Shown here piece after piece: positions 1 through 64,000 of a DNA stretch of 64,000 nt. Within the stretch, counting starts at the first letter, position 1. Every line of letters starts with the position of its first letter. Made by a program: the position numbers and the translations under genes. Source of the DNA: Macrostomum lignano (lineage: Eukaryota); the NCBI GenBank assembly GCA_002269645.1, contig NIVC01000390.1:477516-541515 (forward strand). The letters are read 5' to 3'. A model generated the notes under the pieces. The model had not been told where the DNA came from, did not search any database, and saw nothing but the letters and a program-made list of their open reading frames with translations.

Positions 1-199
1 TCCTGGGGTCCTCCATGGCAATGTCGCAGCCCTAACTAGTAAAGTTTGCAGCGAATGAACTGGGGAATTTATCCCCGATCCCAGACCCCGACCAGCCCCT
101 GATGGAGTATCTATTTATTCTCCACCGCATACTCAACGTCTGAAATCGCAATTACCTCTGAATTCTAATGGTTTGGCAAAGACCTCAATCGGGGCGTAC

Positions 200-680
200 A
201 GAAGGACTGACAGCTACAGAGGGGTGACAGCTACAGAGGGGTGACAGCTACAGAGGGGTGACAGCTACAGAGGGACTGACAGCTACAGAGGGGTGACAGC
301 TACAGAGGGACTGACAGCTACAGAGGGGTGACAGCTACAGACGGGTGACAGCTACAGAGGGACTGACAGCTACAGAGGGGTGACAGCTACAGAGGGACTG
401 ACAGCTACAGAGGGGTGACAGCTACAAAGGGGTGACAGCGACAGAGGGACTGACAGCTACAGAGGGACTGACAGCTACAGAAGGAGTAACAGCTGCAGAG
501 TCGCAGATACAGAAAGAAGGACAGCTACAGAGGGGGGTCACAGCTATAGAAGGGGTCACAGCTACAGAAGGGTCACAGCTACAGAAGGGTCACAGCTACA
601 GAAGGGTCACAGCTACAGAAGGGTCACAGCTACAGAAGGGTCACAGCTACAGAAGGGTCACAGCTACAGAGGGGGTCACA
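200..680. repeat. 17-18 bp minisatellite (GACAGCTACAGAGGGGT), inside Smad intron
   Basis: Directly visible tandem array, roughly 27 units, drifting to CACAGCTACAGAAGGGT at the right end. Confidence 0.95.
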
Positions 681-703
681 GTTCCAAACTCCAGGCAAGT
701 CCC

Positions 704-976
704 GTGCTTAGCCAGCCTATACCTTACCTATACGGATGGTGGCAGTGCTTAGCCAGCCTTTACCTTACCTATACGGATGGTGGCAGTGCTTAGCCAGCCT
801 ATACCTTACCTATACGGATGGTGGCAGTGCTTAGCCAGCCTATACCTTACCTATACGGATGGTGGCAGTGCTTAGCCTGCCTATACCTTACCTATACGGA
901 TGGTGGCAGTGCTTAGCCAGCCTATACCTTACCTATACGGATGGTGGCAGTGCTTAGCCAGCCTATACCTTACCTA
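704..976. repeat. 41-bp minisatellite copying the Smad exon end plus 5' splice site
   Basis: Unit AGCCAGCCTATACCTTACCTATACGGATGGTGGCAGTGCTT, about 6.7 copies. Near-identical to 3822-3861, which spans the Smad donor site. Confidence 0.93.
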
Positions 977-978
977 CC

Positions 979-3821
979 CGATGGGAAATCTGGAGGGGTG
1001 TTGGAGGCTCACTTTTTGGCGCTAACCTCTAATGATTTTTTATTTGGTTACACTAAACAAATGGGAGGCTAGAGGCTAGGTTAGAGGCTCGACTCTTGGG
1101 TGTCGCAGCCTCTAAACATGACCCATATTTGATGCTCGCTATTTGAGGCTCGTATTGGAGGCTGGATTAGACGCTGGCGATTCGATGCTGAATTGGAGGC
1201 TCAATTAGAGGCTCAGTTAGAGGCTAGATTCGGGACTGGCGATTCGATTCTCTGTTAGAGGCTCAATTAGAGGCTCAATTAGAGGCTGGATTCGGGACTG
1301 GCGATTTGACGCTCAGTTAGAGGCTCAATTAGAGGCTGGATTCGGGACTGGCGATTTGACGCTCAGTTAGAGGCTCAATTAGAGGCTGGATTCGGGACTG
1401 GCGATTTGACGCTCAGTTAGAGGCTCAATTAGAGGCTGGATTCGGGACTGGCGATTTGACGCTCAGTTAGAGGCTCAATTAGACGCTCAATTAGAGGCTG
1501 AATTAGAGGATGGATTCGAGACTGGCGTAGTTTTTTTTCAAAGGCATTACTAAAAAGCATTTTAGTAGCATTGTCTAGCTACTAAACAGCTAGACAATGT
1601 CTGTTCAAAAAGATGTTAAAAGGCCATATAATCGGTCATATGGATTGTATTGTAACATACTAAACAATAACGATATTTGGAATTATGAAATATAGCTTAT
1701 CTGCATAGTATATTTTCCCTCCTTAAGATACAGTGCACACAACGTATTCTCTTATACAGAGACGGGTGTCTTACTGGGTATAGGCGAGTATATACAGCTA
1801 AGAGTTCATATTTTTATGAGAGGGATATTTGCTCCCCTATTTGCAAAAGAGCTGCAGGCACACACCATTAAGCCTCCAACTTGAGCTTCTCTTCCAGCTT
1901 CCAGCCTCGAATCCAGCCTCTAATCCAACCTCTAATCCAACCTCTAATCCAACCTCTAATCCAGCCTCTAATACGGCCTCGAATCCAGCCTCTAATCCAG
2001 CCTCTAATCCAGCCTCTAATCCGATCTCTAATCCAGCCTCGGATCCAGCCTCTAATCCAGTCTCTAATCCAGCCTCGGATCCGACCTCTAATCCAGTCTC
2101 TAATCCGACCTCTAATCCAGTCTCTAATCCAGCCTCGGATCCAGCCTCTAATCCGACCTCTAATCCAGTCTCTAATCCAGCCTCGAATTCGACCTCTAAT
2201 CCAGTCTCTAATCCAGCCTCGGATCCAGCCTCAAATCCGACCTCTAATCCAGCCTCTAACTTGAACATCGAATCCAGCCTCTATTCCAGCCTCGAATTTA
2301 GCCTCTAAATTAAAAATCAAATCCAGGCTCAAATAAAGCCTCTAATCTAGCCTCGAATTTAGCCTCTAAATTAAAAATCTAATCCAGGCTCAAATAAAGC
2401 CTCTAATCCAGCCTCGAATTTAGCCTCTAAATTAAAAATCAAATCCAGGCTCAAATAAAGCCTCTAATCCGGCCTCGAATTTAGCCTCTAAATTAAAAAT
2501 CAAATCCAGGCTCAAATAAAGCCTCTAATCTAGCCTCGAATTTAGCCTCTAAATTAAAAATCAAATCCAGGCTCAAATAAAGCCTCTAATCTAGCCTTGA
2601 ATTTAGCCTCTAAATTAAAAATCAAATCCAGGCTCAAATAAAGCCTCTAATCTAGCCTCGAATTTAGCCTCTAAATTAAAAATCAAATCCAGGCTCAAAT
2701 AAAGCCTCTAATCTAGCCTTGAATTTAGCCTCTAAATTAAAAATCAAATCCAGGCTCAAATAAAGCCTCTAATCTAGCCTCGAATTTAGCCTCTAAATTA
2801 AAAATCAAATCCAGGCTCAAATAAAGCCTCTAATCTAGCCTCGAATTTAGCCTCTAAATTAAAAATCAAATCCAGGCTCAAATAAAGCCTCTAATCTAGC
2901 CTTGAATTTAGCCTCTAAATTAAAAATCAAATCCAGGCTCAAATAAAGCCTCTAATCTAGCCTCGAATTTAGCCTCTAAATTAAAAATCAAATCCAGGCT
3001 CAAATAAAGCCTCTAATCTAGCCTCGAATTTAGCCTCTAAATTAAAAATCAAATCCAGGCTCAAATAAAGCCTCTAATCTAGCCTTGAATTTAGCCTCTA
3101 AATTAAAAATCAAATCCAGGCTCAAATAAAGCCTCTAATCTAGCCTTGAATTTAGCCTCTAAATTAAAAATCAAATCCAGGCTCAAATAAAGCCTCTAAT
3201 CTAGCCTTGAATTTAGCCTCTAAATTAAAAATCAAATCCAGGCTCAAATAAAGCCTCTAATCTAGCCTCGAATTTAGCCTCTAAATTAAAAATCAAATCC
3301 AGGCTCAAATAAAGCCTCTAATCTAGCCTCGAATTTAGCCTCTAAATTAAAAATCAAATCCAGGCTCAAATAAAGCCTCTAATCTAGCCTTGAATTTAGC
3401 CTCTAAATTAAAAATCAAATCCAGGCTCAAATAAAGCCTCTAATCCAGCCTTGAATTTAGCCTCTAAATTAAAAATCAAATCCAGGCTCAAATAAAGCCT
3501 CTAATCTAGCCTCGAATTTAGCCTCTAAATTAAAAATCAAATCCAGGCTCAAATAAAGCCTCTAATCTAGCCTCGAATTTAGCCTCTAAATTAAAAATCA
3601 AATCCAGGCTCAAATAAAGCCTCTAATCTAGCCTCGAATTTAGCCTCTAAATTAAAAATCAAATCCAGGCTCAAATAAAGCCTCTAATCCAGCCCCTGCT
3701 TCAGACTCTAATTTGAACCTCTACTCCAGCCTCGAATCCAGCATCAAATACAATCTCTTTCAATGCTGAAGATTATTTTTGAGGCTAGGGTAAAAATTAG
3801 AGGCTGCCCTTTTTCCCATCG
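979..3821. mobile_element. Foldback-like non-autonomous DNA element with inverted minisatellite arms
   Basis: Termini CGATGGGAAA (979-988) and TTTCCCATCG (3812-3821) are inverted. Left arm TTAGAGGCTGGATTCG repeats (50-bp unit, ~1200-1520) are the reverse complement of right arm CGAATCCAGCCTCTAA repeats (12-bp units ~1900-2280, 61-bp units ~2285-3695). No transposase ORF. Confidence 0.65.
2285..3695. repeat. 61-bp tandem repeat, ~23 highly homogeneous copies
   Basis: One-base shift per 60-nt line gives a period of 61. Unit contains AGCCTCGAATTTAGCCTCTAAATTAAAAATCAAATCCAGGCTCAAATAAAGCCTCTAATCT. Confidence 0.95.
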
Positions 3822-3839
3822 AGCCAGCCTATACCTTAC

Positions 3840-4242
3840 CTATACGGATGCTGGCAGTGCTCAAGCGGTCGCAGCTCCTGCGGAGTCTGCAAGTCGGGCC
3901 AGCGCCACAGCCGGCAGGCGACCACGTGCAGCGGCTCGGGATCGGCCGAATCGCCGACTGTAGCAGTGACGCAGGCGGTGGCGGCATTCTGCTCAGACAG
4001 CGCCCGCTCCAACAATTTGGCCTGCTCATTTTTCTTTAATCGTTTAATTAACGATTTAACAGTTTTCTCTTTGCCGGCGCCATCTGTCGGAGGCTGAGGC
4101 TGCGCCTGCACGGCCAAGCTGACCAGCCTCTTTACGGAGGACGAGTGCGCGCCTCCGATTAGTCCGGCGAGCGACAGAAGAAAAGGTTTTTTAATGAAGT
4201 GGCTTTTTCGATTTCACTACTGAAAGTAGCCGAAATAGACAT
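3840..4242 (-). CDS. SMAD: Smad-family protein, MH1-domain exon (divergent, probably inhibitory Smad6/7-like); gene continues left of the window; start codon unresolved
   Basis: KTVKSLIKRLKK...LERALS...CVT...PLHVVACRLWRWPDLQTPQELRPLEHC matches MH1 motifs. Donor AG|GTAAGG at 3840/3839. The R-Smad DNA-binding hairpin RLQVSHRK is absent. The MH1 frame is open only to ~4213 and has no ATG; the ATG at 4242 is in another frame. Confidence 0.85.
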
Positions 4243-4269
4243 TAAATCTAATTTGCCTAGCAACTGCTT

Positions 4270-4565
4270 ATTATAGCGGTTCTTAATGGTGTTTATAGCG
4301 GTTCCTAAGGATGTTTAAATATACCGATTCTCAAGGACGTTTATAGCGGTTCTAAAATGCGTTTATAGCGCTACTCAAGGGTGTTTATAGCGGTTCTCAA
4401 GGGCGATTATAGCGGTTTTAAAGGGTGTTTATAGCAATTTTCAAGGATGTTTAAATATACCGATTCTCAAGTGTGTTTATAACGATTCTCAAGGGTGTTT
4501 ATAACGATTCTCAAGGGTGTTTATAACGATTTTCAAGGGTGTTTATAACGGTTCTTAAGGGTGTT
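4270..4565. repeat. Degenerate ~22-bp minisatellite (GTGTTTATAGCGGTTCTCAAGG) upstream of Smad exon
   Basis: Visible imperfect tandem copies. Confidence 0.8.
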
Positions 4566-5117
4566 TATACGTTTATCCCATTGTCAATTAGTGAAAAATT
4601 TTATAACAAAATAATCAAGACACAGCTTTGAGAATAATGAGAACAAGCACTCTATTTTGAAAAAAGCATAATTAGTATAAATCCGAATACAATTTTGAAA
4701 ATCAATTTAGGCATGCAGAGAAAATTGCTAGTGGCAAATGGATAACAATAGCTGAAATAGAAAAATCTGAGATTTCATAAATAGCGCGCCGGCCTGCTTA
4801 TTGCATTTTAATGAGTTTAAATTAACAAAGGAAATTTCATAAACCTGTATTTTAATACTCTGTTGTTTTAACACTTATGTTCGGAATGTTAGCGTTTTGA
4901 ATGGTGCCCAAAACTTCATTAACATGGCTTTGGAAGCTTCGAAACTGATAAGCGAATATTTAAAAGTACACTTTGATCTCAGATCTTGATCTCTTCTGCG
5001 AGGGGTGCTCTTATATCTTCGAAATTTCATATCACTGACAAGGTTAACTTATAATTCTAACGGAGATATGATGGACATAAATTTTGGAATAGAGAAAGAG
5101 GCTGCTAAAAATGAAGT

Positions 5118-5310
5118 ATATCGGAGATAAGAATTGTCGGAGATGTGAACTGTCAGAGATATCAAGTGTCGGAGATATCAAATGTCGGAGATATCAAATG
5201 TCGGAGATATCAAGTGTCGGAGATATCAAGTGTCGGAGATATCAAGTGTCGGAGATATCAAGTGTCGGGGATATCAAGTGTCGGAGACATCAAATGTCGG
5301 AGATATCAAA
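5118..5310. repeat. 16-bp minisatellite (TGTCGGAGATATCAAG)
   Basis: About 11-12 tandem copies just beyond the NAGK stop codon. Confidence 0.92.
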
Positions 5311-5446
5311 CTCCCCCATTTTTGCGAAAGGATTTCTGATCCTTACTAATCGGATAAAAAACCAGCAATTTTGATTCTTTTTAAAATCCAAAAATCTCCG
5401 ATTACAAATCCTTAACAATTTCATATTTCAACCCAGGCGGCATCAA

Positions 5447-7086
5447 TCATCTGTCGGCGGTCAGGCTGTCCATCTCCAGCAGCAGGCCGGCCCGATCGAC
5501 GGGTAGCTCGACGCCGATCCGCAATCCGGCCAGCCAGGCGGCCCCCAGCGCCGCGCCACCGCTGTCGGCGCCGCCGTTGTCTCTGAAGCGAACCAGCCGG
5601 AGGGGCACCGGGCAGCCACGCTGTCGAAGGGCTTCGACGAAGCCCGGCCGGAGCAGCGCGTAGCTCAGCCACACGGAGCCGGCGCACACCACCGTCAGGC
5701 GGCCCGACCCATCCAGCAGGCGCTGAAGGCTGCCGACTTCTCCGCTGTCAGCCGCAGCTGCCCGCCTGACGACCGCGATCACGTGACCAGCTAATTCGGC
5801 GCCGGCGTCGGCGAACACGCGTCTAGAAATGCGAATGGGATAAATAGGATTTTCTTAACAGCAGAATGGGATTTCGATTGATCAATGGGATTTCAGATTG
5901 ATGAATGGGATTTTCTAAACAGCCGAATGGGATTTCAGATTGATGAATGAGATTTTCTAAACAGCCGAATGGGATTTCAGATTGATGAATGGGATTTTCT
6001 AAACAGCCGACTGGGATTTCAGATTGATGAATGGAATTTCAGATTGATTCGTGGGATTTCAGATTGAGCAATGGGATTTTAGATTGATGAATGGGATTTC
6101 AGATTGATAAATGGGGACTTCAGATTGATAAATGGGATTTCACATTGATAAATGGGATTTCAGATTGATAAAAATGGGATTTCAGATTGATAAATGGGAT
6201 TTCAGATTGATAAATGGGACTAACATTGTTACTTTGCTAACGACAATCACTTAGCTAAGAAGTCCATGCCCCAACCCCAATCTAACCTAGCCAGTGCATC
6301 GCCGCCGTCAGCAGCGAGGCGAGCCAGCTTGGCAGTCAGGGCGGCCACTCGCGACTTCTCAAAATTGGTGTACAAATGCGACAAAATGCCGTCGTAGTCC
6401 GTTATACCGAAGTGCTGAAAGGCGGCATCGCGGACGGCCTCGACCGGCTCCGGACAGGTGCGCAGTCCGTCCCGGTGGTCCCACACGGCTTTGATCGCCC
6501 GCTGGGCAATCCAATAGGCCGAGCCCTCGTCCCCTAGCATGTAGCTCCAGCCGCCGCAGTGCAGAGTAGCCGAGCCGTCACGACTGCTCAGACAGCAATT
6601 CGACCCGGTGCCGGCTATGACCACAACCCCGCCGGAGTCGCTAGCGGCGGCAACAGCGCCGACGCAATCGTTAACGACAGCCAGCTGACAATCGGCTGAC
6701 AGATCCGGCAGGCGCTGTCGCAAAGTCCGCTCCATCTCGCTGGCATTGTCCGCGTTGCTGATGCCGCTGAGCGCCATGCCGACTCCGGCTACGTCGCCGA
6801 TTTTGACGCCGGCGTCGGTCAGTAGGGCGTCGATGCCGACGGCTAGCCGGTCGGCGCAGACAGAGAAACCGTCAAGCCAGTGGTTGGTGCCGCCGGCGCT
6901 GGCTCGGCTGAGCAGGCGGCCAGAGCCGGCCTCGGCCAGGCACAGCTTCGTCACGCTGGCGCCGCCCTCTACGCCAATTAGCAGGCGAGGCCGATCGGCG
7001 GCCTCTGCCGACTGCTGCTGCTCAGCCTGCAAAATTGCAGCGGCGAGCGATGAGCGGCTCAGTGGATTTTCACTGTTTGTTTGCAT
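5447..7086 (-). CDS. NAGK: N-acetyl-D-glucosamine kinase; exons complement(join(5447..5822,6287..7086)), 391 aa
   Basis: Motifs GVEGG, VIAGTGSNC, GGWSYMLGDEGSAYWIA, HLYTNFEKSRVA, CAGSVW. GT-AG intron 5823-6286 joins in frame; total 1176 nt. Confidence 0.93.
5860..6220. repeat. 20-bp minisatellite (ATGGGATTTCAGATTGATAA) filling the NAGK intron
   Basis: Visible tandem array. Confidence 0.92.
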
Positions 7087-7162
7087 TCCTAATCACTAGG
7101 GGAGAGATTTGTCACGTGATTGAATTAAAATGCATTTCCTCGAATCTTTCCACTCAGCAAGC

Positions 7163-7570
7163 GAGTGAATGAGTGAGTGAGTGAGTGTGTGAGTGAGTGT
7201 GAGTGTGTGTGAGTGAGTGTGAGTGAGTGTGAGTGAGTGTGTGAGTGAGTGTGAGTGAGTGTGTGAGTGAGTGAGTGAGTGAGTGAGTGTGAGTGAGTGT
7301 GTGAGTGAGTGTGAGTGAGTGTGTGATTGAGTGTGAGTGAGTGTGTGAGTGAGTGAGTGAGTGAGTGAGTGAGTGTGAGTGAGTGAGTGAGTGAGTGAGT
7401 GAGTGAGTGAGTGAGTGAGTGAGTTAGTCAGTCAGTCAGTGAGACAGTCAGTCAGTCAGTGAGTCAGTGAGTCAGTCAGTCAGTCAGTCAGTCAGTCAGT
7501 CAGTCAGTCAGTCAGTCAGTCAGTCAGTCAGTGAGTCAGTCAGTGAGTCAGTCAGTGAGTCAGTCAGTAA
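7163..7570. repeat. Compound microsatellite (GAGT/GT)n grading into (CAGT)n
   Basis: Directly visible. Confidence 0.95.
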
Positions 7571-8514
7571 CTCAGTTTTTGATTACTTTAAGTGATACAG
7601 AAGTTACATTACCAGAGCATTGCTGCTTAATATGTTTTCTAAATGTATCTGTTTATTTTTTGTTTTGCTGTTCCACTGGACTTACAAGTGTGAACTTCAA
7701 ACTCTGACTCTGCTACTGGAAGGTCAAAGTGCATTTGCACACCAAGGCTGTCTGGGAACTGCGCTATAAAACTTGCTATCAAATGCTGCATTACAGTTTA
7801 GAAATGGCATCTGTTTCTACTAAATATGAAAGGGTTTTGTGAGCTTTTATAAGTACATTGTGATTGCAGCTGCAATTCAAAATCAAAAGAGGCCAGTGCC
7901 ACTTTATGAGTTCCCACTCACTGTCACCCCTGAGGCATGACCTCACCTGTGGGCATACACATTCTGAAGTTCTACATAATTGCACATAGGCATATTGTAC
8001 ATTTACTTTCGTTCTTGATCCTTACTATTACTATAAGGGTCACAACTTGAAATAGATTAGCATAGATATAGATATATATGTATAGGTGATAGATAGAAAG
8101 ATAGAGATCTAGAGATGATAGATACGAGTACATATAGATTGCCAAAAAAATATAAATATATAGAGTAGACATTCTAAATGGGTATACTTTTAATGGTTTC
8201 ATAGGCTTAATAGGCTGCATCTTATTGTATCCCAAGGATCAAGATTTATTAGAGACCTATAACAAATGCATTAAGAGCTCCATTGTTAAGATATTGTTAA
8301 GATTAAAATATGGTATATAATTTGCTAGTGGTATTCTAGAAAATATGCTGTTATACTAGATTTTTTATTAACAGTATATTTATCTTAATTTTGGCTAAAA
8401 TTCAACCCTATTGAAATAGGGCCTGAGTCTTCATTTTATAGACACTATCTGGCCTACAAGGGCAGACTTGACCTGGCGGCTTTACCCAAGAAAGGGTATG
8501 TGTAAAATGTAAGC

Positions 8515-10435
8515 AAAATGGAGCCTGAAGCATTGGGTCCCAATTTCTCTATGTCAATCCTTTCATTTGGAGCCAAATAGCTCCCGTTATGCCAAAAACC
8601 TGACCATTTTAGCATTTGGGGATCTCTATAAAGAGAAATGAGATAAATGGGGATTTCATATGAACTTAAGGCTCTAGAATGGAGCCTGAAGCATTGGGTC
8701 CCAATTTCTCTATGCTAATCCTTTCATTTGGAGCCAAATAGCTCCCGTTATGCCAAAAACCTGACCATTTTAGCATTTGGGGATCTCTGTAAAGAGAAAT
8801 GAGATAAATGGGGATTTCATATGAACTTAAGGCTCTAGAATAGAGCCTGAAGCATTGGGTCCTAATTTCTCTATGCTAATCCTTTCATTTGGAGCCAAAT
8901 AGCTCCCATTATGCCAAAAACCTGACCATTTTAGCATTTGGGGATCTCTGTAAAGAGAAATGAGATAAATAGGGATTTCATATGAACTTAAGGCTCTAGA
9001 ATGGAACCTGAAGCATTGGGTCCCAATTTCTCTATGCTAATCCTTTCATTTGGAGCCAAATAGCTCCTGTTATGCCAAAAACCTGACCATTTTAGCATTT
9101 GGGGATCTCTGTAAAGAGAAATGGGATAAATAGGGATTTCATATGAACTTAAGGCTCTAGAATAGAGCCTGAAGCATTGGGTCCTAATTTCTCTATGCTA
9201 ATCCTTTCATTTGGAGCCAAATAGCTCCTGTTATGCCAAAAACCTGACCATTTTAGCATTTGGGGATCTCTGTAAAGAGAAATGAGATAAATGGGGATTT
9301 CATATGAACTTAAGGCTCTAGAATAGAGCCTGAAGCATTGGGTCCTAATTTCTCTATGCTAATCCTTTCATTTGGAGCCAAATAGCTCCTGTTATGCCAA
9401 AAACCTGACCATTTTAGCATTTGGGGATCTCTGTAAAGAGAAATGAGATAAATAGGGATTTCATATGAACTTAAGGCTCTAGAATGGAACCTGAAGCATT
9501 GGGTCCCAATTTCTCTATGCTAATCCTTTCATTTGGAGCCAAATAGCTCCTGTTATGCCAAAAACCTGACCACTTTAGCATTTGGGGATCTCTGTAAAGA
9601 GAAATGGGATAAATAGGGATTTCATATGAACTTAAGGCTCTAGAATAGAGCCTGAAGCATTGGGTCCTAATTTCTCTATGCTAATCCTTTCATTTGGAGC
9701 CAAATAGCTCCTGTTATGCCAAAAACCTGACCATTTTAGCATTTGGGGATCTCTGTAAAGAGAAATGAGATAAATGGGGATTTCATATGAACTTAAGGCT
9801 CTAGAATAGAGCCTGAAGCATTGGGTCCTAATTTCTCTATGCTAATCCTTTCATTTGGAGCCAAATAGCTCCCGTTATGCCAAAAACCTGACCATTTTAG
9901 CATTTGGGGATCTCTGTAAAGAGAAATGAGATAAATAGGGATTTCATATGAACTTAAGGCTCTAGAATGGAACCTGAAGCATTGGGTCCTAATTTCTCTA
10001 TGCTAATCCTTTCATTTGGAGCCAAATAGCTCCTGTTATGCCAAAAACCTGACCATTTTAGCATTTGGGGATCTCTGTAAAGAGAAATGAGATAAATGGG
10101 GATTTCATATGAACTTAAGGCTCTAGAATAGAGCCTGAAGCATTGGGTCCTAATTTCTCTATGCTAATCCTTTCATTTGGAGCCAAATAGCTCCCGTTAT
10201 GCCAAAAACCTGACCATTTTAGCATTTGGGGATCTCTGTAAAGAGAAATGAGATAAATAGGGATTTCATATGAACTTAAGGCTCTAGAATGGAACCTGAA
10301 GCATTGGGTCCCAATTTCTCTATGCTAATCCTTTCATTTGGAGCCAAATAGCTCCTGTTATGCCAAAAACCTGACCACTTTAGCATTTGGGGATCTTGTG
10401 GGGAGAAATGGGATAAATAGGGATTTTATATAAAC
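8515..10435. repeat. 161-bp satellite, ~12 copies
   Basis: GAGCCTGAAGCATTGGGTCC recurs at 8521, 8682, 8843 and onward (period 161), with high identity between units. Confidence 0.95.
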
Positions 10436-10439
10436 ATTT

Positions 10440-11050
10440 CAAGTGACACTTCCGACCATGCCACCATGTCTTGCTGCAATATCTGCAAGCCCAATGACGA
10501 ATGACTGGCTTAAAATAGTTCTAAACAAGAACCTTTGTGACAATTGCCTTCACCAACACTATACTAACGACTGCCACAACACCCAAAACTGTCATGTGTG
10601 CAACACCCCACATCATACCTTGCTGCATAGGGCCACCTTCGACAGTGCTTGCTCTAGCCATTGCTTGCCTAAGACAGGCCAAAATTCCCATGTTAATTTG
10701 GGCTGACACCAACTCCAAAAGACAGCCAACTCCTAAGTCTCTGCTGCAGCCAATGGAGGTCTCATGTTGACTATCATGGCTACTTTCTAGGCAAAGGATG
10801 TCAACCCAAAAGATGGCCACTCTGTTGACTGCACAATTTTTCTCAATTCTTGACTCTGGCTACTTATACTCGCATCTCGATAGCACTGTTGCCCTCAACC
10901 TTGGTCTCAAAGCTGCTAAGAGACTCACAATAGCCACCTCTACCTTATACTCATTCTCGTACTTCCATGTTAGATTACTGTGGACCTTGTCAGTTTTGAC
11001 CTCCAGGCCCCAGACAGCCATTGCTGGATAATCACATCCCTCGCCTCCAA
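10440..11050 (+). mobile_element. Degenerate BEL/Pao LTR retrotransposon fragment (gag zinc knuckles plus aspartic protease)
   Basis: LCDNCLHQHYTNDCHNTQNCHVCNTPHHTLLH is the BEL/Pao gag CCHC signature ending HHTLLH. Downstream, in another frame, ILDSG...LNLGL resembles the protease. Frameshifted; no LTR seen. Confidence 0.8.
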
Positions 11051-12474
11051 CTAGCTAGCAGCCCCGATCCATATACTGGCCATTAAGCTCCCTGAAGATG
11101 TCCTAACACCCTCAACAGTATCAACAATGGCGTCTGCAACTTTCCACCCAATCATGATGCAGACAGTACTCTCAACCTCATCCTCAGTGGTGACTGAACT
11201 AGTTATTCATTGGCCCTGCCATTCCTGCCCTCACTCTGACTCTAATGGCCTACTTGATGCCCTTTGAAGCTATCCTCAACAATGCTATCACTGACATGGA
11301 TGCCTGCAGCATAAATAGCTTTCTTGGGTCCTCGCAGGCCCTCTCAGGTCTTTGCTAACACCTGCCTCAACATGAACAATGATAATAGCTTCTCAAAGTT
11401 CTCAGCATCACAAAGGATGCTAGAAAGCATGGCCCCAAAGACAATGAGCTAACTCAATGCCTTCTCAATAAGTGTGTCTAGATATGTCTAGGCACACGTG
11501 TGCACCAGCATATGGCCTATGCTCTACTTACAAAATGAAAAAAGGCAAATATAGAAAATTAGAAAAGTATAATTCAAAGTCTTAATATTTAACCTTCTTA
11601 GATAAATAGATTTTTGTTTATTAGTTAAAAGTAGTACTAATTAAAAGACAAAGCATTTATATTTACATATTTAGCCTAAATAAGATAGTCATAGTCACTT
11701 CCACTGTTCACCTAGATGCATATGCATACAAGTAACTCTTTTCAGTCTTTTGCTCAAAAGTATCAAAGCCACTTATTCTAATACATAGGGGTACATAGGC
11801 ACGGTTTTTTTGAAGTACCTCTATGTGGCACCTGCAGGTTTTGGTGATTCTATTCCAATAGGAATGGTCAAAATAGGTTTTGGTTTAAAATTTAAAAAGG
11901 AAAGAAAAAGAAAAAATGTTGCTATATAATAAAATAGAAATTTTTAAAATATGTTTTACATTTGTTAGACTTTTGTTTGTCTATTTTTTTCAATTTCAAG
12001 AAGTAATAAAACATATTTATTTAAATTTTGTTTAAGAATACTTATTTTCATGTAATTCTTTATGATTTGTGATTCATTTTTTGTTTTTCATCAACTAGAT
12101 TTCTTTTTATTTTATCAATTTATTTTAGAAATTGTATAGTATCTTAAATTTTAGCATGTTTGATATATAAAGTAAAAACATCCTAGGATATTTTAAGAAG
12201 AATAGACACTTGACTTAGATTTATATGTTTATTTAATATTTTATTAGATTTATTAGATTAGTAGGCCCTTATTAGATTTATTTCAATATCAAATTAATAA
12301 AATTTCAATAAAATTTTTTTATATTTTCAGATTTTAGACTATGTATCAATGGTATTGTAGGTAGGTAGATGATGAGTACTTTTAGGTGCACTTATTTAAG
12401 TTATTTTAGATTTGTTGCCAGATATATATTAGGCTTCTAATTTAGATTTAGAATAAAAGAAAAGCAGTGGAGGC

Positions 12475-13124
12475 CCATACTCAGGAAGGTGGCCTAGCCA
12501 CGCTAAAATTTTGGCGTGCAAACTTGGCGTGCAAATAGGGGTCTCAAGCCACGCCTAAATTTTCAGCGTACAAGTTTTTTACTTGGCGTGTAACCTTGGC
12601 GTGCAATTACAAACTGACAGTATATCAACAAGTCAGATATAGATGTATACACTATATATATACAATATATAAAGTTAAATGTGAACAATTGAATTTGAAT
12701 ATTGATTAAACCAACTAGTTGAGGGCTGACGCTGAGGCTACAGCCTAGCCTACAGCCAGGCCTACACTCTACAGCCTACATTAAAATTAAAATATCCAAT
12801 AACTTTTAAACGCTCTTATTTTGTGACTCTTGTAGGCTTTTAGTTTATTTGTTTCTTGAAATGTGAAGAAAAATTTTTTGATACTCACAATGTTTTTTGT
12901 AGCAAATTTCCTTTTTTATAGAAACTTTGTTTAACGTAAGTAGAAAAATTATTTAAAAATAGTATCTAATACGGTTAATATTCAAATCAAGAATGCAAAT
13001 AGATTTTTGGTGTGCAACAGAAACGTCATGTTAAGGGTTTTAAAAAATTGGCGTACATTGGCGTGCACCAAGGATTTTTCCATAAATTGATTCCTGCGTG
13101 CACTTGCCACCTTCCTGACTATGG
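12475..13124. mobile_element. 650-bp MITE with 8-bp target-site duplication (hAT- or P-like)
   Basis: TIRs CCATACTCAGGAAGGTGGC / GCCACCTTCCTGACTATGG (1 mismatch). TSD GTGGAGGC at 12467-12474 and 13125-13132. Subterminal TTGGCGTGCA repeats at both ends. Confidence 0.88.
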
Positions 13125-13484
13125 GTGGAGGCTATGGAGCCCATTCTGCTAGGCCTAGGCCTAACCTTTGGCAGCCTTGAATATTTATTTATTGCTTGAT
13201 TATTAACTTAAGAATGGTAAATTTGTGATAGCATGGCCATGGTCTGATTTAGGCCTACGCCTTGCTTGTGCTAGCCAGCTAGTGAGCTACTGAGCTAAAA
13301 ATTCATAACCATAATGACATTAAAATAATACCGACATTTTCAAAAAAAGAAATTTCATACCAAATATAAAACGACTCTACATCACCGGGGGCAGGGAAAT
13401 AGACAGCAAGTTGGGCATTGATTGGTTTATATACATTTGCTAAGATTCAAAAAACCCTAACTACACCTGTCTCCTCACTCAGCG

Positions 13485-13510
13485 CGCGACCAATGAACTT
13501 CTATAAATCG
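13485..13510 (+). promoter_or_regulatory. Candidate core promoter (CCAAT plus TATAAA) of the RCC1-repeat gene
   Basis: CCAAT at 13490-13494 and TATAAA at 13502-13507 in a small CG-containing patch ~550 bp before the ATG. Motif match only. Confidence 0.3.
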
Positions 13511-14058
13511 CTTTCTAAGAAACTTTTATCTGCCATCTGTAACAAGAGCTAAAGCAGGACAAAGTACGTTACCAACGTATACAGATTATCTTAAAAGTTT
13601 TTTTCAATTTAAAATGTTTGCATGTATAACATTTTAGGTCACTGTGTATTAGGTATTTGTTAATTCGGTTGCTAAGAAGTACGTTTTTTTAACTTGGTGA
13701 CTCTTGACACTTTATGAGAAAGACCATCCATGAGATCGTGCGTTTTTAAATTACCTTTCTTGCTTGAAATTTTGTCGTCTATATTTTCGTATTGTCAGCC
13801 TGATCTTTTTGTACAAACCATCACCTTTGCATTGTACTCGAATATTGCTTTAAGCACGGTATCAAGCTTATACAACAATTTTATATTCACCGTCCAATAG
13901 ATGTCACAATAACTTGATTGTTACAATTTGAATCAAATCAATTAGTCTACGTATATCAACCTTGAACCTTTTGCTGAAGATTTCCAGGAGGTTTATTATT
14001 TAGAAAATAAATGAAAAAGTACCTAGATTGATTCGAGAGAGTAATTTCATCGAAATTT

Positions 14059-19908
<5,850 letters not shown>

Positions 19909-20082
19909 CCTATTGTCGCAATTTCTTCTCGCAATTCTGCTGATGGTGTGCTCGTTGCTCTGGAAGGCTGCACAAGCCTCTGAGCGGAAAGTCAGCTTAA
20001 GCACCGGAATGGGGCCGGAAGTAACGCTCCAGATGAAAACTGATTGCGATCCATAACCCACCGTACCGCCATACAAGTCCAT

Positions 20083-20191
20083 AATCCCCATTTGCTGCTG
20101 CTGTCGCCTCTGCGACAGAGTTTCACCCGGCCATTGATTGATTTTTTATCAACTTGATAGGATTTATTGGCCATGGCAGCAAATGGGGATT
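20083..20191. other. Perfect 16-bp inverted repeat enclosing smaller hairpins, downstream of the RCC1-gene stop
   Basis: AATCCCCATTTGCTGC (20083-20098) pairs with GCAGCAAATGGGGATT (20176-20191). Inner CTGTCGC-ctct-GCGACAG hairpin. Confidence 0.6.
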
Positions 20192-20509
20192 CTCGTCGTG
20201 CTCGGTCTCATTATGAATTTGATTTACAAAAGCAATAGAGTCCACTTTCATAGTCCCTAAGCTAGACCGATCGGGATCTAGCAATTAAGGCCTTAACAAT
20301 GAAAAGCAGTTTCCTTATATTGTGAAAGAGCATGTGATTGAAGGCGCGTTTTGGGAAGCTAAGTCAAATTAGCGACATTATCGATGCTGAAATCCTGCTG
20401 ATGCCCGAAATCCTGCTGACGTCAGAATCGAAGCTTACGAATCCTCTTTCGAGTTTGCATGTTTTCTGGCAAAGCATTTTTCCGATAACTTCAGTCCTTT
20501 TTTCTGAGG

Positions 20510-20760
20510 CTATGATATGAATTGCTATCTGGGGTTGCTTGCTATACGAGTATGGGGGTTGTTTAATTGCTATCGGGGGAATTGCTTGCTCAGGGGAATC
20601 GCTGAGATGTCGAGGCTTACTGGGGGGGGATTGTCTGATGTGTCAAAGGCTTACTGGGGAATTGTTGAGATGTCCAAGCAAGGACTACTTAACAACACGT
20701 TGTGTTGTTGTAGTCCTTATGTCCAAGTCTACTGGAGGGAATTGCTTCGGTGTTAAGGCA
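20510..20760 (+). repeat. Degenerate copy of the minisatellite family seen at 27.5-28.7 kb and 51.0-51.4 kb
   Basis: Contains GCTGAGATGTCGAGGCTTACTGGGGG units and TTGCTTGCTAT...GGGGG units. Confidence 0.65.
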
Positions 20761-23700
20761 TGGGATTTACATGTAGCCTATGCTCCCGAAGTCGAATGTG
20801 TTTCTTTTAAGATTGAATTTAGTTTTTTCAGAATAGTGATAGTTCAGTGGCCAAGCCCGATAAGCAAAAGAATTGATCCATTTTCCTGTCAAATGTATAG
20901 TCCTCCATGTGCGTGTACATGTTTACATTTTACTCAATTACCTTGATAATTATTTTAATTATGCAAGTGCCAATTCACTTATAGCTCTTTTTTCTTGACT
21001 TCGATTCGAATTAGCAAAACTACTTTTAATTTTGGGATTCTGCACACTATATCAATAATTTTGTAGTCTTTACAGTGTAAATTTGCTTAATACAACATGG
21101 CATGAATGTCTTGTTCAGGGAATAAATCAGGTTGGCTTCCATACATCTGCGTTATTTTAGTCGATAAACTCAAATTGATTCGTTGATCTTACAACTTATG
21201 GTAATTATTGTTCGAGAAAAAAGGATCTTGACAGCTTAAGTCTTTGAAATTTATCAACTATTAACAGAAAATCGCTAGCAGATACATCTTGCACACAAAA
21301 ACCCAAAGTATCCAAGCCCCTAGGTGATTGGGGGCTGATGGTACCTCTTTGATTTACTGAGGTTATACTTCCATATCAATATGCATTTAGTTTATGAGAG
21401 TTTCTTTCGTGTAAACCAATGGATTATAATACTCGTAGTACAATATCCATAACTTTAAAATTAATATGCAAGTTTTAAATGTTACGTGCATCTAGTTATT
21501 ATAATACATACAATTCTTAGACTAAAAACGCTAATGTTTTACGGGTGGATACAGTACTTTGTTTAAAAGGGTTCTTGTTTGCGCTCTAAGTTTAAATCAG
21601 CATTTTTCCTAGAACTTAAGTCTACTAATTTCACTATCCGCTGACTAGCGTACTAATACACAGCATTCCAGCAAATGAATAATTTAAAGGCTAAGTATAA
21701 CTAAATAATATATAAATTGGTAGTCTTATGGTGCGAAATAAATTCATAAATATGTAAAGGTAAAATTATGATCGTCTCGTGCAACTACTTTTTTACACTA
21801 CATACTGTATTCTCTGAAAAGCTTTGGTTTGGTAATAGATCAATGTTTTGATTTAAATATGCAATCTAATCTGTTCTGACTTCCTGCTTACCTAAAGTGT
21901 TTGCTGTATCCTAGTTTTTATTAATTTTCGTTCCTTCCGCTCAGACTGCCAAACTTTTGTATCATTTTAATTATATTTAATAGGGTTTTAAAAGTTTAAA
22001 TTAGAGCACTGAAAATATTTGATCTCAAACAAACAAGTTAAAGGCAGAGTTTTCAAATATGTGTAATATAATTATAATAATACTAACAACCATCAGTAGG
22101 GTATCTATCTAGGGTTGAAATAAGAATACATACCCATTTTGAAGATTTTTTTCAAAATTGTGAATTTTTTTAATTTAAAATTTTTACTCTTTAGACTAAA
22201 CTTTAGACTCAGGTAATAACTCAAATTATTAGACATAATTTGATCTAATCTAACACAACCAAAGTTATCCCACGATTCAATTTTTTTAGCTATAACTAAT
22301 ATTAGTAGAAATTTTCTATGATCTTGATTGATTTCTAATATTAATATCTTAATGATTTTAATATTGACTTAAGTAAGATCTTAGATTTTTTTATTTCCTA
22401 ATTATTAGGAATTCAAAACTAAGTTGATTATAAAATGGATATTATAATTTTTATCTTATCAATATAAAGTTTCTTATTCAATATTTATATTACTATATTT
22501 ATTGGTTGATAATAATAATAATATAACAATTTACTTAATTTTAATACCTTCAACTTTTGTTGACTAATTTTTATTATATAATCCATAGTCTGGATCATGC
22601 TAGTTGCACACCCAAACAAAAATTTAAGGGTTATAAATGCATACCAAATTAATTTAGGTGCATGCCCATACTTTTAATAAAAGTACCCTTTTTGGCTGAT
22701 AATTTGGTTGATAATTTATCTTTTTTGCCTATGCTATTTATACTAAAAAGTCAATGCATATAAGCATTTGTTTTAATAGTATATTATGAGCATAAAAACT
22801 AGAAAGCTTGAAATTTATGCTTAAAAATTAACTTTTCAATATTTTTCCACTTAATACTAACTCTTCTGTGTGATTCTATGCATTGCATACTAGTTGTCTA
22901 GACACACTTTTTTCTTAGGAGTCCTGCATGCCAACAATGCATGCCTAACTTTTGGCATGCAAGGCCAATGCATGCCCAAAATTTTGTGTGTATACTACAT
23001 GATCCAGAGTGTGGTTGATATGCAATCTATTTTATATATTTGGGTCTTTTTTATTTAATGATACAAAAATATATTTATTGTATTATATTATGGAACTGAC
23101 TTAAAATGTGTATCTTTAGATAGTATACCAAATTTGCTTTGTAAGTATATTCATACATGTGCAACAGTTGGCCAAGTTGGCCACTTTGGCCAACTGATTT
23201 GGCAGCCAACCAAGGTAAGTTGCAAAAATGCCCCCCTCCAAATAAATACCCAAGTAGTACTAAGTAGATAATGAGGCATTTTGCCTTAATAAGACAGTCA
23301 TAGTTACTCCTGCTATTTATCCAAAGTTGCATTAATTTTGCTTTAGGGTTTCTTTTACATGTAAGTTGCATTTTTGGCCAAAAACTATGTTGCATTTTTT
23401 GTTGTAACTAAGTTGCATGACCAATTTAGGAGGTTGCACATGTATGAGTACATTATATTGTACTAAAATAAAAATAGCATTTTCAAAATAGGTTAGATTA
23501 CATTTTATTTGTTATTACAGTTCTTTAGTTTGCTTTTATAATTAACTTACATTAACGTTATTTGTAGTCATTTTGCTTTTAATTTTGTTGGAATATAAAC
23601 AAGTTTGAAAATATGGAAATCATGTGGTTCTATAAATAGATTAGCATACAACAACAACAATATATGTGGCCTTGCAAGCAAAGGTCAAAGTTAGAGCAGG

Positions 23701-24837
23701 GTGCATCAGATGGCGTGCTGCAGAGTCTAGGAGCAACAGTCTACTCTGTTGGCAGCGTTGGGCACCCCAATGTTGCACAGCAGGCAGTCCAAATATCAAT
23801 AGGTTTGGGCCTAACCCCGCCTGAATGGACCCTGCAAGGTGAGCAGCAGGATGTCTTTAAATAGATTGGAGGCAGTAGCCATTAGCCTGGATCATATGCT
23901 AAAAGATTAGCATGTTTTTGTTTTTTTACTTTTTGCATATTTGTAGATAGTATTTAAAAAGATATAACTATTTTATAAATATAGTCCCTTTGTTTGATAA
24001 TCTTAATTGTCTTAAATAAGTTTTTGATTGTATTTATATCACAAAACATTTTGTACCTAATGTTGCTAATTGCCTTATGAGTAATCAGTGAACTAATTTA
24101 CTCTGCTAGCTTTTCTAAAGTAATCAAAAATCCAATTATATGATAAGCTATACAGTCATTCTGAAACTGTTGTGGCATGTATATCATTTTGCAATAGACT
24201 ACTTAAAGTAGAAATGAATAAATCTATTAGTATTAGTGGTTAAAATGCATTATGCATGATAAATATTATTGATTCAATGCGACGCAAACCAATAGGATAG
24301 CCCAATGTCACGTGCCTGTCCTACTTATCTTGTCTTCAACCAGCCAACAACTCTCTGTCTTCAGCTGCTTTTGTCAAAAGCCATCAGGTTAAAATCCCTG
24401 TATACATTTTTGCTGCACTTTCGAAGCCCCACAGATAAACTAGAGAGCTGGCCTTCTCCTTTCAGAATCCATACTGTTCACCTCTGCACTTCATACATTC
24501 TGAAGTGAATCTGCTAGCCAGTCAGATAAGCTCCGGCCTCTGTTTGAGTTCTTTTTTACCTTATTCGAATTCCTGTCTGCCTCTGAGCAGGGGAGGAGAA
24601 GGAAAGGGATGAAGAGTAGGAGTGAGGATCATGGACCTGTCTGTACTCGGGAAGCTGGGTTGGTGCGAGCCGTGAGCCGCGGGTTTGTTTGGTGCTCGCT
24701 GCTGCTGTGCGTGGGCGGCTGAGAGAGGGGCGGCCGGGTTAGCCGATGGACGGAAAATGGATGGCAGATCAAAGGCGAGGCGAGATTTAAAAGCCCATAG
24801 CGGCGGCGATGATGGCGCCCCGGCTAATCCTCTAGTC

Positions 24838-24838
<1 letters not shown>

Positions 24839-24870
<32 letters not shown>
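24839..24870. repeat. (GA)n microsatellite within a CpG-rich patch
   Basis: Directly visible. Confidence 0.9.
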
Positions 24871-24873
<3 letters not shown>

Positions 24874-25344
24874 GCTGAGAGTTGAGTCGGTTATCTGACA
24901 CTGACACCTCCAAGCACCTGTGAAATGGATGCCGCTTCCAAAGGAAGCGATCAAGGGAGAGAGGCAGACGGGAAAGAGAACAGTAGGAGCAATGTACTTC
25001 GCTATTAGCGGCAACGCGGTCGCTCTCAGAGTCCCCAATCTCTGTCTCTACCTGTCTCTCCCTAATTCACGGCTCTCTGCTCTCTGGAGTAGGGAAAAGA
25101 TAAGCATGAGCTCAATATTTAGCCATAGCTGCGACAAAGGATATATATTTTTTTGACAGTGAACTCAATGCATAGCGGTATAGTAGATTGAGAGCGAAAG
25201 GCAAGAGTGAAATAAAAAGGCCGCAGATGAGAATGGAGAATCCGTGCGCAGCCTCCTTATTACTTAGCTTAATGACAGGAGCGACTCGGGTTTCTGCTCT
25301 CCCTATACTTCAGCTTCAGGGTGTGTTTGTCTGTCTCTGCTGAC

Positions 25345-26395
25345 AGTCGGCCCTCCAGCCTAATCTAGAATCGCCCTCTAGCCTAATCTAGAATCGCCCT
25401 CTAGCCTAATCTTAAACCACCCTATTGTCTAATCTAGAATCGCCCTCCAGCCTAATCTAGAATCGCCCTCTAGCCTAATCTAGAATCGCCCTCTAGCCTA
25501 ATCTTGAACCACCCTATTGTCTAATCTAGAATCGCCCTCCAGCCTAATCTAGAATCGCCCTCTAGCCTAATCTAGAATCGCCCTCTAGCCTAATCTTGAA
25601 CCACCCTATTGTCTAATCTAGAATCGCCCTCCAGCCTAATCTAGAATCGCCCTCTAGCCTAATCTAGAATCGCCCTCTAGCCTAATCTAGAATCGCCCTC
25701 TAGCCTAATCTTGAACCACCCTATTGTCTAATCTAAAATCGCCCTCCAGCCTAATCTAGAATCGCCCTCCAGCCTAATCTAGAATCGCCCTCTAGCCTAA
25801 TCTTGAACCACCCTATTGTCTAATCTAGAATCGCCCTCCAGCCTAATCTAGAATCGCCCTCCAGCCTAATCTAGAATCGCCCTCTAGCCTAATCTTGAAC
25901 CACCCTATTGTCTAATCTAGAATCGCCCTCCAGCCTAATCTAGAATCGCCCTCCAGCCTAATCTAGAATCGCCCTCTAGCCTAATCTAGAATCGCCCTCT
26001 AGCCTAATCTAGAATCGCCCTCTAGCCTAATCTTGAACCACCCTATTGTCTAATCTAAAATCGCCATCTAGCCTAATCTAGAATCGCCCTCTAGCCTAAT
26101 CTAGAATCGCCCTCTAGCCTAATCTTGAACCACCCTATAGTCTAATCTAAAATCGCCATCTAGCCTAATCTAGAATCGCCCTCTAGCCTAATCTAGAATC
26201 GCCCTCCAGCCTAATCTAGAACCACCCTATAGTCTAATCTAAAATCGCCATCTAGCCTAATCTAGAATCGCCCTCTAGCCTAATCTAGAATCGCCCTCCA
26301 GCCTAATCTAAAACCACCCTATAGTCTAATCTAAAATCGCCATCTAGCCTAATCTAGAATCGCCCTCTAGCCTAATTTAGAATCGTCATTGAGTC
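25345..26395. repeat. 23-bp minisatellite with higher-order structure
   Basis: Unit A TCTAGAATCGCCCTCTAGCCTAA is interspersed every 2-4 units with variant B TCTTGAACCACCCTATTGTCTAA. Confidence 0.93.
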
Positions 26396-26774
26396 TACGA
26401 AGAATCCTGTATGTACTATCAACCTGTACGATTACCTGCTGCTGCACTGCAAACTCAAATCCTTCTATCTCAATTCAGACAATAGCATGCCTTCAATTCT
26501 TCATTTTATCTGCTTTCGCTTTTTTGTATTGCCCCAAAAACGCATCTACCTGGCTGCCTCAGATCCCCTGGTTCGGATTAGCTGGCTTTATTAGCCAAGC
26601 CGAAAATCAATTACGTGCGTTTTTGTGTTTAAAATTTTCAATACTCGAAATAACAAAGTTCAAAGCATAATTGTGATAAATTCTGTTTGCGCTTTTTCAC
26701 TAGCTAATGGTCCTGTGTATGCTGCATAAGCGGAGTACTTATTGGTTGCTGCTCATTTCTGAGCCACCCAAACA

Positions 26775-27035
26775 GCGCGACGCGCCACTCAAACGGCGCC
26801 ACTTAAACAGCGCCATTCAAACGGCGCCACTCAAAAAGCGCCGCTCAAAAGGCGCCACTTAAACAGCGCCATTCACACGGCGCCACTCAAAAAGCGCCGT
26901 TTAAAAGGCGCTACTCAAACGGCGCCGCTCAAAAGGCGCCGCTCATAAGGTGCCGCTCAAAAGGCGCCGCTCAAAAGGCGCCACTCCAGCAACGCCATTC
27001 ACACGGCGCCATTCAAAAGGCGACACCCAAACGAC
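26775..27035. repeat. 14-bp minisatellite (GGCGCCACTCAAAA/C)
   Basis: About 18 imperfect units. Confidence 0.85.
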
Positions 27036-27494
27036 GCTTTTTGTTTCCAATTTTATTATAAATTGGATTCTTTTGATAATAATAATTTTTCTGTACTTCT
27101 GCCGCACATAAGTGTTGACCAGTGATTTATTTATAATCCGCGCATTTATGACTAATGCGCCTTAGCTACTAGTTGACGCTGACGCCATCTATTGCCACAA
27201 AAGTATACATGGAGATAGTACCAATATAAATGGGAATTTGTTTATTCGCAGCTAGAATCCTCTCGTATTTTTCTCTCCCCACATCCTTTCTAGCTTTAGT
27301 AGCTAATAGACAGGCCGTTTCTATTTTTCATTAGTCTCCTCTTCCCCGAGCTCTAGTCTTCGCTTTTGAGTCCGCTTCCAGCCGGCTGAGAGAGAGCTGC
27401 AGTTGCAAGCACAAGGAGACCCGAAAAACCCAGCAGTCTGGAGTGGCGACTTGCCATTTTTAGACAGCTGTAGGTTTTAGTTTAGTTTGCAAAT

Positions 27495-28814
27495 GTAGGC
27501 TTACTGGGCTATTGCTGAGATGCCAAGGCTTACTGGGGGAATTTCTGAGATGCCAAGGCTTACTGGGGGAATTGCTGAGATTTAAAAAGCTTACTGGGGG
27601 AATTGATGAGATTTAAAAAGCTTACTGAGGGACATGCTGAGATGTCAGTGCTTACTGGGGGAATTGCTGAGATTTCAAGGCTTACTGGGGTATTGCTGAG
27701 ATGTCAAGGCTTACTGGGCTATTGCTGAGATGTCAGTGCTTACTGGGGGTATTGCTGAGATGTCAGTGCTTACTGGGGGAATTGCTGAGATTTCAAGGCT
27801 TACTGGGGTATTGCTGAGATGTCAAGGCTTACTGGGCTATTGCTGAGATGTCAGTGCTTACTGGGGGTATTGCTGAGATGTCAGTGCTTACTGGGGGTAT
27901 TGCTGAGATTTCAAGGCTTACTGGGGGAATTGCTGAGATGTCAGTGCTTACTGGGAGTATTGCTGAGATTTCAAGGCTTACTGGGGGAGTTGCTGAGATT
28001 TCAAGGCTTAATGGGGGAATTGCTGAGATGTCAGTGCTTACTGAGGGTATTGCTGAGATGTCAGTGCTTACTGGGGGTATTGCTGAGAGTTCAAGGCTTA
28101 CTGGGGGAATTGCTAAGAGTTCAAGGCTTACTAAGGGAATTGCTAAGATATCAGTGCTTACTGGGGGAATTGCTGAGATTTCAAGGCTTACTGGGGGAAT
28201 TGCTAAGAGTTCAAGGCTTACTAAGGGAATTGCTAAGATGTCAAGGCTTACTGGGGGTATTGCTGAGATTTCAAGGCTTACTGGAGGAATTGCTGAGATT
28301 TCAAGGCTTACTGGGGGAGTTGCTGAGATGTCAGTGCTTACTGGGGGTATTGCTGAGATTTCAAGGCTTACTGGGGGAATTGCTAAGAGTTCAAGGCATA
28401 CTAAGGGAATTGCTAAGATGTCAAGGCTTACTGGGGGTATTGCTAAGAGTTCAAGGCTTACTGGGGGGTATTGCTGAGATGTCAAGGCTTAATGGGGGTA
28501 TTGCTAAGAGTTCAAGGCTTACAGGAGGGGGGGTATTGCTGAGATGTCAAGGCTTACTGGGGAATCGCTAAGATGTGAAGGCTTACTGGGGGTATTGCTA
28601 AGAGTTCAAGGCTTACTGGGGGGGGGGTATTGCTGAGATGTCAAGGCTTACTGGGGGTATTGCTAAGAGTTCAAGGCTTACAGGAGGGGGGGGTATTGCT
28701 GAGATGTCAAGGCTTACTGGGGAATCGCTAAGATGTGAAGTAATATAGGATACGCATTAATAATTTTCTTCCCTTGCTAATTGGCCGCCCCGAAGGGAGG
28801 CACAAGATTGCTAG
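27495..28814 (+). mobile_element. Non-autonomous Helitron-like element: 30-bp minisatellite plus 3' hairpin and CTAG terminus
   Basis: About 40 units of TGCTGAGATGTCAAGGCTTACTGGGGGAAT, then GGCCGCCCCGAAGGGAGGC and AGATTGCTAG|T ending at 28814. The same terminus occurs at 51642. 5' end not found. Confidence 0.62.
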
Positions 28815-29589
28815 TCTATGTAACTAATCTTCAAGTATTATCATTAATTCGGTTTAGTAGAACTGAGTATGTCCTCTTTGTTCTTGAGTAATTGGGTAAA
28901 GTACTTTAATCTTTTGTTTAAAAGTGCAATCAATTCAAGCAATAAAAATGTTTTCTGCATTACAAACATTTATGCATAAATTGACGAAACAATAGTCAGC
29001 CTATAGTTGTCTGAAAGTGGCGGGTTTTGAGGGGAGTCGCCACTCCAGTCCAGACTGCTGGTTTTTTTGGGTCTCCTTGAGCCAAGCAAAGCCTGCCTGC
29101 CTCCTATTGGTTGGAACTGGCAAGGCCAGACAGTAGCTGCCGGATAGTTTAAACTGTCAAGCCTGTGCCAACCCCCCAGCCCCACCCTCCCCACCCGCCT
29201 TAGGCAATGATTCGGGCATAAAAGCGTTACGATCGCGTGCAATGCCTCCTGTGCTCACTCTCTCCGGCTTAAGCTCGCCTGTAAATACTATATAGTTATA
29301 ACAGACAACTCATTAAAACCGTGCTCGCCTTTGTCATTAGTCCTTTATTAATATTCGAGAAAATTGATTGCAAGCCTTACTCAGCTGGGTATTAGCTTGT
29401 GCATAGACTCGAATCAATAAATTGTAGTGTTAAAGTAAGCATCTGGAGCTTAAAGCTTGAATTATAGGGTGAAAATTTATAAATCAAACGGCATTATCTA
29501 TTTGTTGCAGATAAATCGGGTCGGTCGCAAAGCAGTTAAAAAGCGTTGACAAGGTTGACAAGCCAACAATAGATCCGCTGTCCGCTAAG

Positions 29590-36927
<7,338 letters not shown>

Positions 36928-37214
36928 AAGTGGGCAAGATGGATTCCTCAGTGACTGACAGCACAAACTGCAGCTGAATATTCAGTGTTGAATATCTGTT
37001 CCACTATTTTGCTTTGTTGCCTGTCTTTGTTCTTTTTTAGCCAGTTCAACACAGATAGGCTCTATTGGAGTCTGTTTTTAGTTTTCGTTTTGTACGCTCC
37101 TAATGGCGAGTCTCTTTAGTAGTATTTAATAGTATACGAGCGTACAAAAGAGCAATATCTCGACAGTCTGAACAGAGGTGTTTGACAAATTAGAAACAAA
37201 GTCATAAATAGAAT

Positions 37215-37850
37215 ATAATCCCTCGACCTACAAGACCGCGCATGACCACCGGAACCCACATGACACAATGACTACATGACCTAATATGACCCCATGACCC
37301 CACGATCCACATGACCCTACATAACCCCAAACGACCCCATGACCCGTACATGACCTTACCTACACGACTGACATGACCCGATGACCCGATGATTCTCATG
37401 ACTCCATGATCCACAACCCACATGACCCCATGAGTCATGACCTCATGAGCCACATGACCCCATGACTCTCATGACTCCATGACCCATGACCCACAACCCA
37501 CTTGACTTCATGTCCCAATGACCCCATGATCCTATGACCCACATGACCCAATGACCCACATGATCCACATGACCTCATAAGCCACATGACCCCATGACTC
37601 TCATGACTCCATGACCCACGACCCACATATGACCCACATATGACCCACATGACCCTATGACCCACATGACCCACATGACCCTATGACCCACGACCCACAT
37701 GACCCCATGACCCACATGATCCCGTGACCCACATGACCAAATATGAACCCAAACGACTCCATGACCCGTACATGACCCTACCTACATAACCCAATATAAC
37801 CCTACATGACCCATGACCCCACGTGACCCCATGACCCACATGACCCAAGC
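37215..37850. repeat. Degenerate CATGACC-based repeat downstream of MEF2
   Basis: Dense CATGACCC/ATGACCCA motifs with an irregular period. Confidence 0.85.
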
Positions 37851-38919
37851 GCCATAGCTACGCTTTTGGTTAAACTTCTATGAAGTAAAATTGTCAGTAG
37901 GTTTTCGAAGACCCTCGCCTTTTCCCCTGCTATTTCATAACAACCTGCTCATTGTTCTTCAGAGCTTTTATTTTTGATCTGGCGTGACTTTCACCGTGTT
38001 TGTCGCATACTTGGCTACTATATGTGCTATACAATTGTTTCTAATCTGTTTGTGAGTTTTAGTGAGTCAGAAAATAATCAAAACACAGCCTCAGCCAGCC
38101 AGGTAGAAATCTTATTTAAATTTCAAATCATTTCATCACATTTATTTTTGAGCAGTTAAGAATCGGCCCTACTCACAGTGCAGTTTCTATATTTATTAAT
38201 TACATTTTTGCATGCCTGTCTTCAATGCAATAGCGGCGCAAGTCGTGTACACACAAGAGCAGAGATTCTAGAAACGTGTTTTTGTGTGCTCCGCCCTCTA
38301 TTAGTTTGTATTATATTTGTTAATCATTTTTACACGCTGCGTTCACGTCAGACATTGCCATTTTTTGTTTGTTTTGTGTCCGCGCGCATAGTCTGAGAGC
38401 TGTGTTCCCCTTTTTTTCAGTTTCTGACCCGTTCGCCGCTCAGTTTGGGGGGCGCGAGTTCGATTCTGTTTTTGTTTATTTTCCGGATTGATTTTCTTAT
38501 AGTTTTTGTGTTGTTTGTTTGAATGCAGGGTAACAGTGTTTATTTATAAGCCCGTGCTATTGCTTTCACTGTTGTTTCTGGGATAGAAATGATTGTAGGG
38601 GATTTTTTGTACCCGATTCATAAATAAGCAATTCCTGTTCTGTGTACATAGTAGCCTGTAAAATAATTGTGCATTAAAGGTAGCTGAGTTCAAGTCTCCT
38701 ACCTGTTTCCTGCTTATATCTGTACAGTCTTAGTCTTGGTTTTGTTGCCGTCTCACTCTCTGTGTCTCTCAGTTGCTCTTTGTTTCTGTCTTTGTGTTTT
38801 TTATCTATTGGGCTACGTGTGCACTCGTGACCACTGCCCCGTTGCTATGGAGACGAGAACGACTGGGAAACTGTAATTATTGTGTAGCACACCTATCTCG
38901 CTTCTGCTGGTCGGCCGCT

Positions 38920-39265
38920 GTCACCATCTCTCACTCTATCTCTATCCTTTCTCACTCCATCTTTATCTCTATCTCTCACTATCTCTATCCTTTCTCACTC
39001 CATCTTTATCTCTATCTCTCACTATCTCTATCCTTTCTCACTCCATCTTTATCTCTATCTCTCACTCTATCTCTATCCATTTCTCACTCCATCTCTATCC
39101 ATTTCTCACTTTATCTCTATCCATCTCTCACTCTATCTCTATCCATTTCTCACTCCATCTCTATCCATTTCTCACTCTATCTCTATCCATCTCTCACTCT
39201 ATCTCTATCCATCTCTCACTCCATCTCTATCCATCTCTCTCTTTCTCTCTCTCCCTCTCCCTCTC
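38920..39265. repeat. CT-rich minisatellite (CTCTATCTCTATCCATTTCTCACT-like)
   Basis: Directly visible. Confidence 0.88.
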
Positions 39266-40654
39266 TGATTGTCTATCCGCCCCTCGATCACATCACTCTT
39301 TGCTCATTCACAAATTGCGCCATTCGATTATTTGACAACCTTTGTCGAACTAATAAATTTGGTAACATTTTTTGTGTTCTTTTTCTAAGAGCCTTTGAAT
39401 GGACGAACGGTCTTTGTGCAAAAACATATTCATTCGTTATTTAAGATTTTTGAGTCCGGAGATACAGATTAATAATAATCCACTAGACTATAACTTGAGA
39501 GTGACTGGTGTGTCGCATCCTTATACTGCTTGGTTTTTTGTTCTAATTATTTTCTTTTTTCTCTCTTCTTAATAAGAAAAGAGCTTAAAACTGTTTACTT
39601 AGGTACCAGTAGGAATATAAATTTCCTAAAAAAATTGCTAGTTTTATCCAATATGTTTTCAAAAGGCTTACTTACCTTTTCCCCCAGTCTATATCTCTTG
39701 TGCTATATGGAGAGAGAATCATTTATAAAGTTTCTAGTTAGACAAGGCCACGCCGAACTCAGCAACTGGCGGTGCAATTTAGACAGATCCTCGTTTCACT
39801 CTCAATTGTCTATGGCTAAAAGGGGTCGCCATCATAATCTGGCGATTTGAAATTTATGGGAATTTATTGTGTTTTTTTTTCAAGTTCCTATATTTTGTTC
39901 CTATATAGGCTAGCTAGGCTTCACCTGTTAGGCAGGTGTCATACTGTAGGTTTCTGCGACAATCTGATTTGATAATATTCCCAGTATAGGGCATCTCTTG
40001 ACCCAGCTGAGAATAGAAATGGATGAAGATGGATGGTGCGAAGCCATTCTGGTATACCGGGATCCCTGCATGCTTGATGCTGAGTGGCATGAAACTGTCC
40101 CTAATTCACCTATAGATGGAATCTGAACAACAAAACAAGAATGGTTTCGTCGCAATATTATCTTCTAAAAGCAGAGAACAAATAATTTTGTTGTCTCTTT
40201 TTGTTATAAAAAAACGGTTCCTGACTCCAGTGTCTGTTTAGCATTGTTTGAAGGACAGAACGCTTATCTTCATGCCCGTGTTTTGCTGTAGAAAATTTTA
40301 CTGAGTAACCTGCTAAATTTAAATGCCGCCCTGTCAAACGCATGGCTGAACTGCTATCACTAGGAGTTCGTCTGTTGCGGCTTCTTCCCAATTTCACGTT
40401 TGTTTCTGTGGCGGCGAGTTCTGCTTTGATGTTTCCGAACTCTCCGGTTCATTGTTCCGAATCTGGGGCTTTTTGCGACACAAAGCTACTCAGACTCTTT
40501 AAGGGTATTCAAGTTTCTAAAAAAATTTTTCCAATCAAGCGTGGAGAATTTCCCATTGTATCTGTTTGGAAGAATTGATTTTGATGAGTCTTTGTTCCAG
40601 GGATTTTCGCAATCTCTATTGTAGCTAAGACCCAAAAAATTAAAGTCAAGTATT

Positions 40655-41705
40655 CTGCCGTCTCCTACAGCTGGTCCCCAAGCCACAGTCTGATATGTGC
40701 CATCTCCTACAGCTGGTCCCCAAGCCACAGTCTGATATCTGCCATCTCCTGCAGCTGGTCCCCAAGCCACAGTCTGATATGTGCCATCTCCTGCAGCTGG
40801 TCCCCAAGCCACAGTCTGATATCTGCCATCTCCTGCAGCTGGTCCCCAAGCCACAGTCTGATATGTGCCATCTCCTGCAGCTGGTCCCCAAGCCACAGTC
40901 TGATATCTGCCATCTCCTGCAGCTGGTCCCCAAGCCACAGTCTGATATCTGCCATCTCCTACAGCTGGTCCCCAAGCCACAGTCTGATATCTGCCATCTC
41001 CTGCAGCTGGTCCCCAAGCCACAGTCTGATATGTGCCATCTCCTGCAGCTGGTCCCCAAGCCACAGTCTGATATCTGCCATCTCCTGCAGCTGGTCCCCA
41101 AGCCACAGTCTGATATCTGCCATCTCCTACAGCTGGTCCCCAAGCCACAGTCTGATATGTGCCATCTCCTGCAGCTGGTCCCCAAGCCACAGTCTGATAT
41201 GTGCCATCTCCTGCAGCTGGTCCCCAAGCCACAGTCTGATATCTGCCATCTCCTGCAGCTGGTCCCCAAGCCACAGTCTGATATGTGCCATCTCCTGCAG
41301 CTGGTCCCCAAGCCACAGTCTGATATCTGCCATCTCCTGCAGCTGGTCCCCAAGCCACAGTCTGATATCTGCCATCTCCTGCAGCTGGTCCCCAAGCCAC
41401 AGTCTGATATGTGCCATCTCCTGCAGCTGGTCCCCAAGCCACAGTCTGATATCTGCCATCTCCTACAGCTGGTCCCCAAGCTACAGTCTGATATGTGCCA
41501 TCTCCTGCAGCTGGTCCCCAAGCCACAGTCTGATATCTGCCATCTCCTACAGCTGGTCCCCAAGCCACAGTCTGATATGTGCCATCTCCTGCAGCTGGTC
41601 CCTAAGCCACAGTCTAATATGTGCCATCTCCTACAGCTGGTCCCCAAGCAAAGTCTAATATGTGCCATCTCCTACAGCTGGTCCCCAAGCAAAGTCTAAT
41701 ATGTG
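40655..41705. repeat. 42-bp minisatellite, ~25 copies
   Basis: Unit CTGGTCCCCAAGCCACAGTCTGATATGTGCCATCTCCTGCAG; gives a 14-aa periodicity in the ORF track. Confidence 0.96.
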
Positions 41706-42304
41706 CAGTTCATCAGTTGCTGCATTCTTGCAATCGGATAGGGGTGTTTGGGATTTTTATCCTGCCTATGCCTAGGCTAATCCTCTCGATTTCTCCTGAG
41801 ATCTGCCACCCCTCCTTCTCTTGACGATGCCGATGAGGCAGGGAAGAGAAGCGGCTGGGATGGCGCAGTCGATGAGAGCTACATGATCTTCACAGCGCGC
41901 AGGAAACAATAAATGTAGGGATAACTTGCTTCTGAGTATAGGCATAAGAGAGAGGGGAAGCGAAGGCTGCTCCAAGTAGCGAGTTTCTTCTCTGATGCGG
42001 GGCAGGGGGGGGGTGCTGGGTGCGCACTTGCAGGAGGAGTAAGGAGGGGGGTGTTTCACCTTTGTGTGTCTCACGCGCTTCCTGGCTGCTAATTAATTAG
42101 GAGCTGAGAGCGGCAGCAGAGAGCAGCGCGTCCGACCTTTTCTATGCCATGCGGATTTCTCCGCCGCTTTTCCGTTTCTCTCTGAGCTCCCCTTTAATCC
42201 CCAGCTAGCCGTGTACTTCCCTTTTGTATGGCTGGCGTATTGAATTTTTTAAAATCCCCAATTCACTTTTGCTAGTTTGACTCTATAGAAATATAGAATC
42301 TACA

Positions 42305-43270
42305 TCACAAACTATAGCCTTCACAAACTAGAGCCTTCACAAACTAGTGACTTCACAAATAGAGCCTTCACAAACTAGAGCCTTCACAAACTAGAGCTTT
42401 TACAAACTAGAGCCTTCATAAACTAGAGCTTTCACAAACTATAGCCTTCGCAAACTAGAGCCTTCACAAACTATAGCCTTCACAAACTAGTGACTTCACA
42501 AACTAGTGACTTCACAAACTAGAGCCTTCACAAACTAGAGCCTTCACAAACTAGAGCTTTCACAAACTAGAGCCTTCACAAACTAGAGCTTTCACAAACT
42601 ATAGCCTTCGCAAACTAGAGCCTTCACAAACTATAGCCTTCACAAACTAGTGACTTCACAAACTAGTGACTTCACAAACTAGAGCCTTCACAAACTAGAG
42701 CTTTCACAAACTAGAGCCTTCACAAACTAGAGCTTTCACAAACTAGAGCTTTCACAAACTAGAGCTTTCACAAACTAGAGCCTTCACAAACTAGAGCCTT
42801 CACAATTTAGAGCCTTCACAAACTAGAGCTTTCACAAACTAGTGCCTTCCAAAGCTAGTGCCTTCACAAACTAGTGACTTCACAAACTAGAGCATTCACA
42901 AACTAGATCCTTCACAAACTAGAGCCTTCACAAACTATAGCCTTCGCAAACTAGAGCCTTCACAAACTATAGCCTTCACAAACTAGTGACTTCACAAACT
43001 AGAGCCTTCACAAACTAGAGCTTTCACAAATTAGAGCCTTCACAAACTAGAGCTTTCACAAACTAGAGCTTTCACAAATTAGAGCCTTCACAAACTAGAG
43101 CTTTCACAAACTAGAGCTTTCACAAACTAGAGCTTTCACAAACTAGTGCCTTCACAAACTAGTGCCTTCACAAACTATAGCCTTCACAAACTAGAGCCTT
43201 CACAAACTAGTGACTTCATAAACTAGAGCCTTCACAAGCTATATACGAGTAATATAAAAAACTAGAGCCT
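42305..43270. repeat. 16-bp minisatellite (CTTCACAAACTAGAGC), ~58 copies
   Basis: Directly visible. Confidence 0.96.
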
Positions 43271-43423
43271 TCAAACTCAATTATATTAGAGTGGCTAACT
43301 ATTGCAATAGATTATGAAATAAAGCCTCACTAATTCGCTAATTTTTTTAACTTGCATATTTGTTGCAGCCTTTTCACTCTGAGCTGCACTTCTGGCAGCC
43401 CAATCTTAATCTCCTTTGTCCGC

Positions 43424-45513
43424 ATGGAGTCCGCGCTATCTTCAGTGAAGTCCAGCCTGCGCCCCGTCACCACCCGGGTGACCTCGCAGACCGGACTGGT
43501 GACGCTTGAAAGGCGCGACGGCTGCTTGATGAACGAGGAGGCTGCCGAGGCTCAGGCGGAATCTGATAAAGAGTCCGTGTTCGCCAGACATGGATTTATT
43601 CCTCTGACTAAACCGGATCTGCAGGTGAGCACTTGTCTGCTTTTTCTCCCTCGTAGCTTTTCAACTCATTGGCAGAGGGTTCAATCGATATGTATCGAAA
43701 GCATCGTATCGGTGCAGTTTTAGCCGATATGTATCGAAAGTATCGTATCTGTGCAGTTTTAGCCGATATGTATCGAAAATATCGTTTCGATTCAGTTTTA
43801 GCCGATATGTATCGAAAGTATCGTATCGGTGCAGTTTTAGCCGATATGTATCAGAAGTATCGTATCGGTGTAGTTTTAGCCGATAGGTATCGAAAGTATA
43901 GTGTTGGTGCAGTTTTAGCCGATATGTATCGAAAGTATCGTATCGGTGCAGTTTTAGCCGATATGTATCGAAAATATCGTATCAGTACAGTTTTAGCGAT
44001 ATGTATCGAAAGTATCATAATTGGTACAGGTTTAGCCTATATGTATCGAAAATCAAATTATACGTGTACTATGTGTCTGTTTTTTTATTCGTTCAAACTG
44101 CAGCAGAAGATCAGCAAGGCGAACAGAAGGGGTATCGGTCAGAAAAAACGCAACGGCCCCCAATTATGATTCGAGAATCGATAGGGGAAAATTTTGCCAG
44201 CTGCTCATTAATCTATAGTGGCTTCGCTAAAGCTCTTGCAAGCTCTTCTGTCTTTTTTGCCCGCCGCTTCTCAAAGCACAGCTGAGTCCGGCAGCCTACA
44301 GCATATTTTTCTTCCTATTTTGTATAGCAGCTCCGCCTTGGGCGCTTGTTTTAGAATTCATCGTTTCGGCTTTGAATTATCAGTGGGTTGGGGCTGCAAT
44401 CTGTTTGATTATCAGTGGGTTGGGGCTGCAATCTGTTTGATTATCAGTGGGTTGGGGCTGCAATCTGTGTGATTATCAGTGGGTTGGGGAGGCGATCTGT
44501 TTGATTATCAGTGGGTTGGGAGGCGATCTGTTTGATTATCAGTGGGTTGGGAGGCGATCTGTTTGATTATCAGTGGGTTGGGGCTGCAATCTTTTTGATT
44601 ATCAGTGGGTTGGGGCTGCAATCTGTGTGATTATCAGTGGGTTGGGGAGGCGATCTGTGGGATTATCAGTCAGTTGGGGCTGCGATCTGTTTGATTATCA
44701 GTGGGTTGGGGAGGCGATCTGTGTGATTATCAGTCAGTTGGGCTGCAATCTGTTTGATTATCAGTGGGTTGGGGCTGCAATCTGTGTGATTATCAGTGGG
44801 TTGGGGAGGCGATCTGTGTGATTATCAGTCAGTTGGGGCTGCGATCTGTTTGATTATCAGTGGGTTGGGGAGGCGATCTGTGTGATTATCAGAGGTTAGG
44901 CAGTTTCTCTACCTTTTCATGGGGGAGATTTGCCGAACAGGCAGTTGGTTTACATATAATCAAACGTACACAAGCTTCATACGCTCAAGTTTACTGCCAG
45001 TAGTCTATGTGAGACTTTACAAATAGGATAAAATCTAAGCGCAAATCCCCACTGCAGGTCGGCTGCGTCCTGCCGCACCTGCTTGTCGGCTCGCAAGACG
45101 CCGCGGCAGATGGGCCGACCCTTCACCGCTACCGCATCAGCCACGTGGTCAACCTGGCGCACCCCGCTGTGCGGCCGCGCCCGCCCCCGGAGATTCGCCT
45201 GGACGCCACCCTCCAACTGGCCGTCCTGGACACCGACCAGCAGCAGCTGCGTCCGCATCTGGCCGGGGTGGCCGACTTTATCGACGCCTGCCGCGACTCC
45301 GGCGGAGTTTGCCTGCTGCACTGCAACGCCGGCGTGTCGCGGGCGCCGACGTTTGCGGCAGCCTACTTGATCCTGCGCTGTGGCCTCGGCTTCGAGGCCG
45401 CCCTGGCCCAGGTCCGAGCCGCCAGGCCGGCCGCCCGGCCCAATGCCAACTTCCTGCGGCAGCTCCGGCTGCTGGCCGAGGAGATGGCGGCTGGCGGGCA
45501 CGACACAGTCTAG
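43424..45513 (+). CDS. DUSP19: Atypical dual-specificity phosphatase 19-like; join(43424..43624,45058..45513), 218 aa
   Basis: N-terminal LRPVTTRVTSQTG...HGFIPLTKPDLQ|VGCVLPHLLVGSQDAA is typical of DUSP19. Catalytic LHCNAGVSRAP and RPNANFLRQL present. Total 657 nt. Confidence 0.9.
43685..44050. repeat. 39-bp minisatellite in DUSP19 intron
   Basis: TATCGTATCGGTGCAGTTTTAGCCGATATGTATCGAAAG, ~9 copies. Confidence 0.92.
44375..44895. repeat. 32-bp minisatellite in DUSP19 intron
   Basis: GATTATCAGTGGGTTGGGGCTGCAATCTGTTT, ~16 copies. Confidence 0.93.
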
Positions 45514-45516
45514 ACT

Positions 45517-45865
45517 GCCTCTCACCCTGCCTCACCCTGCCTCTCACCCTGCCTCACCCTGCCTCTCACCCTGCCTCACCCTGCCTCTCACCCTGCCTCA
45601 CCCTGCCTCACCCTGCCTCTCACCCTGCCTCACCCTGCCTCTCACCCTGCCTCACCCTGCCTCTCACCCTGCCTCACCCTGCCTCTCACCCTGCCTCACC
45701 CTGCCTCTCACTCTCACCCTGCCTCTCACTCTCACCCTGCCTCTCACTCTCACTCTGCCTCTCACCTTTCTCTTCACCCTGCCTCTCACCCTTACCTTCA
45801 CCCTGCCTCTCACCCTTCTCTTCACCATGCCTCTCACCCCTAATCTCACTCTGCCTCACCCTGAC
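45517..45865. repeat. CTGCCTCTCACC/CTGCCTCACC repeat in probable DUSP19 3' UTR
   Basis: Starts 3 nt after the TAG and is followed by AATAAA at 45874-45879. Confidence 0.9.
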
Positions 45866-47054
45866 TCCTATCCAATAAAAAATACAATAGTATTTCTAAA
45901 CATATCAGTGGCTAGCATGTGTATAATGAATAATATGTTAAACGACATTATGAAGTTAACCATCAAAATTGAGCTGTGCTCACCTTCTCCTCCTCTTATT
46001 GATAACAAAATCCCATTTTCAGCTAATTTACTTCACTGCCTCATGTAGTTGAAAAACAGCTTATTAAATTAGTACCAGTCTTTTCCACTTTGATTGCTTT
46101 TATTAAAATTTTGTGCATCTCTTATGCAAGCTTAGCTTTATATTCTTGCCTAATTAGTTTGTACTTTATTTAAACAATTTATTATCCAAAAATCGGTGCA
46201 AAGCATTGTCTTCCAGTTGCTGAATGCTTTTAAGCAAAACGCTTTCAATATCACTTTGGGTGCCACTTGTCTACTTTTCTACTGAGTAGTAGTAGTAGTA
46301 GTAGTTAACGCTTATTGTCATCTTGCTTCTTTTCTCCCGGAAGCTTAGACTTGCTATTACGTTTTTTTTAGACTTGATTTCGACAGTGAATCGATTAAAA
46401 TACTCGTAGTTCCCCATCCGATATACCTGTTCTTGTTCTTGTCTCGGTCTTATTTGTTATTCTGAACAAAGTTTACCCATGCTAACACGTTATTTAAACC
46501 AGTGTACATTAATTCGCATTGGCATATAGAAAATACACGACTGTTTTGGTATTTCGTATTGCTATTGACAGTGAGTCGAATCCTGTTGCTTCTGCGTTCT
46601 TACTTCTGTCTATGTTAGACTAAATGGGTTATGAAACGACCATTTTGTGATTGTCTTCAGAATAAAAGCTGAAATGGAAAGCTAGCATCTAGTAAGATAT
46701 AGGGTGGAAAAGAAATAAGATAAGAACAGCTGACGTATCACGCATTGTAATGAAATGCGTACGTTTCTCGGTGTGTATGTGTACGTTCCTGTTTTTTATA
46801 CAAAGTATCTTCTTTGGTCCAGGGCCGAGGCCCCTCTAATGAGGGAGGCACTCCACGGCGCAACATTAGCAGCAGTAGAGGCTTAGAAGGACGAGAAATA
46901 TGCAGTGAAAATTCCTACCCTCTCTATTTCTCTTCCTCTCCCCAACTGGCCCCAGTTTACTGTTTCATTTTCATGGGGTCTGACTCAGCCACCCCACTCC
47001 CCCAACCCCCTTTTGGAATAATATATGTACTTCGCCTTACAAGGTCGTAAACAA

Positions 47055-47064
47055 GTCACGTGAC
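47055..47064. promoter_or_regulatory. Palindromic E-box GTCACGTGAC (USF/TFEB CLEAR-type) upstream of ALDH2
   Basis: Exact 10-bp match ~230 bp before the ATG; function untested. Confidence 0.4.
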
Positions 47065-47290
47065 TCCTTGTGTGTTGTTTTCAGTGTACAGTTTATTATT
47101 TAGGGCTAGGCCAACTATAAACCCACCCCACCACCTCTTCCTCCACTTCCCGCGCTAAGTTAAAGTAAGGTATATTAGCGCTGTACCCTGTCCCCTACAA
47201 CTCTGTTCTTTAACCGCCTTCACACAGCTGTTTACTTGACTTTATATAGCCTAAGGCTAAGCTAGAACTCTAAACTTGAGCGTGGAAGCC

Positions 47291-50200
47291 ATGCTATCCG
47301 CTAAGCTGAGCCAGTCTGTCCGCCTCCTCTTGCCCAGGGCCGCAGCGGCCGCCGCCCGCCCGCTGTCCGGCGGCCCGGCTATTCCGGAGCCGATTCGCCA
47401 ACCCGAAGTGAAATTCAACAAACTATTCATTAACAACGAATGGGTTGACTCGGTGTCTGGTAAAACGTTTCCAACTATTAATCCGGCTACGGGCGAGGTC
47501 ATCACCCAGGTGGCCGAGGGTGACAAAGCCGATATTGACAAGGCCGTTGATGCGGCTAACCAGGCCTTTCGCTACGGTTCTGAATGGCGCCGAATGGACG
47601 CTTCTCAGCGGGGCAACCTGATGAACAAGCTTGCCGATCTGATGGAGCGGGACAAAGTCTATCTTGCGGTTAGTTAACTAGAAAATATAGGCTTGGGCAT
47701 AATCCATATACTAAAAATGGTCTGTCGGTATGTGTGTGTGTGTATGTGTGTGTGTGTGATCGATTTTAGCAAAAACGGCTCAACCGATTTTCTTCGAACT
47801 TGCACTGTTCGATCAGAAATTTTCCCGTGACAGTACATGCATCGTGGCTAAGAAATTGCTTGATGCTAAAGGGATTAAATATTCGAAAAACATGCTTTTT
47901 TGCAAAGGTCAAGCAGCTCTTTCGACTTGAAATGCATCGTAAGAATGCTAGCAGAAAAACTGACTGGTTGAATTCTGATTCTGAAATAGATTGCATCACA
48001 ATACACTTTATTTATCGTCTGTGTACTGGCTGAATTTGACACTCAATTGAATTGCGTCACAGCTTTGAGTGTGAAAGCATAGCGCAGTACTGAATTTATA
48101 TTACGTAACCATATTGTAAACTTTCATAGACACTGGTACTGACTTGCCTAAGAAATTGATTATGTCATAACTGCTTCGTGAGACTTTTTACTCTACCTGA
48201 CTTGGTGTGAGTGTTGAATTATATAAGTGGTACAACATCACTGATAACTTCGATGAGAGCTAGCCTAGAGCTGAGCAGACCAGACTGCTAATGCAGCGAC
48301 CTAGGTTCGAATCTAAGTAGTTTAAAAGTAGTAGTGTAAATTTTTTTATTAAAAGGTTTTATTAAAGGACTAAATAAAAACACTTAGATTACTGCACTCG
48401 ATAAGCCAAGGATTATTGCTATTAATAAACCAAGGACTACTGCACTCGATAAACCAAGGACTATTGCTCTTGGCAAACCAAGGATTACTGCACTCAAGAA
48501 GCCAAGGATTATTGCTATTAATAAACCAAGGATTACTGCACTTGGAAAACCAAGGATTACTGCACTCGATAAACCAAGGACTATTGCTCTTGGCAAACCA
48601 AGGATTACTGCACTCAGGAAGCCAAGGATTATTGCACTTGGAAAACCAAGGATTACTGCACTCGATAAACCAAGGACTATTGCTCTTGGCAAACCAAGGA
48701 TTACTGCACTCAAGAAGCCAAGGATTATTGCTATTAATAAACCAAGGATTACTGCACTTGGAAAACCAAGGATTACTGCACTCGATAAACCAAGGACTAT
48801 TGCTCTTGGCAAACCAAGGATTACTGCACTCAAGAAGCCAAGGATTATTGCACTTGGAAAACCAAGGATTACTGCACTCGATAAACCAAGGACTATTGCA
48901 CTTGATAAACCAAGGAATATTGCACTTGATAGGCCAAGGATTACTGCACTTGATAAACCAAGGATTATTGCACTTGATAGGCCAAAGATTACTGCGCTTG
49001 ATAAACCAAGGATTATTGCACTTGATAAACCAAGGATTATTGCACTTGATAAGCCAAGGATTACTGCGCTTGATAAACCAAGGATTATTGCACTTGATAA
49101 ACAAAGGATTATTGCACTTGATAAACAAAGGATTATTGCACTTGATAAACAAAGGATTATTGCACTTGATAAACCAAGGATTATTGCACTTGATAAGCCA
49201 AGGATTATTGCACTTGATAAGCCATGGATTATTGCACTTGATAGTAAAGAATGTTGCACTTGATAAGCCAAGGATTAATGCACTGGATTATTCAAGGATT
49301 ATTGATATTAATAAACCAAGGACTACTCCACTCGATAAACCAAGGATTATTGCTCTTAATAAACCAAGGATTACTGCACTTGGAAAACTAAGGATTACTG
49401 CACTCGATAAACCAAAGACTATTGCACTTGATAAACCAAGGATTATTGCACTTGATAGGCCAAGGATTACTGCACTTGATAAACCAAGGATTATTGCACT
49501 TGATAGGCCAAAAATTACTGCGCTTGATAAACCAAGGATTATTGCACTTGATAAACCAAGGATTATTGCACTTGATAAGCCAAGGATTATTGCACTTGAT
49601 AAACCAATGATTATTGCAGTTGATAAGCCAAGGATTATTGCATCTGATAAACCAAAGATTATTGCACTTGATAAACCAAGGATTATTGCACTTGATAAAC
49701 AAAGGATTATTGCACTTGATAGGCCAAAGATTACTGCGCTTGATAAACCAAGGATTATTGCACTTGATAAACCAAGGATTATTGCACTTGATAAGCCAAG
49801 GATTATTGCACTTGATAAACCAAGGATTATTGCAGTTGATAAGCCAAGGATTATTGCATCTGAAAAACCAAGGATTATTGCACTTGATAAACCAAGGATT
49901 ATTGCACTTGATAAACCAAGGATTATTGCACTTGATAAACCAAGGATTATTGCTCTTGGCAAACCAAGGATTACTGCACTCGATAAGCCAAGGATTATTG
50001 CTCTTAATAAACCAAGGATTACTGCACTTGGAAAACTAAGGATTACTGCACTCGATAAACTAAGGATTATTGCTCTTGGCAAACCAAGGATTATTGCACT
50101 TGATAGGCCAAGGATTACTGCACTTGATAAACCAAGGATTATTGCACTTGATAAACCAAGGATTATTGCACTTGATAAGCCAAGGATTATTGCACTTGAT

Positions 50201-53200
50201 AGGCCAAGGATTACTGCGCTTGATAAACCAAGGATTATTGCACTTGATAAACCAAGGATTATTGCAGTTGATAAGCCAAGGATTATTGCACTTGATAAAC
50301 CAAGGATTATTACACTTGATAAACCAAGGATTATTGCACTTGATAAACCAAGGATTATTGCACTTGATAGGCCAAGGATTACTGCACTTGATAAACCAAG
50401 GATTATTGCACTTGATAGGCCAAAGATTACTGCGTTTGATAAACCAAGGATTATTGCAGTTGATAAGCCAAGGATTATTGCACTTGATAAACCAAGGATT
50501 ATTTCACTTGATAAACCAAGGATTATTGCACTTGATAAACAAATATTGCACTTGATAAACCAAGGATTATTGCACCTGATAAGCCAAGGATTACTGCGCT
50601 AGATAAACCAAGGATTATTGCACTTAATAAACCAAGGATTATTGCACTTAATAAACCAAGGATTATTGCACTTGATAAACCAAGGATTATTGCACTTGAT
50701 AAACAAAGGATTATTGCACTTGATAAACCAAGGATTATTGCACTTTATAAGCCAAAGATTACTGCACTTGATAAACCAAGGATTATTGCACTTGATAAAC
50801 CAAGGATTATTGCACTTGATTAATCAAGGATTATTGCTATTAATAAACCAAGGATTATTGCACTAGCTGAGAAGCTGATTACTGCGCTGTCTAAAAAAGA
50901 GATTATTGCGCTCGCTGAGACGTGGATTGTTGCACAACCTGAGAAAGCGATTATTGCATTAGCGGAAGTAACATTTGCACTAGCTACTTGCTGTCTCGTG
51001 GATGCTTGCTCTCGAGGGGGGATACTTGCTATTTGGGAGAGGGGGTACTGGCTACATGCATGGGATTCTTTCTATCCAGGGATGCTTGCTATTCAGGGAT
51101 TCTTGCTATCTGCAGGATGCTTGCTATTTAGGGATTCTTGCTATCTGCAGGATGCTTGCTATCTGGGTGGATGCTTCTATAATATCTGGGGGGTGCTTGC
51201 TATCTGCAGAATGCTTCTATAATATCTGGGGGTGCTTGCTATCTGCAGAATGCTTGCTATCTGGGTGGATGCTTCTATAATATCTGGGGGGTGCTTGCTA
51301 ATCTGCAGATGCTTGCTATCTGTGGTGATTCTTGCTATGAGCATTAGAGGATGCTTGCTATCTGCGATTGTTCACTTTTGGAGGGGGTTGCTTGCTGTCT
51401 TGGGAATATTTTCTATTTAGGGAAACGATATTTTGTTGACTGTTTGTTAATTTTAGAGAAAAAGTGATTTTTTAATTTTGCAAACATCTTAGTCCGTGAC
51501 AATTTTACACGAATAAGGTGATTTTTAAAATGTGAAGAAGGAATTAGTGTTTAAGAAAATGTGTTTTTTTATTGTTTTCCATGAACTATTTTTGCTCCTT
51601 TCTTATTGGGCGCCCCGAAGGGGGGCCGCACTAGATTGCTAGTAGTTTAACTAAAATCTACATGGTTTAGTTTTACCCCTTTCGTAAAATGAACTCTTGT
51701 ATCATTCATTTGTTTCTTTGACCCAGCCACGTTGTCTAGCTGGTGTACATCTAATTCTAATGCCTGACTTATTGTGTTACAGTCGCTAGAATCCTTGGAC
51801 AATGGCAAGCCGTATCTGTTCTCTTACCTGGCTGACGTTGAGCTCAGCATTCGTTGCTATCGGTGAGTTTATTGCATCGAGTTGCTGCATTAGCCAGCAG
51901 CAGCAGGGTTGAGCTGCACGTTTTCAACTATTTTGCTTTTCAAACTTCTATACCTTGCAGAGTGGGGTTTGGGGCATTATCCAATTCTCGTATTAGCTAT
52001 TCTTAAAGCTTGTGTTTGCAAGCACAATAGCCCTTTAATTGCGCTGTTTGCAGTGGGCCATCGTGCATTATGCATGATTAAATAGTATAGACAGAATTGC
52101 TATGTATATATGCATTGCATAACAATATGTATTTAAATTAAAATATTGAGTGAGAATTATCACAAATTAGCTGCGTGCCACATGCTCCATCATGTACGCC
52201 ACCTATGCTTGACGCCTTTATCAACCATGCTTGGCGCCTCTATCACCTATGCATGGCGCCCTTATCACCCATGCTTAGTGCCTCTATCACCCATTCTTGG
52301 CGCCCCTATCACCCATGCTTGGTGCCCTTATCACCCATGCTTGGCGCCTCTATCACCCATGCATGGCGCCCTTATCACCCATGCTTGGTGCCTCTATCAC
52401 CCATGCTTGGTGCCCTTATCACCCATGCTTGGCGCCTCTATCACCCATTCATGGCGCCCTTATCACCCATGCTTGGTGCCCTTATCACCCATGCTTGGCG
52501 CCTCTATCACCCATGCTTGGCGCCTCTATCACCCATGCTTGGCGCCCCTATCACCCATGCTTGGTGCCCTTATCACCCATGCTTGGCGCCTCTATCACCC
52601 ATGCTTGGCGCCCCTATCACCCATGCTTGGTGCCCTTATCACCCATGCTTGGCGCCTCTATCACCCATGCTTGGCGCCTCTATCACCTATGCTTGGCGCC
52701 TCTATCACCCATGCTTGGCGCCTCTATCACTTATGCTTGGCGCCCTTATCACCCATGCTTGGCGCCTCTATCACCCATGCTTGGCGCCTCTATCACCTAT
52801 GCTTGGCGCCTCTATCACCCATGCTTGGCGCCTCTATCACCTATGCTTGGCGCCTCTATCACTTATGCTTGGCGCCCTTATCACCCATGCTTGGCGCCTC
52901 TATCACCCATGCTTGGCGCCTCTATCACCCATGCTTGGCGCCTCTATCACCTATGCATGGCGCCCTTATCACCCATGCTTGGCGCCTCTATCACTTATGC
53001 TTGGCGCCTCTATCACCTATGCATGACGCCCTTATCACCCATGCTTGGCGCCTCTATCACCTATGCTTGGCGCCTCTATCACCCATGCTTGGCGCCTCTA
53101 TCACCCATGCTTGGCGCCTCTATCACCTATGCCTGACGCCCCTATCACCGATGCCTGGCGCCCCTGTACCTATGCTTGGCGCCTTTATCACCCATGCTTG

Positions 53201-55189
53201 GTTGATCTATTGAATCGTTAGATTAACTTGTTGAGGGCTTCTGGGCCTTTTATTGGTCTTTTATTACCTTGGATAATAAATTTGCCATCTCCATAGTTAC
53301 TACGCCGGCTGGGCCAACAAGAACCACGGCAAGACCATCCCGGTTGACGGCAACGTGTTCTGCTTCACCCGACACGAGCCGGTCGGTGTCTGCGGCCAAA
53401 TTATTCCGTGGAATTTTCCTCTACTGATGCAGGCCTGGAAGCTGGGCCCGGCGCTCAGCATGGGCAACACCGTTGTGATGAAGACGGCCGAGCAGACTCC
53501 CCTTACTGGGAATTATCTTGCCCAGCTGGCCAAGGAGGCCGGATTTCCACCCGGCGTGCTCAATATTGTGCCTGGCTATGGGCCCACCGCAGGCGCAGCT
53601 CTGGCGCTGCACAACAAAGTTGACAAGGTGAGCCGCTGTTCGATGTAGTGATCCAAGATTTCATTATAAATAAGATTGAAAATTGCCTGTCACCCAGCAG
53701 TATGCCAACCAACTGGGGATAAGTGGATAACCAACTTAGGATAAGTAGATAACCAACTTAGGATAAGTGGATAACCAACTTAGGATAAGTGGATAACCAA
53801 CTAAGGATATGTGGATAACTAACTGAGGATAAGTGGATAACCAACTAAGGATATGTGGATAACCAACTTAGGATAAGTGGATAACCAACTAAGGATAAGT
53901 GGATAACCAACTGAGGATAAGTGGATAACCAACTAAGGATATGTGGATAACCAACTTAGGATAAGTGGATAACCAACTGAGGATAAGTGGATAACCAACT
54001 GAGGATAAGTGGATAACCAACTAAGGATATGTGGATAACCAACTGCGGATAAGTGGATAACCAACTGAGGATATGTGGATAACCATTTAAGGATAACAAT
54101 ATCTAGGTTTACAAACCAAAAACATGCTTACTATCCCCGAATGACGGATAACAATAGGGAAAAATGTTATTAAGCCAGCCATATCTTTTAATCCTTTCGT
54201 TAATCCTTTTGATTACCAGAACAAAAATGTCTTTAATTTGAAAAATAGCCAGAAGTCACAAGCAGAATGCGTGGCAAATCCATCAATTTCTAATTCACTT
54301 ACCCTCCCCCATGCAGCTGGCCTTCACCGGCAGCACGGAGGTCGGCCGCCTGATCCCGCAGTACGCCGGCCAGAGCAATCTGAAGCGCGTCAGCCTCGAG
54401 CTGGGCGGCAAGAGTCCCAATGTGGTCTTCTCCGACGCTGATCTTGAGTACGCCGTTGAGAAGTCGCACTTTGCTCTATTCTTCAACCAGGGCCAGTGCT
54501 GCTGCGCCGGCAGTCGCACCTTTGTTGAGGAGTCCATCTACGACAAATTTGTCGAGATGAGCGTCGAGCGGGCCAAGAAGCGTCTGGTTGGCGACCCTTT
54601 CAACCTCAACACGGAACAGGGACCGCAGATCGACCAGGAGCAGATGGGCAAAATTCTTGAGTTGATCAAGAGCGGCAAGAGCCAGGGTGCTAAGCTGCTC
54701 ACTGGCGGTGCTCAGCACGGCGATAAGGGTTACTTTGTGCAGCCGACCATCTTCTCCGATGTCCAGGTTTGCTGATTTGAAATGCTTGAATATCTCGACT
54801 GGCTTTGAATTTCCTCAACAAATAGCTACCCATCCGTCCCACCAAACCCGCCCCAGGACGAGATGCGCATCGCCCAGGAGGAGATCTTCGGCCCGGTCAT
54901 GCAGATCATGAAGTTCAAATCTGTCGACGAGCTGATCGAACGCGGCAACAAGACCATCTACGGCCTGGCAGCCGGCATCTTCACCAAAGACCTGGACAAG
55001 GCCATGCACGTCAGCCAGGGCCTGCGCGCTGGCACCATCTGGATCAACGAGTTCGATCATTTCGACGCCGCCGCTCCTTTCGGCGGTTTCAAGATGTCCG
55101 GCAACGGCCGAGAGCTGGGCGAGTACGGCCTGGAGGCCTACACCGAGATCAAGTGCGTCATGATACGCCTGGCCGAGAAGAATAGCTAA
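47291..55189 (+). CDS. ALDH2: Mitochondrial aldehyde dehydrogenase (ALDH2/ALDH1 family); join(47291..47668,51783..51862,53297..53627,54317..54766,54857..55189), 523 aa
   Basis: Arg/Ala-rich, acid-free presequence. Motifs [30 protein letters not shown], catalytic [19 protein letters not shown] and [15 protein letters not shown]. Total 1572 nt in frame. Confidence 0.94.
47703..47830 (+). mobile_element. Helitron-like 5' end in ALDH2 intron 1
   Basis: A|TCCATATACTAAAAATGG, then TCTGTC and (TG)n, then GATCGATTTT...AAAACGGCTCAACCGATTTT. Resembles 5' modules of invertebrate non-autonomous Helitrons (pattern recognition only). Confidence 0.5.
48252..48320 (+). pseudogene. Degenerate tRNA-like sequence (tRNA pseudogene or SINE head)
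   Basis: TAGCCTAGAGCTGAG (A-box-like), GACTGCTAAT (anticodon-arm-like, GCT) and GGTTCGAATC (B box). Acceptor stem not intact. Confidence 0.4.
48400..50870. repeat. 24-bp minisatellite (TTATTGCACTTGATAAACCAAGGA), ~100 copies
   Basis: Directly visible; explains the 728-aa and other ORFs at 48370-50866. Confidence 0.97.
51000..51642 (+). mobile_element. Helitron-like 3' portion: degenerate GATGCTTGCTATCTG repeats, hairpin and CTAG end
   Basis: GGGCGCCCCGAAGGGGGGCC followed by AGATTGCTAG|T ending at 51642, matching the 28.8-kb terminus. Confidence 0.6.
52190..53200. repeat. 22-bp minisatellite (TTGGCGCCTCTATCACCCATGC) in ALDH2 intron 2
   Basis: About 45 copies. Confidence 0.96.
53712..54095. 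repeat. 22-bp minisatellite (GGATAAGTGGATAACCAACTTA) in ALDH2 intron 3
   Basis: About 17 copies. Confidence 0.95.
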
Positions 55190-56334
55190 ATCTGTTAATG
55201 AACATGTTCGAGCTGCAGACATTAGAAACATTGAACTAGATATTAGATAAGTCAAATGACTACTTTCGATTGGGCGTCTATTCGGAGTTTTTTGGCTAAA
55301 TTTGTGCACCGAAGTACTGGTTATATATATAGACTAAGGCTAGGCCAATTTATCTGAGGACTAGACTGACTGTAGGATGCTATGTATAGCTCCTGTGTCC
55401 TCCCTGTAAGTTTCTATTGGCTGGCTCCTTTATCGATCGCTTACCCCCTCCTAGCTCAACCCCCCTCCGGCTGCGTCCGCCTTCCAAGCGCAAACCAATA
55501 AACCCCATTCCTCCCCCGTTTTATTGCCCTCGTCTAGCCATGAATGTACATTCTCAGTGGCGCTTGTGAGTGTACATTTTGACTAAACTGCACCCGATAC
55601 AAGCTGTTTTTTGTATGGCTTGAAAATTTAGAAAGCCGTGCGCATTCATATGCCTACAAGAAAGTAGGCCTAGGTGTATTATTTTCTAAATTTGCTAGAC
55701 GAGTTTTGGAGCGGTACAGCTTACAGCTAATAGTGTTTCTAATAACTGTGGTTCGACTAAAACCAAGGATTGTGTCGCTTTGATAAAACAAAAGCTATTA
55801 ATGAGAATAATCTCATAATTCTTGCCTTCTGTATTGAATTTTATTATAAAACAATACTCAATGGGAGGATTTTTTACAATGAGGTAACTTGTTTTGGGAC
55901 TCAAATATTAAATTTGATGTTTTTAAGATTCATTTTCTCATTGAAAATTTAAAGCTTGTGTTCCGGTGTTTTGTTATTACAGTGGCTGCTCACTAAAATG
56001 TACTGAACTGTCTGCTGACCTTTCTCCACAATAATATTGGGTGGCGTAATCTCACGTAGTTCAAATAAAAAGTTTTATTGTCCTATTGGTTGATTTTAAC
56101 CGTCATTAAATAAGAGTTCGTCTTTAAGCTTTCTTGGTTTTTGCTAAAGTGAATTACTCGTAATTATTACTTTAAAAGCAGGTGATTTTGGTCTCCAGGC
56201 TTAGGGTAAGAAAAATATAATATAGTCGTCATCTACATGACTATTAGCATTGGCGATATGAAAGCCAGCATCCTAAGCTACCGCATTTGCTGGGCCACGG
56301 TCCTGCCAGATCGCCAAGGCTGGGTCACCGCCAC

Positions 56335-57120
56335 AGCGCCACCCTCCCAGATCCTGAGTTGCTGGGCCACTGCCACCCTCCCAGATCCTCAGTTGCTGGG
56401 CCACTGCCACCCTCCCAGATCCTCAGTTGCTGGGCCACTGCCACCCTCCCAGATCCTCAGTTGCTGGGCCACTGCCACCCTCCCAGATCCTCAGTTGCTG
56501 GGCCGCTGCCACCCTCCCAGATCCTCAGTTGCTGGGCCACTGCCACCCTCCCAGATCCTCAGTTGCTGGGCCACTGCCACCCTCCAGATCCTCAGTTGCT
56601 GGGCCACTGCCACCCTCCCAGATCCTCAGTTGCTGGGCCGCTGCCACCCTCCCAGATCCTCAGTTGCTGGGCCACTGCCACCCTCCCAGATCCTCAGTTG
56701 CTGGGCCACTGCCACTCTCCCAGATCCTCAGTTGCTGGGCCACTGCCACTCTCCCAGATCCTCAGTTGCTGGGCCACTGCCACCCTCCCAAATCCTCAGT
56801 TGCTGAGCCAGCCTCCCAGATCCTCAGTTGCTGAGCCAGCCTCCCAGATCCTCAGTTGCTGGGCCAGCCTCCCAGATCCTCAGTTGTTGGATCAGCCTCC
56901 TAGATCCTCAGTTACTAGGCCAGTCTCCCAGATCCTCAGTTGCTGGGCCAGCCTCCCAGATCCTCAATTGCTGGGCCAGCCTCCCAGATCCTCAGTTGCT
57001 GGGCCAGCCTCCCAAAGTGTCAGTTGCTGAGCCAGTCTCCCAGATCCTCAGTTGCTGGGCCAGCCTCCCAAAGTGTCAGTTGCTGAGCCAGTCTCCCAGA
57101 TCCTCAGTTGCTGGGCCACC
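56335..57120. repeat. 34-bp minisatellite shifting to a 28-bp deletion variant
   Basis: CTCCCAGATCCTCAGTTGCTGGGCCACTGCCACC, then CTCCCAGATCCTCAGTTGCTGGGCCAGC. Confidence 0.95.
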
Positions 57121-57215
57121 ATCGCCCTCCCCGATCATTAGTGAGATTTTGGCGCCTGTTTAAACTGAAGATCAGCAGCCGATTTAAACAAAAGCGGTGC
57201 TCTTTGTGTCCCCAG

Positions 57216-60200
57216 TCGCAGTCGCTAACCACCCCGATCCCGGCCGCTCTGGCTGCCGAGCTGGCCAAGCAGCTGAACGATCGGCTGCCCACCGTGGAGG
57301 CGGTCCGCGAGCTCGCGCCCGGCATGCTGCGCGAATCCGCGGACCGGCTGGACCTGCTGCGCAAGCAGGCCCGCCTGCACGACTGCACGCGCTACGGACA
57401 GGCCAGACTGGCTTGCCGGCAGCTGCAGACCGAGGTTGCCGAACTGCTGCAACTGCACGCACAGCTCGCCGACCGCTGCCAGCGCCAGCTGGACAACTCC
57501 CGGCCGCTGCTGGTCGACGGCGGCCTAGCGGAGCGGGCGGCCGAGCTGGACTTGGCCGAGGCGCGGCTGGAGGCGATGAAGCTGCGGGAACAGCTGGAGT
57601 GCCAGGTGAGCTGGCAGGATTGTGTCCGGCTGATTGTGTCCTACATACATATATGTGTCCGGTTGATTTTGTCCTATAGATGTGTCCGGTTGATTTTGTC
57701 CTATAGATGTGTCCGGTTGATTGTGTCCTATATAGATGTTTCCGCTTGGTTGTGTCCTAGATAGATAGAGATGTGTCCGGTTGATTGTGTCCTAGATAGT
57801 TAGATATGTCCGGTTGATTGTGTCCTAGATAGAGAGATGTGTCCGGTGGATTGTGTCCTAGATAGATAGATGTGTCCAAAGCTGTCCGAAGCCAAACCCA
57901 TTGACCCTCCGCCCGCAGGCGAGCGCGGTGCAGGCCGCCCTGGTCACTGGCAGCTTCGACCGGGCCGCCGAGCAGTTCCGCCGGCTGGCCCTGATGCGCC
58001 GCGATCTCCGGCCGCCGGATCGCCTGCCCGAAGCCGAAGCTGCCGAGCTCCGCGCGGACGCCGAGGCCAGCCTGGAACACTGGGCCGGCCAGCTGCGCCG
58101 GAAGTTTAGCGCCGAATTCGCCGCTGCCGTGCGCGCCATTGGCTGGCCGTTTAACAGCGGCGGCTCGACCGGTGGCGGTTCCGCCGACACCTCCACTCCG
58201 GTATCCGCTTCCGGTTCCGCTTCGTCCGGCACTTCCGGTAGCAGCGGCGGCAAAGAGAGAGACTTTGTGGTGAGCTTTCGCCGATTTGCCCAGCTGCAAG
58301 TTCCCGCAGAGGCTTCCGGCCGGTCGCTGCCGCCTCTGGAGGTGATGCTGGAGCCGTTCCGAAAAAAATTCGCCTTCCACTTCTCTGGAGATCGGCCGAC
58401 TAACGATCCGGCCAGGCCGGAGATCTTCCTCACGCAGGTGCGATTATTAGCAGGTGGTTTTAGATTGGATAGGAGCATGGCGGAACCCACGAAAGGAGCC
58501 GAGAGGAGGGTAGCGAAGTCCACCAAAGGACCCGAGAGGAGGGTAGCGGAGCCCACCAAAGGACCCGAGAGGAGGGTAGCGGAGTCCACCAAAGGACCCG
58601 AGAGGAGGGTAGCGGAGTCCATCAAAGGACCCGAGAGGAGGGTAGCGGAGTCCACCAAAGGACCCGAGAGGAGGGTAGCGGAGTCCACCAAAGGACCCGA
58701 GAGGAGGGTAGCGGAGTCCATCAAAGGACCCGAGAGGAGGGTAGCGGAGTCCACCAAAGGACCCGAGAGGAGGGTAGCGGAGTCCACCAAAGGACCCGAG
58801 AGGAGGGTAGCGGAGCCCACCAAAGGACCCAAGAGGAGGGTAGCGGAGCCCACCAAAGGACCCAAGAGGAGGGTAGCGGAGCCCACCAAAGGACCGATAT
58901 TCCTTTGCAGCGTTTCCAGCATCCGGCATCAGAAGTAGAGAGAATTAGTGGCGTCCACCAACTTTTAAAGTAAAAATGAAGATTTTATCGAGGGTGGTAA
59001 TTGTCTGTCGCATAGTTTAAACCCCGCAATCATTGTTAACTACCGCCAGGTGCTGAAATGGATCAAAGAGCACGACGCCTTCCTAGGCCAGGTGGTGCAG
59101 CCCTGCCTTGATCAGGTTGGCATGTCCGCTTGGGACGTGCGCGAAGAATTCGCATCCGGCCTGATGGAGCTGGTCAAACGGAAGCTGGGCCAGTTGCTGG
59201 AGCAGTACAGGTAGAAGTTCGCTCTGGCTCTATTTTGGGGCTTGTGCAGGAATAATTGTCGTGTGGGTTGTCCTACAATTCACACCTATGAGGCCCGACC
59301 CCTAAGCACAGAGTGTTTCTGACAATTAGAAAATAGGGCGATGTCCAGGGAAATCGTATAATGATGCTAAGCAATGATTCGCTAAATTTTCCAGAGAGCT
59401 GCCCGACAAAGAGGAGGCTGACCTCCGCTTGGCGCACCTCATCAACGAGCTGCTGGCGCTGGACCGGGAGCTGGCCGCAGTCGGTCTGCCCTCGGCCGCT
59501 GCCACCGTCGGCAGCGTGCTTGGCGAGCCGCGCTGGCTGGCCTGGTGGGAGGGCCTGGAGGCCAAGTTTGCCCAGGCCCGCCTGGACGAGATCCTGCTGG
59601 CTGGCGACGCCTGGAGCCCCGCTGGCGGCGTTGAAGACTCGTCCTCGTCCTCGTCGGCGGCGGTGCCGCAGTGCGCGGAGGCGGTGATGGCGCTGGTGCA
59701 GGCGCTGGGCGGGCGGGCCAACCTGCTGCGCACCGACCTGCACAAGCGGGCCCGGCTGTTCCGCGTGCAGCTGGACGTGCTGGAGGACTTCCGGGTTCGA
59801 CTGCGGCAGGTGAGCAGCGCCCGGAGTGACTGGCTGTGCATGGAGTGACTGGCTGTGCCCGAAAGGACTGGCTGTGCCGGAGTGACTGGCTGTGCCGGAG
59901 TGACTGGCTGTGCTGGAGTGTGACTGGCTGTGCCCGGAGTGACTGGCTGTGCTAGAGTGACTGGCTGTGCCGAAGTGACTGGCTGTGCCCGGAGTGACTG
60001 GCTGTGCTAGAGTGACTGGCTGTGCTAGAGTGACTGGCTGTGCTGGAGTGTGACTGGCTGTGCCGATCAGGCTTTATGACCTATTGCGCCTTTGCTATGA
60101 GTAATTGTGCCGATGGTGCCATTGTATGGCCAATTGTGCTACTGTATGACCAATTGTGCTATTTATGACCAAAATGTCATAAATAGCACACAAATGTTAT

Positions 60201-61936
60201 GTGTAATTATTATTATGTGTAATTATATGATCAAAATTGTTTTTCCGACCGTCAGTGTGCTCCATTTTTGTGTCTAGATCTGATATCTTTACTTAATAGT
60301 ACACGGTCTGGCTTAACTCAATCTCGCGACCTTAGGTGACCCGCCGCTACCCGACCTCCGATCCGCGCTGGTTCGGCGCCCTGAACAGCCTGCAGTTTGC
60401 CCGGGACTCCCTCACGGACTGGGCCGATCAGCTCGATTACGCCGAGCTGTCCCGGCTGCCCGAGTCTGAGCGGAGCATCCACGGAGCTGTCGCCGCCGCC
60501 TCCGGCACCGCTGGTGATGAAGCTGCCAGGTGAAACTGTCATTTGTTGCACAAATGGTCAGCTAGGATTCAATGGTGTCTCTTGGCGTCTATGGGGGTCT
60601 CTAGAGATCTAGGATGTCTCTAGGGATCTAAAGGTGTATATAGATATCTAAGGGTGTCTCTAGAGATCTAGGGGTGTCTCTAGGGATCTGCAATCATTCA
60701 GAGTCTATCAAAGACACCCTTTGCAATGATTTGCAATCATTTTCCCTAGCAGAGCGCCGGCCACCGCAGCCGCAGGCCTGGCCGATCTGTCCAGCGCCGC
60801 TATCGCTGACGACGACGACTCCTCCGGGGCGGGCGTTTTCGCCCCGGTTGCTAGGCGCCTTGCCGCCACCCAGTCCGAACTGCTCGAGTCCCTAGTGCGC
60901 GGCATCCTTGACCAGCTGGCCGCCTTGTTGGAGAGCCTCGGCCCGGACACTTTCCTGTCTGGTCGGCCGAGCGACGCACCGGCTTTGGCCGCCCTGTTCC
61001 TGGCCGTCAGAGACTCGCTGCAGGCCTGCCGTGATCGCCTGCAGCCGGCCGTGTTCCGGCCCGTGTGGCGCCGTCTGGCCGCTGGGCTCAACCGGCTGCT
61101 CATGCGACAGCTGCTGGGCATGCGGTTCAGCCACGCCGGCGGCCTGCAGTTCGCGCACACAGTCACCAAGGTGAGCCGGCGCGCGTTCGGGCACTGCTCG
61201 AGCACCCTAGAGTTTCACATCCCTATAGAGTTTCACATCCCTATAGAGTTTCACATCCCTATAGAGTTTCACATCCCTATAGAGTTTCACATCCCTATAG
61301 AGGTTCACATCCTATAGAGGTTCACATCCCTATAGAGGTTCACATCCCTATAGAGTTTCACATCCCTATAGAGGTTCACATCCCTATAGAGTTTCACATC
61401 CCTATAGAGGTTCACATCCTATAGAGGTTCACATCCCTATAGAGGTTCACATCCCTATAGAGTTTCACATCCTATAGAGGTTCACATCCTATAGAGGTTC
61501 ACATCCCTATAGAGTTTCACATCCTATAGAGGTTCACAACCCTATAGAGGTTCACATCCCTATAGAGGTTCACATCCCTATAGAGGTTCACATCCCTATA
61601 GAGGTTCACACCCCTATAGAGGTTCACATCCTATAGAGTTTCACATTCTGATAAACCTGATAAATCGAACCCAACATCAAACCCACGCAGGTATTCATGC
61701 CGGTGTTCGCCCAGTACTGCGGCCGGCCGGACCGTCTGCTAGCCGAGAGCGCCCAGGCCTGCTGCCTGCTGGGCTTGGCGCGGGGCACCGCGGCGCTGCT
61801 GCGCCAGGCGCTGGCCGGACCGCCGCGCGATGGCGAAGATCCGCTGAGAATGCTGCTGGATCTGGGCGTGTCGTCGCTGACGCCCGAGGAGGCGCTGGCC
61901 GTGCTGAAGCGCCGGATTGACTTGGACCAGGCGTGA
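57216..61936 (+). CDS. RINT1: RAD50-interacting protein 1 / Tip20-like tethering subunit; join(57216..57605,57919..58437,59050..59210,59395..59809,60336..60529,60750..61170,61691..61936), 781 codons plus stop, start Met not in these exons
   Basis: PLEVMLEPFRKKFAFHFSGDRPTNDPARPEIFLTQ|VLKWIKEH, EFASGLMELVKRKL, LAHLINELLALDREL, FRVQLDVLEDFRVRL and FSHAGGLQF match RINT1. All junctions GT-AG and in phase; total 2346 nt. Confidence 0.9.
57620..57885. repeat. ~30-bp minisatellite (ATAGATGTGTCCGGTTGATTGTGTCCT) in RINT1 intron
   Basis: Directly visible. Confidence 0.9.
58478..58895. repeat. 33-bp minisatellite in RINT1 intron
   Basis: CCACCAAAGGACCCGAGAGGAGGGTAGCGGAGT, ~12 copies. Confidence 0.95.
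59820..60065. repeat. 18-bp minisatellite (GGAGTGACTGGCTGTGCC) in RINT1 intron
   Basis: The same family recurs at 62285-62550. Confidence 0.93.
61205..61650. repeat. 17-18 bp minisatellite (CTATAGAGTTTCACATCC) in last RINT1 intron
   Basis: About 25 copies; an isolated unit also occurs at ~62106-62123. Confidence 0.95.
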
Positions 61937-62284
61937 CCTGCCTGTGAAGATGCTGCAGGTTCTTATATACTACTCATATAGCTACTCATCATCTAGACAT
62001 ACTGGTTTAGGTTCGCCGTTTATCGAGTTCATAAATAAACTGATGCTGCTTCGCATCGGGTTATTCAGAGATCTGTTTTCTTACTGCAAGCAAAACATTT
62101 TCACACCCTAGAGTTTCACATCCGATAGTCCGATGATCTATGAACTTGCATGTAAAAATTATAGCAAGAGCACACAATCTGACTCGCGGTAAATTGAAAT
62201 TGACTTTTTTAATGGAATTGGAATCCGAGCAACATGTACTCTATCACAATCTATATGTACATGTATATCTCGAAATGGTTTATC

Positions 62285-62550
62285 GTCGGAGTGACTGGCT
62301 GCGCCGGAGTGACTGGCTGTGTCGGAGTGACTGGTTGTGCCGGAGTGACTGGCGGAGTGACTGGCTGTGTTGGAGTGACTGGCTGTGTCGGAGTGACTGG
62401 CTGTTCCCGGAGTGACTGGCTGTGCTGGAGTGACTGGCTGTGCCGGAGTGACTAGCTGTGCCGGAGTGACTAGCTGTGCCGCAGTGACTGTCCCGGATCG
62501 AGTGACAGCTGTCTGTCCCGAAGTGACTGGCTGTGCACGGAGTGACTGTC
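62285..62550. repeat. 18-bp minisatellite (GGAGTGACTGGCTGTGCC), second locus
   Basis: Directly visible. Confidence 0.92.
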
Positions 62551-63179
62551 TGTTCTATTCTCTGTCCTAATCTGTCTGATCTGTTCTAGGACTGGTCGAG
62601 CGCTCCATTTTATGATTGATTTTTACATGACCAATTTTACCCTTTTATGACTGATGATGATGCTGATGTTATGATTCATTGTGCCATTAAAAGACCGATA
62701 ATACCATCATACCCTCGTGACTGACAGTGCTTTGGCACCGTCTGTGTGCTCCATTATTGCGCCTGATGTAACACCCGGTGAGTACTGTTGCACAATTTAC
62801 ATGTACGTATAAGTCGGAACGGTTTTGATAAATTAGACAAAGTTCTAATTGAATAGTTGCAAAATAAACTTTAGAAGTACGAGGCTCAATAGGTTTACAT
62901 ACATCTACGTTTTCAAGAAATGATTGTTAGGTGAAGTGTGGCATGACTAAAAGCTTGTTCAAAGCTCGAACTACATGTAAGTCACTTTATATTGCTTCAT
63001 TCTTCCATATACATGTACTTATGGTAATGGAAGGTAAATTATATAAAGCGAGAATTTAACCTAATGGCCAAGGTCCAGTAGGCAATATTATTGCACTTGC
63101 AAGAAGCGAACTCGTACCTTGGTCATTACCTTAAATATTCTCGCTTTAAATATTTAACCTTCCATTGATTTGAGGTTGC

Positions 63180-63480
63180 ATTCACAAGCTCGAACTTTCA
63201 CAACGTCAAAAGCAAATGATTTCACAAGGTCGAAATTTTGCGTCGAAAAACTCGAATGGCAGTGCAGTCACTTTCACAATGTCGAAACTTCATAAAACTC
63301 GAAATTTCACGACTAACAAGAACCATTCGGTACTAAAGTGTTTCGGTGGGGTGAAATTTTGAGCTTGAGATTGAGAAGTGTAATTCGATCGAGTTTCGAT
63401 GCTATGAAGCTCTGACCTAGTGAACAAGGAATTGGTTCGATTGGCATAGACGACGTTGTGAAATTTCGAGTTTGTGAAGC
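63180..63480. repeat. TTTCACAA-TCGAA motif cluster with inverted copy (possible MITE relic)
   Basis: CATAAAACTCGAAATTTCACGAC (~63291-63313) is inverted relative to GTTGTGAAATTTCGAGTTTTGTG (~63456-63478). Confidence 0.45.
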
Positions 63481-64000
63481 CCCCATTTATTGATTGACTA
63501 CAACCCAGGTGATTGAGTAGCGCCCTTCTTACCTAGCCTTTACTACGTAACCTAATAATTTAGGCTATGTCAGATTCTATAAAATGCGGCCCCATATCCC
63601 AACCCAGCGAGAAGTGCTAGCTTCTGACTTTGTGGGACAGCTGATGAATAAGCAGGGTATCTTATATATTATTCTAACTTCAAGCTGCATTATTCAGATG
63701 CCGACTCATGCTTCAAGACAGTGATTTTGCCATATTCGTGTATTTAAGATCGCGCGTGTCACTTGACTGCAGTCATAAAAGTTCATTAAAGTTTATAAAA
63801 TGAAGCGACATCCAACAAATGTGAAATGTATGGGGTTTTAGGCCTATCAACTTTTCGGTAGGTCCAAGCCTAATTCTTAGGTTCGGCTTTGTACACTATT
63901 TTTATTGGTAATTCGATCTATTTTAAGTGGCCAGCGCGCTAGCAGTTAATAGGCAGACCTACTTAAATTTAAATTCGTCAGTTAAAAACAACAAAGTTGG

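What the first reader, a model, noticed from the sequence alone, without database searches (positions are those of the whole stretch)
57190..57330. RINT1 lacks its own start codon: candidate for initiation at the spliced-leader AUG
Seen: a strong acceptor CTCTTTGTGTCCCCAG| at 57215 is followed in phase 0 by SQSLTTPIPAALAAELAKQLNDRL. There is no in-frame ATG upstream in the open frame, and the first ATG (~57323) lies inside the helical N-terminal region. The seven exons already give 781 codons, near the ~790 aa I recall for RINT1. Established: flatworm spliced leaders end in AUG, which can act as initiator. Inference: SL trans-splicing yields M-SQSLTT.... An alternative is a cis route, ATG at ~55540 with donor GTGAGT plus a 7-nt microexon at ~56198-56204.
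Basis: partly seen in the sequence, partly recalled or inferred. Interest (0 to 1): 0.72.

Follow-up and report, generated by a model that had tools for sequence, protein, structure and literature searches.

The report
RINT1 start codon supplied by spliced leader
In the flatworm Macrostomum lignano, the RINT1 gene has no start codon of its own ahead of its conserved N-terminus and most likely borrows the AUG at the end of the trans-spliced leader. This mechanism is already documented in schistosomes, so the case is useful for annotation but not surprising.

Summary
The window is Macrostomum lignano Mlig_3_7, scaffold NIVC01000390.1. A seven-exon RINT1 gene (PF04437, E 2e-59) opens at acceptor CTCTTTGTGTCCCCAG|TCG (57215|57216). 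There is no in-frame ATG between the stop at 57084-57086 and ATG 57324 (codon 37).

- The M. lignano spliced leader (SL) ends in ATG (PMC8629364), and that ATG would be in frame.
- GenBank's model of a second genomic copy starts, flagged 'partial', exactly at this acceptor. That annotation pipeline cuts transcripts at experimentally mapped SL sites.
- All three genomic copies keep the acceptor and codons 1-36 almost invariant. The sequence just upstream is divergent and has frame-breaking indels.
- In the third copy, codon 37 is CTG, not ATG.
- Residues 12-31 match the conserved N-terminal motif of RINT1 homologues.

I could not obtain SL-junction reads or peptides, so trans-splicing at this site and use of the SL AUG remain inferred. 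SL-AUG initiation is established in flatworms (Cheng et al. 2006), so this is a new member of a known kind. Its main value is correcting mis-annotated 'partial' or truncated proteins.

The parts
57196..57215 (+). Pyrimidine-rich tract and AG acceptor (GGTGCTCTTTGTGTCCCCAG). This is the inferred SL trans-splice acceptor, with the junction at 57215|57216 (NIVC01000390.1 534730|534731).
   Evidence: All 20 bases are invariant in the three genomic copies, while the 96 bases upstream are 22/99 variable or gapped. The GenBank CDS of copy L001 starts at the homologous base.
57216..57323 (+). Codons 1-36 of RINT1 exon 1 (SQSLTTPIPAALAAELAKQLNDRLPTVEAVRELAPG). They are coding but contain no ATG and need an initiator from outside the gene.
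   Evidence: Only 1 of 108 columns varies among the three copies, and there are no indels. Residues 12-31 align to the conserved N-terminal motif of 95 RINT1 homologues. The profile score is 5.0 bits; 5 of 2000 shuffles score as high.
57324..57326 (+). First genomic in-frame ATG (codon 37). It is an internal hydrophobic helix position and a possible secondary start by leaky scanning.
   Evidence: It is CTG in copy L003 and Leu in UniProt A0A1I8H9I4. It aligns to a Leu/Phe/Ile column in homologues.
57216..57605 (+). RINT1 exon 1 (130 codons, phase 0 at both ends).
57919..58437 (+). RINT1 exon 2. GenBank's model of this copy (PAA84081.1, 626 aa) starts at the internal ATG at 57994.
59050..59210 (+). 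RINT1 exon 3.
59395..59809 (+). RINT1 exon 4.
60336..60529 (+). RINT1 exon 5.
60753..61170 (+). RINT1 exon 6.
61691..61936 (+). RINT1 exon 7, with the stop TGA at 61934-61936.
55190..57195 (+). Intergenic region and presumed outron between the aldehyde dehydrogenase stop (TAA 55187-55189; AATAAA 55497-55502) and the RINT1 acceptor. It contains a 34-nt tandem-repeat array at about 56338-57118.
   Evidence: The spacing is about 1.7 kb, or about 0.9 kb without the array. That is under the 1-kb repeat-adjusted operon threshold of PMC8629364.
55540..55565 (+). Rejected.
   Evidence: The donor is TTGAAT in L001 and GTGAAT in L003. The segment lies about 40 nt after the upstream gene's AATAAA.
56199..56205 (+). 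Rejected.
   Evidence: The donor is GTGGAC in both other copies, and the flanks carry indels.

Best explanation
RINT1 of Macrostomum lignano is made from a pre-mRNA whose 5' part, the outron, is removed by spliced-leader trans-splicing at the acceptor ending at 57215. The pre-mRNA is probably a polycistronic transcript running on from the aldehyde dehydrogenase gene upstream.

The 35-nt leader ends in AUG. Joined to TCG at 57216, this AUG is in frame and is the first AUG of the mature mRNA (nt 33-35). Translation from it gives M-SQSLTTPIPAALAAELAKQLNDRL..., 781 residues in all, which includes the conserved N-terminal helix motif of the RINT1/Tip20 family. The gene has no initiator of its own.

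The ATG at codon 37 is an ordinary internal Met. At most it could give a shorter minor isoform by leaky scanning in the two copies that still have it.

Shown here:
- the gene model and the missing genomic ATG;
- the in-frame geometry;
- conservation of the acceptor and of codons 1-36;
- loss of ATG37 in one intact copy;
- homology of residues 12-31.

Inferred:
- that the SL is really joined at this base in vivo;
- that ribosomes start at its AUG.
For: 1. The window is identical to M. lignano NIVC01000390.1. The species' SL ends in ATG (PMC8629364). SL plus exon 1 reads MSQSLTTPIP... with no other AUG for 143 nt.

2. GenBank PAA86945.1 (copy L001) is a 5'-partial CDS starting at the base homologous to 57216. 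Its upstream frame is open, so an ORF caller would have extended it had the transcript continued upstream. The annotation pipeline (TBONE) cuts transcripts at peaks of mapped SL reads (PMC5730564).

3. In three genomic copies, variable or gapped columns are 0/20 in the acceptor, 1/108 in codons 1-36, and 22/99 just upstream, including 1- and 2-nt indels (Fisher p = 4e-7).

4. All three copies have intact ORFs with dN/dS of 0.14-0.25. Copy L003 has CTG at codon 37, confirmed by UniProt A0A1I8H9I4 from another assembly. Codons 37-130 of that copy still evolve as coding sequence (10 synonymous versus 4 non-synonymous differences from the window copy). Its next in-frame genomic ATG is codon 121.

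5. Homologues found by exhaustive HMMER align from their own residues 8-24 to residues 11-25 here. A profile of 95 homologue N-termini aligns residues 12-31 to its positions 7-27. The score is 5.0 bits against -0.3 ± 1.2 for shuffles, with 5 of 2000 as high.

6. The upstream gene is on the same strand. The repeat-adjusted spacing is under 1 kb, which fits the published operon criterion.

7. Use of the SL AUG as an initiator is established in Schistosoma (Cheng et al. 2006, as cited in PMC12582326, PMC9851317 and PMC5832876).
Against:
- The SL AUG sits in a weak Kozak context (U at -3, U at +4), while ATG37 has G at -3. Substantial initiation at codon 37 is therefore possible in this copy.
- Codons 1-36 show no synonymous differences at all. 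Their conservation does not by itself prove translation; a regulatory 5' UTR could also be conserved.
- The motif match is modest (empirical p about 0.003).
- GenBank's model for this very copy starts at Met156, and the UniProt models start at Leu20 after another in-frame CAG (57270-57272). The exact SL site therefore lacks unanimous support from annotation.
Confidence: 0.75

Rival explanations
1. The mRNA is trans-spliced as above, or starts nearby, but the functional initiator is the genomic ATG at codon 37 (57324). Codons 1-36 would then be a conserved 5' UTR, giving a 744-residue RINT1.
For: ATG37 is the first genomic in-frame ATG and has a better context (G at -3) than the SL AUG. Codons 1-36 show no synonymous change, so constraint on the nucleotide sequence rather than the protein cannot be excluded.
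Against: ATG37 is CTG in the third copy, which is intact and under purifying selection. The position aligns to a Leu/Phe/Ile column in homologues. Residues 12-31 match the conserved RINT1 N-terminal motif, which this start would delete. An in-frame, stop-free SL AUG upstream would be met first by scanning ribosomes.
Confidence: 0.12
2. An upstream cis-spliced exon supplies the ATG. The candidates are the reader's route (ATG 55540, donor at 55566, 7-nt microexon 56199-56205) or another small exon such as ATG 55382-55405 with donor GTAAGT.
For: The required sequence elements exist in this copy.
Against: The 55382 candidate lies inside the aldehyde dehydrogenase 3' UTR, upstream of its AATAAA, and its donor weakens to GTAAAT in the other copies. 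A phase-0 scan of the whole 2-kb intergenic region found nothing better. The transcript-based GenBank model of L001 has no upstream exon.
Confidence: 0.05
3. Initiation occurs at a non-AUG codon inside exon 1 (for example CTG at codon 12, or CTG at codon 37 in copy L003), or the SL is added at a different in-frame AG (57221|57222 or 57272|57273).
For: Several in-frame AGs and near-cognate codons exist. The UniProt models of two copies start at Leu20, directly after the CAG at 57270-57272.
Against: Conservation begins 20 nt upstream of 57216, not further downstream. Homologues have at least 8 residues before the LN motif. Non-AUG starts are inefficient when an AUG lies upstream. The alternative-acceptor variants still rely on the SL AUG, so they are variants of the main explanation rather than true rivals.
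Confidence: 0.06

Closest known systems
Flatworm SL 3'-terminal AUG used as initiator methionine (Cheng, Cohen, Ndegwa & Davis 2006, J Biol Chem 281:733, Schistosoma mansoni); 'slORFs' in PMC9851317
   Same: The leader ends in AUG. The acceptor puts that AUG in frame with a conserved ORF that has no genomic start codon upstream of conserved residues. PMC9851317 reports that more than 40 schistosome cDNAs need the SL AUG.
   Different: The species is a free-living basal flatworm (Macrostomorpha), for which I found no gene-level report of SL-AUG dependence. Here the case rests on comparative and annotation evidence, not on cDNA or translation assays.
RINT1 / Tip20 family (Pfam PF04437), the ER tethering NRZ/Dsl1 complex subunit
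   Same: The C-terminal RINT1_TIP1 domain matches end to end (E 2e-59). The total length is similar to homologues: 781 aa against 746-810 aa, including a 792-aa sequence I recognise from memory as human RINT1. The N-terminal LxxxLNxxF-type motif is followed by a coiled coil.
   Different: The protein is highly Ala/Leu/Arg-rich and carries a Gly/Ser linker. Identity to other animals is only about 28-32%. There is no sequence-detectable relative in the PDB.
SL-resolved operons of M. lignano (Ustyantsev & Berezikov 2021, PMC8629364)
   Same: The upstream gene (aldehyde dehydrogenase) is on the same strand. The intergenic spacing is under 1 kb once the tandem array is subtracted. The acceptor is of the YYNCAG type.
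   Different: The raw spacing is 1.7 kb here and about 4 kb in copy L003, which has a 2.2-kb insertion. Polycistronic transcription was not shown here.

Membership tests
RINT1/Tip20 (PF04437) | RINT1_TIP1 domain above Pfam's gathering score | tested here: met
   202 bits against a cut-off of 30; residues 269-775 cover profile positions 2-514 of 514.
RINT1/Tip20 (PF04437) | N-terminal helix motif and coiled coil preceding the domain, collinear with homologues | tested here: met
   phmmer alignments start at query residues 11-25 against residues 8-24 of homologues. The N-terminal profile hits residues 12-31.
SL-AUG-initiated flatworm mRNA | The organism's spliced leader ends in AUG | tested here: met
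   The M. lignano SL sequence ends ...TTGCATG (PMC8629364). PMC10468722 also treats the final ATG as a start codon. No SL RNA gene lies in the window.
SL-AUG-initiated flatworm mRNA | The SL is joined at this acceptor in mature mRNA | tested here: inconclusive
   The evidence is indirect only. The GenBank 5'-partial CDS of the L001 copy starts at the homologous base, and the pipeline uses SL-read peaks. No reads or cDNA were obtainable.
SL-AUG-initiated flatworm mRNA | The SL AUG is in frame with the ORF and no stop intervenes | tested here: met
   SL plus exon 1 translates to MSQSLTTPIP....
SL-AUG-initiated flatworm mRNA | No genomic in-frame AUG upstream of conserved coding sequence | tested here: met
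   There is no ATG between 57087 and 57323. Conserved motif residues 12-31 lie upstream of ATG37, and ATG37 is absent from copy L003.
SL-AUG-initiated flatworm mRNA | Translation actually starts at the SL AUG | not testable with these tools
   This needs N-terminal proteomics, initiation-site ribosome profiling or a reporter assay.
Downstream gene of an SL-resolved operon | Same-strand upstream gene within 1 kb (repeat-adjusted), and the downstream gene is SL trans-spliced | tested here: inconclusive
   The geometry is met: about 1.7 kb raw and about 0.9 kb without the 56338-57118 array. Co-transcription was not tested.

The most novel reading that the evidence does not exclude
RINT1 may be one visible example of a sizeable class of conserved housekeeping genes in Macrostomum that have lost every genomic start codon and depend obligately on the SL AUG. 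Loss of the backup ATG would still be in progress: ATG37 has become CTG in one of three homeologous copies. If so, many GenBank and UniProt 'partial', truncated or Met-less M. lignano proteins are in fact complete. Trans-splicing would then be an essential step of gene expression, not merely an operon-resolving step, already at the base of the flatworm tree.
Probability: 0.5. Interest if true: 0.4.

Novelty: new member of a known kind. Interest (0 to 1): 0.3.

Why it matters
The mechanism itself is not new. The SL-donated initiator AUG was demonstrated in schistosomes in 2006 and is routinely mentioned for flatworms.

The value of this case is practical. Four database models of this one gene are wrong or incomplete because pipelines trim the leader together with its AUG. 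One is flagged 5' partial, one is truncated to Met156, and two start at Leu20. A simple rule would repair such models genome-wide: if an SL site is in phase with an open, conserved frame, add the SL Met.

The case also documents the mechanism in a basal, free-living and transgenically tractable flatworm. There a reporter test of SL-AUG initiation is feasible.

Tried and rejected
- Two further word-indexed protein searches, one with exon 1 and one with the SL-encoded prefix plus exon 1, aimed to find RNA-derived ORFs carrying the SL Met. Both returned nothing, not even the known identical protein. That index is uninformative for this low-complexity sequence.
I did not attempt it by another route.
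- Supplementary files of three M. lignano papers held no entry for Mlig004382, Mlig026114 or RINT1. Wasik et al. 2015 is not held.
- The SL sequence is not present in the window, so no SL RNA gene lies here.
- dN/dS on codons 1-36 is uninformative, with only one substitution.
- A PDB sequence search gave no relative.
Full report
**What is in the sequence.**
- A pyrimidine-rich acceptor, CTCTTTGTGTCCCCAG, ends at 57215.
- The frame from 57216 reads SQSLTTPIPAALAAELAKQLNDRL....
- That frame is open back to a TGA at 57084-57086 and holds no ATG.
- The first ATG in any frame is at 57324, which is codon 37 and in frame.
- Seven exons with canonical AG/GT boundaries give 781 codons. The exons are 57216-57605, 57919-58437, 59050-59210, 59395-59809, 60336-60529, 60750-61170 and 61691-61936.
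- The product matches Pfam RINT1_TIP1 end to end (E 2.2e-59).
- One correction: exon 6 has a NAGNAG acceptor, and two database protein models for this locus (P0001, P0004) use the CAG three bases downstream. Exon 6 then starts at 60753 and the protein has 780 codons.

**Where the window comes from.**
- A protein search returned a 100%-identical Macrostomum lignano entry.
- The locus fetched for GenBank PAA84081.1 is base-for-base identical to window 47994-64000.
- The window is therefore part of scaffold NIVC01000390.1 of assembly Mlig_3_7 (GCA_002269645.1).
- The acceptor junction 57215|57216 corresponds to 534730|534731 of that record.

**The spliced leader.**
- M. lignano has a single 35-nt SL, CGGTCTCTTACTGCGAAGACTCAATTTATTGCATG. 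About 30% of its genes receive it, and about 15% of genes lie in operons (PMC8629364).
- The leader ends in ATG. Joined to 57216, it reads ATG TCG CAG..., that is MSQSLTT....
- This would be the only AUG in the first 143 nt of the mature mRNA.
- No SL RNA gene lies in the window.

**Annotation evidence for the 5' end.**
The assembly holds three copies of the locus, as expected for this partly duplicated genome. They are the window, L001 (NIVC01000257.1) and L003 (NIVC01003594.1).
- GenBank's protein for L001 (PAA86945.1, 780 aa, flagged 'partial') begins SQSLTAP.... Its CDS starts at the base homologous to 57216.
- The reading frame upstream of that base is open in L001. An ORF caller would have extended the CDS if the transcript model had continued upstream.
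- The annotation came from a pipeline (TBONE) that cuts transcriptional units at peaks of mapped, SL-trimmed reads and then runs TransDecoder (PMC5730564).
- A 5'-partial CDS starting on the first base after an AG is what that pipeline yields when the trimmed leader carried the start codon.

The other models of this gene are also defective.
- GenBank's model of the window copy starts at Met156 in exon 2.
- Two UniProt models start at Leu20 with no Met.

**Comparison of the three copies.**
Aligning the 5' region and counting variable or gapped columns gives:

| Segment | Window coordinates | Variable or gapped columns |
|---|---|---|
| Upstream of the acceptor | 57100-57195 | 22 of 99 (includes 1- and 2-nt indels that break the upstream frame) |
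| Acceptor, 20 nt | 57196-57215 | 0 of 20 |
| Codons 1-36 | 57216-57323 | 1 of 108 |
| Codons 37-130 | 57324-57605 | 16 of 282 |

- The contrast between the upstream segment and codons 1-36 is significant (Fisher p = 4e-7).
- The exon boundary therefore sits at 57216, and what lies upstream is not coding.
- All three copies have intact full-length ORFs and evolve under purifying selection (dN/dS 0.14-0.25).

**The ATG at codon 37 is not conserved.**
- In L003 the codon is CTG. UniProt A0A1I8H9I4, from an independent assembly, shows Leu at that position.
- In that copy the next in-frame genomic ATG is codon 121. Yet codons 37-130 still show a coding pattern of change against the window copy: 10 synonymous and 4 non-synonymous differences.
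- A start codon upstream of codon 37 is therefore required in that copy, and the genome offers none.

**Homology of the N-terminus.**
- An exhaustive HMMER search found 502 relatives.
- Several full-length relatives align collinearly from near their own N-termini. For example, query residues 11-500 align to 8-488, 18-327 to 18-312, and 25-776 to 24-768.
- Homologues share an N-terminal motif of the type V..(L)N..F(G.D)...L, about 5-30 residues from their Met.
- In the alignment, M. lignano residues 12-31 (LAAELAKQLNDRLPTVEAVR) occupy this motif. Met37 falls in a Leu/Phe/Ile column.
- A profile built from the first 80 residues of 95 homologues, excluding M. lignano, scores the 36-residue peptide at 5.0 bits on profile positions 7-27. 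Shuffles score -0.3 ± 1.2 bits, and 5 of 2000 reach the real score.
- This support is modest but points the right way. Codons 1-36 encode the family's N-terminal helix, and starting at Met37 would delete it.
- From general knowledge, not tested here: in yeast Tip20 this N-terminal segment pairs with Dsl1 (ZW10 in animals).

**The cis alternative.**
- The sequence elements exist in this copy, but the donor GT is TT in L001. The microexon donor GTAAGA is GTGGAC in both other copies.
- The proposed ATG lies about 40 nt past the AATAAA (55497-55502) of the upstream aldehyde dehydrogenase gene, whose stop is at 55187-55189.
- A scan of the whole intergenic 2 kb for ATG-to-GT mini-exons in phase 0 found one other candidate with a decent donor (55382-55405). 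It lies inside the upstream gene's 3' UTR, and its donor weakens in the other copies.
- I reject the cis route as unlikely. Only cDNA can exclude it outright.

**Likely mechanism.**
- The upstream gene is on the same strand.
- The distance from its poly(A) signal to the RINT1 acceptor is about 1.7 kb. About 0.8 kb of that is a 34-nt tandem array, which leaves about 0.9 kb.
- That is under the repeat-adjusted 1-kb criterion used to call operons in this species.
- The simplest reading is that RINT1 is the downstream gene of a polycistronic unit. It is released by SL trans-splicing at 57215|57216 and translated from the SL AUG.
- The SL AUG has a weak context (U at -3, U at +4), and ATG37 has G at -3. 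Some leaky scanning to codon 37 is therefore plausible in the two copies that keep it.

**What is missing.**
- I could not obtain reads or cDNA across the junction.
- The supplements of the relevant papers do not list the gene.
- Trans-splicing at this exact base, and initiation at the SL AUG, are therefore inferred.

**Novelty and score.**
- The SL 3'-terminal AUG as initiator methionine was established in Schistosoma mansoni by Cheng et al. 2006. [quoted passage not shown]
- This is therefore a new, well-supported instance of a known mechanism in a species where it has not been examined gene by gene.
- It is useful for fixing annotation and as a tractable test case, but a specialist would not be surprised.
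- Interest 0.3; confidence in the main explanation 0.75.

Noticed in passing
window 47292-47345 (L001 4109-4160): The upstream aldehyde dehydrogenase has a genomic ATG (47292) followed by a mitochondrial-presequence-like [20 protein letters not shown]. However, the GenBank CDS of the L001 copy (507 aa) starts 16 codons downstream, one base after ...ttgcccag|g. If that AG is an SL site, trans-splicing would remove the native start and presequence. The SL AUG would then be +1 out of frame, opening a ~32-codon overlapping ORF. This may be an alternative isoform or an annotation artefact.
   Followed up: partly
window 57621-57877, 58480-58895, 59819-60065, 60574-60689, 61208-61646, 62287-62553: Five of the six RINT1 introns carry their own tandem-repeat array, with periods of 18-33 nt. 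The 18-nt unit CGGAGTGACTGGCTGTGC of intron 4 recurs in an array just downstream of the gene (62287-62553). Array lengths differ between the three genomic copies.
   Followed up: no
window 60747-60752: Exon 6 has a NAGNAG acceptor (tag|cag). Database models differ by one Ser (…DEAA[S]RAPA…), which suggests alternative use of both acceptors.
   Followed up: partly
L003 3288-5470 (between window-equivalent 55609 and 55616): The third copy has a ~2.2-kb insertion in the aldehyde dehydrogenase-RINT1 intergenic region, probably a mobile element. It raises the spacing to about 4 kb.
   Followed up: no
L001 10832-11368 (exon 2): The L001 genomic exon 2 is 18 nt longer than in the other copies, with an in-frame GGGSGG insertion in the Gly/Ser linker. 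The GenBank protein assigned to that locus (PAA86945.1, 780 aa) lacks these six residues, so protein and genome disagree.
   Followed up: no
window 57270-57273: Two UniProt models from two different copies (A0A1I8JGG3, A0A1I8H9I4) both start at Leu20 (LNDRL), directly after an in-frame CAG. This is either a gene-predictor artefact or a hint of a second in-frame SL acceptor.
   Followed up: no
protein P0007 (library hit, 447 aa): This protein is 59% identical to the C-terminal half of this RINT1, but the match is interrupted by stretches that look like frameshifted translation. It is probably a poor gene model or a degraded extra copy in Macrostomum.
   Followed up: no
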